Virus record (IMG/VR): IMGVR_UViG_3300044638_006409
Location: 1 to 64,000 of that record
Reading direction: 5' to 3' (one strand)
Length of the DNA: 64,000 nucleotides
From: a virus
In this document: positions 1 through 64,000 of the stretch, in pieces
Position numbering within the stretch: position 1 is the stretch's first letter
Layout of the letters: each line of letters opens with the position of its first letter
Position numbers and translations under genes: made by a program
The notes under the pieces: generated by a model
The model's input: the letters and a program-made list of their open reading frames with translations, nothing else
What the model was told of the DNA's origin: nothing
Database searches by the model: none

Positions 1-1
1 A

Positions 2-256
2 ACTTCATCACAACAATTAAACAATCAATTAGATTTAACTTTCACAAATACATTAGGTCAAATAACTGGTACAGGTATTACAATTACATCAGCAATAACA
101 ATTAATTCAGGTACAACAATAGGATATGCTCAAGTTATAACTGGTGATGATTATACGGATTTAGATGGTACATCAGTATTCACTAATTTAGCTGTAACTT
201 ATCCTATTTCCTACACTTTCGACATAACCACTAATAGTATTTTTCCTGATTTGTAA
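2..256 (+). CDS. 3' end of Ser/Thr-rich hypothetical protein (truncated by window edge)
   Basis: Open frame from nt 2 to TAA at 254-256 (TSSQQLNNQLDLTFTNTLG...SIFPDL*). Composition resembles the structural proteins later in the window. Confidence 0.7.
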   Translation, partial: TSSQQLNNQLDLTFTNTLGQITGTGITITSAITINSGTTIGYAQVITGDDYTDLDGTSVFTNLAVTYPISYTFDITTNSIFPDL

Positions 257-290
257 TTTGACTTAATTAGTTCTTCATTTTATATTTATA
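257..290 (+). promoter_or_regulatory. Promoter of DNA polymerase gene
   Basis: TTTG(257-260)-N20-TATATTTA(281-288) resembles the Bacteroidota -33/-7 consensus. It also reads as TTGACT-N17-TATATT and overlaps TATTTATA (283-290). Confidence 0.55.
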
Positions 291-351
291 AGGACAAGGT
301 AAATGTCATCCAGTATGACAGCTAATATACTAAACTTATAAAAATATAATA

Positions 352-3069
352 ATGATTACACCTGAAGAAATCGAAAGTTTCTTAAACGGAAACGACCCCG
401 AAGAACACATCGTTGCCATAGAATATGATTGGGCAACAGAAAACATCTTTAAGATTAAAGAAATCCCCGGTAAAGGAAAAGAAATTAGAAAGGATACATT
501 CACCCCATTTGCTTGGGTTGGTGACCTCCACGGACTTAACTTTTACAAATCATCCAAAGGACTTCAAAAAGAAGCAATGACCAAACACGGAATCCTAATT
601 GAGAAATTGGATACTGGTGGAAATGAACGATTAGAGAAGGGTCTAAAGTTCTTGGTTAAATCCCTTAAAGGATATAGAAGTTTAATGCAATTCTTCAAAG
701 AAGGAGGAATTGACCCATATGGTGATAATACCAAAGAATACTTCCTAATCCCATCTCCAGTAGAACAATATCTTATCCAAAAGGAAAAAAGATTGTTTAA
801 AGGTTATGAAGAATATAATGACATTACAAGATTAGGATTCGACTTAGAGACCACATCTTTAGAACCTAAAGATGGTAGAATCTTTATGATTGGAATTAAA
901 ACGAATAAAGGATTACAAAAAGTAATCGAATGTGCAAATGAAGACCAAGAACGAGCAGGTATTGTTGAGTTTTTTAGAATCATAGATGAGGTTAAACCAT
1001 CAATCATCGGGGGATATAACTCATTCAACTTCGACTGGTATTGGATTATGGAAAGATGTAAAGCTCTACACTTAGATATCAAAAAGATTTGTAAGACATT
1101 ACATCCTGAATATAATATGAAACAAACCAAGGGTATGTTAAAACTTGCCAACGAAGTGGAGGAATATACTCAGATTGGAATGTGGGGATATAATGTTATT
1201 GACATTCTACACTCAGTTAGAAGAGCTCAGGCAATCAACTCGAACATCAAATCAGCGGGTCTTAAATATATTACCCAATACATCAATGCTGAAGCTGAAG
1301 ACCGAGTTTATATTGGACATACTGATATTGGTTCAATGTACGCCAAGAAAGAAGAGTATTGGTTAAATGTTAAGAATGGTAAATACAAAAAGGCCGATAA
1401 ACCTGAATATGATAACTTGGACAAAAAGTTTCCTGATATCTATATCAAAACAACTGGTGACAACCTTGTTGAACGATATCTTGATGATGACTTGGAGGAA
1501 ACCTTGAAAGTGGATGAAGAGTTCAATCAGGGTACATTTATGTTGGCATCAATGATTCCAACAACTTATGAAAGAGTTTCCACTATGGGAACTGCAACCC
1601 TTTGGAAAATGTTGATGATGGCTTGGTCTTATAAGTATAAATTGGCCATTCCCCAAAAAGAACAAAAGAAAGATTTCGTTGGTGGTTTATCAAGATTATT
1701 AAGGGTGGGTTATTCCAAGGATGTATTAAAACTTGACTACTCGTCACTATATCCATCCATTCAGTTAGTACACGATGTTTTTCCTGATTGTGATATTATG
1801 GGGGCAATGAAAGGTATGTTATCTTATTTTAGAAACTCGCGTATTAAATACAAGAACTTAGCTGCTGAATGGTATGACAAAGATAAAAAGAAATCCTTGT
1901 CTTATGATAGAAAACAATTACCTATTAAGATATTCATTAACTCGATGTTCGGTGCGTTATCAGCACCACAAGTGTTTGCGTGGGGTGATATGTATATGGG
2001 TGAACAGATTACTTGTACAGGAAGACAATATCTACGTCAGATGTTAAAGTTCTTTATGAAGAGGGGTTACACCGCGTTAGTATGTGACACGGATGGTATG
2101 AACTTCTCATTACCTGAAGGTGGTGTTGATGATAGAGTTTATATTGGTAAGGGTCTTAATTGGAAAGTTAAGAAGGGAAAAGAATACAAAGGTTATGATG
2201 CTGATGTTGCTGAGTTCAACGATACCTTTATGAAGGGTGAAATGGCATTAGATTGTGATGGAACTTGGAAATCTTGTATTAATCTTGCTCGTAAGAATTA
2301 TGCAACGATGGAACATAATGGTAAAATCAAATTGACAGGTAACTCAATCAAATCCAAAAAACTTCCATTATACATTGAGGAATATTTGGATAAAGCAATT
2401 AGATTATTATTGGAAGGTGAGGGACAGAAGTTTGTTGAATGGTATTATGAATACTTAACTAAAATCTATAACAAAGAAATCCCCCTTCTTAAAATTGCAC
2501 AAAGAGCAAAGGTTAAATTAAGTATTAAGGATTATATTGAGAGGTCAAAACAAACAACTAAATCAGGTGGAGCAATGTCAAGAATGGCTCATATGGAATT
2601 GGCAATGAAACACAATTTAAAAGTGAATCTTGGTGAGGTGATTTATTATGTTAATAATGGTGTTAAAGCAAGTCACGGAGATGTTCAAAAGAAGAAAGAT
2701 GAAGTGGTATTAAATTGTTATATGTTAAATCCAAATGATATTGAGAATAATCCAGATATGTTGGGTGATTATAATGTTGCAAGAGCAATAACAACTTTCA
2801 ACAATCGTATTGAACCATTATTGGTTGTATTCAAACAAGAAGTTAGAGATACTTTGATTATTGATAACCCTGAGAAAAGACAATTCTATACACAACAACA
2901 ATGTGAGTTGATTAATGGAGTTCCATTTGAGGAAAAAGACCAAGATAGAATCAAAGAGGATTTGTTAGATTTAGAACCAAAAGAAATTGAGTACTGGAAC
3001 AAGAGAGGAATTGACCCCAACTATATTTACGATTTGGCTGAAGAAGGATGGGAACAATATATTGACTAA
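352..3069 (+). CDS. Family B DNA polymerase with 3'-5' exonuclease domain
   Basis: ExoI FDLETT, ExoII YNSFNFDW, region II LDYSSLYPS, region III KIFINSMFG, region I variant CDTDG. Confidence 0.95.
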   Translation: MITPEEIESFLNGNDPEEHIVAIEYDWATENIFKIKEIPGKGKEIRKDTFTPFAWVGDLHGLNFYKSSKGLQKEAMTKHGILIEKLDTGGNERLEKGLKFLVKSLKGYRSLMQFFKEGGIDPYGDNTKEYFLIPSPVEQYLIQKEKRLFKGYEEYNDITRLGFDLETTSLEPKDGRIFMIGIKTNKGLQKVIECANEDQERAGIVEFFRIIDEVKPSIIGGYNSFNFDWYWIMERCKALHLDIKKICKTLHPEYNMKQTKGMLKLANEVEEYTQIGMWGYNVIDILHSVRRAQAINSNIKSAGLKYITQYINAEAEDRVYIGHTDIGSMYAKKEEYWLNVKNGKYKKADKPEYDNLDKKFPDIYIKTTGDNLVERYLDDDLEETLKVDEEFNQGTFMLASMIPTTYERVSTMGTATLWKMLMMAWSYKYKLAIPQKEQKKDFVGGLSRLLRVGYSKDVLKLDYSSLYPSIQLVHDVFPDCDIMGAMKGMLSYFRNSRIKYKNLAAEWYDKDKKKSLSYDRKQLPIKIFINSMFGALSAPQVFAWGDMYMGEQITCTGRQYLRQMLKFFMKRGYTALVCDTDGMNFSLPEGGVDDRVYIGKGLNWKVKKGKEYKGYDADVAEFNDTFMKGEMALDCDGTWKSCINLARKNYATMEHNGKIKLTGNSIKSKKLPLYIEEYLDKAIRLLLEGEGQKFVEWYYEYLTKIYNKEIPLLKIAQRAKVKLSIKDYIERSKQTTKSGGAMSRMAHMELAMKHNLKVNLGEVIYYVNNGVKASHGDVQKKKDEVVLNCYMLNPNDIENNPDMLGDYNVARAITTFNNRIEPLLVVFKQEVRDTLIIDNPEKRQFYTQQQCELINGVPFEEKDQDRIKEDLLDLEPKEIEYWNKRGIDPNYIYDLAEEGWEQYID

Positions 3070-3090
3070 ACTATTTATAAAAAAAAACTT

Positions 3091-3261
3091 ATGAAAAAAC
3101 TTATTATTTTAATTTTAGTAATTTCAACGATTGGGTTAACATCTTGTGGTAATCCAGTTTACAAGAAAAGAAAAAAATGTACAGGAAATGGTAGTTGGTA
3201 TGGGAATAGAAACTTGGGTGAAAAGACACCAACACAACAAAACACCTATGTACTGAAGTAA
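3091..3261 (+). CDS. Small lipoprotein, 56 aa (absent from ORF track)
   Basis: MKKLIILILVISTIGLTSC-GNPVYKKRKKCTGNGSWYGNRNLG...: basic N-terminus, hydrophobic core and LTSC lipobox. TATTTATA at 3072-3079 upstream, terminator downstream. Confidence 0.75.
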   Translation: MKKLIILILVISTIGLTSCGNPVYKKRKKCTGNGSWYGNRNLGEKTPTQQNTYVLK

Positions 3262-3262
3262 C

Positions 3263-3297
3263 AAAAAACCCCACTTAAACGGTGGGGTTATTTTTTT
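3263..3297. terminator. Bidirectional intrinsic terminator
   Basis: AACCCCAC-loop-GTGGGGTT stem flanked by A-tract and T-tract, between convergent genes. Confidence 0.8.
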
Positions 3298-3640
3298 ATT
3301 CTAATTTCATACCATCTGAAGAGATAATGTACCAGTTACCTTCGACATACTCCAACTCAACACAAGCACCATTATCAATTTCTATTTCTTCATATTGGTC
3401 ATCAATCAAAGAATATTTAGGTACAATACTTGTTTTAGTAAGAACTTTAATTTTGATAGATTCTGTTGTATAACCATCTAAAGTAATAGTACAATTATCA
3501 ACATCTTTTACAACTAAAAGGTATTCACCATTGGTTGTATATGTTGGGGTATTAATTACCTTTTTAATTTTAGATGATGGATTTTGACCATATCTGATGG
3601 TCTTTGTGACCTCACCAATTTTTTTCTTTTCAGTTTCCAT
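3296..3640 (-). CDS. Hypothetical protein, beta-rich, possibly virion-associated
   Basis: 114-aa ORF with ATG and A-rich leader, in tandem with the neck gene. No clear motif. Confidence 0.7.
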   Translation of the reverse strand: METEKKKIGEVTKTIRYGQNPSSKIKKVINTPTYTTNGEYLLVVKDVDNCTITLDGYTTESIKIKVLTKTSIVPKYSLIDDQYEEIEIDNGACVELEYVEGNWYIISSDGMKLE

Positions 3641-3667
3641 TTTTTTATTTTAATAATAATAAAATAA

Positions 3668-4789
3668 TTAGATAACGTAAATCTGTCTTGGTAACGCTTG
3701 CATTTTCTTTACTTTGTTAAGATTTTCAGCTAACAAAGCCTCTCTCTCCATAACCTTTTCAGGTCTTAGTCTGGTTAAACGACCTTCAGCACCAATAAGT
3801 TCATCTATGAGTTTAGTCTTTTCATCTTTACCTTCAGTCGCTAATGATGCGTAATCCATAGTAAGTTCACTGTCAGGAGTTTTGATATTACCACTAAACT
3901 TACCTCTTACTTTTGCCAATGTTTCTTTGGCTGATGCAAAAAACCATTTACGAACCCATATTTGAGCTGGGTTATTTAAATCAATCCAACTTATTTTATC
4001 GAAAGGAACATCAGATGGTAATTTAATAATATCAGGATTTTTCTTCAAACAATCGTCTCTATCAGGACCATCAACCTCATAATACCAATACCATACTTTT
4101 CCTCTCATAAGGGTATTATTACCGAAATCAAACTTACCACCAGGTGTTTGCATCAAGTGTATTGCTTTTTTTCCTTCGGGTAAGGCTGTCATTCTGTATG
4201 TTAAATCACCTGCAATAATTCTTCTTTGGATATTAATTTCTTGCATCCTCAATAACATATCAAATGCTGGCATCATAAAGTAAGAACCCGAATAACCCAT
4301 TTGTGAGTACCCGGCAGGTCCTCCAAGACCCGCACCTCCCAATGCACCAAAAGTCCAAGGGTCAAATAAAAGGTTTGTTAATTCACTAGGTGTGAACCAC
4401 AAAAGTTCATTTAATTCTCTACCTGCAGGTATTTCATATATTTGTTGTCCTGGAACTAATTGAATGTAATCTTTTTTGAGTACTGAATCACCACCAGCCT
4501 GTAAACCAACTATTTTTGAATAGGCATATGAATACCTTTCTTCGAAGTCAAAACTTTTTGTGATAAAAGCTTTGGACAATGATTGGGTATCCAAGTTAAG
4601 ATTATATAATGAAGTCCATTGTGATTCGATTAACCAGTCTTGGACATATTGTGAATAATCCTCGATTGATAGCTCCAAAAGTGAATCCAATTGTTCATCT
4701 TCTAATTCAATACTTCTAAGAGGGGCACCTAAAGTGTGTCTCAGTTTTGTATAAAGATTGGTTCTATCTGGTTCTGGAATTATTGACAT
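3668..4789 (-). CDS. Neck/head-tail adaptor protein (T4 gp13-like)
   Basis: N-terminal LRHTLGAPLRSIELEDEQLDSLLELSIEDY and C-terminal KVRGKFSGNIKTPDSELTMD match the gp13-family pattern. Confidence 0.7.
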   Translation of the reverse strand: MSIIPEPDRTNLYTKLRHTLGAPLRSIELEDEQLDSLLELSIEDYSQYVQDWLIESQWTSLYNLNLDTQSLSKAFITKSFDFEERYSYAYSKIVGLQAGGDSVLKKDYIQLVPGQQIYEIPAGRELNELLWFTPSELTNLLFDPWTFGALGGAGLGGPAGYSQMGYSGSYFMMPAFDMLLRMQEINIQRRIIAGDLTYRMTALPEGKKAIHLMQTPGGKFDFGNNTLMRGKVWYWYYEVDGPDRDDCLKKNPDIIKLPSDVPFDKISWIDLNNPAQIWVRKWFFASAKETLAKVRGKFSGNIKTPDSELTMDYASLATEGKDEKTKLIDELIGAEGRLTRLRPEKVMEREALLAENLNKVKKMQALPRQIYVI

Positions 4790-4817
4790 AGTTAGTTTTT
4801 ATTTATAAATATCAAGT

Positions 4818-7550
4818 TTAGGGACATATTATTTTTTTGAAACTTATATTGGATACTGGTTTAGTATTCAATTCTAACTCGTTACTTTGTGGGTTGTATA
4901 TGTAGGTTATTCCATTTTTAACAACCTTAAAACGAATACTCAATCTTTTTTCTTTACAACCTGATTGACCTTTGTTTGACCAATATATTTCAATATTTTC
5001 CATAGGGACTAAAACATTTTCCTCAAAAATAATTCCTTTTAAGTTTTTTCTAATTAGTCCTAAGAATTGTTCACCAACACCTCCTTCCTTAATCTTGTTG
5101 AAGATGTCACTTATTATTTTGTTGTACACTCTCAAATGAGTTGGTTTCAATTTACTTACTTCACTTGATTTAAAAATGGAGAAAAACTCAGACAAATAGC
5201 TATCAACACTAGTATCCATCATTTTCACCTCAAACTTATCATCTTTTGAAAAAACTTTTTTACCATTATAATAGAAATCTGAGGTGGCCATCAAATCAGC
5301 TTTTATGGGTGTTATTGATTCCATATTACTCAATACACAATCAACGACTTCATCAATATACACATCCTCAGTTTCAGGATATTGTAATATAGTGTTAACA
5401 AGTTTAACAAAACTAGATTCACTATCCTCACCACATTTGTAATTTAAACTGAGTGAAGTAGGATATGACTTCATATAAGGTCCGACCAAACTTTCCTCAT
5501 ATTCTGCATATTTCTGTTTTCTAACTGTTCTTAAAAATTCGTCCAATTTTGATGTATTTCGTATTGGTGATGTTTTAAGATTTTCTAGTCTATTTTTTGT
5601 TTCAGTTCCATCAAATTCATCATCCAAAATAAAGTTTGCAATAACTTTCATAAAATTACCTGGTAGGTCGGATAACATAGCCAACTCCAACATTTTGGTG
5701 AATAATCCCCTACCAAATACTATATCTCTTCTTTCTTTTTTAGTTTTGATGTAACTATATGCAGGATAATAAAAATTTATTATGGTATTCAATGCGTCAA
5801 TAACTTCTTGTTTTTCTTGGTCATTAATTTTATCGACAACTTCGTTTTTGAACTTACAATAAATTGAATTTGTGTCACCGAAAGAACATAAATCATCAAG
5901 TAGATTTTCTCTATCAAAACCTATTGAAATTGCTTCAGTTATTCGTTGTAGTTGTTTTTTTGTAATAACTATTTTTTTTGATTCAGTTAAATTTAATTTT
6001 TTTATATTCAAAGATGGGGATTCAAACTTTTTACTCTCTGATTTAAAAATGTATGAAAATCTTTCTTTTGAAGTCCCACCTTCGTCTTTTACCTCAACAT
6101 CTTCAAAATCGAAGAAAATGTAATTATTTTGATTATCAATGAATGCAAAAATTTGGATATTGTTTGAGTCGTATTTATTTTTACTTTTAAATACATAAAC
6201 TATGTTCCCATTTTCATCTTTAGATTCGTATAAGTCAATAGTGGGTTTTACTTGAACATATTTACTATCACCATCTTCGGTTACAAACATATCTTGTCCT
6301 TTATACTTGTCCCTTGTATCACCATCACAAAATTGTGTTATTTGTGAATTTTTGTTTTTAGTGTTGAATATTTCAATCGCAATTCTTTCCCTTTCTATAC
6401 CTCTATCCAAAGTTCCTTTTTTTGTTTTTGGATTTAAAACTATATTTGCTAAACTATTGGTAAACTTTCCCTCATCACCAAACAGAGTTTTTCCCATAAC
6501 ATTAAACCAAGTTTCCAAATCATAGTTTTTACTATTATATTTTTCATAAAACTCTAATATTTTATCACTAATTCGAGTGTTAGCATCAAACCAATTAACA
6601 ACCGACCATTCACCAGTTCCACCCCTTTGACTTACAGCATATTTTCCACCAATAACACCATAGTTTGTTTTACATAAGTCAGTTTGGATTTTACCATAAC
6701 AAGGAGATTCAATACGAGTATCAGGATTGTAATCCCTAATAATTTCAGGAGAACATTTTGGATAAACTTTCTTCAATATTGTTTGAACAAAAACAGGATT
6801 TAGTCTTCCGTTTGGGTTTAATACCTCAACTTCTTCTTTGATTAATTTTTTAGTTTTAACTGATTCAGTTAACTTAGTTTTCTTTTTATCTGTATATAAT
6901 TTATTAACAAACTCCCAATTTATAACATCCCAAAAGTTACCAATGTATTCATCTCTTTTGTTTTGATATTTGAGATAATATGCGTGTTCCCATACATCAA
7001 GACCAAGAATAGGAAATCCACCCCCATCAACTATGTTCATTAGTGGATTATCTTGGTTGGGTGTTGACATTATTTTAAGTCTGTTGTTTTTTGTCAATAT
7101 TAACCAACACCAACCTGAACCAAATCTATCCTTAGCTATTTCGGTGAATTCTTTTTTGAATGAATTAATTGAACCGAAATCTTTAATAATTTTGTTTTTT
7201 ATTTCAGTTGGTATTTCTTGTTTTTTTGGGGACAACATTTTCCAAAATAAAGCATGATTAAAAGCCCCACCCGCATTGTTTCGTATTGTTTTATTGTACT
7301 TCGAGATGGACTTAATAATGTTCTCCAATTCAACATCGCCATAGTTCTTTTTAGATAAGGCTTTGTTCAATTTATCAACATAACCTTTATAATGTTTGTT
7401 GTAATGTATATCCATCGTTTTTCCATCGATGAAACTACTAATTGAACGATATCCAAATGGTAATTTATCAATACCAATTTTTTTTGCTTCAGATAATATA
7501 TCTTCTTTAGTTAATATTATTTCTTTAAGTAAATTTGCTGCTCTTTCCAT
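4818..7550 (-). CDS. Fe/Mn superoxide dismutase fused to about 690 aa of extra domains (PD-(D/E)xK-like)
   Basis: Complete SOD: HYNKH, NNAGGAFNH, FGSGWCWL, NQDNP, DVWEHAYY. Likely ATG at 7550 (track starts 7568). C-terminal part has RGIERE...GQD...VQVK. Confidence 0.9.
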   Translation of the reverse strand: MERAANLLKEIILTKEDILSEAKKIGIDKLPFGYRSISSFIDGKTMDIHYNKHYKGYVDKLNKALSKKNYGDVELENIIKSISKYNKTIRNNAGGAFNHALFWKMLSPKKQEIPTEIKNKIIKDFGSINSFKKEFTEIAKDRFGSGWCWLILTKNNRLKIMSTPNQDNPLMNIVDGGGFPILGLDVWEHAYYLKYQNKRDEYIGNFWDVINWEFVNKLYTDKKKTKLTESVKTKKLIKEEVEVLNPNGRLNPVFVQTILKKVYPKCSPEIIRDYNPDTRIESPCYGKIQTDLCKTNYGVIGGKYAVSQRGGTGEWSVVNWFDANTRISDKILEFYEKYNSKNYDLETWFNVMGKTLFGDEGKFTNSLANIVLNPKTKKGTLDRGIERERIAIEIFNTKNKNSQITQFCDGDTRDKYKGQDMFVTEDGDSKYVQVKPTIDLYESKDENGNIVYVFKSKNKYDSNNIQIFAFIDNQNNYIFFDFEDVEVKDEGGTSKERFSYIFKSESKKFESPSLNIKKLNLTESKKIVITKKQLQRITEAISIGFDRENLLDDLCSFGDTNSIYCKFKNEVVDKINDQEKQEVIDALNTIINFYYPAYSYIKTKKERRDIVFGRGLFTKMLELAMLSDLPGNFMKVIANFILDDEFDGTETKNRLENLKTSPIRNTSKLDEFLRTVRKQKYAEYEESLVGPYMKSYPTSLSLNYKCGEDSESSFVKLVNTILQYPETEDVYIDEVVDCVLSNMESITPIKADLMATSDFYYNGKKVFSKDDKFEVKMMDTSVDSYLSEFFSIFKSSEVSKLKPTHLRVYNKIISDIFNKIKEGGVGEQFLGLIRKNLKGIIFEENVLVPMENIEIYWSNKGQSGCKEKRLSIRFKVVKNGITYIYNPQSNELELNTKPVSNISFKKIICP

Positions 7551-7573
7551 AAGATATAAATATCTCATAAATA

Positions 7574-10474
7574 TTAACGAACAGAATTAATCTTGTTCAT
7601 AATTTGCTCAATGAACTCCGCTCTATCAATATTGTCACCCATAACAGTATCAATAACATTCTTTTTATTAATTAACATATCATAGATAACACCTTCAATC
7701 GTATTATCAAATAGTGGGTAATAGACTGAAACACAATTCTTTTGACCATATCTGTATGCTCTATCCTCAGCTTGTTGGTGATGTGCGGGAACAAAAGATA
7801 GGTCATTAAATATAACAGCCTCGCCTGCAGTTAAAGTAATACCAACTCCTGCAGCTTGTAAATTACCAACAAAAACTTTTATTTTATCGTTATCTTGGAA
7901 TTGGTCAACCGCGTATTGTCTTTGGACTTTTGAGCAAGTTCCATCCAAATAAACAGCTTTCTTTCCAAAATGAGAATGAATCTTATGTAGAGTATCTGTA
8001 AAGTTTGTGAATATGATAACTTTTTTATTAAGTTCCAAAATATTCTCAACAACCTCAATTGTATTCAATATTTTTTCTTCAGCAATTACTTGTCTAACTT
8101 TCATCAATTTATTAAACTGAACTGTTAAAGACCTCGATTCATCAGGATGTTTATTATACCATTCGTAATACTCACCCATTAACTCTTCATACATTTTAGA
8201 TTTTAATCTAAGATAGATAGGTGTAATAATCTTTTCAGGTAAATCTAGTACATCCTCTTTTAATCTTCTTAAAACTTGTCTTGATGTCCTATCTCTTAAC
8301 TCTTCCAAGTTTGACGCCCCATTCACATTCCAAACCTTTCTATTACCCGCCTTAAATTGATATCCTTGACAATAACGGATAACATAAGCCATCCAATTTT
8401 GAGCAACAGGACTTTCAATTAGATTCAATAAATTATAATAGTTAATTGGTCTTGATGTCATTGGAGTTCCTGTCAATAACCAAAGATATTCAACATCCTT
8501 AACAAAACTATTAATTAATTTTGTTCTTTGAGCTTGGGGATTGGATATGTAATGTGCTTCGTCTATAATAACCAAATCAAAATTACCTTTTGTAATTGGT
8601 GAGTTTTCTTTGTCCTTTAAATCATAAAAGTTTTTAATAATGTCATAATTTACAATAACAAAGTCGTGTTCAGTTGAAAAGTTTTTACCCTCACAAATAT
8701 ACACACTTCTATCTGTATAATTTCTAATTTCCCTCTCCCAATTTATTTTAAGTGACGCAGGACATATTATTAATATTTTTTTAGCGCCAGTTTCTAATGC
8801 CGCTAAAATAGTTGATGTTGTATTGTGAGTTACGATAGCATTTTCTGTAACGTATAATTTGTCTGGTGCATCAACTGAAATACATACAGCTTCTCCTTTT
8901 TTTTCAAACTCTATGTTTTTGATATATCGTCCAACCTTGTATTTTTTAGGTGTGTTATATTGTTTTTCTTTTCTATTAAGTTTGAATGGATTCATACCTT
9001 CAGGTAATTTAATATTTACTCTGTACGATTTTTGTCCATCTTTCTTGATTCCTTTATGTGTATAGTTTGTTACTCTTGTTTTTTTTCTTGCTATACCCCC
9101 TAAACTATGTACTATTTCGATAACATCATCACAAAGTTGTTCTGACACAGTTGAGAATTCAGTTCCACTAAAATTACCATCAGTATCTTTATTACAACTA
9201 CCATCGGTATCCATTAACCCTTTCAGTATTTCTAATCTATTTTCAACAGAAGTATATTTGAATATGTTTGGAATAAATTTGTTATTAGATTTAGTTCCCA
9301 TTAATTCTAATTGCTTCAACACTTGAATCAACGGATTTAAATGACCACTAATTTTTGTTAATCTATAACCATATTTTGTACCTTTACTCTCGACTATTTG
9401 AGTATTATGTGGTAAAGTGTCTTTAATATAATCAACAATTTCTGAGTCAGCTGTTGTAAAATGAACAGAATCTTTACTAATTCCCCCATCGCCTATAATT
9501 AAACCCAACAAGTATGGATGTATGGGTAAAATAGTATCCATAAATTCAATAGGTTTTACAATTGGAATTTGCCATTTGTTGTTACCATCGTTTTCTTTGT
9601 AGTATGTTTTATATTTGTAAATTTTATTCACATTATTTTTTGTACCATTTATTTCCAAGTTCAACTTTTTATCCAACATCTGTTCTACAGATAAAACAAT
9701 CGCTTTTTTTTCTCTTTTATTTTTACTATTATCTCCAAATGACCTTGATTTTACGTTAAATAAATGTTCTTTACAAACTAAAATGGATGTGTTGTCATTA
9801 AATGTGACCCTATATAAATCTTTAATTCCTTGTGGATAAACACCAATTACATTACATTTTTTTCCATCACTACCAATAACTTCGTCACCAACTTTTAATT
9901 TACCGATTGGTTTTCTTCCATATGGGGTAAACACCCTATTTTCAACAAACTCAGCTTTTCCCAGCCCCATGTCGTCTGCTAAAATAAATCTTTTACTACC
10001 CACCAATTTTTCTATTGCGGTTCTTTGGTGTTCAAGTGGGGGTCTATGACTATATTTTGTATAATCTATTTTGACCTCTATTGTGTTATGTGTTTTTAAT
10101 AATGCGGCTTTAGGTAACCACATATCTGTCAATGTATCACCAGTATTAAATTTACCCCAAATATGGTATGATTTGTCTTTGTCTACCAATAACTTTTCAA
10201 CCCAAATATCAGTTGGTACTGATAACATATTTTTTTCATCAGCAATCTTGTTTGCAAAATATGGTTCCATATTAACCCACTTCTTTGCAACCTTTGGTTC
10301 AACAGAATGATAGTTGATAATATATTCAGCTTGGGAACGAGTGGGGTAAAACTTTTTATTAGTTTCTTTTAGGTATTTTAATTTTTGAATATAGTTATTT
10401 GTTCCCGAATAATTATCTAATATGTCGAGTGCTTTTAATTCAATAAGATTAGAGGTATTACCTGATATATTCAA
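7574..10474 (-). CDS. SNF2/SMARCAL1-like helicase containing an intein
   Basis: LADDMGLGK/T, ICPASLKINW, DEAH, LTGTP, GITLTA, QAEDRAYRYGQ; TTG start. Confidence 0.92.
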   Translation of the reverse strand: MNISGNTSNLIELKALDILDNYSGTNNYIQKLKYLKETNKKFYPTRSQAEYIINYHSVEPKVAKKWVNMEPYFANKIADEKNMLSVPTDIWVEKLLVDKDKSYHIWGKFNTGDTLTDMWLPKAALLKTHNTIEVKIDYTKYSHRPPLEHQRTAIEKLVGSKRFILADDMGLGKAEFVENRVFTPYGRKPIGKLKVGDEVIGSDGKKCNVIGVYPQGIKDLYRVTFNDNTSILVCKEHLFNVKSRSFGDNSKNKREKKAIVLSVEQMLDKKLNLEINGTKNNVNKIYKYKTYYKENDGNNKWQIPIVKPIEFMDTILPIHPYLLGLIIGDGGISKDSVHFTTADSEIVDYIKDTLPHNTQIVESKGTKYGYRLTKISGHLNPLIQVLKQLELMGTKSNNKFIPNIFKYTSVENRLEILKGLMDTDGSCNKDTDGNFSGTEFSTVSEQLCDDVIEIVHSLGGIARKKTRVTNYTHKGIKKDGQKSYRVNIKLPEGMNPFKLNRKEKQYNTPKKYKVGRYIKNIEFEKKGEAVCISVDAPDKLYVTENAIVTHNTTSTILAALETGAKKILIICPASLKINWEREIRNYTDRSVYICEGKNFSTEHDFVIVNYDIIKNFYDLKDKENSPITKGNFDLVIIDEAHYISNPQAQRTKLINSFVKDVEYLWLLTGTPMTSRPINYYNLLNLIESPVAQNWMAYVIRYCQGYQFKAGNRKVWNVNGASNLEELRDRTSRQVLRRLKEDVLDLPEKIITPIYLRLKSKMYEELMGEYYEWYNKHPDESRSLTVQFNKLMKVRQVIAEEKILNTIEVVENILELNKKVIIFTNFTDTLHKIHSHFGKKAVYLDGTCSKVQRQYAVDQFQDNDKIKVFVGNLQAAGVGITLTAGEAVIFNDLSFVPAHHQQAEDRAYRYGQKNCVSVYYPLFDNTIEGVIYDMLINKKNVIDTVMGDNIDRAEFIEQIMNKINSVR
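8822..9955 (-). mobile_element. Intein (378 aa) with LAGLIDADG homing endonuclease, inserted in helicase Walker A
   Basis: Interrupts GLGK|TT. Starts AEFVENRVFTP, block B CKEHLF, LAGLIDADG motifs LLGLIIGDG and LKGLMDTDG, ends VCISVD...VTHN followed by Thr+1. Confidence 0.93.
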
Positions 10475-10521
10475 AATCGTATTTTAACATAAAAATAGTT
10501 AATAAGTTTATATTTATCAAT

Positions 10522-11034
10522 ATGAGTAATAGAATGCCCATAACAAGAATAGGTAAGTTTTTTGGAGCTGAAGACTACAATTTAGATTTGTCTATCGGTG
10601 AAGAATGGTTATATGGTGATATGAACTTTACGGTCGTACTATATCGTATTGATAGAATGAAAACCAAAACTGATGATGTTTATGGTGAAGCCCTAAAGGA
10701 TGGAATTAAATTTTTAACACCAGTAGAGTTGAAAGGTTATGTTCAAATTATGGCACCTGAGAATAAACAAATTGCAGGTAATAAAATTAATCAATTTGAA
10801 CCTGGTAATATGCGATTTTCTATTTATCAGAAACAACTTGATGAGTTGGGTGTTGACATCAATTTTGGTGATTATTTGGGGTACTATGAAACGGAGGACA
10901 GAATAAGATATTATACGGTCAATAATGATGGAAGGGTAATTTCGGATAATAAACATAACTATGCGGGTTACAAACCTTATTATCGTACAATTATGGCTTC
11001 TGCTGTAGTTGATAATGAATTCAGAGGATTATAA
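10522..11034 (+). CDS. Head closure/neck protein (T4 gp14-like)
   Basis: YRID...DDVYGEA...F pattern; lies before the tail terminator and sheath genes. Confidence 0.55.
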   Translation: MSNRMPITRIGKFFGAEDYNLDLSIGEEWLYGDMNFTVVLYRIDRMKTKTDDVYGEALKDGIKFLTPVELKGYVQIMAPENKQIAGNKINQFEPGNMRFSIYQKQLDELGVDINFGDYLGYYETEDRIRYYTVNNDGRVISDNKHNYAGYKPYYRTIMASAVVDNEFRGL

Positions 11035-11035
11035 T

Positions 11036-12073
11036 ATGCCACTACCAAAAAAAATAAAAAAATATTTACCACTGACACAATCAAAAACTCTTTTACATAG
11101 AAGACAAGAGTTATTAGACAAAATCAACAAAGATGGTACTTTTTTACCCAAATCAATTCTTCATGCTGATTTGGATGGGGGTTTCTTAGATTTTGTAAAG
11201 AACGAATTAAAGTTAGTTGTCGAGGGTAAAGTTGTACCTGTAGTTGATATTTTGGTGACAACTCAGAATTGGATTCAGTTTACACAAACTTGGGATTTCC
11301 AAAATATTGACAAAAACTTAGAACCTCCTTTCATCTCAATAGTTAGAATACCTGAGGTAAAATTTGGAACAAATCCTGCTGTATTATATAACATTCCAAA
11401 TAGAAGACAATTCTTTTATGCTCAAGTACCAACTTGGGATGGTAACAGGCAAGGTATGGATATATACAAAATACCCCAACCCATACCTGTTGATATAACT
11501 TTTCAGGTTAAGATAGTGTGTAATAGGATGAGAGAGCTTAATCAATTTAATAAAGTTATTTTGGATAAATTTGCATCGATACAAGCATATCAAGTTATAA
11601 AAGGACATTACATTCCAATCAAAAATACGGGTATTTCTGATGAGTCGGTAATGGATATTGAGAAAAGAAAATATTATATCCAAAGTTATGACTTTCTTAT
11701 GATGGGTTTTTTAATTGATGAAAATGAGTTTCAAGTTTCTCCAGCAATAAACAGAGTTTTACAAGTTGTTGAATTTGAACCAAACACAACAAAAAGACAA
11801 AAAAGAGTTATTAGTGATAACAAAAGTACAAATCAAAAAATCAGTTATGATGTTGGTGTAACTACTTTGTCACAAGTTTTTTATTACACTACAGATTTAA
11901 CAATTGGGGAATCAGTTAATGTTTCATCTTTTGATGTTTACATAAATTCCGATTTTTATGGAACAGATGTAAATTTGATTCAGGTAAATACTAACGATGT
12001 AGTAAGGATAGATATTGTGAAAACTGATGTAAACTTATCAGCAAGTTTGGAGTTGTTTGGGTTACTACTTTAA
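11036..12073 (+). CDS. Tail terminator/sheath stabiliser (T4 gp15-like)
   Basis: PQPIPVDITFQVKIVCNRMRELNQF motif and synteny. ATG at 11036 preferred over track start 11009. Confidence 0.6.
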   Translation: MPLPKKIKKYLPLTQSKTLLHRRQELLDKINKDGTFLPKSILHADLDGGFLDFVKNELKLVVEGKVVPVVDILVTTQNWIQFTQTWDFQNIDKNLEPPFISIVRIPEVKFGTNPAVLYNIPNRRQFFYAQVPTWDGNRQGMDIYKIPQPIPVDITFQVKIVCNRMRELNQFNKVILDKFASIQAYQVIKGHYIPIKNTGISDESVMDIEKRKYYIQSYDFLMMGFLIDENEFQVSPAINRVLQVVEFEPNTTKRQKRVISDNKSTNQKISYDVGVTTLSQVFYYTTDLTIGESVNVSSFDVYINSDFYGTDVNLIQVNTNDVVRIDIVKTDVNLSASLELFGLLL

Positions 12074-12231
12074 TCCCCATAGATGTCTTTTTTCTCCTTA
12101 CACTTCTCAATAATCAATCTTTCTAAAAAACGATACATTTTAATCCCATTTTTATCACAATACTTTTTCAGTAGGTCGTGAACCTCGATTGATATTTTTA
12201 AATTTTTTATTTTCTTTTCTTTGTTTTCCAT
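12070..12231 (-). CDS. Small ribbon-helix-helix-like DNA-binding protein, 53 aa (absent from ORF track)
   Basis: MENKEKKIKNLKISIEVHDLLKKYCDKNGIKMYRFLERLIIEKCKEKKDIYGD: beta strand, helix, G-turn, helix pattern of RHH proteins. Confidence 0.7.
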   Translation of the reverse strand: MENKEKKIKNLKISIEVHDLLKKYCDKNGIKMYRFLERLIIEKCKEKKDIYGD

Positions 12232-12232
12232 A

Positions 12233-12259
12233 GTAGAAAAAAGGTAGAAAATATTCTAC
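12233..12259. promoter_or_regulatory. Candidate operator: GTAGAA direct and inverted repeats
   Basis: GTAGAA at 12233 and 12244 and TTCTAC at 12254, directly upstream of the RHH start codon. Confidence 0.4.
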
Positions 12260-12350
12260 TCAATTTATCAATACATATAATTAAGTCAAGTTTTTTGATA
12301 CTGAATGTTATATTTATCTATAAAATAAATTACTAAAAACTAAATTTATA

Positions 12351-15300
12351 ATGTCAAACAATAAAGTTTTCGTATCACCAGGTGTGTATACATCAGAAGT
12401 TGACTTGAGTTTTGTTTCACAAAGTGTGGGGGTTACTACACTTGGTATTGTGGGGGAAACTTTAAAAGGTCCAGCTTTTGAACCAATCTTCATTACAAAT
12501 TATGATGAATTTACAACTTACTTTGGTGGTACATCACCTGAGAAATTTGTAAATACACAAATACCTAAATATGAAGCAGCTTATATAGCAAAAGCATATT
12601 TACAACAATCAAACCAATTATTCGTAACTAGAATTTTGGGTCTATCAGGTTATGATGCAGGTCCTTCTTGGTCTATAACTACTATCGCTAATGTTGACCC
12701 TGCTACTATAGGTTTCGAGTGTTTAAGTGCAACTTCAGCAAATTGTGCAACACAATGTGTTTCATTTAATGTAACACCTTATACAATTAACTTCACTGGT
12801 TGTACTAATAGCTCAAGTACAATTGATTTTACATCAACGATACCTGGTTTCTTATCTGCTGACTTGGATAGTACATATGAACAATTCAATGGTTCGTTAT
12901 CTACCATAAAGTCTGATTTGGTAACTCAACTTTATGGTATTGTTAATACACCATCAACTTCTGCATCATCTATAAATTATTTCGGTACAATATCTGGTGG
13001 AACTTATGACACTTTGAGTGGTTATACCGCTGAGACCAATGTATTTGCGGTTGATAATGTTAGTTCAGATTTAGCAAACTTTTCAGCACCTACTAACGAC
13101 CCTTGGTACTATGCGACATTTGATAATATTGGTAACAACAATTATACAGGTTATTCTTTCTTTAGTTATGTTAGTAATTTAGTACAAACATCATCTAAAT
13201 CAAATTGTGCTTCATTCTATAGTTACACGGTTAGCTCGTCAACAATAAGTGCAATTACAGCTTCAATTAATTACAATACGAATACAATCAGTGTTTGTTT
13301 ACCAAGTACAGCCCAAACTTCTGATTATTCAGCAATGACAGTTGTATATAGTGCTTGTACTGACCCAATCTATAGTGGAATCACAAGTGGAGGTGTTGTT
13401 CAATCTTCAACTATGACTGGAGTTTCGTTTACGGCTTTAACAAAATCATATACTGTAGTTTCAGATGATTTGACAGCTACTTCAGCATGGACTGTAAATG
13501 TTACTATCAATGACCCTTGTAATGTATGTTCGACAGGTAATGTTGGAACTTTCCCAACACCAGTATTTACGAATTGTTTTAGTGGTACTGTATCAGGACA
13601 AACATTTATCTACACAGGTGATTCATTCTCAAATTATGATGATTTGGTTGTAGCAACACTTCGTTCGAGAGGTATAGCTACCTATACGACTGACACAGGT
13701 CCTGTTTACCAAGTTTCTAATGTAGGTGATGTGACTATTGATTGTACAGGAAGTTATTCAGGAATTTCTAAAAATCCTTATTCAACTTTTGCAATAGATG
13801 TAACCGACAAAGATGGTACTAACTATAGTTTCGAAACCTCATTCACTCTATCAGATCCTAAGTATATCTCTAAAGTTTTTGGTTCATCTAACTTTGGGAA
13901 ACCTAGAACAGTTGTACCATTGTTTGTTGAAGAACAATTTCAAAATCTTTTAAACTATGCTTATAGAAAAGGATACATTAGAGGTTTGAATTGTACTTTG
14001 AATGGGTTATCGGGTGCAAGACCTTATACTGACTTAACTTCTATAGCGTGGTATTTAGAACAATATCAATCAGCAACATCTCCTTGGTTGGTTTCTGAGT
14101 TGAGAGGTAATAAAGTTTACAACTTGTTCAAGTTCATAACTATTGCTGATGGTGATACTTCAAATGTGGAGGTAAAAATTTCTATTGCAAATATATCTTT
14201 CACAAATGGTACATTTGATGTATATGTTAGAGACTTTTTTGATTCAGACGCTGCACCTCAAGTATTGGAGAAATTTACTAATTGTTCTATGAATCCAAAC
14301 GAGAACAATTTCGTTGCTAAAAAAATTGGTACTTCAGATGGAGAATATCAACTTAACTCGAAGTTTGTTATGTTGGAAATGAACGAAGATGCACCAATAG
14401 ATGCTTTACCTTGTGGTTTCGAAGGTTATACATTCCGTGAATATGCGGGTTCGAAACCACCATTCCCAGTATACAAAACTAAATACGATTTTCCTGGTGA
14501 ACAAATTTACAATCCACCTTTCGGATTGAGTAGTGGTGCAGATGATGCTTTGTTAAGTTCAGGTGATAATGTTAGAAGAACATACTTAGGTATTGGTGAC
14601 TTCTATGGATATGATATTGACTTTTATACTTACAAAGGAAAAAGAATTCCAAGTTCACCTTGTACTGCAACTGTTGGTGATGATTGGGCTTACAAAACTA
14701 AGGGTTTCCATATGGATATAAATGCGAGTGGAATTACAATCTCCAATGGTTTTGCTTCAAGTGGTACTACAGCTTTCTTTGTTGGTGCAGCATCATTCAC
14801 TAATGACCCTGATAATGAAAGTAATCCATACTTCAGAATATTTGCGCGTAAGTTCAGTTTACTATGTAAGGGTGGTTTTGATGGTTGGGACATCTACAGA
14901 GAAAATAGAACAAACAAAGATACATTTGTATTAGGTAGAAGTGGTTACTTAAGGGGGGCTTGTCCTGATTTCAGGTATCCGAACGCAACTGGTTCAGGAA
15001 CATTTAAACAAATAAGTGTTGGTGATAATACACAAGATTATGCAAACTCTGATTACTACGCTTACTTGTTAGGTATTCAGACCTTCTCTAATCCTGAAGC
15101 GGTTAATATAAATGTTTTTGCAACACCTGGTATTGATTATGTTAATAATAGTGGTTTAGTTGAGGCGGCCATAAATATGGTTGAATTTGACAGAGCGGAC
15201 TCAATTTATATAACAACAACACCTGACTATAATTTATATACAGCTTCAGCAAATGATTCACAATTAATTATTTATCCACAAGAGGCTGTTGATAACTTAG

Positions 15301-15938
15301 TAACTGCGGGTATTGATTCGAATTACACCGCTACTTATTATCCTTGGGTTTTAACTAGAGATACGGTTAACAATACTCAAATCTATATTCCAGCAACTGC
15401 TGAGGTTTGTAAGAATCTTGCTCTAACTGATAACATAGCATTCCCTTGGTTTGCAGCAGCAGGTTACACTCGTGGTATTGTAAGTGCAATCAAAGCGAGA
15501 AAGAAACTTACTCAAGAGGATAGAGATACTCTTTATCAAGGAAGACTGAATCCAATTGCAACATTCTCAGATGTCGGAACGGTAATTTGGGGTAACAAGA
15601 CTATGCAAATTAGAGAGTCGGCACTTGATAGAATTAATGTTAGAAGATTGTTATTACAAGCAAGAAAACTTATATCAGCTGTTTCAGTTAGATTGTTATT
15701 CGAACAAAATGACGAAAAGGTAAGACAAGATTTCTTGGATGCGGTTAATCCAATCTTAGACGCAATCAGAAGAGACAGAGGTTTATATGATTTCCGTGTA
15801 ACTGTATCATCTGATCCTGCTGACTTAGATAGAAATCAATTAACTGGTAGAATCTACATTAAACCTACAAGAGCACTAGAGTTCATAGATATTACTTTCT
15901 TCATAACACCAACAGGTGCATCATTTGAGAATATCTAA
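12351..15938 (+). CDS. Contractile tail sheath protein (T4 gp18-like) with large insertions
   Basis: N-terminal SPGVYTSEVDLS; C-terminal PWFAAAGYTRG, NPIATF, INVRRLL, IKPTRALEFIDITF. Confidence 0.93.
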   Translation: MSNNKVFVSPGVYTSEVDLSFVSQSVGVTTLGIVGETLKGPAFEPIFITNYDEFTTYFGGTSPEKFVNTQIPKYEAAYIAKAYLQQSNQLFVTRILGLSGYDAGPSWSITTIANVDPATIGFECLSATSANCATQCVSFNVTPYTINFTGCTNSSSTIDFTSTIPGFLSADLDSTYEQFNGSLSTIKSDLVTQLYGIVNTPSTSASSINYFGTISGGTYDTLSGYTAETNVFAVDNVSSDLANFSAPTNDPWYYATFDNIGNNNYTGYSFFSYVSNLVQTSSKSNCASFYSYTVSSSTISAITASINYNTNTISVCLPSTAQTSDYSAMTVVYSACTDPIYSGITSGGVVQSSTMTGVSFTALTKSYTVVSDDLTATSAWTVNVTINDPCNVCSTGNVGTFPTPVFTNCFSGTVSGQTFIYTGDSFSNYDDLVVATLRSRGIATYTTDTGPVYQVSNVGDVTIDCTGSYSGISKNPYSTFAIDVTDKDGTNYSFETSFTLSDPKYISKVFGSSNFGKPRTVVPLFVEEQFQNLLNYAYRKGYIRGLNCTLNGLSGARPYTDLTSIAWYLEQYQSATSPWLVSELRGNKVYNLFKFITIADGDTSNVEVKISIANISFTNGTFDVYVRDFFDSDAAPQVLEKFTNCSMNPNENNFVAKKIGTSDGEYQLNSKFVMLEMNEDAPIDALPCGFEGYTFREYAGSKPPFPVYKTKYDFPGEQIYNPPFGLSSGADDALLSSGDNVRRTYLGIGDFYGYDIDFYTYKGKRIPSSPCTATVGDDWAYKTKGFHMDINASGITISNGFASSGTTAFFVGAASFTNDPDNESNPYFRIFARKFSLLCKGGFDGWDIYRENRTNKDTFVLGRSGYLRGACPDFRYPNATGSGTFKQISVGDNTQDYANSDYYAYLLGIQTFSNPEAVNINVFATPGIDYVNNSGLVEAAINMVEFDRADSIYITTTPDYNLYTASANDSQLIIYPQEAVDNLVTAGIDSNYTATYYPWVLTRDTVNNTQIYIPATAEVCKNLALTDNIAFPWFAAAGYTRGIVSAIKARKKLTQEDRDTLYQGRLNPIATFSDVGTVIWGNKTMQIRESALDRINVRRLLLQARKLISAVSVRLLFEQNDEKVRQDFLDAVNPILDAIRRDRGLYDFRVTVSSDPADLDRNQLTGRIYIKPTRALEFIDITFFITPTGASFENI

Positions 15939-15955
15939 AATTTGATAATAATTAT

Positions 15956-15982
15956 GGGGGAGACAAAATCTCCCCCTTTTTT
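15956..15982 (+). terminator. Intrinsic terminator after sheath gene
   Basis: GGGGGAGA-CAAAA-TCTCCCCC followed by T-tract. Confidence 0.85.
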
Positions 15983-16003
15983 AATTAAGACATATTTAAT
16001 AGT

Positions 16004-16885
16004 ATGAGAAATACAATTATAAAATTATTGAGAGAGTTTGAGGAAAGAGAAATTCCTATGAAATATTATGCTTTTGATTGGGATGACAACTTAATGTATA
16101 TGCCAACACAAATTTATTTATTAGATGATGATGGAGAAGAAGTTGGTATGGGAACTGAGGATTTTGCTGAGTACAGAACTGAAATTGGAGTAAAACCATT
16201 TGACTATAATGGTTTTAAAATTGTTGACTTTGCACCAAATCCATTCAGAGATTTTGGAACTAAAGGAGATGAAAAGTTTTTAGAGGACATTATGTCAGCT
16301 AAATTAGCTAAAAATGCCGCATGGTCTGATTTAGTGGAAGCAATCAATAATGGTTCACTATTTGCAATCATCACAGCAAGAGGGCATAGACCTTCAACGT
16401 TAATGATTGGAATAAAAAAACTTATAGACACAAATAGAGGTGGAATTGATTCTGATAAGTTATATGATTCATTAGTAAAAATGAGAGAAAATGCTCAAGA
16501 AAAACCTAGTGACAAGGAAACTGAAATAATGAAATATTTGAAAATGAACAGATATTATCCCGTGTCATATGGTAAAGGTTCTGCAACAAAACCAGAAATT
16601 GCTAAAATTGATGCAATGAATCGATTTATAAAATATGTTCAAGGTCAAGCAGAAAAATTAAATTTAAGACTTTCATCAAAAATCGTGAACAACATTAAAA
16701 ATAAATTTGTTCCGATTATTGGTTTTTCTGATGACGACCCCAGAAATGTTGAGGCAATGAGTAAAGGTATAAAGGGTGTTAAAATATTTTCAACACACGG
16801 AGGTAAGAAAAAAGAATATAAACCAGATGAAGAAGAATTACAACTAGAGACTATAATAAGAAAAATATTAAATAAATTAATATAA
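16004..16885 (+). CDS. HAD-superfamily phosphatase-like protein
   Basis: Motif I FDWDDN, motif II IITARG, motif III Lys, motif IV GFSDDD. Confidence 0.75.
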   Translation: MRNTIIKLLREFEEREIPMKYYAFDWDDNLMYMPTQIYLLDDDGEEVGMGTEDFAEYRTEIGVKPFDYNGFKIVDFAPNPFRDFGTKGDEKFLEDIMSAKLAKNAAWSDLVEAINNGSLFAIITARGHRPSTLMIGIKKLIDTNRGGIDSDKLYDSLVKMRENAQEKPSDKETEIMKYLKMNRYYPVSYGKGSATKPEIAKIDAMNRFIKYVQGQAEKLNLRLSSKIVNNIKNKFVPIIGFSDDDPRNVEAMSKGIKGVKIFSTHGGKKKEYKPDEEELQLETIIRKILNKLI

Positions 16886-17006
16886 TAATTATATAAAACT
16901 AGTTCTAGTATAATAATATTTATTTTGTTTTTAAAAGTCAATAGAAAAAAAATTACAAATAGATATTTATAATAAAAATAAAGATTAAAATTTAAAAAGA
17001 TATACG

Positions 17007-17495
17007 ATGGCTGATTTATTGATGAAAATGCCCATACCTTATGAGCCGAAAAGACAGAATAGGTTTATTATGAGATTTCCTTCCTCATTAGGTATTAATG
17101 AATGGTTTGTTGAATCCGCTTCAAGACCAACAATAACTGTTAATAGTACACCAATCCCTTTCCTAAACACTGAAACATATGTTGCTGGTAGGTTTACTTG
17201 GGGTACTATAAATGTGACATTGAGAGACCCAATCGGACCTTCCGCAACTCAAGCAATTATGGAATGGATTCGTTTGTGTGCTGAGTCTGTAACAGGTCGT
17301 ATGGGTTATGCCGCTGGTTATAAAAGAAATGTTGATTTGGAAATGTTAGACCCAACAGGTGTAGTAGTTGAAAAATGGATTATGGAAGGTTGTTTTATAA
17401 CTTCTTCAAACTTTGGTAACTTAGGGTATGCACAAGATGCTTTAGCAACAATTCAAATTACATTGAGACCTGACCGTTGTATTTTAGTTTACTAA
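17007..17495 (+). CDS. Tail tube protein (T4 gp19-like)
   Basis: 162 aa; EPKRQNRF, GRFTWGTINVTLRD, LDPTGVVVEKW...GCF. Lies downstream of sheath. Confidence 0.88.
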   Translation: MADLLMKMPIPYEPKRQNRFIMRFPSSLGINEWFVESASRPTITVNSTPIPFLNTETYVAGRFTWGTINVTLRDPIGPSATQAIMEWIRLCAESVTGRMGYAAGYKRNVDLEMLDPTGVVVEKWIMEGCFITSSNFGNLGYAQDALATIQITLRPDRCILVY

Positions 17496-17516
17496 AAGAA
17501 ATATATAAGAATTTAT

Positions 17517-17545
17517 AACCCCATACAATAATGTGTGGGGTTTTT
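17517..17545 (+). terminator. Intrinsic terminator after tube gene
   Basis: AACCCCATAC...GTGTGGGGTT followed by Ts. Confidence 0.75.
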
Positions 17546-17588
17546 ATTTACATAGAATTAAGAAGGTGTATCTTTTAAGAAAAAAAAT

Positions 17589-18344
17589 ATGGACAGAGAA
17601 TTATTAGAAGCGGCAACCTCGAACTTTAATTTACCGCATGATGTAGTAAAACTACCTACGAATGGTATTTTTTATAAAAGTAAAAAAAAGTCAATCAAAG
17701 TTGGATACCTTACTGCAAGTGATGAAAATTTATTGGTGAATGCCAGAAATTCTAACAACAATGTAATAATTTCTTTGTTGAGGAATAAAATCTATGAACA
17801 CGACATTAAACCTGACGAGTTATTAGAAAGTGATATTCAAGCTATTTTAATTTTTCTGAGAAACACTTCATTCGGTCCTGAATACACCTTGAGTTTAGTT
17901 GACCCAAGAACAGAAAAATCATTTGAGGTTACAATATTATTAGATGAATTAAATTTAACTAAGTGTGAATACAAACCTGACGAAGATGGAACATTTACAA
18001 TTAAGTTACCTAGAAGTGGTGACACCTTAAAAGTTAAACCACTTACTATTGGTGAATCAAATGAATTGGAAAGTTTATCGGAGAATTACCCACAAGGTAG
18101 AGTTACCCCAATTATTACTTGGAGACTTAATAAAATGATAGTTTCAATAAATGGGAACGATGATAGAGGAATGATATCCACATATGTTGAGACTATGCCA
18201 ATTATGGATTCCAAATTCCTTAGAGTCTTTGTTAAAGACAATACACCAAGTTTAGACTTAAGAAAAACAGTAAAAGCCCCATCAGGAGAACTGGTGACAT
18301 TCAATGTCACATTTGGGGTCGACTTTTTTCGCCCTTTCTTCTAG
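17589..18344 (+). CDS. Tail/baseplate hub assembly chaperone (T4 gp26-like; lambda gpG position)
   Basis: VKLPTNGIFY, LIFLRNTSFG, IKLPRSG; C-terminal FFRPFF. Sits between tube and tape measure genes. Confidence 0.65.
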   Translation: MDRELLEAATSNFNLPHDVVKLPTNGIFYKSKKKSIKVGYLTASDENLLVNARNSNNNVIISLLRNKIYEHDIKPDELLESDIQAILIFLRNTSFGPEYTLSLVDPRTEKSFEVTILLDELNLTKCEYKPDEDGTFTIKLPRSGDTLKVKPLTIGESNELESLSENYPQGRVTPIITWRLNKMIVSINGNDDRGMISTYVETMPIMDSKFLRVFVKDNTPSLDLRKTVKAPSGELVTFNVTFGVDFFRPFF

Positions 18345-18486
18345 TTATAGTAAGTATTTGTTGGATGAATTCTTTTTGTTGGCTAAACATCTTAGAATAT
18401 CTTATACAGAATTTAATACTATACCTACCTATGTGAGAAAATATTTAATCAATAAAATCATAGAAGTTAACACTAATGAGGACTGA
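18304..18486 (+). CDS. Short ORF overlapping the chaperone in +1 frame; probable frameshift extension (gpT-like)
   Basis: EFFLLAKHLRISYTEFNTIPTYVRKYLI resembles the short helical gpT-type tails. The terminator follows this ORF. Confidence 0.6.
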   Translation: MSHLGSTFFALSSSYSKYLLDEFFLLAKHLRISYTEFNTIPTYVRKYLINKIIEVNTNED

Positions 18487-18506
18487 AAAATAAATCAGTC
18501 CTTTTT
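18479..18506 (+). terminator. Intrinsic terminator
   Basis: AGGACTGA-AAAATAAA-TCAGTCCT followed by TTTT. Confidence 0.65.
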
Positions 18507-18529
18507 GTATTTATAAATAAAAGAATTTT

Positions 18530-20452
18530 ATGGCAGGACCTAATCCAGATACAAACCCAGGAGGTGATTTTTTCCAAAAAATATTTGACTCAGGTTTAAA
18601 ACCTTGGTTTGATAAGTTTTTGGACTATGTTAATACAAACTTTGACGAAAGTAAGATTAGAAAAGTTTTATACGACACTGAGGTATCTTCCACAAATGTT
18701 TTGAAAACATTTGGTGTTGGTAGGGAAAGAATGGTTGACATCAGAAGTACAATGAGTGACGCTGTAGCAAGTGTTGTGGAATTGGGTGGAGAATTTTCAA
18801 ATATTGAAAACGCACAATTAGGTGTTTCACAAGCATTAAAAAGAAATGTTGTTTTAACTTCAGATTCTTTCAGAGAAATATATGCCTTATCAACACAAAC
18901 CAACAAAGAAATAAGTACTGTTGTAACTAATTTCAAAGATGTTGGTATTTCTGTTTACCAAATGGGTGATAAAGTGAATGAAGCTTTAGCTGTAAGTGCA
19001 AAGCTTGGTGTGAATGCTAGTGAGGTGATTGATACTATGTTAAACAATATGAGTACACTTAACAAATTTAATTTCGAGGGTGGGACTGAAGGTTTAGCTA
19101 GGATGGCAGCACATGCAACCTCTCTGAGATTTGATATGAAAGAAACTCTAAACTTAGCTGAAAAAGTTTTCAATCCAGAGGGTGCGATACAAGTTGCTGC
19201 AGCTATGCAAAGATTGGGTGTTGCACAATCAGACTTATTAGACCCACTGAGGTTAATGGATTTGTCACAAAATGACCCTGAAGAACTTCAAAAACAACTC
19301 GAACAAATGAGTAAAAGTTTTGTGAAGATGAAAGCGGATGGTACATTCGAAATATTACCAGGTGAAAAAAGAAGATTAAGAGAGATTGAAGACCAATTAG
19401 GAATGACTCAGGGTTCTTTGGCCAAACTTGCATTGAGTTCGAAAGAGGTTGACGAGAAAATGAAAAAAATTAGATTTGGTGGTGAATTTTCGGAAGAGGA
19501 ACAAAGATTTATCGCAAGTATTTCTGAAATCGGAAAGGGTGGTGATATGAGGATTAGACTAGATGGTGAAAACTTGGGTATAGATCAAGCTTTAGAGAAG
19601 TTCAGACAAGACCCCGATAAGTTGAAAGAAATAATGAAACCCAAAACGGCCGAGGACTTAGCAAAAGACCAATTGACAACACTAAAATCAATTGAAAAAT
19701 CTATGGAAACCTTGGCAAATAGAACTGGTTATGCAATGGCTGGAACCCCAGCAGTAACCGAATTTGAAAATGCACAAAGAAGATTAGCCGCATTAATACC
19801 AAGAATGGGAGAAGCACCAGGTTTGAAAACTGAGGACATACGAAAAGATTTATTTGGTACATTTGAACAAATGTTGACAGATGTTAGTGAAGGTAAAACG
19901 AGTATGAAGGATTTTGCAATAAACTTTTCTGAGAAAATGGAGGCGTATGGTAATAAATTAGGTAAATTCCCTGAACACACTGTTGAAGTTATCTCAAAAT
20001 TAGATACGAGCTCAAATAGATTTTTAAAGTTAGGTGAGGATATAATTGGATTAACTACAGAGTTGAAAAGTGCTGGTTTTCCTTCCTTGACAGCAGCACT
20101 TAAACAATTAATTAAAGCTGACATACCAAAACCCAACTCTGCTGAAGCAAAAGACTTCGAATTAAAGTTATTACCTATGGACACCGTGAAATTAGTTGGG
20201 GGAACTCACGAATCATTAAGGGAGGGTGGAACAAGCATGCCTACAAAAATGGAAATCCAACTAACACATAAAGTTGAAATTGATACAACTAAGAGTCCAC
20301 AACTGAATACTTCAGAGTTAAAACAAAGTTTGAAGACTGCCGATGTTGCTGATGCTGTACGAAGAGCTGTTGAGGATTCTATGAAAAGTTTTGGAAAAAC
20401 TGGTAAGCAACCACTTTTGGGTAATGATACAAGTGTTATTAAGAAACCATAA
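18530..20452 (+). CDS. Tape measure-like protein
   Basis: 640 aa, helical, Ala/Leu/Met/Lys-rich. Canonical position after the tail chaperone. Confidence 0.65.
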   Translation: MAGPNPDTNPGGDFFQKIFDSGLKPWFDKFLDYVNTNFDESKIRKVLYDTEVSSTNVLKTFGVGRERMVDIRSTMSDAVASVVELGGEFSNIENAQLGVSQALKRNVVLTSDSFREIYALSTQTNKEISTVVTNFKDVGISVYQMGDKVNEALAVSAKLGVNASEVIDTMLNNMSTLNKFNFEGGTEGLARMAAHATSLRFDMKETLNLAEKVFNPEGAIQVAAAMQRLGVAQSDLLDPLRLMDLSQNDPEELQKQLEQMSKSFVKMKADGTFEILPGEKRRLREIEDQLGMTQGSLAKLALSSKEVDEKMKKIRFGGEFSEEEQRFIASISEIGKGGDMRIRLDGENLGIDQALEKFRQDPDKLKEIMKPKTAEDLAKDQLTTLKSIEKSMETLANRTGYAMAGTPAVTEFENAQRRLAALIPRMGEAPGLKTEDIRKDLFGTFEQMLTDVSEGKTSMKDFAINFSEKMEAYGNKLGKFPEHTVEVISKLDTSSNRFLKLGEDIIGLTTELKSAGFPSLTAALKQLIKADIPKPNSAEAKDFELKLLPMDTVKLVGGTHESLREGGTSMPTKMEIQLTHKVEIDTTKSPQLNTSELKQSLKTADVADAVRRAVEDSMKSFGKTGKQPLLGNDTSVIKKP

Positions 20453-20480
20453 AAAAAACTATTTATAGTGAAAAGAACCG

Positions 20481-23400
20481 ATGTCAAATAGTCCATTATC
20501 GTTCCAAGCGACAACAATATTTAGAAAGGATTTATTGGTGAGGAATTTGAAACCTTACACAGTACCAGGTTTCTTTATACCTAATACTGGTAACCGAAAT
20601 ACACAATACACACCAAGAGATTTGAGTGTTGTTGACACACCAAATGATTTAATTGAAAATCCACCAAAAGCCGATGAATTATACAAGCTAAATAACTATG
20701 GTCCTGAGGGTGGTTATTTTGATGTTACTATTAATAATAAGTTACCAGTAAAACCAAATCAGGGTGAATATAACCCTAACGATACAAAGATGGATTTGGT
20801 CAATGAATTTTTCATCGATACTGCATTCATAGAAAACAAATATGGACCTGAAGGTGGGTTTAATCAGATGGTTATTATTGATGATATCCAAAACAATAAT
20901 AAATTATATCTACCATATTGGGAGCTTTCACCTGTAAATTTTGTACCATCTTCGTACGCCGCATATAATATATTCAATTCTGAAAATCCGATAGGTACTG
21001 ATGGATTATTGTCCCAAGACTCAAGTTTGGCAAAAATAAGTGCAACTGAGTTAAAAAAACAATTTCAGTATCGAGTTAATATTGAAACAAGTACTAAGAC
21101 AGTTGGTACCATTAATATGGATACTTTTAAAGACCCATATCAAGCTAGTTTACTTGTTTCAGGAAGAGAAAAAATTTATTATCAAAATTGGAGGATTACA
21201 GTTTCAGACCAACCAAATTCATCTACTGACTTTGGTAGTAGACTACAAGGTACTTATTACCCAAGTTCACCAATACCTGGTGATTACTTTGCACCTACAG
21301 AAATAAATGGGGGTGAAAATAGACAAACATTAAGTGCACTAAACTCAGTAAATCGATTGTTTGGGAACGCCTTAGGACCGATTATCACAAACACGAACAA
21401 CCCCTCAATAACATTTATTCAAAATACTGGTAATGCTCAAAGGTCTAGTTTATTTCAGAATTTAGAATTAAATAGATATCAACCCCCATATAGTAAAGAT
21501 AATACAAATCAAAACACAGGACAATCAAGTGCTACTTTAAATTTAACACTGAATGGCACACAACCAGTTAGTACAGTTGGTGGTTACTATGTAGGTAGTA
21601 AAAACGCAGAACCATCATTAATAACTTCACCACCAAATCAAGTTCCTGTTGATGCTTTTGGTAGACAACAACAAGCACCAGTATTTGGTAATTCCGAGAT
21701 GGGTATTCTATTTGAAGGAAATCAGAATCAAATCAATTTTGGTTTAGCAGGTAAATCCTTTTCTGATGGTGGGGGTATTGATGGTGATTTTGTTTGGATT
21801 TCACCAAAGTATAGGGCTGACGCTGGTTTCAGAGCAACTCCTGGTGGAGGAGCCGGTACTTTGGATGACGAATTTAACTTAATTAGTTCGAAATATCAAA
21901 GTAGTCAGTCAACAAATATTGATTTTAAACCCACATCTATATTGGATGAAACTCAGAGGTTAATTAATTCAGCGGATAGCCTCCAAGGTATTGCAAGGCT
22001 AAAACATGTTGGTAATGCTATCAATCAAGTTAGTAAAGTATTCAATGATGGATATAAGGAATTAACAAAAGGGTCAAAAGTATTAAGTTATACAGATAAT
22101 ACTACTGGTATAGAAGTTGGAAGAGAATATTGTAGAATTTTTGCTAAAGATACACCTTATTACACATTTAAAGACCTTCAGAAAACAGATGGTATCACTA
22201 CTAGTGGTAGGAGATTCACTAATTCTGTTTTGGATAGAACATACAATTTAAATATATCACCAACAAGAAATCCTGGTTCAACAAACATACAACCGAATGC
22301 AAGAGGACAATTGGTTGCTAAAAAATATATGTTCTCTATTGAAAATTTAGCATGGAGAACATCAAGTAAACCAGGTTTTACTTATGATGATTTACCCGCT
22401 TGTGAAAGAGGACCTAATGGTGGTAGGGTAATGTGGTTTCCACCTTATGACTTATCATTTTCAGATTCTAGTAATGCAAACTTTGGTAGTACATCATTTT
22501 TGGGTAGACCTGAACCAATTTATACCTATAAAGATACAAGTAGGTCAGGTACATTAAGTTGGAAAATAATTGTTGACCACCCATCAATTATGAATGTTAT
22601 TGTTGACAAACAACTTAAGGGGATTAATAAACAAAAAGTTGATTCTATTTTAGATTCTTTTTTTGCTGGTTGTGTAAAATATGATATTTACGAATTGGCG
22701 AAAAAGTTCAACACTATACCTATAGCTGATTTATTTACTTATCAAGAAATAATCAATTCACCGAGACTTACACCTGAAGAATTGATAGGTGTTGGTAAAG
22801 AAATTAAAGGTAGTGCCGATGGTGAGTTACCAACGGGAGGGGTTAGTACTATGGGTGGTGCTGGTGGAGCAAGTGCTATGGGTGGTGGAAGTACTATGGG
22901 TAACCCCCCTAACTTAGCAGCGGACTTCAAAGGAAAATACTCTGAATTTGGATTTTATTTCGATAATGACATACCGAAACCTAACACTACTCCACAATAT
23001 GATACGACTTATAATTCATATGTTGGTTCGAAAAATAATTATATTAGAGACGCAAACGATGTCTTCAACTCAAGTGGAACTTATTGTAAAACAAACACAA
23101 CTTATTGTAATGAACAAAAAAATGTGGGACAATTTTTCGATTCAGTTGTACAATCTAATTATACAAAATTTTCTGAAGGATTTATAAATGACTTATACAA
23201 TGTATTCAAAGATAATGCTGAGACAACAGTTACTTTAGAATTAGTTGGTTCGGCATCAGAGTTAGGTGGGGAAACATATAATTTGGATCTATCTAAAAGA
23301 AGGATAGCTTCAGTTAAACAATTTTTGGAAAATTATAAAACAACTACTGGTGCTAGTTTGAAAGAGTATTTTAGTAAAATATCAATCAAAGAAGTCCCAA

Positions 23401-25541
23401 AAGGTGAAGTGTTAACTGTATCCCCTCTCGCAACAGATGGGTTAGCTTTTAGTCCTGTCAACTGTAATAAAAAAATTGAACCACAAAGTAATAGTAAGGC
23501 TCAAATTTATTCTATAAACGCTATGGCTTGTAGGAGAGTTATTCTTAAAGTAGTTGATATAGTGTCACCGAGTAAAACAAAACAAGAACAACAACCTGAT
23601 AATAAGAATGTTAGTGGTGACGAACCCAAAACTCCTGATAAATTTGAAATTCAGCGTACTAAAACACTTAGAGAAACATCATCAGTTGACTACACTCAAA
23701 AACTAAAAGATGGAATTGGAAAAAGAATTTTAAGAAATCTTTTGACTGAGTGTGATTATTTTGAGGTTATAAAGGATGAGTCACCTATGATATATGATTC
23801 AATTAGAGAAAAAATTAGATATTTTAACCCATCCTTCCACTCAATGACACCTGAGGGATTAAATTCTAGGCTTACTTTTTTAAATCAATGTGTAAGACCT
23901 GGTGAAACTATCCCGGTGATTGGTACTGATGGTAAACCTAAATTCAACGATGCCTTAAACACTTCATTCGGGACACCCCCAATTTTAGTTTTAAGAATTG
24001 GAGATTTTTACCATACCAAAATAGTTCCTGATGGGGTAAGTTTTTCATATGAAAATAATCTTTTAGATTTAAATCCTGAAGGTATTGGTGTACAACCTAT
24101 GATAGTTAAGGTAACTATGAATTTCAAAATCATTGGTGGTATGGGTTTAGCAAAACCAATCGAACAACTTCAGAACGCTTTATCATTTAATTACTATGCC
24201 AATACAGAAATATATGATGAAAGAGCTACACCTACAGAGGATACTACTGCAATCGATAAATCTATAATCGATGATTTAATAGCTCAACAACCATCTAAAT
24301 TACTACAGAATTCTACACCACAAGCAACAAATGATGGTGGTGATACAATTGGTGAGATAGTTACTAATATACCAGCACCAGCAGGACAAGTAGGACAAAC
24401 AGGTGAAATTGTTTACAAATCAATTATGGACAAGTTGTTAGATGAGTCACCTAAATATTTTGAAGGTCTTGTAAATAAATTGGAGAGTATATTCAAGGAA
24501 TACAACTATGGAATTATCCAAATTTTGGATATCAAAAGAAATTATACCAATGGAAAATTATTTAATGACGAAGATATAAATAGTACAAATGGTGAGGAAA
24601 TAAAGATTTATGGTAAACCCACCTATGAATCTGATATAGACCAAGAATTTACAACTTATATTAATAACATAAATAACAATAAAAATCCTTTGGTTAAATA
24701 TATGGCTGAGTTTTTTAAGGATTCAACCAACGGAAAAAATCCATTTATAGATGTACTTAAGAAGAATATGGTACAATATACCGAGTCATTGAAACCTCGA
24801 TATAAACAAGGTATCACTACAAATCTACAAGATTTAACTCAACTTCAACAAACTTATGTACAATTATTTAGAAAAATTAATTTAATTATCAAAAAGACTG
24901 ATGGGAAACTTTTGGATACCAACTCACCAAGAGTCTATAATCTTATACCAACAACCGATGTTGCCAGTCAAGCAACAACACCTGATACTTATGAAGAATT
25001 AAAAACCGACTATCTTAAGTTCAAACAAGTATTTGATGGGTATAATAAGGTTTTGACTGATAACGAAATTGCTTTCTTTCAAGACGAAAACCCAACAAAA
25101 AAATACACATTTAGTCAGATTACTGATGGAGACGATGCTAATTTCTTTTTGATTATGGGAAGAATTCTGACTGATAAAACAAAAAAAGATGATTTCATAA
25201 GAAGTGTAATCAAAGGTAATCTTACTGGTGTTAAATCACCTGTGAATTTCAAAAACAAATTCGAAAAGATTGTTAACGAGTGGGAAAACAAATCAACGAA
25301 ACAAATTAATGTTGATGAAAAAAAATTCGACAAAGTGAAAAAAAGTAAAAAATACAAAGACTACACTAAAAATCTTAAGGATGATACATATAAAAAAGGT
25401 AAGGTAAGAAAGTTTAATTATACAACTGTCAAAGACCAAGCTAAGGTACAAACACAAGAAACAAAAATAAAGGAGTTATATCAACAGAAAAGTACCGAGA
25501 GTGGGAAAACATCATTCTTGAATACCTACAAATTTAATTAA
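20481..25541 (+). CDS. Large baseplate/tail-tube initiator-like protein with internal OmpA-like domain
   Basis: Tube-initiator-type segments FLGRPEPIYTYKDTSRSGTLSW and PPILVLRIGDFY...PMIVKVTMNF flank FYFDND...LVGSAS...YNLDLSKRRIASVKQFL...RRV. Confidence 0.6.
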   Translation: MSNSPLSFQATTIFRKDLLVRNLKPYTVPGFFIPNTGNRNTQYTPRDLSVVDTPNDLIENPPKADELYKLNNYGPEGGYFDVTINNKLPVKPNQGEYNPNDTKMDLVNEFFIDTAFIENKYGPEGGFNQMVIIDDIQNNNKLYLPYWELSPVNFVPSSYAAYNIFNSENPIGTDGLLSQDSSLAKISATELKKQFQYRVNIETSTKTVGTINMDTFKDPYQASLLVSGREKIYYQNWRITVSDQPNSSTDFGSRLQGTYYPSSPIPGDYFAPTEINGGENRQTLSALNSVNRLFGNALGPIITNTNNPSITFIQNTGNAQRSSLFQNLELNRYQPPYSKDNTNQNTGQSSATLNLTLNGTQPVSTVGGYYVGSKNAEPSLITSPPNQVPVDAFGRQQQAPVFGNSEMGILFEGNQNQINFGLAGKSFSDGGGIDGDFVWISPKYRADAGFRATPGGGAGTLDDEFNLISSKYQSSQSTNIDFKPTSILDETQRLINSADSLQGIARLKHVGNAINQVSKVFNDGYKELTKGSKVLSYTDNTTGIEVGREYCRIFAKDTPYYTFKDLQKTDGITTSGRRFTNSVLDRTYNLNISPTRNPGSTNIQPNARGQLVAKKYMFSIENLAWRTSSKPGFTYDDLPACERGPNGGRVMWFPPYDLSFSDSSNANFGSTSFLGRPEPIYTYKDTSRSGTLSWKIIVDHPSIMNVIVDKQLKGINKQKVDSILDSFFAGCVKYDIYELAKKFNTIPIADLFTYQEIINSPRLTPEELIGVGKEIKGSADGELPTGGVSTMGGAGGASAMGGGSTMGNPPNLAADFKGKYSEFGFYFDNDIPKPNTTPQYDTTYNSYVGSKNNYIRDANDVFNSSGTYCKTNTTYCNEQKNVGQFFDSVVQSNYTKFSEGFINDLYNVFKDNAETTVTLELVGSASELGGETYNLDLSKRRIASVKQFLENYKTTTGASLKEYFSKISIKEVPKGEVLTVSPLATDGLAFSPVNCNKKIEPQSNSKAQIYSINAMACRRVILKVVDIVSPSKTKQEQQPDNKNVSGDEPKTPDKFEIQRTKTLRETSSVDYTQKLKDGIGKRILRNLLTECDYFEVIKDESPMIYDSIREKIRYFNPSFHSMTPEGLNSRLTFLNQCVRPGETIPVIGTDGKPKFNDALNTSFGTPPILVLRIGDFYHTKIVPDGVSFSYENNLLDLNPEGIGVQPMIVKVTMNFKIIGGMGLAKPIEQLQNALSFNYYANTEIYDERATPTEDTTAIDKSIIDDLIAQQPSKLLQNSTPQATNDGGDTIGEIVTNIPAPAGQVGQTGEIVYKSIMDKLLDESPKYFEGLVNKLESIFKEYNYGIIQILDIKRNYTNGKLFNDEDINSTNGEEIKIYGKPTYESDIDQEFTTYINNINNNKNPLVKYMAEFFKDSTNGKNPFIDVLKKNMVQYTESLKPRYKQGITTNLQDLTQLQQTYVQLFRKINLIIKKTDGKLLDTNSPRVYNLIPTTDVASQATTPDTYEELKTDYLKFKQVFDGYNKVLTDNEIAFFQDENPTKKYTFSQITDGDDANFFLIMGRILTDKTKKDDFIRSVIKGNLTGVKSPVNFKNKFEKIVNEWENKSTKQINVDEKKFDKVKKSKKYKDYTKNLKDDTYKKGKVRKFNYTTVKDQAKVQTQETKIKELYQQKSTESGKTSFLNTYKFN

Positions 25542-25543
25542 AA

Positions 25544-25867
25544 ATGGCATTACAGACATATAATAGATATAATGAGTTTCAAATAGATGGACAACAAACA
25601 GTTGTACCATATATAAATTTACCATCGAAGACATCTGATAAAAGATATATCTATAAAATTGGACAATCTCGTATGGATAAAATATCACAACAATATTATG
25701 GTACACCAGTTTTTGGTTGGTTAATTATGTTAGCCAATCCAAATTATGTTGGTGGTGAATGGAACATACCTGATGGTACTATATTGACAATTCCATATCC
25801 GTTGATAACTTCATTACAAGACTACAAAAGCGAGTTGAATAACTATTTCTTTTATTATGGTAGATAA
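25544..25867 (+). CDS. LysM-like baseplate protein (T4 gp53/P2 gpX-like)
   Basis: RMDKISQQYYG...WLIMLANP...IPDGTILTIP. Confidence 0.8.
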   Translation: MALQTYNRYNEFQIDGQQTVVPYINLPSKTSDKRYIYKIGQSRMDKISQQYYGTPVFGWLIMLANPNYVGGEWNIPDGTILTIPYPLITSLQDYKSELNNYFFYYGR

Positions 25868-28800
25868 TTCAGAAAACATTTTAGTTGAGTTTGATTATAA
25901 CAATATTTTTTTAGTTGACCCTAATAAAGTAATTGACAACAATGGAAAAGCTCAAGACAGATTAATTAAACATGAAAATTTAGTAATATATGCTAACTTG
26001 GAGTGTAAAGTATTACCTAGAACAAAATTAGCTTTAGGGGTGGCATCCAATGATGCTGTACAAAACATAACAGTTGCATCAATTAATTTTTTGAATCCTG
26101 GTAAAAAAACTTATTTGGATAATTCTTATACTGATGAACTGACAGGAAAAGATACCTTACAAGGTAGGGGTGTAAATCAACCCAAATTAGAAAAAGTTGG
26201 ATTTACAAATGAAAAGAAAGAACCTGATTATTTTATAAGACAACAAACCCTATCAAGTGGAAGACTAGGTTCAGTGGATAATGGTTTATTGGGTATCACT
26301 TCTATTAGTATTAGACAGAATACTTCGATGGAACCACAAGTAACTATTCAAATGGAGGATGTTAAGGGTAGAGCACTCTTCGAATCTGGAGATAATTCAC
26401 CATATGCCCCATTCTTTAATTTACCATATCCATTATTCTATTTAACTATTAAAGGTTATTTTGGTAAGGCCATTAGACTTCCCTTGATGTTACATAAATT
26501 TAATGCCAGATATGACACATCAAATGGTAATTTTAAAATCCAATTAGATTTTTTCACATATAAGTTTTCATTATTATCAGAAGTTGCTGTTGGGTCTCTC
26601 CAAGCAGTACCCCATATGTACACTTCAAAATTTAATGTCACTAAAATTAATAACACGCTTTCACCCACAGATACAAAAACTCCTGAAACAATAACAAGAG
26701 GCTATCAAAAAATAAAGGAAGTATATTCAGATTATATTTCTAAGGGATTATTACCTGACAATTTTCCACAACTAACTTTAGTACAACTACAAAATAACTT
26801 GAAGTTGTTCTTAAAAAATGAATTAGGTGAGTTTACAAAACAAAATTTGAAACCAATTACTGATGCTGATACATATTTAGATGTTTTAAATCAGTATAGG
26901 GGTGAAATAAAAAATTATGAAACTTCTTGGTTTAACACATATTGTGATAGACAACAAAATTTTTTCATCATCCAAAGAGGTAATGAGCTTATACCAATTT
27001 TTACATTAAAAGAGGGTTATAGAACTGATCCAAACAATAAAAAAGAAGCACAAAGTAAGTTACTTGAAATTGTCAATCGATACAACAATCTACTTAGTGA
27101 AAATGAAACTTTTGGTAAAAACAAGACATATACTATTGGTAATAAACCACCAGTAAAATCTGAAATTAATAACAGAATACAATTTGATTCTTTCCAAAAA
27201 GGGGGAACATTTGTTTTTAATACACCAATTGACTTCGGTACTCAGGCTGGTGAGGGTAATGTTAGATTAGATGAGACATGGAGACTAAAAAAATCTGTGG
27301 CTCAACCAACAGTACCTGACTATCAAACTCTTAGAAAGGAATTAATAAATTCAGATATTGCAAAAAACACCGATGATTATCCGTTCTTTTATTTTTCAGG
27401 TACTGGTTCATTCAATGAATGTATCGACCAAATGGAAAAGGATTTAAACACTTTAATCAATCAAATTGAAGAAGAAATAACAACAGAATTGTCTTTTTTT
27501 CTTCAAAACAAAACTAGTACTTTAGGTTTCAAACCAACGATAAGGAATGTACTCGGGGTAATATTTGCAAATGGGGAAGCTTTTATGAGATTATTAGATG
27601 ATACTCATTCGAAAGCATGGGATGCTAGAGACAACAAAGATAAGAAAGCGGTAATATTTGATCCAGCTATAAGTTCAGCATCCCCAGATATACCACAATT
27701 AGGTCAAACACTTAATCAACCTGTATATCCGTGGCCACAATTTATTGTCCAAACTGGTGGTCAAAATGGAAAAGAAAAGTACGAAATTAAATATCCTGCT
27801 GATTCCGATGTAATTGGTAGAACTAAAGCGAATAACCCTAATGTTTGGCCTGAGGTAGAATTTGTTGAGGAGTATATAAGAGGTTTTACAAAGAGATTAG
27901 CAGCACCAAATTTCGGTGTTACAACAAACAACGAATTGAAAGATGTTTTAAGACTATCTTTTAACGCCATTGAATTCCCAATCGAGAACAATGTTTACTT
28001 CAACAAAGAAGAAGTAAAATTCTATTATGAAATTTATGAAAGAATACTTTGGATTTCTAATTATTCTAAACTATCTCGTTCATATAATTTTACATCTGCC
28101 TTGGATAAAATTACAACTGTGATAGCAGATTCTGAAGTTACCAACATCAAAAATAGTTTAGGTAAGGATAATCCTTTTCTATCCGACAAATTAAAAAATT
28201 ATGCTGTAAATTTAACAAATCTAAAACAATTTTCGAATGGTGGTTTTGGTGAAAGCTGGCAAAATTTCATAAGAGGTATATTCAACACATCATACATTAA
28301 AAATAAAACGGAAAATGCACAAATAGAATTCTTTTTACCTAATTTTTTGAATAATTCTGTAACTACACCGAAAGCTGATATTACAAGTATTGAAAAATTA
28401 CAAACATACATTTCCGATAATAGTGAGACAAATGTATTCGATTTCACAGATACCTATCCATTTACTAATAAACAATGGATAACTCAGTATCTATCCAATG
28501 GTGTTGAATTTACTAATCCAATTTTGGCCTTCGACACGAGAAAATCTGTTTTCTATAATGATTTGAAAAAAACAATTACAAACTTTGAGAAAAATGGTGA
28601 GAATAGAAATTTCAACAGACCTTTCTCTAATTTTTCGTACTTGAACAAAACACCAACCAACTTTTTATCTCAAGGATTGACACCCCCACTTAAAACATTT
28701 TACGAAAATAGACAATCAAATCAAACTTTTATTACTGAAGGACGAGTTGAATATTCTAATTATAATGATGGATTAGTTAGTGCAAAACAAACAACTTCAA

Positions 28801-31800
28801 TATTGAATACCCCATATTTTATAAACTCAATTCAAAGGGGAATACAAAATTTTAGGGACAATGAAACCTATCCATTTGTTGCATCAGCTTATTTGTTTTT
28901 GAATAGTCTCCCACTTTCAACTTTAAGGGAAACTTATAAAACATTAGGTGACTCGTCTAATCCTGAAGATTTGAGTTATATTTTCGCAACATTTAAAAAA
29001 TTTGGTGGTGTTCACAAGTTACCTTTTGCTTGGATTTTGAAAATGGGTTCAATATGGCATCGATATAAAACATTTATTAATGATGGAAGAGACATCATTG
29101 AAACATCTTGGAGTGGTTTTTCATACTTAAACAATTATGATCCAGTAACTAATGACTCCGAAAAGGAATATAACTTAATCATCAATAATTCACAAATTGA
29201 TATTATTCTCCAAAAAAATTCGGTCTTTGGTTCAGGTCCGAATCCAGAAACCTCGACTTTAATCAATGTTGGATTCTACCCCAAATTAATAAATGACTTT
29301 AGTGTCTTTTACTTAGGTTATCCAATAATTGCGACTGATTATCAAATCAATGGTGTATGTGATGTTCAAGGAACAACACTCACAATTATTAATATACAAG
29401 GCTCACTTCAAGTTGGGGATATTCTTAGTGGGTTGGGAATACCAGCGGGAACAACGATTCTTTCACAAATTAATAATTCTCAATTCCAATTAAACAACTC
29501 GTTCAATATAACAAATTCAACCTTTATTGTTACGAATAGACGAGCAGATGGTTATACAAGTTTAGATATACAGAGCGCAATAACATCTGGGTTGACATTC
29601 AATTATGTCAATACAGCAATAGTTAATTTACCTGAGGGTTTTGATAGTTCGAATTCAAAACGAGATTGTAGAATTATACCTTGGTCTATGACTGTGAGAA
29701 CTAATGATGGCAATTTCGAATACCCCTTACCATCTCATGGTTCTTTGTTTAATCAAACTAAAAACGAGTGTATCAAAAATGGAAAGAAACAAATCGAAGT
29801 TTTGAACAATCAAGCTATGTACGATGGTTCTGTACGACTATTTTGGGGTGCACCCAATTTTGGTTACTATGACAATGCCAAAGTTTCTAAACCATCACCT
29901 TACGAGTATTTAAATTTCATAAATAACAATACTAATAATCAGGAAAACTTTAGTATTAGGAATTCATATACTCAAATCAGTGAAATATTTTCAGTTTTTG
30001 AAAAATCAGTTTTAGATAATTTTGAAAATGAATTTCTTAAATTCTCAAAATCAATTTATGATTATGCTGATTCTAGTTTATTTGAAACATCAAATAAATT
30101 AGCTGTAAGTAATCAGGTAGGTGATGTGGAAGCTTCATATAGGAATTTTCAGTACTTGATGAGAAAAATGATGGTACTTACCGTGACCACTGGTGACACT
30201 GGTGATAAAATGGTTGAATTATTGCAAGAAAAACAACTCACAGAGTTTAATAATTACATACAAGGATTTCTTAATTATGATATTATTTTTAAGTTCGGAA
30301 ATCCATCTTCTTATGACAAAAAGTTATTTTATTCATTCTCTAATTTACAGATAATAGATGGTTTTGAGTTTGACAGATACACATTACAAACCCCAAATAC
30401 CCTACCAACCCAAGGTGGAAATATAACTTTGAGTGCCTCAAGGAGTGACCCTAGAAATACTTTAGCGTGGAAAGCTTTATTAACCTATGTTGGATTTTCT
30501 GAAATACCTGAACTTCAATATAAAGATAATGGTTCATACATCACTGACTTTTTTGTTGATTTAAATATTGCATTCACTCAAAGAAATGTTGAGTTGTTTG
30601 CCCCTATGATAAAGATTTATGCTACACAAAAACTAAATCAATTTCAAACTAATCCGATTCCGAAACCTGCACCACCAGTCGGACCTATCGGTAATTTAGT
30701 TTCCGTTGCAACACTAAGAGATAATTTTACAATCAACATATATGTGTCAGGACCTAGTAAGTGGGGTGTGTATAAAACACCAAATGGTGAGGTGTCTTTT
30801 GAAGGAACTAAAAGTTTCCAAACTAATTATCAGATTATAATTGATGAAATAATATTGATTATATATGGAAGTTTGGCAACAAACCCAAATCAAAACCAAT
30901 ATATTGTTAATATACAACAAGCGCAAAATACTGAACAAGAAAATTACCCACAGGTACCAAATCCATCTACAGGTATAAGTAAGGGTATATTTTTTGAATC
31001 AATGACTAACTATTTGTTAAAAATTGAAGATTTTATAGGAAAAATATTGGACAACATTAATGGTAAATTAACTAACGAGCTCGAATCGATAACAAACATC
31101 ACTTTAGAAAAACTTGACTCTGAAATAAGGGATGCCCCAAAAACAAAAATAGAGTTGTATGATATGTTTAAAGCATTCAACGACAAATGGATTGCAGGTG
31201 GTGACTTTAAAAATAGAACTTTATTCGAAGACATTTTAATTTTAGACCGAGCAAGTAGAAACATCGGAGATATTATTCTTATTGATTTATTTAAACTTTC
31301 TGAATTGTTAGATTTTATAAGTCCCGAAAATACAATGGAGGGATTAATTAAAACTATTCTCCACGATAACAGATTTGTCTATATGAATTTACCATCGTAT
31401 GTAAATTTTTATGGTGTTCAAGATGCTGTTAAGAACCCTAAACCTAAAACTGAGGGTTCTTTAGAATTCGCAAATTCTTTGTTTGGTACATTTACAAATG
31501 TTGATTACACTGAATCTCGTTCCAAATTGGTATGTTTTTTCCCTGGTAAACCTAGTGAACAATTAGCAATAAATAACATTGATTGGAGATATAGAAATGA
31601 TGCTTTTGACTTAAGGAGAACTGATAATCCTTTGGTTGAGGAACAGACAGGAAAGAAAGATTTTGATAAGTCAAATAGAGTTGTTGGATTCAATGTTGAT
31701 ATTGGAATTCAGAACCAATCAATCTTTAAAAGTTTCACAGTGGGTCAAGAAAATGGATTGTCAACTGCCGAATCTTTACAAATATTGAATGATATGGCCA

Positions 31801-32762
31801 ACCAATCTGGTGGTCGCCAAGGTACTACTCAAAGTGTTTCTCTTTATAACCTATACAAAAATAGAAGTTATACTTGTAGTATATCAATGATGGGAAATGC
31901 ACTTATTCAACCAACGATGTATTTCAATTTAAGATATGTTCCTATGTTTTATGGTGCATATTATATTACAGAAGTTAACCATTCAATAAGTCAGGGAGAA
32001 TTCAGTACTGACATTGTGGGTGTAAGACAAGCGACAGCTGCTTTATCTAAAATTGATGATTACTTACAAAATTTGAAGTACAACTTTGTTAGAAATATTA
32101 TAGACCAAAGAAGAAATGAAATAAAACAACAAAAGGCTGAGATTCAAAGAGGGGCAAGACTTGAAGAACAAGCAATCAAGTATATCACGGAGGGTATTAA
32201 ACCTTTATCAACATTATCAAATCGTGAACTTCAAGTTGGCGCACCTTACGAAGATTTCAGACAAGTCAGTCCTGATAAAATTACAATTACACTTAAGTTT
32301 TTGAAAGAAACTTTAAAACAAAAAACAGCAAATGAAAATATTCGTTTGTGTGTTTTCTCTTGGTTCTATTTCAGTTCGATATATAATCAATCCTTGGAAG
32401 CAAGAGGTTATAATTTTGGTAACATTGTTTTAACTCGATCCGCTCGATGGAGTGACCCATTAATCACAAAATATTTTCCGAAAAAAGAATATTATTGTTC
32501 AAGTGACCAAAATCCATTATTTTTAGTTGTATTCCCAAGTTTGGACAAAGTGGTTGATTTTTTCATTGAAAGGTGGACACCATTAATTAATCAATTGAAA
32601 GGGACAACACCTACTAATGTCTTTGAATTTACATACATCAACTCTAATGTTGACATCAGTTTAGGTAAAAGAGAGTGGGAAAGTATTAAAAATCAAACAG
32701 ATACTTTTGACGCACAACTTTTAATTATTGGTAAAGGTATACAAGCATTTAATGCAATATAG
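25857..32762 (+). CDS. Very large baseplate hub protein (gp27/late control D-like), 2301 aa
   Basis: Follows the LysM gene. C-proximal YTCSISMMGNALIQPTMYF...GAYYITEVNHSISQGEFST is typical of hub proteins. Confidence 0.6.
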   Translation: MVDNSENILVEFDYNNIFLVDPNKVIDNNGKAQDRLIKHENLVIYANLECKVLPRTKLALGVASNDAVQNITVASINFLNPGKKTYLDNSYTDELTGKDTLQGRGVNQPKLEKVGFTNEKKEPDYFIRQQTLSSGRLGSVDNGLLGITSISIRQNTSMEPQVTIQMEDVKGRALFESGDNSPYAPFFNLPYPLFYLTIKGYFGKAIRLPLMLHKFNARYDTSNGNFKIQLDFFTYKFSLLSEVAVGSLQAVPHMYTSKFNVTKINNTLSPTDTKTPETITRGYQKIKEVYSDYISKGLLPDNFPQLTLVQLQNNLKLFLKNELGEFTKQNLKPITDADTYLDVLNQYRGEIKNYETSWFNTYCDRQQNFFIIQRGNELIPIFTLKEGYRTDPNNKKEAQSKLLEIVNRYNNLLSENETFGKNKTYTIGNKPPVKSEINNRIQFDSFQKGGTFVFNTPIDFGTQAGEGNVRLDETWRLKKSVAQPTVPDYQTLRKELINSDIAKNTDDYPFFYFSGTGSFNECIDQMEKDLNTLINQIEEEITTELSFFLQNKTSTLGFKPTIRNVLGVIFANGEAFMRLLDDTHSKAWDARDNKDKKAVIFDPAISSASPDIPQLGQTLNQPVYPWPQFIVQTGGQNGKEKYEIKYPADSDVIGRTKANNPNVWPEVEFVEEYIRGFTKRLAAPNFGVTTNNELKDVLRLSFNAIEFPIENNVYFNKEEVKFYYEIYERILWISNYSKLSRSYNFTSALDKITTVIADSEVTNIKNSLGKDNPFLSDKLKNYAVNLTNLKQFSNGGFGESWQNFIRGIFNTSYIKNKTENAQIEFFLPNFLNNSVTTPKADITSIEKLQTYISDNSETNVFDFTDTYPFTNKQWITQYLSNGVEFTNPILAFDTRKSVFYNDLKKTITNFEKNGENRNFNRPFSNFSYLNKTPTNFLSQGLTPPLKTFYENRQSNQTFITEGRVEYSNYNDGLVSAKQTTSILNTPYFINSIQRGIQNFRDNETYPFVASAYLFLNSLPLSTLRETYKTLGDSSNPEDLSYIFATFKKFGGVHKLPFAWILKMGSIWHRYKTFINDGRDIIETSWSGFSYLNNYDPVTNDSEKEYNLIINNSQIDIILQKNSVFGSGPNPETSTLINVGFYPKLINDFSVFYLGYPIIATDYQINGVCDVQGTTLTIINIQGSLQVGDILSGLGIPAGTTILSQINNSQFQLNNSFNITNSTFIVTNRRADGYTSLDIQSAITSGLTFNYVNTAIVNLPEGFDSSNSKRDCRIIPWSMTVRTNDGNFEYPLPSHGSLFNQTKNECIKNGKKQIEVLNNQAMYDGSVRLFWGAPNFGYYDNAKVSKPSPYEYLNFINNNTNNQENFSIRNSYTQISEIFSVFEKSVLDNFENEFLKFSKSIYDYADSSLFETSNKLAVSNQVGDVEASYRNFQYLMRKMMVLTVTTGDTGDKMVELLQEKQLTEFNNYIQGFLNYDIIFKFGNPSSYDKKLFYSFSNLQIIDGFEFDRYTLQTPNTLPTQGGNITLSASRSDPRNTLAWKALLTYVGFSEIPELQYKDNGSYITDFFVDLNIAFTQRNVELFAPMIKIYATQKLNQFQTNPIPKPAPPVGPIGNLVSVATLRDNFTINIYVSGPSKWGVYKTPNGEVSFEGTKSFQTNYQIIIDEIILIIYGSLATNPNQNQYIVNIQQAQNTEQENYPQVPNPSTGISKGIFFESMTNYLLKIEDFIGKILDNINGKLTNELESITNITLEKLDSEIRDAPKTKIELYDMFKAFNDKWIAGGDFKNRTLFEDILILDRASRNIGDIILIDLFKLSELLDFISPENTMEGLIKTILHDNRFVYMNLPSYVNFYGVQDAVKNPKPKTEGSLEFANSLFGTFTNVDYTESRSKLVCFFPGKPSEQLAINNIDWRYRNDAFDLRRTDNPLVEEQTGKKDFDKSNRVVGFNVDIGIQNQSIFKSFTVGQENGLSTAESLQILNDMANQSGGRQGTTQSVSLYNLYKNRSYTCSISMMGNALIQPTMYFNLRYVPMFYGAYYITEVNHSISQGEFSTDIVGVRQATAALSKIDDYLQNLKYNFVRNIIDQRRNEIKQQKAEIQRGARLEEQAIKYITEGIKPLSTLSNRELQVGAPYEDFRQVSPDKITITLKFLKETLKQKTANENIRLCVFSWFYFSSIYNQSLEARGYNFGNIVLTRSARWSDPLITKYFPKKEYYCSSDQNPLFLVVFPSLDKVVDFFIERWTPLINQLKGTTPTNVFEFTYINSNVDISLGKREWESIKNQTDTFDAQLLIIGKGIQAFNAI

Positions 32763-32785
32763 TGATATTTATAAATAAAATTATT

Positions 32786-33010
32786 ATGAGCGTAAAATTA
32801 ATTTTAGATAGTTACTTAGGTAAAAATACAAAAACAACTGAAAAAGATTTAGGTGATGGTACTAAACAAGTTTGTGATTTAGATACTGGTGAATGTTATG
32901 TTGTTAGAATGAAAGATGGTCTAATAGAAAGAGTTGACAATACAATGAGAACAAATAAAAGAATCCAAGTGGAAACACAAACTGGGATAAAACAACTATT
33001 AAACGGATAG
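32786..33010 (+). CDS. Hypothetical protein
   Basis: ATG at 32786 just after TATTTATA (32766-32773); contains VCDLDTGEC. Confidence 0.7.
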   Translation: MSVKLILDSYLGKNTKTTEKDLGDGTKQVCDLDTGECYVVRMKDGLIERVDNTMRTNKRIQVETQTGIKQLLNG

Positions 33011-33014
33011 AAAA

Positions 33015-33698
33015 ATGCGAATCGACCACAAGATTTTAAATGAACTTAGTAGATACAAGGAAATAAATAACTATATTATGGAACAAGATGTTCCACCACC
33101 ACCTCCCCCAGCAGGAGATGTACCACCAGTAGGTGGGGCAACACCACCTCCACCACCTGGTGATACTGGTGCTATGTTACCACCTCCTCCTACAGCACCA
33201 ACAACAAGTGATGTTCCTGCAACACCGGTGGATACTGAAGCAGACCCTGATGTTGAAAAAGTTGAAGACGAAAACTCTAAGAAAGTTGAGGTAACTGATT
33301 TAGTAAAAAGTCAGAAATCTGTGGAAGAAAAACAAGATGAATACTTTGAAAATCTTTTCAACCATTTAAACGACTTAGAAAGTAAACTTTCTGCTATGGA
33401 TGGTATTATTGAAAAATTGAATAATATTGAAACTAAAATTGAAAAATATAGAACTAAAACACCTGAAGAAAAATTGGAACTGAGAACTTTAGATTCAGGT
33501 CCTTTTAATCAAAAATTAAGTCAATTCTTTGAAGACAAAGAAGAAGAGATGGAAATGACAGGTAAAAATGAATATGTTTTAACTCCAGACGAAGTTGAAA
33601 GTTATTCACCAAGTGACATCAAAAGAAGTTTTAGAAATTTCGGAGAAGATGAAATGACACCTGAAGATGATATGAGTAAATTCAAAAAAATATATTAG
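33015..33698 (+). CDS. Proline-rich, acidic coiled-coil protein (possible internal head/scaffold-like)
   Basis: Poly-Pro tracts then heptad-like LNDLESKLSAMDGIIEKLNNIETKIE. Function inferred only. Confidence 0.6.
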   Translation: MRIDHKILNELSRYKEINNYIMEQDVPPPPPPAGDVPPVGGATPPPPPGDTGAMLPPPPTAPTTSDVPATPVDTEADPDVEKVEDENSKKVEVTDLVKSQKSVEEKQDEYFENLFNHLNDLESKLSAMDGIIEKLNNIETKIEKYRTKTPEEKLELRTLDSGPFNQKLSQFFEDKEEEMEMTGKNEYVLTPDEVESYSPSDIKRSFRNFGEDEMTPEDDMSKFKKIY

Positions 33699-33705
33699 AA
33701 CTTAA

Positions 33706-33737
33706 TTTGACAAACCCACGGCTGACACTTACTATTG
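33706..33737 (+). promoter_or_regulatory. Host-type promoter of the replication operon
   Basis: TTTG(33706)-N20-TACTATTG(33730), one mismatch from Bacteroidota TTTG/TAnnTTTG. It also reads as TTGACA-N17-TACTAT. Confidence 0.65.
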
Positions 33738-33774
33738 TGTATAATATTTCTTAACAAAAAACTTTTTAAACATT

Positions 33775-34626
33775 ATGGCGACAAACCCATTAGATGCTAT
33801 TTTAGCTCAGTACGAACAATCACAAAAATCAGGTAGCAATACCAACAAAATGTCTCAAGATGAGAGAATGAAGAAATACTTCGCAGCTCTTCTTAAGGAC
33901 AATGAAAAACAAGGACAAAAAAGATTAAGAATCCTTCCAACTACAGATGGAAGCTCACCTTTCAAAGAGGTGTGGTTTCACGAAATCCAAGTAGATGGTA
34001 AATGGCAAAAGTTCTATGACCCAGGTAAAAATGATAATGAGCGTTCTCCACTTACAGAAGTATATGAAGAACTTATGTCAACTGGTAGAGATGCCGACAA
34101 AGAACTTGCAAAACAATACAAACCTCGTAAATTTTACATTGTTAAACTTATCGACAGAGATAATGAAAACGATGGAGTTAAGTTTTGGAGATTCAAACAC
34201 AACTACAAAAACGAAGGTATCTTAGATAAACTTATTCCTATCTTTAGAGCAAAAGGTGATGTAACCGATTCTCAAAAAGGTAGAGATATTATCTTAGAGA
34301 TGACCAAAGCAAAAACCCCAAAGGGTGCGACATATACAGTTATTCAAACTATTATGTATGATGACCCAGCTCCACTCCACGAAAACAAAGAAACGGCTGA
34401 AGGTTGGTTAAATGATGAACTATCTTGGGCTGATGTTTACTCTAAAAAACCAGTAGAATACTTGGAAGCTATTGCCAAAGGTGAAACACCAAGATGGGAT
34501 AGTGAAAAGGGTGGTTATGTTTATAGTAACTCAGATTCAGGTGAAGTTGTATTAGGTGGTAAATCCACACCAACTTATTTGGACGATTCTGATGATTTCG
34601 AACCAAGTGGTGACCTTCCGTTCTAA
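33775..34626 (+). CDS. Single-stranded DNA-binding protein (T4 gp32-like)
   Basis: RLRILP...PFKEVWFH, GRDIIL, acidic tail ending GDLPF; first gene of the replication cluster. Confidence 0.75.
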   Translation: MATNPLDAILAQYEQSQKSGSNTNKMSQDERMKKYFAALLKDNEKQGQKRLRILPTTDGSSPFKEVWFHEIQVDGKWQKFYDPGKNDNERSPLTEVYEELMSTGRDADKELAKQYKPRKFYIVKLIDRDNENDGVKFWRFKHNYKNEGILDKLIPIFRAKGDVTDSQKGRDIILEMTKAKTPKGATYTVIQTIMYDDPAPLHENKETAEGWLNDELSWADVYSKKPVEYLEAIAKGETPRWDSEKGGYVYSNSDSGEVVLGGKSTPTYLDDSDDFEPSGDLPF

Positions 34627-34642
34627 AAATATTTTTTAACCC

Positions 34643-34673
34643 GAACCCCATTAACAAAGTGGGGTTCATTTTT
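34643..34673 (+). terminator. Intrinsic terminator after SSB
   Basis: GAACCCCA...TGGGGTTC followed by ATTTTT. Confidence 0.7.
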
Positions 34674-34684
34674 AATCAAAAAAA

Positions 34685-34912
34685 ATGAAAATTCAAAAAA
34701 AGATGATTGATGCTCTCACTTATAAATATGAAAGTGAGATATCTGAGGCTGAGGCTACTCTCTGGATTTATTTTAATAATCCTGTTGCTATTGGTGAACA
34801 TCCACAACACTTGGAAGAAATGGACAAGTATGTTGAGAAAATGGCTAATGCTAAAGACAAACTGGAAACATTAAAAGAATTCGTAAAATACAATTTAAAC
34901 AATGGCAATTAA
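34685..34912 (+). CDS. Small phage hypothetical protein
   Basis: 75 aa helical hairpin with NPVAIGEHP, a motif I recall from small myovirus proteins. Confidence 0.75.
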   Translation: MKIQKKMIDALTYKYESEISEAEATLWIYFNNPVAIGEHPQHLEEMDKYVEKMANAKDKLETLKEFVKYNLNNGN

Positions 34913-35906
34913 GAAAACGGATTTCAGTAGTATTAAAAAGAAGTTCTCTACCTCAGCAAAGTACAAACAACAAAGATACTTTGACTTGGGTACTGAGTTC
35001 TTGGATGCTGTTGGATTACCAGGTCCTGCTGTAGGTCACCTAAATATGTTTTTAGGTCACTCTGATACTGGTAAAACAACTGCTTTAGTAAAAACTGCAG
35101 TAGATGCTCAGAGAAAGGGTATTCTACCTGTGTTTATTATTACAGAACAAAAATGGAGTTTTGAACACGCTAAATTGATGGGACTACAATGTGAAGAAGT
35201 TGTGGACGAAGAAACTGGTGAAGTTGACTGGGATGGTTTTTATATCTTCAACAATAACTTCGAATATATTGAACAAATCACAGATTATATCAACGACTTA
35301 CTTGATGCACAAGAAAAAGGTGACCTTGAATATAGTTTATGTTTTATGTGGGACTCAGTTGGGTCAATTCCTTGTAAAATGACTTTTGAAGGTAAAGGTG
35401 GAAAACAACATAACGCATCAGTTCTTGCTGATAAAATTGGTATGGGTATTAATCAAAGAATCTCAGGTTCTAGAAAAGCAGATTCAAAGTTTGAAAATAC
35501 TTTGATTATCGTGAACCAACCATGGGTTGAATTACCTGACAATCCTTTTGGACAACCAAAAATTAAAGCTAAAGGTGGTGAAGCAATATGGTTGAACTCT
35601 TCTTTGGTATTTTTGTTTGGTAATCAAAAAGGAGCTGGTACAACTAAGATTACGGCAACTAAAGATAAAAGAAGTGTTAAGTTTGCATCAAGAACTAAAG
35701 TATCTGTATTGAAGAACCATATTAATGGTTTGGGATATGATGATGGTAAGATAATTGTAACTCCCCACGGATTCTTATCAGGTAAAGATACAACTGAAGA
35801 AAAAGCTTCTATTGAAAAATATAAGAAAGAATACGCAGATTATTGGAAAGATTTATTAGGTTTGGAGGGAGATTTTGATTTGAAAGAAGAAAGAGAACAT
35901 GAATAA
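34902..35906 (+). CDS. RecA/UvsX-like recombinase
   Basis: Walker A GHSDTGKTT, catalytic Glu in ITEQK, Walker B FMWDSVG, IIVNQ, KGG. Confidence 0.88.
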   Translation: MAIKKTDFSSIKKKFSTSAKYKQQRYFDLGTEFLDAVGLPGPAVGHLNMFLGHSDTGKTTALVKTAVDAQRKGILPVFIITEQKWSFEHAKLMGLQCEEVVDEETGEVDWDGFYIFNNNFEYIEQITDYINDLLDAQEKGDLEYSLCFMWDSVGSIPCKMTFEGKGGKQHNASVLADKIGMGINQRISGSRKADSKFENTLIIVNQPWVELPDNPFGQPKIKAKGGEAIWLNSSLVFLFGNQKGAGTTKITATKDKRSVKFASRTKVSVLKNHINGLGYDDGKIIVTPHGFLSGKDTTEEKASIEKYKKEYADYWKDLLGLEGDFDLKEEREHE

Positions 35907-36906
35907 ACTAAAAGTAATATCACTATTTTCGGGTTATGGTACACAAGAGTTGGCACTGAAATACATCGGTGCTAACTATGAAGATGTTGCAAATTGTGAC
36001 ATCCTTAAAGTTGCGAACATAGCTTATGATTCATTACACGAGACAACATTGGGTAACTTGGGGGACATATCAAAGGTAAACGAAGATAGTTTCCCCCAAT
36101 GTGACCTGATGACCTATTCTTTCCCTTGTCAAGATATATCAATATCAGGGGTACAAAAGGGTATTCAAAAAGGTACAAGAAGTGGTTTGTTATATGAAGT
36201 TGAAAGGATTTTGACAAAGAACCAACCGAAGTATCTTTTGATGGAGAATGTTAAAAACTTGGTATCACATAATCACATTGAGAACTTCAAAGCTCATATT
36301 TCATTCTTAAATGAATTGGGTTATGGTTGTTCTTGGAAGGTATTGAATGGCGCCGACTTTGGTTGTCCACAGAATAGAGAGAGGGTGTTTATGATGTCCG
36401 TATTTGGTTTGACAAATAATGAAGTTGAAACAATTATGAGTGGTGTTGAGAAACATAAGAAAGATAGAGTTCCTATGAGACCATTCATCGAAAATGAGAT
36501 TACAGAGGACTTATTTATCACTTGTGACATTACACCTAACCATCCCAAAAAAGATAGTGTGTGCAAACTTGTGGCAAGGAGAAACGATGTTAACTACGAC
36601 CAAGCAAGACGAGTTTATTCGATTGATGGTTGTTCCCCTTGTTTAACAACAACTGGTTCACCACAGATTATGGTTGATGGAAGAATAAGAACTATCACAG
36701 GAAGAGAGGCTTACAGATTTATGGGTGTTAGAGAAGAAGATATTGATAAATTATTATCAACAAGTTTAACAACTAAGAACCACGTAGCTTTAGCTGGTAA
36801 TTCCATTTGTGTACCAGTAATGGAAGCTATCTTTACAGAGTTTTTGGGTGAGTATATCTCACAAACAGAAGTAAAAAAATCGTTCACACAATTAAGTTTA
36901 TTTTAA
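35899..36906 (+). CDS. DNA (cytosine-5)-methyltransferase, M.SssI-like
   Basis: Motif I SLFSGYG, IV TYSFPCQDIS, VI MENV, VIII PQNRER, X AGNS. Confidence 0.95.
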   Translation: MNKLKVISLFSGYGTQELALKYIGANYEDVANCDILKVANIAYDSLHETTLGNLGDISKVNEDSFPQCDLMTYSFPCQDISISGVQKGIQKGTRSGLLYEVERILTKNQPKYLLMENVKNLVSHNHIENFKAHISFLNELGYGCSWKVLNGADFGCPQNRERVFMMSVFGLTNNEVETIMSGVEKHKKDRVPMRPFIENEITEDLFITCDITPNHPKKDSVCKLVARRNDVNYDQARRVYSIDGCSPCLTTTGSPQIMVDGRIRTITGREAYRFMGVREEDIDKLLSTSLTTKNHVALAGNSICVPVMEAIFTEFLGEYISQTEVKKSFTQLSLF

Positions 36907-37914
36907 ATGACAAGAACATTATTGGTCGATGGAAACAACCTCATGAAGATAGGTTTCCATGGTGTGAAAGATTATTATCATAATGGTAATCATATTGGGG
37001 GTATATGGCATTTCCTAAACACTATTAGAAGATTCATTGAAGAATATAACTTTGACAAGGCGGTAGTGTTTTGGGATGGCGAAGGAAATTCAAGTAAGAG
37101 AAAAATCATTTACCCCCAATATAAAGAAAACAGAATCCAAGAATCTAACGAGTTTAAGGTTCAATCATTTACCTATCAAAAAGAGAGGGTAAAACAATAC
37201 TTGGAGGAGATGTTTATTCGTCAAGTGAACATAGAAAATAACGAAGCTGATGACTTAATTGCTTATTATTGTCAAATAGCGACTGACGAAAAGATTACCA
37301 TTTTTTCATCGGATAAAGATTTAACCCAACTTATATCACAGAATGTTTCCATTTATTCACCATCAGCCAAGCAATTGTATAGTTTTGGTGATAAAATTAA
37401 ACTTAAAGAACATGAGATTCCTCACAACAATATTTTAACATATAAAATATTAGCTGGAGATAAATCTGACAATATTGATGGAATATATTATTTGGGGGAT
37501 AAAACTTTATTTAAATTATTTCCCGAACTACTTGAACAAGATGTAACAATTAACGATATTTTATCCAAGGCTGAAAATCTCCTCAAAGAAGATAAAGAGA
37601 ATAACACACTCAAAAATCTTTTAACAGGTAAGACAAAGACAGGAATTTATGGGGAAGAATTTTTTCAAATCAACCAAAAGATTGTAGATTTGTCAGACCC
37701 ATTGATAGATGATGAGGGGAGAGAGGTGGTTGAATTATATTATAAGGAAACACTTGACCCCGATGGAAGAGGACATCGAAATCTAATTAAAATGATGATG
37801 GAAGATGGATTCTTCAAGTTCTTACCAAAAGGAGATGATGCTTGGGTGAACTTCTTAAAACCCTTTTTAAAACTAACAAGAAAAGAAAAACACAATTTTA
37901 AAACAAAAAAGTAA
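36907..37914 (+). CDS. 5'-3' exonuclease/flap endonuclease (PolI N-terminal, T4 RNase H-like)
   Basis: LLVDGNN, YKENR, EADDLIA, SSDKDLTQL, GDKSDNIDGI. Confidence 0.93.
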   Translation: MTRTLLVDGNNLMKIGFHGVKDYYHNGNHIGGIWHFLNTIRRFIEEYNFDKAVVFWDGEGNSSKRKIIYPQYKENRIQESNEFKVQSFTYQKERVKQYLEEMFIRQVNIENNEADDLIAYYCQIATDEKITIFSSDKDLTQLISQNVSIYSPSAKQLYSFGDKIKLKEHEIPHNNILTYKILAGDKSDNIDGIYYLGDKTLFKLFPELLEQDVTINDILSKAENLLKEDKENNTLKNLLTGKTKTGIYGEEFFQINQKIVDLSDPLIDDEGREVVELYYKETLDPDGRGHRNLIKMMMEDGFFKFLPKGDDAWVNFLKPFLKLTRKEKHNFKTKK

Positions 37915-37919
37915 AAACA

Positions 37920-38372
37920 ATGAGAGAGCAAGACATTACCAAATTGGAGTTCTTAATGATGGTTAACGACAACATCATAGTTCAAAGATACTTCAATGTT
38001 AGAGATTACAATCCTGATGCAAGAAATTCAGTTGATTTCAAAGAGTATATGGATGATTTAATCCATAACTTGAATTATCAACTTAAGATGAAAGCTGTGA
38101 GTTATTTGTTGGAGAATCAATATGATATCACAAACAAACCTGACATCCTTAATACCTCCTATGTAGATGGCCCTGAGTACTTTAACATTTATTTAAAACA
38201 AGGGGACAAGTTACTTTGTCATAGAAGATTTGACGCTAAAATCTACCCTCCAAAGATTAGATACACAGTTGACATCAGACAAACAATCAAAGGAATTTTA
38301 TCAGAATTAACTAGTTTATTTTCAGCAAGAGACCTTTCTTTTGATTATCTTGGACTTAATACAAGAGTGTAA
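37920..38372 (+). CDS. Hypothetical protein in replication operon
   Basis: 150-aa ORF tightly packed between exonuclease and helicase. Confidence 0.75.
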   Translation: MREQDITKLEFLMMVNDNIIVQRYFNVRDYNPDARNSVDFKEYMDDLIHNLNYQLKMKAVSYLLENQYDITNKPDILNTSYVDGPEYFNIYLKQGDKLLCHRRFDAKIYPPKIRYTVDIRQTIKGILSELTSLFSARDLSFDYLGLNTRV

Positions 38373-38399
38373 TATTTATTCATACAACAAATTTAAACT

Positions 38400-39779
38400 A
38401 TGTCATCTAACAAAAATTTTGATTATTTAGGGAGCTCATTTCAGATACAACTACTTAATCAAATTGTGGTAGATAGTACCTTTTCAAGGTCAATAATTGA
38501 TGTAATAGAACCTAATTATTTCGAAAACAAATACTTCAAACTCATCATACAGATGATTAAAGAGTATAATCAAAAGTGGGACTCAGTGCCCACTTTTGAC
38601 ACATTGGAACAAATCACAAAATCTGAGTTTCAACAAGAACAAATTGCTAAAGTAGTAATTGACACACTTAAGAAAATTAAGGATGCACCTATCTCTGGTG
38701 GGGATTTCGTTCAAGAGAAAGCGTTAAAGTTCTGTAAACAACAAGAGTTACAAAAAGCTATCACTAAAGCACAAAAAGTAATTGATGGGGGTGAGTTCGA
38801 AAACTACGATACCCTTGAGGAAATGATTAGAGATGCCCTACAAGTGGGTATCAATGAAAACGGAATGCTGAGTGTATTCTCAAACTTGGATGATGTACTA
38901 AACGAAGATTTTAGACACCCAATTCCTATGGGTATTGGTGGTATCGATAGATTATTAAAAGGTGGTTTAGCTAAGGGTGAGATTGGTGTTGTTTTAGCAC
39001 CAACAGGTGTGGGTAAATCAACATTCTTGACCAAGATTGCAAATCACGGATTTAACTTGGGTTATAATATTCTCCAAATATTTTTTGAAGATAATCCCAA
39101 GGTTATTCAAAGAAAACATTTTACATTATGGACTAAAATCCATCCAGATGATATGTCTAATAAGAAGGAAGAAGTAATGACAAGAGTTAAGGAGATTGAA
39201 CAAAAAATGGAAAATCAACTTATCTTGGAAAAACTTCCCTCTGATACAATGACAATGACACAAATCAAAAATCTTGTAAGAAAAAAGATTGCTGATGGAT
39301 GTAAAATTGATATGATTTTATTAGATTACATCGATTGTGTTGTACCTGAGAAAAACTTGGGTGATGAATGGAAATCTGAGGGTTCAGTTATGAGAGCATT
39401 TGAAGCAATGTGTCACGAATTGAACTTGGTAGGATGGACAGCAACACAAGGTAATAGAAGTTCTATTTCTGCTGAGGTTGTAACAACAGACCAAATGGGT
39501 GGTTCTATTAAGAAAGCTCAGGTGGGTCATGTGATTATATCAGTGGCAAAAACATTACAACAAAAAGAGATGAAATTAGCAACAATTGCGATTACAAAAT
39601 CAAGGATTGGTGATGATGGTATTATCTTCGAAAATTGTAAGTTTGATAATGGAATGTTGGATATCGATACAGAATCTTCGGTAACATTCTTGGGACACGA
39701 AGAACAAAAAGAAGAAAACAATAGACAAAGAATTAAAGATTTATTAGAAAAAAGAAAACAAAGAGAAAACACAAATTAA
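38400..39779 (+). CDS. Replicative SF4 helicase (DnaB/T4 gp41-like)
   Basis: Walker [28 protein letters not shown]. Confidence 0.93.
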
Positions 39780-39781
39780 TT

Positions 39782-40732
39782 ATGACAGAAAAAATATTAA
39801 CAGAAAATCCCAATCGTTTTGTGATTTTCCCAATCCAATACCACGACATTTGGGAATACTACAAACAACATCAGGCTGCGTTTTGGACAGCTGAAGAGGT
39901 GGATTTGAGTGGTGACATCAGAGATTGGCAAAACTTATCAGAGAACGAACAATACTTCGTTAAAAATGTATTATCATTCTTTGCTGCATCTGATGGTATT
40001 GTTAATGAGAACTTAGCTGAAAACTTTTACAGAGAAGTACAATACCCCGAAGCGAAATTTTTCTACGGATTTCAATTGATGATGGAAAATATCCATTCAT
40101 TAATGTATTCTTTGTTAATTGATACTTATATATCCAACCCTGATGAAAAGGATGAATGTTTTAATGCAATCGATAGATTACCCGCAGTTCAAAAGAAAGC
40201 TAAGTGGGCATTAGATTGGATTGAAAAAGCGTCATTCCAAGAAAGATTGGTTGCATTTGCTGCAGTAGAAGGTATATTCTTTTCAGGTTCATTCTGTTCT
40301 ATTTTCTGGTTGAAGTCAAGAGGAATTATGCAAGGACTTTGTAATGCAAACTCCTTGATTTTTAAAGATGAAAACCTACATTGTGATTTCGCAATTCACT
40401 TGTTGAATAATCATGTTGAGAATAAACCAAGTGAAAAAAGAATAAAAGAAATATTACTTTCTGCTTTGGAAATTGAAAAAGAATTTATCACTGAATCACT
40501 ACCTATATCATTAATCGGTATGAACTCTAACCTTATGAAACAATATTTGGAGTTTGTTGTTGATGGTTTATTGGTTAAGTTGGGATGTAGTAAACAATTC
40601 AATGTAGAACAACCATTCAAGTTTATGGAACAAATTGCAGTAGAAACAAAAGGTAATTTCTTCGAATCAAGAACGGTTGAGTATCAAAAAGCAAAACTTA
40701 ACGAAACAATTTCATTCACAGACGATTTCTAA
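39782..40732 (+). CDS. nrdB: Ribonucleotide reductase class Ia beta subunit
   Basis: [29 protein letters not shown] (radical Tyr), [15 protein letters not shown]. Confidence 0.97.
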
Positions 40733-40742
40733 AATTATTATT

Positions 40743-43160
40743 ATGTCATTAAGAATTCAAAAAAGGGATGGGGATGTTGTGTCCTTTAATCCAACAAAAA
40801 TACAAAACAGAATTAAAAAAGCCAGTAAGAACTTAAATGTAAACTCAGACCAGATTTTCATTAAGGTTATTACTTCCGTACCAACAGAGGGTGTAATTTC
40901 AACAAAACAATTAGATAAGTTGATTTACGAGATTGCTGCATCATATACAGGTAGCCACCACGATTATTCGAGGTTGGCTTCTTCTGTTGCAATATCTTCA
41001 TATCACAAAGAAACAAATGAAAGTTTCAGTGAGACGATGAAGTCATTAGCTGATATGGGTATTGTTAATAAAGAATTGATTGATATGATTGATTCCTATG
41101 GGGATTTGAATATCGATGAAGTTATCAATCACGAGAATGATTATAACTTTGATTACTTTGCTTGGCGTTCATTATTTGAAATGTACTTGTTAAAAACACC
41201 AGAAGGTGTAACTGTGGAAAGACCCCAACATATGTATATGAGGGTTGCTTTATGGGTAACAAAATCATTTGATGAAGCTGTAGAATACTACAAGTCATTA
41301 TCAAATCAATTAATTTCTCCAGCAACACCAATTATGATTAATGCTGGTACAAAGATTCCTCAATTAGCATCTTGTGTACTACATTATAACAATGATGACT
41401 CAAGAGGAGGTTTGTTAGCAACAATGAATGATATCTCTACTTATTCTGCTGACGCTGCAGGTATTGGTCTTTGTATGTCAAATATTAGAAGTAAGGAGAG
41501 TAGATTGAGTACATCAGGTGGTTTTGCTGGTGGATTATTAAAATATCTTAAGATTGCAAATGAATCACTAAGATTCTTTAACCAACAAGGTAGAAGACCA
41601 GGTTCTGCCGCAATTTATCTTGAACCTTGGCATAAAGATATCTTTGACTTGTTGGACATTAAAAAGAATACAGGTGCGGAAGAATTAAGAGCAAGAGATT
41701 TGTTCACAGCTCTATGGATTCCTGATAATTTTATGAGAGCCGTAAAAGAGGGTGGTGATTGGTATTTATTCTGCCCTAACGATATTAAAAAAGCTGGTCT
41801 AAAACCATTACAAGAATGTTTTGGTAGTGAGTACGAAAGTGTTTATGAACAAGCGGTAAATTTAGGTTTGGGTAAAAAAGTAAAAGCAACAGATGTTTGG
41901 ACTAAGGTAATTGAATCTCAAATTGAGACTGGTGTACCTTATCTTTGTTCTAAAGATAATGCTAACAACAAAACTAATCATCAGAACATTGGGGTTATCA
42001 AACAATCAAATCTTTGTAACGAGATTTACCAATTTACTGACGAGAAAACTACAGCTATCTGTACTCTATCTTCAATGGTGTTGAAAAACTTTGTAAAAGA
42101 TGGTGAGTTTAATTTTAGACTTCTTTATGAAGAAACAAGAAAGGTTGTTAGAGCCCTTAATAAAGTTGTTGATATTAATAACTATTCAACTTCAAAAGGT
42201 GAAAAGGGTGGTAAAGAACAAAGAGCAATTGCAATTGGAACTCAAGGTTTAGCGGATGTATTCTATCTTATGGATTATGAGTTTACTTCAGACGAAGCAA
42301 AACAACTAAACAAAGATATCTTTGAGACAATTTATTTTGCCGCAATCACCGAAAGTAATAGGTTGGTAATTGATGGTGATTATAAACCATATGATTTCTT
42401 CGATGGTTCACCAATGTCACAAGGACAATTCCAATTTGATATGTGGGGATTAACAGAATCTGATTTATCAGGTAGATGGCCTTGGGAAATATTAAAGTCA
42501 AATGTTAAACAATATGGTATTTGTAATTCATTGTTTACAGCACAAATGCCCGTAGCGAGTTCTGCTAAGATTACTGGTTCATATGAAATGACTGAACCTG
42601 CTCACTCAGCAATCTTCAATAGACGAGTAGTTGGTGGTGAAATTATGATTGTTAACAAGTATCTTATTAATGATTTTGAGAAACTTGGTATTTGGGGTGA
42701 GGATTTGAAAAATGAAATTATATACAATGAAGGTTCGATTCAAAATATTAATTTCAACAACTACTTAGACCCTGAAGACAAAAAGTACAATCAAAAAGTT
42801 AAAAGAATTGAACACTTGATTAAGAAGTACAAAACGATTTGGGAAATATCACAAAGGGAGTTGATTGATATGGCAGCAGATAGAGGACCTTTTATTGACC
42901 AATCACAATCAATGAATATTTATATGGGTAATCCTACTTTATCGAAGATTACTTCATCTCACTTCCACGCTTGGCAAAAAGGTTTAAAAACTCTTTGTTA
43001 TTATGTGAGAACAAAAGCAATCTCAACAGGAGCAAAACACTTAGCTATGGATATATCAAAGATGGATAAACCAAAAGTAACACCAACATTACCACATGTT
43101 GAACCTATAACAAACAAACCAACTGATTCACCATTTGAATGTTTTGGATGTTCATCTTAA
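40743..43160 (+). CDS. nrdA: Ribonucleotide reductase class Ia alpha subunit with ATP cone
   Basis: IQKRDG ATP cone, QLASC, SNLCNEI, TLCYY, C-terminal CFGC. ATG at 40743. Confidence 0.97.
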   Translation: MSLRIQKRDGDVVSFNPTKIQNRIKKASKNLNVNSDQIFIKVITSVPTEGVISTKQLDKLIYEIAASYTGSHHDYSRLASSVAISSYHKETNESFSETMKSLADMGIVNKELIDMIDSYGDLNIDEVINHENDYNFDYFAWRSLFEMYLLKTPEGVTVERPQHMYMRVALWVTKSFDEAVEYYKSLSNQLISPATPIMINAGTKIPQLASCVLHYNNDDSRGGLLATMNDISTYSADAAGIGLCMSNIRSKESRLSTSGGFAGGLLKYLKIANESLRFFNQQGRRPGSAAIYLEPWHKDIFDLLDIKKNTGAEELRARDLFTALWIPDNFMRAVKEGGDWYLFCPNDIKKAGLKPLQECFGSEYESVYEQAVNLGLGKKVKATDVWTKVIESQIETGVPYLCSKDNANNKTNHQNIGVIKQSNLCNEIYQFTDEKTTAICTLSSMVLKNFVKDGEFNFRLLYEETRKVVRALNKVVDINNYSTSKGEKGGKEQRAIAIGTQGLADVFYLMDYEFTSDEAKQLNKDIFETIYFAAITESNRLVIDGDYKPYDFFDGSPMSQGQFQFDMWGLTESDLSGRWPWEILKSNVKQYGICNSLFTAQMPVASSAKITGSYEMTEPAHSAIFNRRVVGGEIMIVNKYLINDFEKLGIWGEDLKNEIIYNEGSIQNINFNNYLDPEDKKYNQKVKRIEHLIKKYKTIWEISQRELIDMAADRGPFIDQSQSMNIYMGNPTLSKITSSHFHAWQKGLKTLCYYVRTKAISTGAKHLAMDISKMDKPKVTPTLPHVEPITNKPTDSPFECFGCSS

Positions 43161-43168
43161 AAAATAAG

Positions 43169-43195
43169 AATCACGACTTTATGTCGTGATTTTTT
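43169..43195 (+). terminator. Intrinsic terminator after nrdA
   Basis: AATCACGAC-TTTAT-GTCGTGATT followed by Ts. Confidence 0.8.
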
Positions 43196-43241
43196 GTTTT
43201 ATGGTATTTATAGAAAAAATGTAGGATATATATTTATTATT

Positions 43242-43700
43242 ATGGCTGATGGTAAAACATATGGTATAAATTTTCCCTTTTTGGACTCAAGTTTGGGAAC
43301 TTATTTCGACTTATCACAAACAAGTGATCAAGAAATAAGGAGTAATTTAGTACATCTATTATTAACAAGAAAAGGTACTAGGTATTATTTACCTGACTTT
43401 GGAACTCGTCTTTACGAGTATTTGTTCGAACCTTTGGATGGTCCGACTTTTTCAGATATTGAATCTGAAATTAGAGAGACAGTTTCTGAGTTTATACCAA
43501 ATTTAACAATCACAAACATAACCATTAAACCAGCCTCAGAGGGATTGGAGGATAAAGGTTTTTATATAGACCAAAATGATAAAAAAACTTTTAGAGTTCC
43601 AGGAATCGGACAAAAGGAACACACAGCAAACATAAAAATAGATTATATCGTAACAGATTCCGCTTTTAACCAAAGTGATTTCGTTATAATTAACGTATAA
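43242..43700 (+). CDS. Baseplate wedge protein (T4 gp25/P2 gpW-like)
   Basis: LLLTRKGTRYYLPDFGTRLYEYLFEP. ATG at 43242. Confidence 0.9.
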   Translation: MADGKTYGINFPFLDSSLGTYFDLSQTSDQEIRSNLVHLLLTRKGTRYYLPDFGTRLYEYLFEPLDGPTFSDIESEIRETVSEFIPNLTITNITIKPASEGLEDKGFYIDQNDKKTFRVPGIGQKEHTANIKIDYIVTDSAFNQSDFVIINV

Positions 43701-43704
43701 TAAT

Positions 43705-45543
43705 ATGGCAAACAAAAAAATATCATATACAACCAGAGACTTTGCTTCGATTAGAACGGAGTTAATTAATTTCACCAGAACTTACTACCCTGATGTTATT
43801 GATAACTTCAACGATGCCTCAATATTTTCTGCTTTACTAGATTTGAATGCTGCTGTAACAGACAACTTACAATTCAATATTGATAGAAGTATTCAAGAAA
43901 CAGTATTACAATTTGCACAACAAAGAAGTTCGATATATAATATAGCAAGAACCTATGGTCTCAAAATACCAGGTCAAAGACCATCAGTAGCCTTGGTTGA
44001 TTTTTCAATAACTGTGCCTGCTTTTGGGGATGCTCCCGATTTAAGATATTGTGGTATATTAAGAAGGGGTTCACAAGTTAATGGTGGTGGTCAAGTGTTC
44101 GAAACAGTTTATGATATTGATTTTGCTTCAGCCGTAGGTGGTGATGGAACTCCAAATAGATTGACAATACCAAATTTTGACGCTAATAACATTCTTTCAA
44201 ATTATACAATTACGAAAAGAGAAACCGTCGTCAATGGTGTTACCAAAGTATTCAAAAGAACAATAACAGCTTTAGATGTAAAACCTTTTTTTGAATTATT
44301 TTTACCTGATAAAAATGTTTTGGGTATTACAAGTGTTTTATTAAAGGATGGTACGCAATACGCAAATGTTCCATCCAACCAAGAGTTTTTAGGTGCTGAC
44401 AATAGATGGTATGAAGTACAAGCTTTAGCCCAAGATAGAGTTTTCATTGAAGACCCAACAAAGGTTTCTGACAACCCAAGTATAAAAGTTGGGATATATA
44501 GACAAGTTAATACTAAGTTTATTTCTGAGTTTACCCCTGAAGGTTTTTTAAAAATGACATTTGGTGGTGGTAGCCAATCAGCTGATGAACAACTAAGAGA
44601 ATTTGCAAGGAATGGTTATAAACTTGATTTATATAAGTACTCAAATAATTTTGCACTTGGTAGTACACTCAAAGCCAATAGTACATTATTTGTTCAGTAT
44701 AGAATAGGTGGTGGGACAGGAAGTAACTTGGGTGTGGGTGTTATAACAAATATTGGAAATATAGATTTCTTTGTTAACGGACCTTCGGATTCAGTTAATA
44801 CAACCGTAGTCAATTCATTGAGTTGTAATAATGTAACTGCTGCAATTGGAGGTACAAATGTACCATCATTGGAGGAAGTAAGAAACTATGTTTCATATAA
44901 TTTTGCAGCTCAAAATAGAGCTGTAACAATTAATGACTATGAATCAATTATTAGAACAATGCCATCACAATATGGAGCACCAGCTAAAGTAGGTATAACA
45001 GAAGAAAACAATAAAATAAAAATTAAATTGTTAACTTACGACACAAATGGGGCACTTACTGAAATAACTTCAACTACTTTGAAAAGTAATTTAGCAAACT
45101 ATTTGTCGAACTATAGAATGTTGAACGACTACATCTCAATTGAAAGTGCAAATGTAATTGACCTTACCATTGATGTTGATGTTGTTTTGGATAATACTCA
45201 AAATCAAGGTCAAGTTATCACAACAATAGTTGATGACATAACAACATTCTTTAGTCCAGCCAACAGAGAAATGGGTCAAAATGTAAATGTGTCAGAGTTG
45301 AGAAGAATTATCCAATCACAAAATGGGGTTATATCAATTACTGAAATTAGATTTTTCAATAAAGTTGGTGGATTATATTCTTCATCACAAACTTCACAAA
45401 GATATCTAAATTCACAAACCAGACAGATTGAGTTAATCGATGACACTATTTTTGCTGAACCAACCCAAACTTATCAAGTTAGATTTCCTAATTCTGATAT
45501 TAATGTTAGAGTCAAAAATTTCAAATCAACTAATTTCTCTTAG
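43705..45543 (+). CDS. Baseplate wedge protein (T4 gp6/P2 gpJ-like)
   Basis: RDFASIRTEL, YRIGGG, AQNRAVTINDYE. Confidence 0.88.
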   Translation: MANKKISYTTRDFASIRTELINFTRTYYPDVIDNFNDASIFSALLDLNAAVTDNLQFNIDRSIQETVLQFAQQRSSIYNIARTYGLKIPGQRPSVALVDFSITVPAFGDAPDLRYCGILRRGSQVNGGGQVFETVYDIDFASAVGGDGTPNRLTIPNFDANNILSNYTITKRETVVNGVTKVFKRTITALDVKPFFELFLPDKNVLGITSVLLKDGTQYANVPSNQEFLGADNRWYEVQALAQDRVFIEDPTKVSDNPSIKVGIYRQVNTKFISEFTPEGFLKMTFGGGSQSADEQLREFARNGYKLDLYKYSNNFALGSTLKANSTLFVQYRIGGGTGSNLGVGVITNIGNIDFFVNGPSDSVNTTVVNSLSCNNVTAAIGGTNVPSLEEVRNYVSYNFAAQNRAVTINDYESIIRTMPSQYGAPAKVGITEENNKIKIKLLTYDTNGALTEITSTTLKSNLANYLSNYRMLNDYISIESANVIDLTIDVDVVLDNTQNQGQVITTIVDDITTFFSPANREMGQNVNVSELRRIIQSQNGVISITEIRFFNKVGGLYSSSQTSQRYLNSQTRQIELIDDTIFAEPTQTYQVRFPNSDINVRVKNFKSTNFS

Positions 45544-45620
45544 AGGTTTATTTAAACATCACATTACTTATTTTTTAATGAAAATAGCAAATAAACTATT
45601 TATCTTAAAAGTAGTAATTG

Positions 45621-48600
45621 ATGTCAAACTCATATAGAATAAGAACCCAAGTTGGTGTAGATAAGTCAATAAATGTACAATTGGAACAAGATTTTGAATT
45701 TTTGGAGATTCTATCTTTGAAAATAACTCAAAGTCAAATTTATACTAGACAATGCTCTGATTATGGTGTTGTTGTTGGTAGACTTACGGCTAATGATGGA
45801 TTCGGTATTCCAAATGCCAGAATTTCAGTATTTATTCCTCTATCTGACCAAGATCAACTAAATCCAATCATTTCTGATTTATATCCATATAGGTCATTAA
45901 CAACAACAAATGACGATGGATTCAGATATAATTTATTACCGAAAACACAATCACATAGTGGTCATGTTCCCACAGGTAGTTTCTTCGATAAGGAACAAGT
46001 ATTATTAGACCCAAATTACATTGAGGTATTTGACAAGTATTATAGATATACAACAATTACAAACGATAGTGGTGACTATATGATTTTTGGTGTTCCGTTA
46101 GGTAGCCAAACTATACATGTTGATGTGGACTTATCGGACATTGGTGAATTCTCTTTAGCCCCCCAAGATTTAATCAGAAATGGTATAGCAACTGAAAACC
46201 AAGTGGCTGGTAATAAATTTAGGAAATCAACAAATCTGAATGAACTTCCTCAAATAGTATCATTCAATAGGACATTAGAAGTTGTTCCATTGTGGGGTCA
46301 ACCTGAAGTCTGTAGTTTAGGTATTACAAGAACAGACTTTGATTTAGCTACCGAAGCTAATGTTACAATAACTCCCACCGCTATTTTTATGGGATCTATT
46401 TTCTCAACTAATGACAAAGATTACCAAAGAAGAAATTGTAAACCGAAATCCAAACAAGGTGAATTGTGTAATTTAGTTGCTGGACCTGGTGAAATATTAG
46501 CTATAAGACAAACTATTTTTGAAGACGAAGTTGGAAGACCAATACTTGAAACATATGATTTAGAAAGTGGTGGACAAGTTATTGATGAAAATGGTGCGTG
46601 GTTAGTTGATGTACCTATGAATTTGGATTATGTAATTACTAATGAATTTGGAGAAAGAGTATTATCTAATGATCCGAAAAAAGGTATTCCCACAAAAGCA
46701 AAATATAGATTCAAAATAAAATGGAATCAATCACCAAAATTATCTGAAACAGTTAAAAGGGGATATTTTTTAGTCCCGAATGTTAGAGAATATGGTTGGA
46801 CTAATGTTGGCGTTGACCCTAGATCATACTACGAACCAACAAATCCAAACTACGAAAGTTATTTAGCTTTTATTAAATCATATGCTTTCAGTGTTGATTG
46901 GAACGATTATGGATTGACTGGTACAACAATAGGTGAAGAAATGATTCAAAGTGCAATTAATTGTGAGGACAAATTTTACCCGATGATTTTCAACAAAGTT
47001 TATTCAGTATCACAATTAATCGATCAATATAGAAATGGATATTTACCCGACAGAATTATCTCAGTTAAAAATATTTTGGATGATACTTGTGAAAGTGATA
47101 ATGTCAGATTCCCAACGAACGATACTGTTTATAGATTTGACCTCTTATATTTGTTATTTATTATCTTAATTTTTATTGCACGACCAATATTAAATATTTT
47201 TTTAATTGTGGCTCACTTGGTAGCTTATATTTTACAACAATTGGGAATTCCAGATTGGAGAAGAATAGCTAATATGGAAGTACCGAACTTGACATATCCT
47301 GAATGTGATTTGTGTGAATGTCAGGAAGGTAAACGCGCTTTAGGTCCCGGACCTACTGCAGCTGAATTAGCTTTTGATGTGAATCTTGGTTTGTCAGCAT
47401 ACATTTCACCATTGACACAATTTTCTTATTGGGATGGACCGATCACTCAAGGTTTATTTGGTATACAACAATTATTATCAGGTAATAACACACTCGGATT
47501 AAACTACGGTTCACCACAACTTGAAACTGTTTTTACAGATGGACCTGGTAACTCAACAGGTAAAGGTTTTACCAATTCATTACCATTATACGAAAGAATC
47601 AACCTCTTTAATGTCAAAGCTAAATATTTTGACCAATTAAATCAGTTTGTAAATCCGGGTGGAGGTTACAATAGAATCAAAGTCAATTTTGCCCCAACAG
47701 AGAATGGTTATTATGGGGAAACTTTTTATAATCAATACAATACTGAAAAATTGGGTGTTTTGGTATCAGGCGGAACTACATTCAACAATCCTGACCCAAA
47801 CACATATTCGATATTAAATCCAATTCCTTTTCAAAATCAATTAGCTCAACCAACATCATCTTTAGTTTTAAATCCTTGGAATAGTGGTAGTAACACATAT
47901 GTTGTTCCTGAAAATGGTACATACACAATAACATTAACAGTTAACGCATCATCTTATACTTCAGGACAGAAAAACTTTCATTTGGTAATCAATGGCACCA
48001 CACAAGCCGCTCCATTTATTACTTTATTTCCAGCAAGTTCTGTACCACAAGGTTACACCTTATCAACAACTATAAATTTAAATTTAGGTAACACAATAGC
48101 TGTAGAATTACAACAAAAAGGTTTGCCCGCAAATATGACTTACACCTATCAATTACAAATAAGTGGAAGACCTTTTGGATACGGTAATTCGAATGAAAGA
48201 TATCATTTGGATAATGTTATGATGTTGATGGTTAAACCTGATAAAATTACTGAATTGAGACCAGGTACGATACTAAGTTTCCAAAATCCGGAACTATCAT
48301 CCGATGTCAATGTTACAGGTTATACAATAGTCAATCAATTTGGGAGTACATCATCTACTGGTACAACAAAAAACACCACAAGTGGTATTTTAGTACCATA
48401 CGCGAACCCAAATGGAAGTGGTAACTGGTTCGGCCCGGGATTTCCTGGTGGACAAGGACAATCATTTTATCAAGTTACCCAAAACAATGTAATAAATGAA
48501 CACAAATTTGCAATAGATATTGAATATTTTCAAGTTATCACAGCTATGACCGTTAACGACTATATTTCGGTATTACCACCGAATAATCTTAGTGATTCTT

Positions 48601-51323
48601 TGAATAGTCGAGTAATTAATGGTCATAGTTTGATTCATGTAGTTAATACAAGTGATTGTTGTTATAACACCAATTTCTGTGTATGGCCACAAGATACGAT
48701 AACATTGAGAAACTTTAGAGAGTGGAGTGAACAAGTAATTGTTTTTATGGTTCGAGGTGTTGACCCTTATTCCGATAGAATTGAAATTGAATACGATTTG
48801 AGTAGATTGTTTGGGTATCCATTAGATAACCAAGGTAGACCAAACGGACCAGTTATAGTTAGAGGGTCTAATTATAAAATGAATATCCCAATCCAAGGTC
48901 GTTATAAATCTGTAAAACACTATGCAAATAGTACAAATGGTGTCGACCCAAATACAAATCAATTTTTATATTATCCATCATATAGATTTAGAGATAGTAC
49001 AACAGGTAGTGCTAGGTATACTGGTTTTACCTCTAATTTACCAGCCTACTATTCATCCTTAGATGAAACAACACCAACTAACTTTTTTACTGGTGCTAAC
49101 TTGTTAAGAGACACTTTGGATACTGGTACAGCAAATGTTTATGGTGGTAGTGGATATTTGAAAGTTATTGGTGCACCTATCAAACAAAATGGTTTGAATG
49201 TAAATGATGAAAGAAATTTGAGGAATGTGTTCCAAGTAACTTTAAGTAGAAGGGATGCTGTCCCTTGTAGATGGTTCACTTCTCAGAATAATGAGATATC
49301 CACTCTTGGTGGTTCACCAATATCACAGAATGTAGCCGCACCTACTGCTAGTGCACAGTGTAATCCTGGTGGTTTGGGTGTTAATGTTCAATTTTATAAG
49401 AATACTGGATATTTTCCAAACGAAATAGTAGATGGGGGTTCATATATGAGTGGTGAGATGGATAAAGAAAGAAATCTTGGTATATTTAGTCCCAATAGAC
49501 AAGAATTAAGTTTTAAAACTTGGTACTATTCGCCAACATATGATGATACACAAAGAATGGGGTATCAATTCAACGCAATAGACGATAGAATTGTAATGCG
49601 TTCTGACAGATTACCAACTTCAACAAATACATTCAGAAATGGGGCTAATAGTTATGCTTGGCAGGCAAATATAAGTTTGAGTGTTTATATAATTTCTGAT
49701 GATGGAACTTTCTTTAATGGCACTGGTTCACCTGTTGGTAGTCCATCATTTGCAAGTATCAGTCAATCAATTGAAGAGAATAATCTAAACATACAAGCTT
49801 TAAATACTTTTGATTGTCAATCTTTAGTACCACTTAGTTGTTATTATGTACCAAATGGTGCAACTGAGATAGCTGTTAGACCAACTGGTAATAATTGTTA
49901 TACCAATGGAGTTTCTAGTGATAGACAACTAATTATGCAAGGAGGATGTTATGTATTTATTACCACACCATTCAAGTCCTTAGATAAAGACCTAACACTA
50001 CTTTGGGAGTGGACATCTAGAATTCAGATTAATTTTGCGGCATGTAGGAATGTATTTTCACACATTTTTACAAATAATTGGATTAATGGTTCTCTTTTTG
50101 CGTTCTCTATACAAAATAGTAGATTTTTTGATAGTAACAACCAACCATTCAGTGTTTATTGTTATGACACTATGATTTTAGACCCAAATACTAATAATTT
50201 CTATTATAGGTCTAGTCCCTTCACAAATATAAATGTGACACCACCAGCACCAAATTCACCAGTGAGGGTTGGTGTATTTAGAGGTAGCCCTAAACCATCA
50301 GCCCCATCAATTTTTGGAATTAGTTTACCATCGTACAAAGGAAATAACAGAAATTTGAAATTTCCAACCACTATGATTGATTTAGGACCGAGAAGTCAAT
50401 ATTTACAAGAATTAGTTTATTCAAACCAGTTCGATGGTTTTATGGTTAATAGATTAAAAGAAACATCTTACCAAGATGTGTCTGAAATCTTAAATGTTTT
50501 TATCATCAATAGAATCACAAATAAAAGGGTATTGGATCGTTTCTTAAACAGAACTGCAATTAATGTTAGATTATTCTTTGATAATAATCGTGATAATTTA
50601 TTTGTAGATGGGGATTACGCTCAAATGATTTCGATTAATTCTGAGTTAGGAGTTTACGAGTTCAATGCTATAAATTATCCACCAGTGGGTGGACCTAACG
50701 ACCAAGACCCATTGTTTTTCAATAATCCAAATGCTAGGGATCCTGTTTTTGGTATATTCTTTTCATCTGAGACACAGACTAGAGATTTCGTGTCACCTCG
50801 TAGAACCATTCTAAATCCAAATTTACCAATACTTGGGAACAACAATTGTTCTTTCGATTCAATAGGGACTTTTTCACAAGAAGTACCTTTTTATCAATGG
50901 CAAATACAAGAAAATAGTGAAGGTTTGGGTGAAAGTATTTTTGGTTCTGAACGAAACGATTGGTTTACTCAATTTATTGAACAATATGTTAACGATGACC
51001 CGAATTATCCATATTTAAGTTATTTTAAATACAATTATCAATCACTTGATAGATTATTTAAATACTCCAGATACTACAGACCATCTGGGTTTGGGAATCC
51101 ACTAAATGGTGATTTTAAAGGATTCATCTATTCTATTGATAGAAATCAACCTACACCTGAATATGAGACAACATACCGACTTCAAAATCCACCCAACGAT
51201 TATGAAGCTAGAGTTTTCCAAGTGGGTGCACCATTCTTCTTTTATTTTGGACTTAAGAAAGGTAAAACAGCATGGGATAAATTTTCAAAAAAATGGTTAG
51301 ATTTTAATAATATAGTAGAATAA
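45621..51323 (+). CDS. Giant putative virion protein (about 1900 aa) with N-terminal beta-sandwich, hydrophobic segment and C1q-like domain
   Basis: VVGRL...GIPNARISV...TNDSGDYMIFGVPLG (carboxypeptidase-regulatory-like); LLYLLFIILIFIARPILNIFLIVAHLVAYIL; TYVVPENGTYTITLTV...INLNLGNTIAV. Confidence 0.6.
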   Translation: MSNSYRIRTQVGVDKSINVQLEQDFEFLEILSLKITQSQIYTRQCSDYGVVVGRLTANDGFGIPNARISVFIPLSDQDQLNPIISDLYPYRSLTTTNDDGFRYNLLPKTQSHSGHVPTGSFFDKEQVLLDPNYIEVFDKYYRYTTITNDSGDYMIFGVPLGSQTIHVDVDLSDIGEFSLAPQDLIRNGIATENQVAGNKFRKSTNLNELPQIVSFNRTLEVVPLWGQPEVCSLGITRTDFDLATEANVTITPTAIFMGSIFSTNDKDYQRRNCKPKSKQGELCNLVAGPGEILAIRQTIFEDEVGRPILETYDLESGGQVIDENGAWLVDVPMNLDYVITNEFGERVLSNDPKKGIPTKAKYRFKIKWNQSPKLSETVKRGYFLVPNVREYGWTNVGVDPRSYYEPTNPNYESYLAFIKSYAFSVDWNDYGLTGTTIGEEMIQSAINCEDKFYPMIFNKVYSVSQLIDQYRNGYLPDRIISVKNILDDTCESDNVRFPTNDTVYRFDLLYLLFIILIFIARPILNIFLIVAHLVAYILQQLGIPDWRRIANMEVPNLTYPECDLCECQEGKRALGPGPTAAELAFDVNLGLSAYISPLTQFSYWDGPITQGLFGIQQLLSGNNTLGLNYGSPQLETVFTDGPGNSTGKGFTNSLPLYERINLFNVKAKYFDQLNQFVNPGGGYNRIKVNFAPTENGYYGETFYNQYNTEKLGVLVSGGTTFNNPDPNTYSILNPIPFQNQLAQPTSSLVLNPWNSGSNTYVVPENGTYTITLTVNASSYTSGQKNFHLVINGTTQAAPFITLFPASSVPQGYTLSTTINLNLGNTIAVELQQKGLPANMTYTYQLQISGRPFGYGNSNERYHLDNVMMLMVKPDKITELRPGTILSFQNPELSSDVNVTGYTIVNQFGSTSSTGTTKNTTSGILVPYANPNGSGNWFGPGFPGGQGQSFYQVTQNNVINEHKFAIDIEYFQVITAMTVNDYISVLPPNNLSDSLNSRVINGHSLIHVVNTSDCCYNTNFCVWPQDTITLRNFREWSEQVIVFMVRGVDPYSDRIEIEYDLSRLFGYPLDNQGRPNGPVIVRGSNYKMNIPIQGRYKSVKHYANSTNGVDPNTNQFLYYPSYRFRDSTTGSARYTGFTSNLPAYYSSLDETTPTNFFTGANLLRDTLDTGTANVYGGSGYLKVIGAPIKQNGLNVNDERNLRNVFQVTLSRRDAVPCRWFTSQNNEISTLGGSPISQNVAAPTASAQCNPGGLGVNVQFYKNTGYFPNEIVDGGSYMSGEMDKERNLGIFSPNRQELSFKTWYYSPTYDDTQRMGYQFNAIDDRIVMRSDRLPTSTNTFRNGANSYAWQANISLSVYIISDDGTFFNGTGSPVGSPSFASISQSIEENNLNIQALNTFDCQSLVPLSCYYVPNGATEIAVRPTGNNCYTNGVSSDRQLIMQGGCYVFITTPFKSLDKDLTLLWEWTSRIQINFAACRNVFSHIFTNNWINGSLFAFSIQNSRFFDSNNQPFSVYCYDTMILDPNTNNFYYRSSPFTNINVTPPAPNSPVRVGVFRGSPKPSAPSIFGISLPSYKGNNRNLKFPTTMIDLGPRSQYLQELVYSNQFDGFMVNRLKETSYQDVSEILNVFIINRITNKRVLDRFLNRTAINVRLFFDNNRDNLFVDGDYAQMISINSELGVYEFNAINYPPVGGPNDQDPLFFNNPNARDPVFGIFFSSETQTRDFVSPRRTILNPNLPILGNNNCSFDSIGTFSQEVPFYQWQIQENSEGLGESIFGSERNDWFTQFIEQYVNDDPNYPYLSYFKYNYQSLDRLFKYSRYYRPSGFGNPLNGDFKGFIYSIDRNQPTPEYETTYRLQNPPNDYEARVFQVGAPFFFYFGLKKGKTAWDKFSKKWLDFNNIVE

Positions 51324-53098
51324 TGGGTAATATTAATAACATAAGAGTTGTTTTAGGTTCACTAAGATACAAATCGGCACCGGATACTACATTGTCTTTT
51401 GGAGTTCCTCTAAAACAAACAATGAAAGAACTTACAGAATATGACAGAAATATTGATGTGGGACTCGAACAACTTTTTCAAGATGAAAGAGCTAAATCAG
51501 ACAAGTTCAGACCTACATCAAAAATGTCTATAATTTTTCTAAACTCTTATACTGGTTTTACTAATTATACACCATTTGAAAATAATTTATATTATGTAAA
51601 TGAGGTGGAATCTGCCGCTCAACAATGTTTAGTTGGTAATCCAGCCCTAGTACCTTGGTCTGGGTTTCCTCAGTTCTTTGAGTTCGATTTTATTAGAACA
51701 GATAATAATGTTAGTGGGTATACCCAAGCTTCAGGTAATACATTACCCCCTTTATCACATTTAACTTTTGTTAGTAAAAGTGCCACTTCTTACAATTGGG
51801 GAGTTTATTTGACATACCCCATTTATAATGATTACGAAAGAAGACTATTTGTTACAGACCTATCAGGATTTTCACATACATGGAATGTGTCTGATGGAAT
51901 ACCATTCACAATAATTAGAGGTAATACCTTCAATGGGAGAAATTTAATACAATTTTTGTGTCCATTTGCCCATGGATTGAATGTTGGTGATTATGTGTCA
52001 TTAAATTTTAGTTATACCGGTAGAACTATTCAAAATATATTTCAAGTTTATACTTTGGGAACTAATTTCTCCTCTTACCAAGATACTGTTTTTAATATTG
52101 TTGATGTGGGATTTACAGGTAATACTTTTTCAAACTATAGAAGAGGAAGATTTAAAAAAGTAATTTTACCTGGTAATACGGCAGATACTACATCACAATA
52201 CTATGTTAGAGTACACAAGGTAATTTCTAATCCTGAGGATGTTGTTCTTGTAAAAACAGGTTTTGAACAAAATGTTTTCGGTTCTAAAAAGAAATATGAA
52301 AGTAGTGGTTTTACTCCTACTAAACAAGCACGAGTGTCTATAAAAGATGGCTCTCCATCATACACATTGTCTTTCAACAAGACTTTTTCTTTAGAAAACT
52401 TAATTGATAACCAAAAAAGACCTATCAGTGAATTGTTTTTCTCAGTAGTATGGAGAGGTTATTTCGGTTGGACATTGAGACCAAATTATCCGCTTAAAGA
52501 GGGATATGGGTTTAATTTACCATTGGTAAATCAAGAACCTCAAACTTGGTGGACTACCCCATTATCCAATGTTACTGGTATTACATTGAATACATATAGT
52601 AAATTTTCTGATGGTATTAATTATAATTTTTATTATAATGATACTCTAAAGGAGGGTGATTATATTAATGGGGACTTATGTGAATGGAATAATTTTACAC
52701 AAGAAGAAAGAGTAATATCAAAACTATATCATAAAATAACCTATAACCCTGATGTCTTTAATATACAAACAGACATAATCAATCCTTTGGGGTATTATTA
52801 CCAACCACACTATGGTATAAAAACTAGAGTTTTTTCTGATTATATTGAAGAAGAAACTGCAAGAAACTTGGTAGGTGTACCTGATTATGGATATTATTCG
52901 ACATCGACAAACACATTCAGATGGAGAGATGTTTATCCTTATGGTTTTGTTGACTCAACAAATTTGGGGGTCAACCATCCTTTCATTAATGGTTGTCATT
53001 ATCCATTTGGTAATTATTATTTTAGAATAATTCCTGAAGGAACTAATTATAAAGAAGATAAATCAACCCCTCAACCAATAATAGATAATTGTGAGTAA
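51323..53098 (+). CDS. Hypothetical structural protein
   Basis: 591 aa, aromatic/Asn-rich, coupled by TAATG overlap within the baseplate operon. Confidence 0.65.
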   Translation: MGNINNIRVVLGSLRYKSAPDTTLSFGVPLKQTMKELTEYDRNIDVGLEQLFQDERAKSDKFRPTSKMSIIFLNSYTGFTNYTPFENNLYYVNEVESAAQQCLVGNPALVPWSGFPQFFEFDFIRTDNNVSGYTQASGNTLPPLSHLTFVSKSATSYNWGVYLTYPIYNDYERRLFVTDLSGFSHTWNVSDGIPFTIIRGNTFNGRNLIQFLCPFAHGLNVGDYVSLNFSYTGRTIQNIFQVYTLGTNFSSYQDTVFNIVDVGFTGNTFSNYRRGRFKKVILPGNTADTTSQYYVRVHKVISNPEDVVLVKTGFEQNVFGSKKKYESSGFTPTKQARVSIKDGSPSYTLSFNKTFSLENLIDNQKRPISELFFSVVWRGYFGWTLRPNYPLKEGYGFNLPLVNQEPQTWWTTPLSNVTGITLNTYSKFSDGINYNFYYNDTLKEGDYINGDLCEWNNFTQEERVISKLYHKITYNPDVFNIQTDIINPLGYYYQPHYGIKTRVFSDYIEEETARNLVGVPDYGYYSTSTNTFRWRDVYPYGFVDSTNLGVNHPFINGCHYPFGNYYFRIIPEGTNYKEDKSTPQPIIDNCE

Positions 53099-53909
53099 CC
53101 AATTTTATTTTACATTACCTACAACAAACAAAACTATTAACTTACCTATAGAAATCAAATGGGATTTCTTAAATAGGACTGATAGTATTGAAATCTATGA
53201 AGATTTTATTTTAGGGGAAGTTATTGGTCTACCTAAGGACTTTGAAGTTACTAGGTTTAGTCATGCTGAGTATAGTCCTAATGAACAAACGAAAATAAGA
53301 TATGAATTCTATTTTTGGAATCAAAATTCGTTACAACCAATATCTACAACAACGAATGTAAATGATTGGCAAAGTTCATATTTAACTGAGGGTTTCACAA
53401 GTGCTGAGGTATATTATTTTACAAATTCATTTACAAACTCCTTTTTTAAACTCGATTTTTACGACACTAACGATGTAAAAACACAAAAAAATTATTTTAC
53501 GGTAATAATTCCAGTTCAGCAAGGTGAAACAATGTCGGCATCCACTTCTAACCAAACACCTAATGTCCAAATAAAAAAACCAATTTTCAATTTGGATTTT
53601 ATTGGTGATAAAGAAGGTTTCTTTTTTTATTGGTTATTGGATAGAGAATATTTGAATTTAGATACATTTTATATGTCAGCAAAGTTCTTTGATGCTAAAC
53701 TTGGTGTCTTCGTTAAGATGATGACAACACCACAAGCATCATTACCGAGTAATCGATTCACCTTCGATGGAAGTCGATACTTTTTTTATCAAGTCAAATT
53801 GGACTACGATAATAAAACATACAAAGTTTTTGAATTTCCTTACGATAATATCGATAGAGTTGGGATTACAAATAAACCCATAAAATGGTATGAATACGTA
53901 AATCCATAA
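53091..53909 (+). CDS. Hypothetical structural protein
   Basis: 272 aa, GTG start overlapping the upstream gene. Confidence 0.65.
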   Translation: MSNQFYFTLPTTNKTINLPIEIKWDFLNRTDSIEIYEDFILGEVIGLPKDFEVTRFSHAEYSPNEQTKIRYEFYFWNQNSLQPISTTTNVNDWQSSYLTEGFTSAEVYYFTNSFTNSFFKLDFYDTNDVKTQKNYFTVIIPVQQGETMSASTSNQTPNVQIKKPIFNLDFIGDKEGFFFYWLLDREYLNLDTFYMSAKFFDAKLGVFVKMMTTPQASLPSNRFTFDGSRYFFYQVKLDYDNKTYKVFEFPYDNIDRVGITNKPIKWYEYVNP

Positions 53910-55099
53910 TGCAAGAACAAACATATCATATAAGGATTTCTCCTGAAAATCTTAAAAACGATTTGAAATTAGGAAGGTTCATTTTGGGCTCAGTTCCAAC
54001 ACCTATCAGTGCTGACCCTTGTTGCTCAATCGTTTCAATTTCAAATACACCACCATCTAACTATAGTGGGTATACTTTTTTCTATCCCCCTTTACCTGAT
54101 ATCTTATCGGGTGGTACAAATGGTTCATCATTGTTAACAGGTTTGACAATACCGATTATGTTAACTCAAAATACTGTAGATATAGGATATTATTCATTAT
54201 TTGATGGAATGATTTTCCAACAAGACACAATCACTAATTTTATTTTTTCTGGAAACCCATCTAATGCCTATAGAGTCTTTTTAACAAATACTTCTGCACT
54301 ATCGGCCAAAAAATTCTTGGAGTTTTCAACTTACACAATAGATTGGGGAGATAACACACCAACAGAATCAGTTCCTTCTAACTTGGGGAATAATTATTTC
54401 CATGATTATCCATCAAGTAGTGCTAACTATACAATTACTATGTCGGGTAATAGTCCTTGGGGTTTAAATATAGTAAAAAAAACAATAACATTACCAATTA
54501 GTGGTGTAACTATTCCTAACCCAAATGGTACAGCATATTTTGTACCACAAGGTGGTAGTTGGTCTGGTACACCATTGAGTTATGATTATCTATTTTCGGG
54601 AGACTCCAGTTGTGATTTTGCGTTAGAATCGTATGATGATTTCACATCAGTACCTTTTTTAGTAACTGGATACACTAAATCCTCTCTGAATGATTTAAGA
54701 GTCTATGGTAATAGAAATAATTTATATGGTGGAGGTTTCATTTTAGGTTTCCCAATTACAGGAAGTTCAGGTGTAATTGGAACTTTTCACGGCCCCGATA
54801 GTTCAGGTCTTTTTACCTCATATACAATAAATGATATATTATACTATGATTATATAGATGGTACAACTATTTTTTTAGTTGAACAATCTGGATTTACTAA
54901 TGATACTATTGTTTGTTCGGCAATAACAAAAGATGAGGTATTAATGAATGTAATTTCAGAACCTGAAGTACAATCAAATGTTTTTGTTGAGAGGGGTAAG
55001 TTATCTGGGTTAGAAAGACTAATTAGATTGGGTGAAGTTGACAATGTTGGGGATTTGGAAAAGTATGGATATAAATTTTTTAATATTGTAAATATATAA
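53909..55099 (+). CDS. Putative structural protein with PKD-like domain
   Basis: YTIDWGDNTP...HDYP...YTITMS resembles the PKD WDFGDG...HTY motif. Confidence 0.55.
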   Translation: MQEQTYHIRISPENLKNDLKLGRFILGSVPTPISADPCCSIVSISNTPPSNYSGYTFFYPPLPDILSGGTNGSSLLTGLTIPIMLTQNTVDIGYYSLFDGMIFQQDTITNFIFSGNPSNAYRVFLTNTSALSAKKFLEFSTYTIDWGDNTPTESVPSNLGNNYFHDYPSSSANYTITMSGNSPWGLNIVKKTITLPISGVTIPNPNGTAYFVPQGGSWSGTPLSYDYLFSGDSSCDFALESYDDFTSVPFLVTGYTKSSLNDLRVYGNRNNLYGGGFILGFPITGSSGVIGTFHGPDSSGLFTSYTINDILYYDYIDGTTIFLVEQSGFTNDTIVCSAITKDEVLMNVISEPEVQSNVFVERGKLSGLERLIRLGEVDNVGDLEKYGYKFFNIVNI

Positions 55100-55134
55100 G
55101 TTCAATATTTATAAACAAAAGAAAAGTATAAAAA

Positions 55135-56046
55135 ATGGCAACAGGTAGTTATGGTACAATTAGACCGGCAGATGTTTCACCAGAAGATGTTGAGATTATC
55201 TTAAATTATACACCATCAAGAGACGAAACACAAAATTTCGTTCTAACAAAGTTGGATGCAAGAACAATTCTCAAACCTTATTTCAATAACGCAAACACTG
55301 GTGGTAATTCAGGAATTGAGGTCTTAGGTGGATTATATAATTTGACATTACCAAGTGACCAATTTAATAGAGTTGGAATTTACACTCTAATGTTAAGACC
55401 TGTTCAAATTAGAACAAAAATTTTGGATTGTGCCGTTCTATCAACATTACCGAATGTTAGAGGTTTAGTAATAGATTTAAATCAAGTACCTTCGTTATAT
55501 AGAAATAAATTTTTTGAACAAGGTTTAGTTGGATATAGGATTGAGTATTTGAATTCAGATGGTTCTAAAATAGCCAATTTTTTTAGAATAGTTACTTCTT
55601 CATTTTTCTGTGAACCAGTTGTCCAAAATTTAACGAATACATCACAGAAAGCTGTAAGATATAGATACACAGATACAAATACAAATTTAGTATTTTGTAC
55701 TCTATCTCCATCTTCAGCACCATCAAATAAACCAAATGCAATTCCATACATCGGACAACCGAATCAAGACATTATTATTACTAATACCTATTTCAATCCT
55801 ATTACTTTAGATATCGAAATAGCTGAACACGACTTTGGAACATTAGCTATTGCACTATTTGGTAATCAAACGAAATCTATGGAAGATGGTATCTACACTA
55901 TGTATGATAACAATAATAACATTTATAAACAATATAATCTTTACGAAATTAAAGACCAATTCAACGAAACTCTTTATGAGGTTAGACAAGATAGAGGTGA
56001 CAATATTGATACTAACAAAAGTTTTTCTAGAATAACATCACAATAA
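55135..56046 (+). CDS. Hypothetical structural protein
   Basis: 303 aa, preceded by TATTTATA (55106-55113). Confidence 0.65.
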   Translation: MATGSYGTIRPADVSPEDVEIILNYTPSRDETQNFVLTKLDARTILKPYFNNANTGGNSGIEVLGGLYNLTLPSDQFNRVGIYTLMLRPVQIRTKILDCAVLSTLPNVRGLVIDLNQVPSLYRNKFFEQGLVGYRIEYLNSDGSKIANFFRIVTSSFFCEPVVQNLTNTSQKAVRYRYTDTNTNLVFCTLSPSSAPSNKPNAIPYIGQPNQDIIITNTYFNPITLDIEIAEHDFGTLAIALFGNQTKSMEDGIYTMYDNNNNIYKQYNLYEIKDQFNETLYEVRQDRGDNIDTNKSFSRITSQ

Positions 56047-59000
56047 TGGCTAATAATTTTACAGTACCACCGCAACCAGTCACTGGTGCACAAACCTTCT
56101 CAGATAATTTAGTTGGATTACAACTAGTTACAGGTGGGGGTTTGACTAATGCTAACTTTGGATTTTCTACTTCAACAAGTGAAAAGGTCAATAGAAATTT
56201 TATTACGGGTACTTTTTCTGAACCAATCAATTTAAATGGATTGGGTGTTGAAAATATTGGTCAATCCAAAGCAATAATAGAAAATAATTTTAAGGTATAC
56301 CCCAACTTTGACCTCACATTAGTAACAAACTTTACATTATATGGTTCCATGGTAAAGAGGATGTCAGCCTCGATTACTACTATAATTTCTTACTTCCCAG
56401 CCGCATTGGAGTCAACATTTCAGGGTTTGGATTATACTACTGGTGCGACAGTGGAGAATATATTTTACAACGAGGTTACGGATGAAACCACATTCGATTT
56501 AATTGTTTCAAGATTAAGAAATCCATTCGAAATCGATTTTACTATTAATGCAACGAGGAATCTTAGTTTAAGGGAAGTAAAAGTAAGTGATTTGAGGAAT
56601 ATGACCACTGGTTACACTAAATATTCTTTATATTTGGGTAGTTCAGGGTTTTCAATTACAAATATAACACCTACAACAGATTCTTCTTCAGGTGTATTGA
56701 CACTCAGTTCACAAGGTAATCCATTCTCAGGACTTAGTGTTTATTATGGTAATATAGTAATTAGACCTAATGATTCTGAGGTAAACAAAGTTTTCAACGA
56801 AAATTTAGATGAAGTAGAAAACTTCCTTTTGAATCGTAATATTACACCAATTTATACGGCACAATTTGTAACCCCAACTCTAAGTGATGATGGAACTTAT
56901 CTAATAAACACTTCATTATTAACTTGGCCTTTAAATGGTTTTTGGAACATTGACATACAGACTGGAAAATTTACGACTTATCTTACAGAGTTAAATGAGA
57001 TTAGTGAGTTCTTCGATTTGTATCAAACTAATCTAATATCAAGATTTTATACAACACCAGCTTTTAAAGAATTTGACACTCCTGACCAAAAAATGGAGAA
57101 GATTCTACAAATTTATGGTAGAAGTTTTGATGAAACAAAGAAGTTCATAGATGCCTTAGCAAATATGACTTCAGTAAATTATAATGTTGGTGCTGACATA
57201 CCTTCACAACTTTTAAAAAATTTAGCACAAACTTTAGGGTGGACAACAAACATATCACCTATTTCTAACACGGCCTTTTTGGATTCAGTTTTCGGACAAA
57301 CAAATCAAAATCTTTCTCAATACACTGGTTTACCAACACAAACTACACCTGACCAACTTAACTATCAATTTTATAGAAATTTGGTATTAAATTCTGCTTA
57401 TTTATTTAAGTCCAAAGGTACAAGGAAATCGATAGAAATTTTATTGAGATTAATTGGTGCTCCTGAAGCTTTAGTTGAATTTAATGAATTTGTATACTTA
57501 GCTGACCAAAAAATCAATTTGGATGACTTCAATCAACAATATGCCCAAATTTCTGGAGGTACTTATACACAAATATTACCATCTTTAGACCCAACAAATG
57601 TATTTAGAATTTTGGGATACGATTATACTGGTTTTACCACTTCATCAACCTCAGTAAGTGTTAATTTGACAACTGGTGAAATTCCTATGGATGAGTTTGG
57701 TTATCCAACAACTCCACCTGAAAGTGAAGATTACTTCTTCCAAATAGGTAGTGGGTGGTTCGAACAAACACCTCAACATCGAGCACCTGAAGAAGTAGAC
57801 TTAGTTAATTCCACTTTTACAGGAAACAATCCAAATTTTCAAACCACACTGATACCATTCAATTACGGACAAGTTTATTTGAATAGATTTAGAAAGTTCC
57901 CATTTATGTCGTTGGGATATAATTTATCTTCTATTGTCGATAATAACAAAAGTTGGCATGATTCAGAAGTTGGATTGAGGTCTAATAACGAGTCAACATT
58001 CAACGCTAGATACAATGTTGAAGATGATAAGTTGGTTTTGAATGTTAAAAATATGGATTTGTTTATGAATCCAGCTCAAGGTATTGCTTATGATGTTTGG
58101 TATATGTCAAATGAATTTAACTACCCAATACCTAATCAAGGGTTAAATTATGTACCACCAACATATTGTGATCCTAATCCATACACAAACTACCCAAATA
58201 GAGGTGGTGTGGATTGGACTGAAATAAATCCACAACCCCAAAGGAAAACATTTTTCGAATTTGCACAAACATTTTGGAATAATACGATTAATGTTAGAAA
58301 TAGATTATTTGCGTCTAATGGTAAAACTGGTGGTTATCCAACACTTGAGTCTATTTTCTGGAAATACTTACAATCTAAAGAAACTATTAATATACCTAAC
58401 AATAATTTCAGTTATGAAACAATGTTGGAGTATGTACAAGGTATAGGTGATTATTGGATAAGAATGGTTGAACAAATGATACCAACCACAACTATATGGA
58501 ATACAGGTACTAAATTGGAAAATTCTATATTTCACAGACAAAAATTTGTTTGGAGAAGACAAGAGGGATGTCAAGTTGTACCTTTCGAGATACCAGTACC
58601 AAATCAGGGTGGAACTGGTGTAGGAAATCCTCCGGTAATAAGTAATCCAAATCAACAAACAGGTAATGATGCCGCGGCTAAAAGATTACCACCAACTTGT
58701 CGTTCATGTAGTACATCGTCATCTATATTCTCATATGATTGTCCGATTGATGCTGTCCAATGTTCAGTATATCCAAGTGAAATTAACCCACAACTCCCTG
58801 ACTTTTTTGCTGTGTTGGGTAATGTTTTGAATACTTACTTGAATGGTAATGGTTATAATATGAATAATTGTGATTTGAATAGTTTAACGACTGAATGGTT
58901 CGTTGATGTACGAATTAATTCAGTACAAGTTATTAGTTATTCATTTTTTAATGGTTTCGGATATAATAATTTAATAACAAGTGCACCAAGTCTATCAGCT

Positions 59001-59171
59001 TGGAAAAATGCTTTAACATTTGCCCTAGAGGATTTAGTTAATTTGGGTTATGATTATTATTTTACAAATAAGGGCAGATTAGTGGTTTATAGTTTATTAT
59101 GTCCTGAAGAAGAACAACAATTCGATTTTAAATTGAATGTTGGGATAAACTTTTCAATATTATGTAGTTAA
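56046..59171 (+). CDS. Baseplate wedge/fibre attachment protein (T4 gp7/P2 gpI-like domain)
   Basis: LLKNLAQTLGW...AYLFKSKGTRKSIEILLRLIG pattern. Confidence 0.6.
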   Translation: MANNFTVPPQPVTGAQTFSDNLVGLQLVTGGGLTNANFGFSTSTSEKVNRNFITGTFSEPINLNGLGVENIGQSKAIIENNFKVYPNFDLTLVTNFTLYGSMVKRMSASITTIISYFPAALESTFQGLDYTTGATVENIFYNEVTDETTFDLIVSRLRNPFEIDFTINATRNLSLREVKVSDLRNMTTGYTKYSLYLGSSGFSITNITPTTDSSSGVLTLSSQGNPFSGLSVYYGNIVIRPNDSEVNKVFNENLDEVENFLLNRNITPIYTAQFVTPTLSDDGTYLINTSLLTWPLNGFWNIDIQTGKFTTYLTELNEISEFFDLYQTNLISRFYTTPAFKEFDTPDQKMEKILQIYGRSFDETKKFIDALANMTSVNYNVGADIPSQLLKNLAQTLGWTTNISPISNTAFLDSVFGQTNQNLSQYTGLPTQTTPDQLNYQFYRNLVLNSAYLFKSKGTRKSIEILLRLIGAPEALVEFNEFVYLADQKINLDDFNQQYAQISGGTYTQILPSLDPTNVFRILGYDYTGFTTSSTSVSVNLTTGEIPMDEFGYPTTPPESEDYFFQIGSGWFEQTPQHRAPEEVDLVNSTFTGNNPNFQTTLIPFNYGQVYLNRFRKFPFMSLGYNLSSIVDNNKSWHDSEVGLRSNNESTFNARYNVEDDKLVLNVKNMDLFMNPAQGIAYDVWYMSNEFNYPIPNQGLNYVPPTYCDPNPYTNYPNRGGVDWTEINPQPQRKTFFEFAQTFWNNTINVRNRLFASNGKTGGYPTLESIFWKYLQSKETINIPNNNFSYETMLEYVQGIGDYWIRMVEQMIPTTTIWNTGTKLENSIFHRQKFVWRRQEGCQVVPFEIPVPNQGGTGVGNPPVISNPNQQTGNDAAAKRLPPTCRSCSTSSSIFSYDCPIDAVQCSVYPSEINPQLPDFFAVLGNVLNTYLNGNGYNMNNCDLNSLTTEWFVDVRINSVQVISYSFFNGFGYNNLITSAPSLSAWKNALTFALEDLVNLGYDYYFTNKGRLVVYSLLCPEEEQQFDFKLNVGINFSILCS

Positions 59172-61321
59172 TGTCTTGTGAATTAAATTTTGCTGTCACA
59201 TCAATCACTGGAGATTGTACAAATTCTAATTTAGGGGCATTCGAATTAAGTATCCAATCAACCTCTCCTGGTGTTTCCCTTCAGATGATTGACCCATTCA
59301 GTTCAACAACAATTATAGGAACTGCTACAACTTATACCTTCAGTGGATTGAGTGCGGGTACTTACACATTTTATCTTTTTGATAGTTGTCCTACCCAAAC
59401 TTCACCCTTCTCGATTTATATTTCCTCAGGTAGTTGTATAAACATAGCCGAAGTTGGACACACAGTATGTAATTCCCCAAATGGTTATTTGACAGTTTTT
59501 TTTGATGAAATATACAACTATTTTGCACAACAATTTTATTTATATAACATAAATTCAGATGTTGCAGTTCAAACCATTTCTAATGGTCAACAATTGACAA
59601 CATTCTATGGTTTAGAACCAGGAACTTATTATGTTGTTGGAACTGATGGGGGTGGTTGTGTTGGAAAAACTGAATCTTGTATTGTAAAAAGTTCTACAAC
59701 TTTGGATTTCGGATTTTATACTATAAATGACGCTGATTGTGCTGTGAATACTGGTGCTATCTATGTTACAGGTCTGACAGGTAATCCACCATATAATTAC
59801 GGATGGGTACCATCACTAACAAGTGGTAGTTTTTTGACTGGTTTAACACAAGGTGAATACTCATTAACAATACAAGATGCTAGTGGTTGTATTGTATCTA
59901 AAACAGCAACCATCGAAAGTATTCCCCCATTAAATGTTACAAATATTTTGGGTACACCCCCCTCTTGTTTTTCAGGTGATGGTGAAGTGATAGTTTACAT
60001 TAGTGGTGGAACAGCACCTTATTATTATCAAGGAAGTAATGGGGAAACGGTGATAACATTTTCCCAATATTATACTTTTACAGGACTTACAAGTGGTATT
60101 TTTTCGGTAAATGTTACAGATGCTGGGTTATGTACAACCACAAGTTCAACAACTATTCAAACCCCAAATAGTTTCTATGTTGTATCATTAAACACAACAA
60201 ATTCTACTTGTAATGACAACTCAGGTGGATTGTCGTTACAATTAGCTGGAGGTTCTGGTTTTTACACTGCAACTATTACTGATAATTTAGGTAACACTCA
60301 AACAAGTTCTAGTTTTGGTAGTTCTACAGCTTTCAACAATTTAAGTTCAGGTGTCTACACACTTCAAATAACAAATGGTGGTCCTTGTGTATACACCCAA
60401 ACAATTACCATTAGTAACACAAATTTATTTACTCTTAGTACATCTACTACTGGTACAACTTGTAATAATGAGGATGGTTCAGTTACTTTAACCATCACTT
60501 CAGGCGGCACACCTCCATATCTTTATGACATCGGAATTCAATCAGATACTAGTAGTAGTTTGTCTTACACTTTTTATAATTTAGCTTCAGGAAATTACAC
60601 AGCGTCTGTATCCGATTCAAATTTTTGTCAACAAATCGAACCATTTAATATATCAATCTCGAATAGTGTTGACTTCAATTTAAATGTTATATCACCAACA
60701 ATCGGTTTAAATGGTGAGATTAATGCGTTTATAACTAATGGTGAACCACCATTTTCTTGGACTTGGAGTTCAAATGTTCCAAGTGGTCAAACTGGACTCA
60801 CGATTACTGGATTGTCGGCAGCTTCTTACACATTATCAGTAACTGACGACAATGGTTGTGTTAGAACACGAAGTGTAAGAATGTTTGGATATAATTTGGT
60901 AAGTTCATATGAAATATTAAGTTTATGTGAGGATGTATCTTCATTCACTGGTGAAATAGGTAAAAGAGGTCCACAACAAATGTTGATTGAAGGATTTTTT
61001 GACTTAACCTCAGGTGATACGGGTTGTATTTTAAATGAAGCTATTTATGAGGTAGTTGTATCAGGAGGCTCAACCGTGAAAACTAGTACTTTTTATACTG
61101 GCACTACCTTAAATGATTTCCCAACAGACGATGAGTACTACACAGCTTTAAGTAATACCTTACTTCAGTACGATGGTATCCAAACTGTTGATTTAGACCC
61201 ACTCAATAATCAAATTATTATTAATACAATATGTGATCCACCAATTTCACTAATTGATTTACAAATAACAGCTAATTTAAAAATCTATTACGATATAAGT
61301 TGTATTTCATGTACACCATAA
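59171..61321 (+). CDS. SprB-like repeat protein (putative fibre/adhesin)
   Basis: Tandem units of about 80 aa: C...G.....GGTxPYxY....F.gL..G.Y...V.D..gC, e.g. GNPPYNYGW...GEYSLTIQDASGC, GGTAPYYY, GGTPPYLY, GEPPFSWTW. Confidence 0.8.
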   Translation: MSCELNFAVTSITGDCTNSNLGAFELSIQSTSPGVSLQMIDPFSSTTIIGTATTYTFSGLSAGTYTFYLFDSCPTQTSPFSIYISSGSCINIAEVGHTVCNSPNGYLTVFFDEIYNYFAQQFYLYNINSDVAVQTISNGQQLTTFYGLEPGTYYVVGTDGGGCVGKTESCIVKSSTTLDFGFYTINDADCAVNTGAIYVTGLTGNPPYNYGWVPSLTSGSFLTGLTQGEYSLTIQDASGCIVSKTATIESIPPLNVTNILGTPPSCFSGDGEVIVYISGGTAPYYYQGSNGETVITFSQYYTFTGLTSGIFSVNVTDAGLCTTTSSTTIQTPNSFYVVSLNTTNSTCNDNSGGLSLQLAGGSGFYTATITDNLGNTQTSSSFGSSTAFNNLSSGVYTLQITNGGPCVYTQTITISNTNLFTLSTSTTGTTCNNEDGSVTLTITSGGTPPYLYDIGIQSDTSSSLSYTFYNLASGNYTASVSDSNFCQQIEPFNISISNSVDFNLNVISPTIGLNGEINAFITNGEPPFSWTWSSNVPSGQTGLTITGLSAASYTLSVTDDNGCVRTRSVRMFGYNLVSSYEILSLCEDVSSFTGEIGKRGPQQMLIEGFFDLTSGDTGCILNEAIYEVVVSGGSTVKTSTFYTGTTLNDFPTDDEYYTALSNTLLQYDGIQTVDLDPLNNQIIINTICDPPISLIDLQITANLKIYYDISCISCTP

Positions 61322-61333
61322 AAAAAATTAAAA

Positions 61334-62059
61334 ATGGCCTTAGATAGTATTGTAACAATTAATCAAACAATTTGTGGATGTGATGGAACACTTTCGGTTT
61401 ATTCCTTTGGTGGAAATCCTCCATATTCATATTCAATCAATGGTGGGATAAGTTATAAAAATTCTCCGTTGTTTTTTGACTTATGTTCTGGTTTGTATAG
61501 TGTAGTTACAAAAGATGTGTCAGGTACAACAATATCAAAAACAATATTTTTAGAAAAACCATCAGGCTTTACAACATATTCAGTATCAATTCAAACAACT
61601 AATAGTCAATCGATAAGTTCACCATCGTTAAATGTTTTCGATTATACATCGACAATTGTAGTGAATCCCGAACTACCATCAGGTGTTAGCCTCACTTTTG
61701 ATGTCAGACATTTGAACACAACGAGTAATTCACCTTCATTAACTGCATGTACTGCAACAACTACATCACAATTAGAAATAAATTCTGTTCTAAGTGGTAT
61801 GTCCTATTCGTCTACGACTACAGGAGAAACATTTAATCCGACACCGGGTTGTCAAGGAGAAACAAAATATATTTCTTCACTGACAGAGGTATGGAATAAT
61901 GTTATATACAAACTTGGTGATGATTTTATTTTATCAACAACAACATCAATATTAAAAAATATAGACATAAATTGTTACATAGGAACAAGCACAGATAGTT
62001 TTACAATCTCGAATTTGAGAATAAGTGGTTGTGATTGTTGTAAAGCTGTGGTAACATAA
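61334..62059 (+). CDS. Protein with one SprB-like repeat and Cys-rich C-terminus
   Basis: GCDGTLSVYSFGGNPPYSYSING...LCSGLYSVVTKD; ends GCDCC. Confidence 0.7.
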   Translation: MALDSIVTINQTICGCDGTLSVYSFGGNPPYSYSINGGISYKNSPLFFDLCSGLYSVVTKDVSGTTISKTIFLEKPSGFTTYSVSIQTTNSQSISSPSLNVFDYTSTIVVNPELPSGVSLTFDVRHLNTTSNSPSLTACTATTTSQLEINSVLSGMSYSSTTTGETFNPTPGCQGETKYISSLTEVWNNVIYKLGDDFILSTTTSILKNIDINCYIGTSTDSFTISNLRISGCDCCKAVVT

Positions 62060-62086
62060 AATCCTACATAATATATTTATAAACAA

Positions 62087-64000
62087 ATGGGATATATAAT
62101 AAAAAATACATCGGGGTTAATTAATACTAGGTTGACAGATACTGCAAGATTGAAGTTATCACAAGGGACATTCAATATTGCGTATTTCCAAGTAGGTGAT
62201 AGTGAAGTGTCATATAACACATTACCAACTAATACATATAGTCAATTTAATACATTTATTTTAGAACCAAGTTTCAATGCACAAAATTCCTCAGGTGCAC
62301 CACAAAGTAACAAAGAGAATATAAAATATCCACTCTATGTTGATGGTAATACTGGAAATACATATGGAATACCATTTATGGATTCAACATCGAGTCCTAT
62401 CTTTAATACAGCAAGTCCAAGAGGTTTTTTCACTGGTGGTACTGGTACTACATTTTATTGGAGTGCGTTAACCAATAGTGATTATGTAATTAATTCAAAT
62501 TACACAGTCCAAATGAATACCTTAATTGGTACTAATCAAATGACACTAACATTTGATTCTTGTGATACGGATGTTGTGAGGGGATTTGCAATCGGTGACA
62601 TTGTAACAATATTTTATGATGGTGAGGGTTCAAATACATGTCAATGTGTTAATGTTGTTACCCCAACTCCAACACCTACAATATCAGTTACCCCATCGGT
62701 AACAGCAACACCATTTGCAACACCAACACCTTCACCAACAGACCCTTGTTTGTCACCTACACCCACCCCAACACCATCAGCGACATTTTGTCCAACACCA
62801 ACACCTTCAAACGCTTGTTCTACGAACACTAAAGCTAATTGTGTTGTAAAACTACAAAGTTGTTATCCTATATTGACTTATAGAATTGTTGATATGTGTC
62901 TAAATACTATAACTTTGGATAGAAATACTCCTGATTATAGTTATTTGGGGAACGATTGTTACGCAAGAGTATTAGTTTACCCACCAAATATGATATCGTT
63001 ATATGATACTATCACACCATCTCCACATTGGAATGATAATGTTATAAATTTCGAATCTGTTTGTTATACTGACCAATTTGATGTTAAAATTTGGAATATG
63101 AATATTCCTTGGTCAGAAGATCCAGCTGGATTAGATTCAGGTCTTTACAAAGATTATACGAAGTTTGGTTCAATAGGATTTTTGGGTTCGAAAGAATACT
63201 TTGGTTATGCGTCATCAAGTGGACAAACAACGACAAGTGTTGTTTATTTTAATAACTCATTTGGTGAACCTATAATTGTAAGACCTGAGGAACAAAAAAC
63301 GATTGCAATAATTCACTACACTAATCAAACAATAGATTTGTTCTATGGTGAAAAGTTTGCACTACAACCATTTGATGACCAATTTGATGATACAACAGGA
63401 CAAGCAAGAAACTTCAAACTTCACATCCCAACATTAATGTGGCATAAAAACCCTGATTGTTGTTTTGGTGAAACATTTTATGTGGATCCTCCAGGTTTTG
63501 ATGGATTGAGTTTATTCAGAGTACAATACATGAAATCATCCAAAAATCAGGATATGAACAACCCTGGTTTGAGATATTATAATTTGTGGGACACTCACGC
63601 AAACCCAATATTACCAAGTAGAGTAGGAAAAGTTTTCCCTGATTCGAAAATTATTATCATCGATGATGAAGAAATAGTAGCTGCAATGTCATATAAATCC
63701 AATAGAAACTGGACATTGCCAGCACCAAAACTGAATTTAATAGTTCCAAACACTTGTGGTGACTCATCAACAAGTGTTGATGGTATTTTAAGTGCCTCTA
63801 CTGAATATTTGTATGTAACATATAGATTAACAAATTCTTTGGCATTTACTAACTCACTACATTGTAATTATTATTTGAAAGCTACAGGTCCTAATATCAG
63901 TTGTAATCAAGATAGTTCACAAAATGTCGGGGTTAGATTTGGAGGGGATTTAACTTGTTTATCGTCTGATCAAACAAATGTTACACCTTGTTGGTATTCT
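62087..64000 (+). CDS. Large putative tail/fibre structural protein, truncated at window end (absent from ORF track)
   Basis: ATG after TATTTATA; MGYIIKNTSGLINTRLTDTARLKLSQGTFNIAYFQVGDSEVSY. I saw no stop codon where I read the frame. Includes a Pro/Thr tract. Confidence 0.75.
   Translation, partial: MGYIIKNTSGLINTRLTDTARLKLSQGTFNIAYFQVGDSEVSYNTLPTNTYSQFNTFILEPSFNAQNSSGAPQSNKENIKYPLYVDGNTGNTYGIPFMDSTSSPIFNTASPRGFFTGGTGTTFYWSALTNSDYVINSNYTVQMNTLIGTNQMTLTFDSCDTDVVRGFAIGDIVTIFYDGEGSNTCQCVNVVTPTPTPTISVTPSVTATPFATPTPSPTDPCLSPTPTPTPSATFCPTPTPSNACSTNTKANCVVKLQSCYPILTYRIVDMCLNTITLDRNTPDYSYLGNDCYARVLVYPPNMISLYDTITPSPHWNDNVINFESVCYTDQFDVKIWNMNIPWSEDPAGLDSGLYKDYTKFGSIGFLGSKEYFGYASSSGQTTTSVVYFNNSFGEPIIVRPEEQKTIAIIHYTNQTIDLFYGEKFALQPFDDQFDDTTGQARNFKLHIPTLMWHKNPDCCFGETFYVDPPGFDGLSLFRVQYMKSSKNQDMNNPGLRYYNLWDTHANPILPSRVGKVFPDSKIIIIDDEEIVAAMSYKSNRNWTLPAPKLNLIVPNTCGDSSTSVDGILSASTEYLYVTYRLTNSLAFTNSLHCNYYLKATGPNISCNQDSSQNVGVRFGGDLTCLSSDQTNVTPCWYS
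62659..62810 (+). repeat. Low-complexity Pro-Thr coding repeat
   Basis: Degenerate ACACCA-type repeats encoding TPTPTPTISVTPSVTATPFATPTPSPTDPCLSPTPTPTPS... Confidence 0.85.

Follow-up and report, generated by a model that had tools for sequence, protein, structure and literature searches.

A lake phage encodes a C5-cytosine DNA methyltransferase that ends in an exact match to the peptide by which bacterial proteins bind their sliding clamp. We propose that this enzyme, P0001, is a clamp-tethered, replication-coupled orphan methyltransferase, a reading whose chances we consider evenly balanced. The window analysed is the whole stretch of 64,000 nucleotides from position 1 of the IMG/VR virus record IMGVR_UViG_3300044638_006409.

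The methyltransferase and its C-terminal tail

The methyltransferase gene of the lake phage record is an open reading frame at 35899..36906 on the + strand, encoding 335 aa. The profile PF00145 matches P0001 with an E-value of 3.7e-57 and 194.6 bits (cut-off 22) over residues 4-314, covering profile positions 1-321 of 324. C5-methyltransferases carry a numbered series of motifs, namely FxGxG (I), PCQ with the nucleophile Cys (IV), ENV (VI), QxRxR (VIII) and GNS (X), and the translation of P0001 reads LFSGYG (I), FPCQ (IV, Cys77), MENV (VI), QNRER (VIII) and AGNSI (X); alignment A1 shows no variation at P76, C77, E116, N117, V118, Q158, R160, R162, G300 and N301. Both the profile and the catalytic motifs place P0001, at the level of sequence, in the C5-cytosine DNA methyltransferase family. 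The AF2 model has a mean pLDDT of 92.5 and is confident up to about residue 320. We propose that P0001 is an active stand-alone ('orphan') C5-cytosine DNA methyltransferase, its activity being predicted, and that its catalytic body stops near residue 320.

The last five residues (331-335; 36889..36903, + strand) are QLSLF, followed by the stop codon TAA at 36904-36906; the open reading frame and its translation agree in this with the preliminary description of this DNA. Pentapeptides of the QL[S/D]LF type are the bacterial beta-clamp-binding consensus, exemplified by clients in E. coli and B. subtilis, and bacterial polymerases, MutS and Hda insert such motifs into a hydrophobic pocket of the beta sliding clamp (DnaN). 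The fit of QLSLF to this consensus is exact, as had been pointed out, and the motif lies on a terminus predicted to be disordered (residues 326-335; 36874..36903, + strand). In the AF2 model, pLDDT is below 50 in these ten residues alone, with block means of 54 (residues 321-330) and 39 (residues 331-335) and values above 90 in the body, and the alignments to M.MpeI and M.HhaI stop at P0001 residues 311-321. The model thus suggests that the tail is a separate, flexible piece. P0001 shares an exact pentapeptide, an extreme terminal position and a predicted disordered tail with known beta-clamp clients (Pol II, Pol IV, PolC, MutS, Hda and MuC of phage Mu). Given the amino-acid composition of the record's ORFs, a single ORF has a chance of 1.25e-5 of terminating in QLxLF; among the 124 ORFs of the record 0.0016 such ends are expected and one is observed, P0001 being the sole case.

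A replication gene block without a restriction partner

The methyltransferase ATG sits 8 nt within the upstream ORF (34902..35906, + strand), a weak RecA-like ATPase gene (PF00154, E 8.1e-4; its 19.4 bits fall short of the 27-bit cut-off). The ATG of the downstream ORF (36907..37914, + strand), encoding a FEN-like 5'-3' exonuclease (PF02739, 5_3_exonuc_N, E 1.9e-30; PF01367, E 1.7e-6), comes immediately after the methyltransferase stop codon. These coordinates bear out the overlap with a recA-like gene and the abutment to a 5'-3' exonuclease that had been described, with the proviso that the RecA match is weak. The same gene block encodes a DnaB-like replicative helicase (38400..39779, + strand; PF03796, E 2.5e-10), and RNR genes are also found by Pfam among the further neighbours. 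A family B DNA polymerase is encoded at 352..3069 (+ strand; PF00136, E 1.1e-14; PF03104, E 8.6e-11) and ends in ...EEGWEQYID, with no QLxLF-type end. The synteny of the methyltransferase with replication genes is the same in the related records G001 and G002. The picture of an intact C5-methyltransferase within a replication gene block, as given in the preliminary description, is therefore upheld by the PF00145 match and by the Pfam families of the neighbours. So is the absence of a neighbouring restriction endonuclease: no restriction-enzyme-like nuclease adjoins the methyltransferase, the flanking and next genes belonging by Pfam to replication and recombination families. We rejected a restriction-modification reading on the lack of a nuclease neighbour and the conserved replication synteny. 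The record carries six Pfam-supported DNA methyltransferases, and the QLxLF tail is present on one only, the one inside the replication block.

A gp32-family single-strand DNA-binding protein (SSB; 33775..34626, + strand; PF08804, E 6.7e-13) has an acidic stretch and a DLPF end, a tip that resembles the C-terminal tip consensus of bacterial SSB. A [DE]LPF end is present in every one of its relatives whose 3' end is complete (56 of 56), consistent with a replisome that connects to host factors.

Target specificity

The best solved sequence relatives of P0001 are 4dkj_A (E 6.6e-45) and 8c56_A (E 9.5e-45), both titled CpG-specific M.MpeI methyltransferase in Foldseek; HhaI matches with E 1.3e-29. 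P0001 residues 43-321 align to residues 100-392 of the M.MpeI chain (PDB 4dkj, 8c56-8c59), and M.MpeI is the top Foldseek match to the P0001 model (E 7.0e-29, TMq 0.80). The catalytic motifs are very similar to those of the CpG-specific bacterial enzymes M.MpeI and M.SssI (..TYSFPCQD.S..G.QKGI..TRSGLL.E.ERIL..PKYLLMENVKNL.SH). M.MpeI differs in an N-terminal insertion (about chain residues 33-99) that is missing from P0001, and shows no QLxLF in its aligned part, which ends at chain residue 392 of 403.

The accessible text of a report on M.MpeI gives its recognition residues as Gln141, Phe302, Glu305, Gly322, Ala323, Asn324, Ser325 and Arg326 (PMC10899764). By an HMMER alignment that is weak in this region, and hence approximately, Gln141 corresponds to Ser83 of P0001, Phe302 to Tyr233, Glu305 to Ala236, Gly322 to Gly253, Ala323 to Ser254, Asn324 to Pro255, Ser325 to a gap and Arg326 to Gln256; on this approximate mapping, the aromatic residue and the Gly alone are kept. 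Since Gln141, Glu305 and Ser325 are not kept, the CpG target of M.MpeI is not transferable to P0001. The likeness to M.SssI and M.MpeI claimed in the preliminary description holds at the level of sequence, but CpG specificity is not supported.

M.HhaI, which targets GCGC, has the same fold and nearly the same size (327 vs 335 aa; TMq 0.81), and the catalytic loop of P0001, SISG, appears as ..FSISG.. in the HhaI alignment; identity to P0001, however, is only 26-28%, and no clamp motif is seen in the alignment, which ends at chain residue 314 of 327. The HhaI methyltransferase belongs to a restriction-modification pair, whereas the P0001 gene stands among replication genes and has no nuclease partner. 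Observed/expected dinucleotide ratios in record G000 are 0.49 for CpG, 0.54 for GpC and 1.20 for TG/CA, with similar values in G001 and G002. The depletion of CpG, whose measurement had been suggested as a check, is thus matched by that of GpC. A CpG target for P0001 is not supported, in view of the mostly lost M.MpeI recognition residues, the equally close fold of M.HhaI and the parallel depletion of GpC.

Recurrence of the tail on distant methyltransferases

The tail was compared with the last 12 residues of 150 representatives of other 50%-identity clusters of the C5-methyltransferase family. Strict QLxLF occurs there in 10 of the 150 and at none of 65,673 internal positions, and the looser pattern Q[LIVMF]x[LIVM][FLWYIVM] occurs in 18 of the 150, with 0.48 expected. 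The C-terminal motif on distant C5-methyltransferases therefore recurs far above chance.

The same architecture is found in a cultured phage. Gp034 of Bacillus phage vB_BthS_BMBphi (MH458951.1) is annotated as a DNA cytosine methyltransferase, is 37% identical to P0001 over the whole length, ends in ...EEKQLELF and has its gene in a replication block, with the helicase gene on one side and the DNA polymerase gene on the other. BMBphi differs from the lake phage in being a small siphovirus that has a Firmicute host and a polymerase of family A, and its motif has E as the middle residue. We found no study of the gp034 tail in the literature searched. Among best-match methyltransferase CDSs from cultured phages, four of five are without the motif, as are eight of nine of all methyltransferase-like CDSs examined. 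A blastn search with 3.5 kb found no nearest cultured phages, and the phage PolB protein matches cultured phages, of Salinibacter and of Nostoc/Anabaena, at 23-28% identity only.

Candidate partners of the tail

The complex of P0001 with E. coli DnaN (DPO3B_ECOLI), used as a stand-in, was predicted with a score of 0.49 (runs 0.49, 0.50 and 0.42), graded as 'weak support', the best of three controls reaching 0.01; at least 61% of contacts are shared between the runs, and the partner pLDDT is no lower than 83. The mark applied is reached by 58 of 80 solved complexes and by 2 of 110 mismatched pairs, and at scores of 0.60 or less it is passed by 7 of the 80 solved complexes and by both passing mismatches. 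No interface contacts were reported for this prediction, and its pass may stem from likeness to solved clamp-peptide complexes. The structural prediction with DnaN that the preliminary description had proposed is thus weak, and it was made with an E. coli stand-in.

No clamp or clamp-loader family exceeded its cut-off in the four related records G000-G003, searched with PF00712 in G000, with PF02768 and PF09116 in G001-G003, and with TIGR00663, PF02767, PF00705, PF02916 and PF13177 in all four. Of these records G002 is rated 100% complete, and those of the QLSLF lineage 41% and 66%. Below cut-off, a 56-aa frame of G001 matched PF02916 once, at 13 bits, and a 691/757-aa double-AAA protein contained 12-bit matches to PF13177. 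This protein is also found by PF00004, as is a 345-aa AAA ORF of G002 amid small accessory genes. A PHROGs scan of 20 conserved ORFs without known function found no clamp; 12 had no match, and the families found were head, portal, terminase, protease, sigma-factor and exonuclease. A phage clamp may sit in the missing part of the 41% and 66% complete records, or be too divergent for the profiles. A motif scan found no clamp motif at the ends of the family B polymerase or of other replication proteins of the phage, and nothing independent speaks for a beta clamp on this phage's DNA. The host itself is weakly hinted at: by record title, Bacteroidota account for 73 of the 80 cellular loci that come nearest to the RNR large subunit of the phage, at about 40-45% identity.

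The tail could dock on a phage-encoded partner instead of host DnaN, which we consider unlikely; candidates would be a divergent clamp, a processivity factor serving the family B polymerase, or a neighbouring replisome protein (SSB, RecA-like ATPase, FEN, helicase). The phage encodes its own polymerase, helicase, primase-like protein, SSB and FEN, many of its ORFs belong to no family, and the incompleteness of the QLSLF-bearing records leaves genes missing from view. T4-type polymerases and late transcription factors bind gp45 via hydrophobic C-terminal tails and so provide a precedent, and the swapping of tails between sublineages, described below, would fit co-evolution with such a partner. 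However, no clamp or clamp-loader profile matched even in the complete record G002, and the peptide fits the bacterial beta-clamp consensus exactly and not loosely. The presence of QLxLF on unrelated clusters and on the Bacillus phage enzyme is also easier to understand with a universal bacterial partner, and BMBphi has no clamp annotated among its 79 features, its gp037 (368 aa) being without a Pfam family.

Variation of the tail among close relatives

Within the close family, 47 of 121 proteins end in QL[S/K/T]L[F/V], some with an additional K (QL.L[FV](K)), and 30 of 80 loci carry the motif. In the 16 distinct motif tails the Q and both core leucines never vary, the middle position holds S, T or K and the final one F (13) or V (3), whereas most positions of the linker ahead of the motif differ. 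The remaining 74 of the 121 relatives have other tails, as does the sole relative rated complete, G002. Conservation of the motif, on which the preliminary description had placed weight, therefore holds within the subclade, in the form of an invariant Q/L/L under a variable linker, but not across the family. A quick IQ-TREE tree of the family was made, in which P0057 and P0097 (fragments) and P0122 (motif X unmatched by the regular expression) were left out. The motif-bearing clade is shallow (at least 77% identity to the query), and its conservation is thus partly simple descent. Nested inside the QLxLF clade is a subclade of eight rows that end in ..NNFVNP or ..EETNC and are 83-90% identical to the query, and a sister clade of 58 rows has ..LSN..ND tails. 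The motif-free nested subclade and the sister clade indicate that the tail is replaceable, or not essential. No frameshift relation between the tail types is visible in the DNA.

These patterns bear on a second alternative, which we regard as quite unlikely, namely that QLSLF has no binding role but is the end, particular to its lineage, of a rapidly evolving spacer that separates the methyltransferase from the FEN gene, and is kept by recent descent or by nucleotide constraints on the FEN translation start region. The last 15 nt directly precede the FEN ATG, gene ends and starts overlap in relatives, and the terminal ND* of the sister clade follows from its overlap with the FEN start (ATGAC TAA). 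The tail is furthermore the most variable region of the protein, with several unrelated types, and its codons are identical among the closest relatives. Against this, a fixed Q/L/L whose middle residue is free and whose linker varies is typical of a peptide motif, not of a nucleotide signal; the codon of the first Leu switches synonymously, being CTT in some relatives and TTA in others; and the peptide is kept across different junctions with FEN (TAAATG, TAATG, AAATGA). The low number of QLxLF ends expected by chance in the record and the restriction of the strict motif to the ends of representatives from other clusters likewise argue against this alternative. In BMBphi a 110-nt gap separates the end of the motif from the next gene.

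Proposed model of clamp-tethered methylation

For P0001 we infer clamp binding, the identity of the clamp, coupling to replication and an anti-restriction benefit, in a series of linked steps. The methyltransferase would be expressed together with the phage replication genes, and its flexible tail would present QLSLF and so anchor the enzyme to clamps that are loaded on phage DNA during replication. The clamp would most probably be the host's, because no phage clamp is recognisable. Held in this way, the enzyme would be concentrated on fresh duplex and slide along it, so that target sites would be methylated before packaging, and this methylation would protect the progeny DNA against restriction. 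Since the CpG target is not transferable to P0001, the broad anti-restriction protection put forward in the preliminary description is something that we can only infer.

Dependence of a phage protein on the host clamp has a precedent: the accessible part of a recent report states that MuC of phage Mu needs the host clamp via a clamp-binding motif, and that over-produced MuC is toxic and causes over-initiation, which its authors blame on clamp depletion (10.1101/2025.01.04.631326). This toxicity, and the position of the methyltransferase gene in an early or middle replication block, would also fit a takeover of the host, in which the tail of an abundant early protein competes with host polymerases, Hda and MutS for DnaN, the methyltransferase is a mere carrier and host replication or repair would be disturbed, but this is highly improbable, as nothing indicates high expression, the recurrence of the motif on DNA-modifying enzymes points to bringing an enzyme to DNA and not to mere competition, and tail-less relatives hold the same gene position.

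Clamp-tethered methylation as proposed here would resemble the DNMT1-PCNA system by analogy, in that a C5-cytosine methyltransferase is held on a sliding clamp and methylates newly replicated DNA. The two differ in the clamp (PCNA vs DnaN) and in the binding motif, the PIP box (QxxLxxFF) being absent from P0001. The tail of P0001 is C-terminal, whereas that of DNMT1 lies in the N-terminal regulatory region, and there is no homology beyond the catalytic domain; the tethers are unrelated. For the DNMT1-PCNA link, Iida et al. 2002 is cited in a 2022 clamp review, whose accessible part names no bacterial or phage DNA methyltransferase among the clients, the sole methyltransferase mentioned being eukaryotic Dnmt1 with PCNA. 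Nor did the accessible literature that we searched report such a motif on any DNA methyltransferase of bacteria or phages.

Taken more widely, clamp tails may be a widespread, repeatedly evolved phage device, with the replisome of the lake phage plugged into host hubs, a reading that we advance tentatively and with some doubt. Phage methylation would then be made replication-coupled, as a functional analogue of DNMT1-PCNA without a description in the literature searched. The lake jumbo phage would plug a replisome that is largely its own into host hubs via mimicked short motifs, the [DE]LPF tip of its gp32-type SSB could recruit host SSB partners and thereby clamp loading, the methyltransferase would travel on the host clamp, and tail swapping between sublineages would mirror a change of host or partner.

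If the tail binds a clamp, phage methylation would be targeted in space and time to the fork, instead of depending on diffuse encounters of enzyme and site. This would account for orphan phage methyltransferases matching fast replication and favouring phage over host DNA, would add DNA-modifying enzymes to the bacterial clamp 'tool-belt' as a new class of clients, and would provide a prokaryotic counterpart of the DNMT1-PCNA link. The idea lends itself to a direct test, since gp034 (QLELF) of the cultured Bacillus phage BMBphi has the same architecture. Such tails could predict which phage methyltransferases act during replication, and could serve the engineering of replication-coupled DNA marking.

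Results

The C5-cytosine DNA methyltransferase gene lies at 35899-36906 (+) of record G000, which comprises 120,655 bases (41% complete by CheckV; G+C 31.6%), the window being its first 64 kb. The product of 335 amino acids ends in KKSFTQLSLF and matches PF00145 over residues 4-314 (E 3.7e-57, 194.6 bits); the reading frame is open and does encode, at 36889-36903 (+), the QLSLF end reported in the preliminary description. The upstream ORF (34902-35906, +), whose weak RecA match (E 8.1e-4) is under the Pfam cut-off, overlaps the methyltransferase ATG by 8 nt, and the methyltransferase TAA stands directly 5' of the ATG of a 5'-3' exonuclease gene (36907-37914, +; Pfam E 1.9e-30). Pfam further assigns a gp32-like single-stranded DNA-binding protein (SSB; 33775-34626, +), a DnaB-like helicase (38400-39779, +), followed on its 3' side by two ribonucleotide reductase genes (39782-43160, +), and a family B polymerase (352-3069, +), and places no restriction-type gene among the neighbours of the methyltransferase. 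The Pfam families and ORF positions therefore confirm the gene setting described earlier, with replication genes on both sides and no restriction-type neighbour, and the gene order around the methyltransferase is the same in the related records G001 and G002.

Given the amino-acid composition of the 124 ORFs of G000, the probability of QLxLF at the extreme end of one ORF is 1.25e-5, so that 0.0016 such ends are expected in the record; one ORF in 124, the methyltransferase, has it, and in the 194 kb of G001 the methyltransferase is again the sole bearer (1/211). In close relatives, we compared the tails of the best 120 of 6,512 proteins found by a word-index search (E <= 1e-10, among 8,000 scored candidates), which are 68-97% identical to the query; with the query itself counted in, QL.L[FV] closes 47 of the 121 sequences, followed in two cases by a single extra K. 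The regular expression used for the position tally took in 45 of these 47, representing 16 distinct tails, among which Q, L and L are invariant, the middle residue is S in 8, K in 6 and T in 2, and the last is F in 13 and V in 3; the preceding linker differs at most positions, and the first Leu codon is TTA or CTT depending on the relative. The core positions of the motif are constant among its bearers, but the other 74 proteins have other tails. By tail class, 80 viral loci comprise 30 with QLxL[FV](K), 22 with ..LSN..ND (an ND* end forced by the overlapping exonuclease start, A ATG AC TAA), 17 with ..NNxVNP.., 8 with ..EETNC, 2 with other tails and 1 without the 3' end.

A quick maximum-likelihood tree of the methyltransferase cores (119 rows; two fragments and the entry P0122 excluded) falls into two clades, the first of 58 rows bearing ..LSN..ND-type tails and the second of 61 rows, where 46 have QLxLF, the basal rows have other tails and a nested 8-row subclade, 83-90% identical to the query, has non-motif tails; the tail label requires 2 to 4 changes on this tree. 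In a lineage extending down to 77% identity, QLxLF is thus preserved in the manner of a peptide motif, but it has been swapped out more than once and so is dispensable. A tail without a binding role, which this replacement favours and the invariant residues of the bearers oppose, seems to us improbable. The sister-clade tails (L050-L066, L076-L078) share P[VI]LSNP[IL]NE..ND, whose conserved LSN part may be another docking peptide. Three relatives have long methyltransferase ORFs of 689-706 amino acids (L067:2212-4287, L069:2083-4149 and L076:8672-10789, the last being G002 205008-207092), in which an intein-like insert, starting C-F-T-K, ending H-N and containing LAGLIDADG-type blocks, immediately precedes the catalytic Cys in PCQ; the carrier in L069 has a QLKLF end as well.

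The motif recurs in distant methyltransferases. Among the 150 listed representatives of other 50%-identity clusters from an exhaustive profile-free search (33-70% identity over the matched stretches), strict QLxLF occurs in the last 12 residues of 10, and a looser pattern in 18 (16 at the exact end) against 0.48 C-terminal matches expected by chance, with no internal strict QLxLF at 65,673 positions and no mutual likeness between the linkers. In cultured phages, one of nine methyltransferase-like CDSs (the best-hit CDSs of five records, and others) bears it, namely gp034 of Bacillus phage vB_BthS_BMBphi, a C5-methyltransferase (MH458951.1 17245-18267; L201:3001-4023) that ends in EEKQLELF and sits between helicase and family A DNA polymerase genes. 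No clamp is annotated among the 79 features of this phage, and its gp037 (368 aa) matched no Pfam family.

Motifs I, IV (FPCQ, Cys77), VI (MENV), VIII (QNRER) and X (AGNSI) are all intact in the methyltransferase. The AlphaFold2 model (51-row alignment; mean pLDDT 92.5) falls below 50 only at residues 326-335; in this model, therefore, the body stops near residue 320 and QLSLF is predicted to lie on a floppy tail. The closest solved sequence relatives are 4dkj_A (E 6.6e-45) and 8c56_A (E 9.5e-45), followed by M.HhaI (E 1.3e-29); Foldseek titles identify 4dkj and 8c57/8c58 as CpG-specific M.MpeI, although M.HhaI and M.MpeI are structurally equidistant from the query (TMq 0.81 and 0.80). The available text of PMC10899764 gives the CpG-specific contacts of M.MpeI as Gln141, Phe302, Glu305, Gly322, Ala323, Asn324, Ser325 and Arg326, and the solved chain has matching residues at these numbers. 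In an approximate mapping by sequence alignment to that chain, they correspond to Ser83, Tyr233, Ala236, Gly253, Ser254, Pro255, a gap and Gln256 of the query, which also lacks the N-terminal insertion of M.MpeI. The resemblance to M.SssI/M.MpeI described earlier thus holds for the catalytic core, but most CpG determinants are changed, and dinucleotide counts do not single out CpG, its depletion in G000 (o/e 0.49) being equalled by that of GpC (0.54). Separately, GATC is nearly missing (31 sites in G000, o/e 0.08; none in the 194 kb of G001), and ACGT, CATG and CCGG are likewise avoided. Despite the GATC scarcity, a gene for a D12-class (Dam-like) methyltransferase is present in G000 at 102827-103624, alongside genes for two N6/N4 enzymes and another two ORFs of C5 type.

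Complex prediction of the methyltransferase (alignment A1 of its relatives) with the Swiss-Prot clamp DPO3B_ECOLI, E. coli being a stand-in host, returned 'weak support', with a score of 0.49 (runs 0.49, 0.50 and 0.42) against 0.01 for the best of three controls, between-run contact agreement of at least 61% and partner pLDDT of at least 83, but listed no interface from which a place of the tail in the pocket could be read. In the benchmark, 58 of 80 solved complexes attained the mark, as did 2 of 110 mismatched pairs, with just 7 of the 80 but both passing mismatches at <=0.60. As clamp-peptide complexes have been solved, the pass may stem from likeness to them.

Discussion

We propose, as the best-supported reading and one that we consider evenly poised, that the replication module includes an orphan C5-methyltransferase with a flexible tail docking on a beta sliding clamp, probably that of the host. 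The docked enzyme would methylate freshly replicated phage DNA at, or shortly behind, the replication fork. That the tail's partner is instead a phage-encoded protein is unlikely: no DnaN, gp45, PCNA or clamp-loader profile exceeded the cut-off in G000 (PF00712), in G001-G003 (PF02768, PF09116) or in all four (TIGR00663, PF02767, PF00705, PF02916, PF13177), and PHROGs scans of 20 conserved ORFs gave no clamp family. The phage family B polymerase ends in EEGWEQYID and has no clamp-type motif there. Completeness is 66% for G001, 100% for G002 (with inverted terminal repeats) and 35% for G003; the complete G002 belongs to the clade without the motif, and the two QLSLF-bearing records are incomplete, so that a phage clamp may lie in their missing parts. 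A tail that competes for the clamp as a form of host takeover is very improbable, and a small remaining share of the probability goes to readings that we have not conceived.

In all 56 relatives whose end is complete (within L005-L079), out of 80 loci searched, the gp32-family SSB closes with an acidic run and [DE]LPF. This end resembles the C-terminal tip consensus of bacterial SSB, which in E. coli recruits the chi subunit of the clamp loader, among other partners. Such a tip is in keeping with a replisome that uses host hubs, and its sequence suggests that a T4-type phage SSB has taken over the docking peptide of the host SSB. Between G000 and G001 both ribonucleotide reductase genes share 97-98% identity, but blastp matched neither of them in G002, the complete relative, and 73 of the 80 nearest cellular loci of the large subunit are Bacteroidota by title (~40-45% identity). 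These observations hint that the genes were gained recently and that the host phylum is Bacteroidota. Elsewhere in G000, a 266-aa protein (82804-83604; L002:3804-4604), 74% identical in G002, matches phrog_351, a family of phage RNA polymerase sigma factors (E 5.5e-53), and its gene adjoins SbcC/Rad50-like and Mre11-like genes.

In the available text of a 2022 sliding-clamp review, eukaryotic Dnmt1-PCNA is the sole methyltransferase client named. The accessible parts of other reports describe a phage Mu transcription factor that requires the host clamp via such a motif (10.1101/2025.01.04.631326), plasmid methyltransferases tied to Pol I with the clamp as a speculative intermediary (PMC7736820), and a phage clamp and methyltransferases mentioned without connection (PMC4351075). 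In the literature searched, which takes in few subscription journals, no methyltransferase of bacteria or phages was described as having a clamp-binding motif; each part is known, and their combination was not found in print there. The cultured Bacillus thuringiensis phage vB_BthS_BMBphi offers a laboratory system in which the idea of a clamp-docking methyltransferase tail could be tested.
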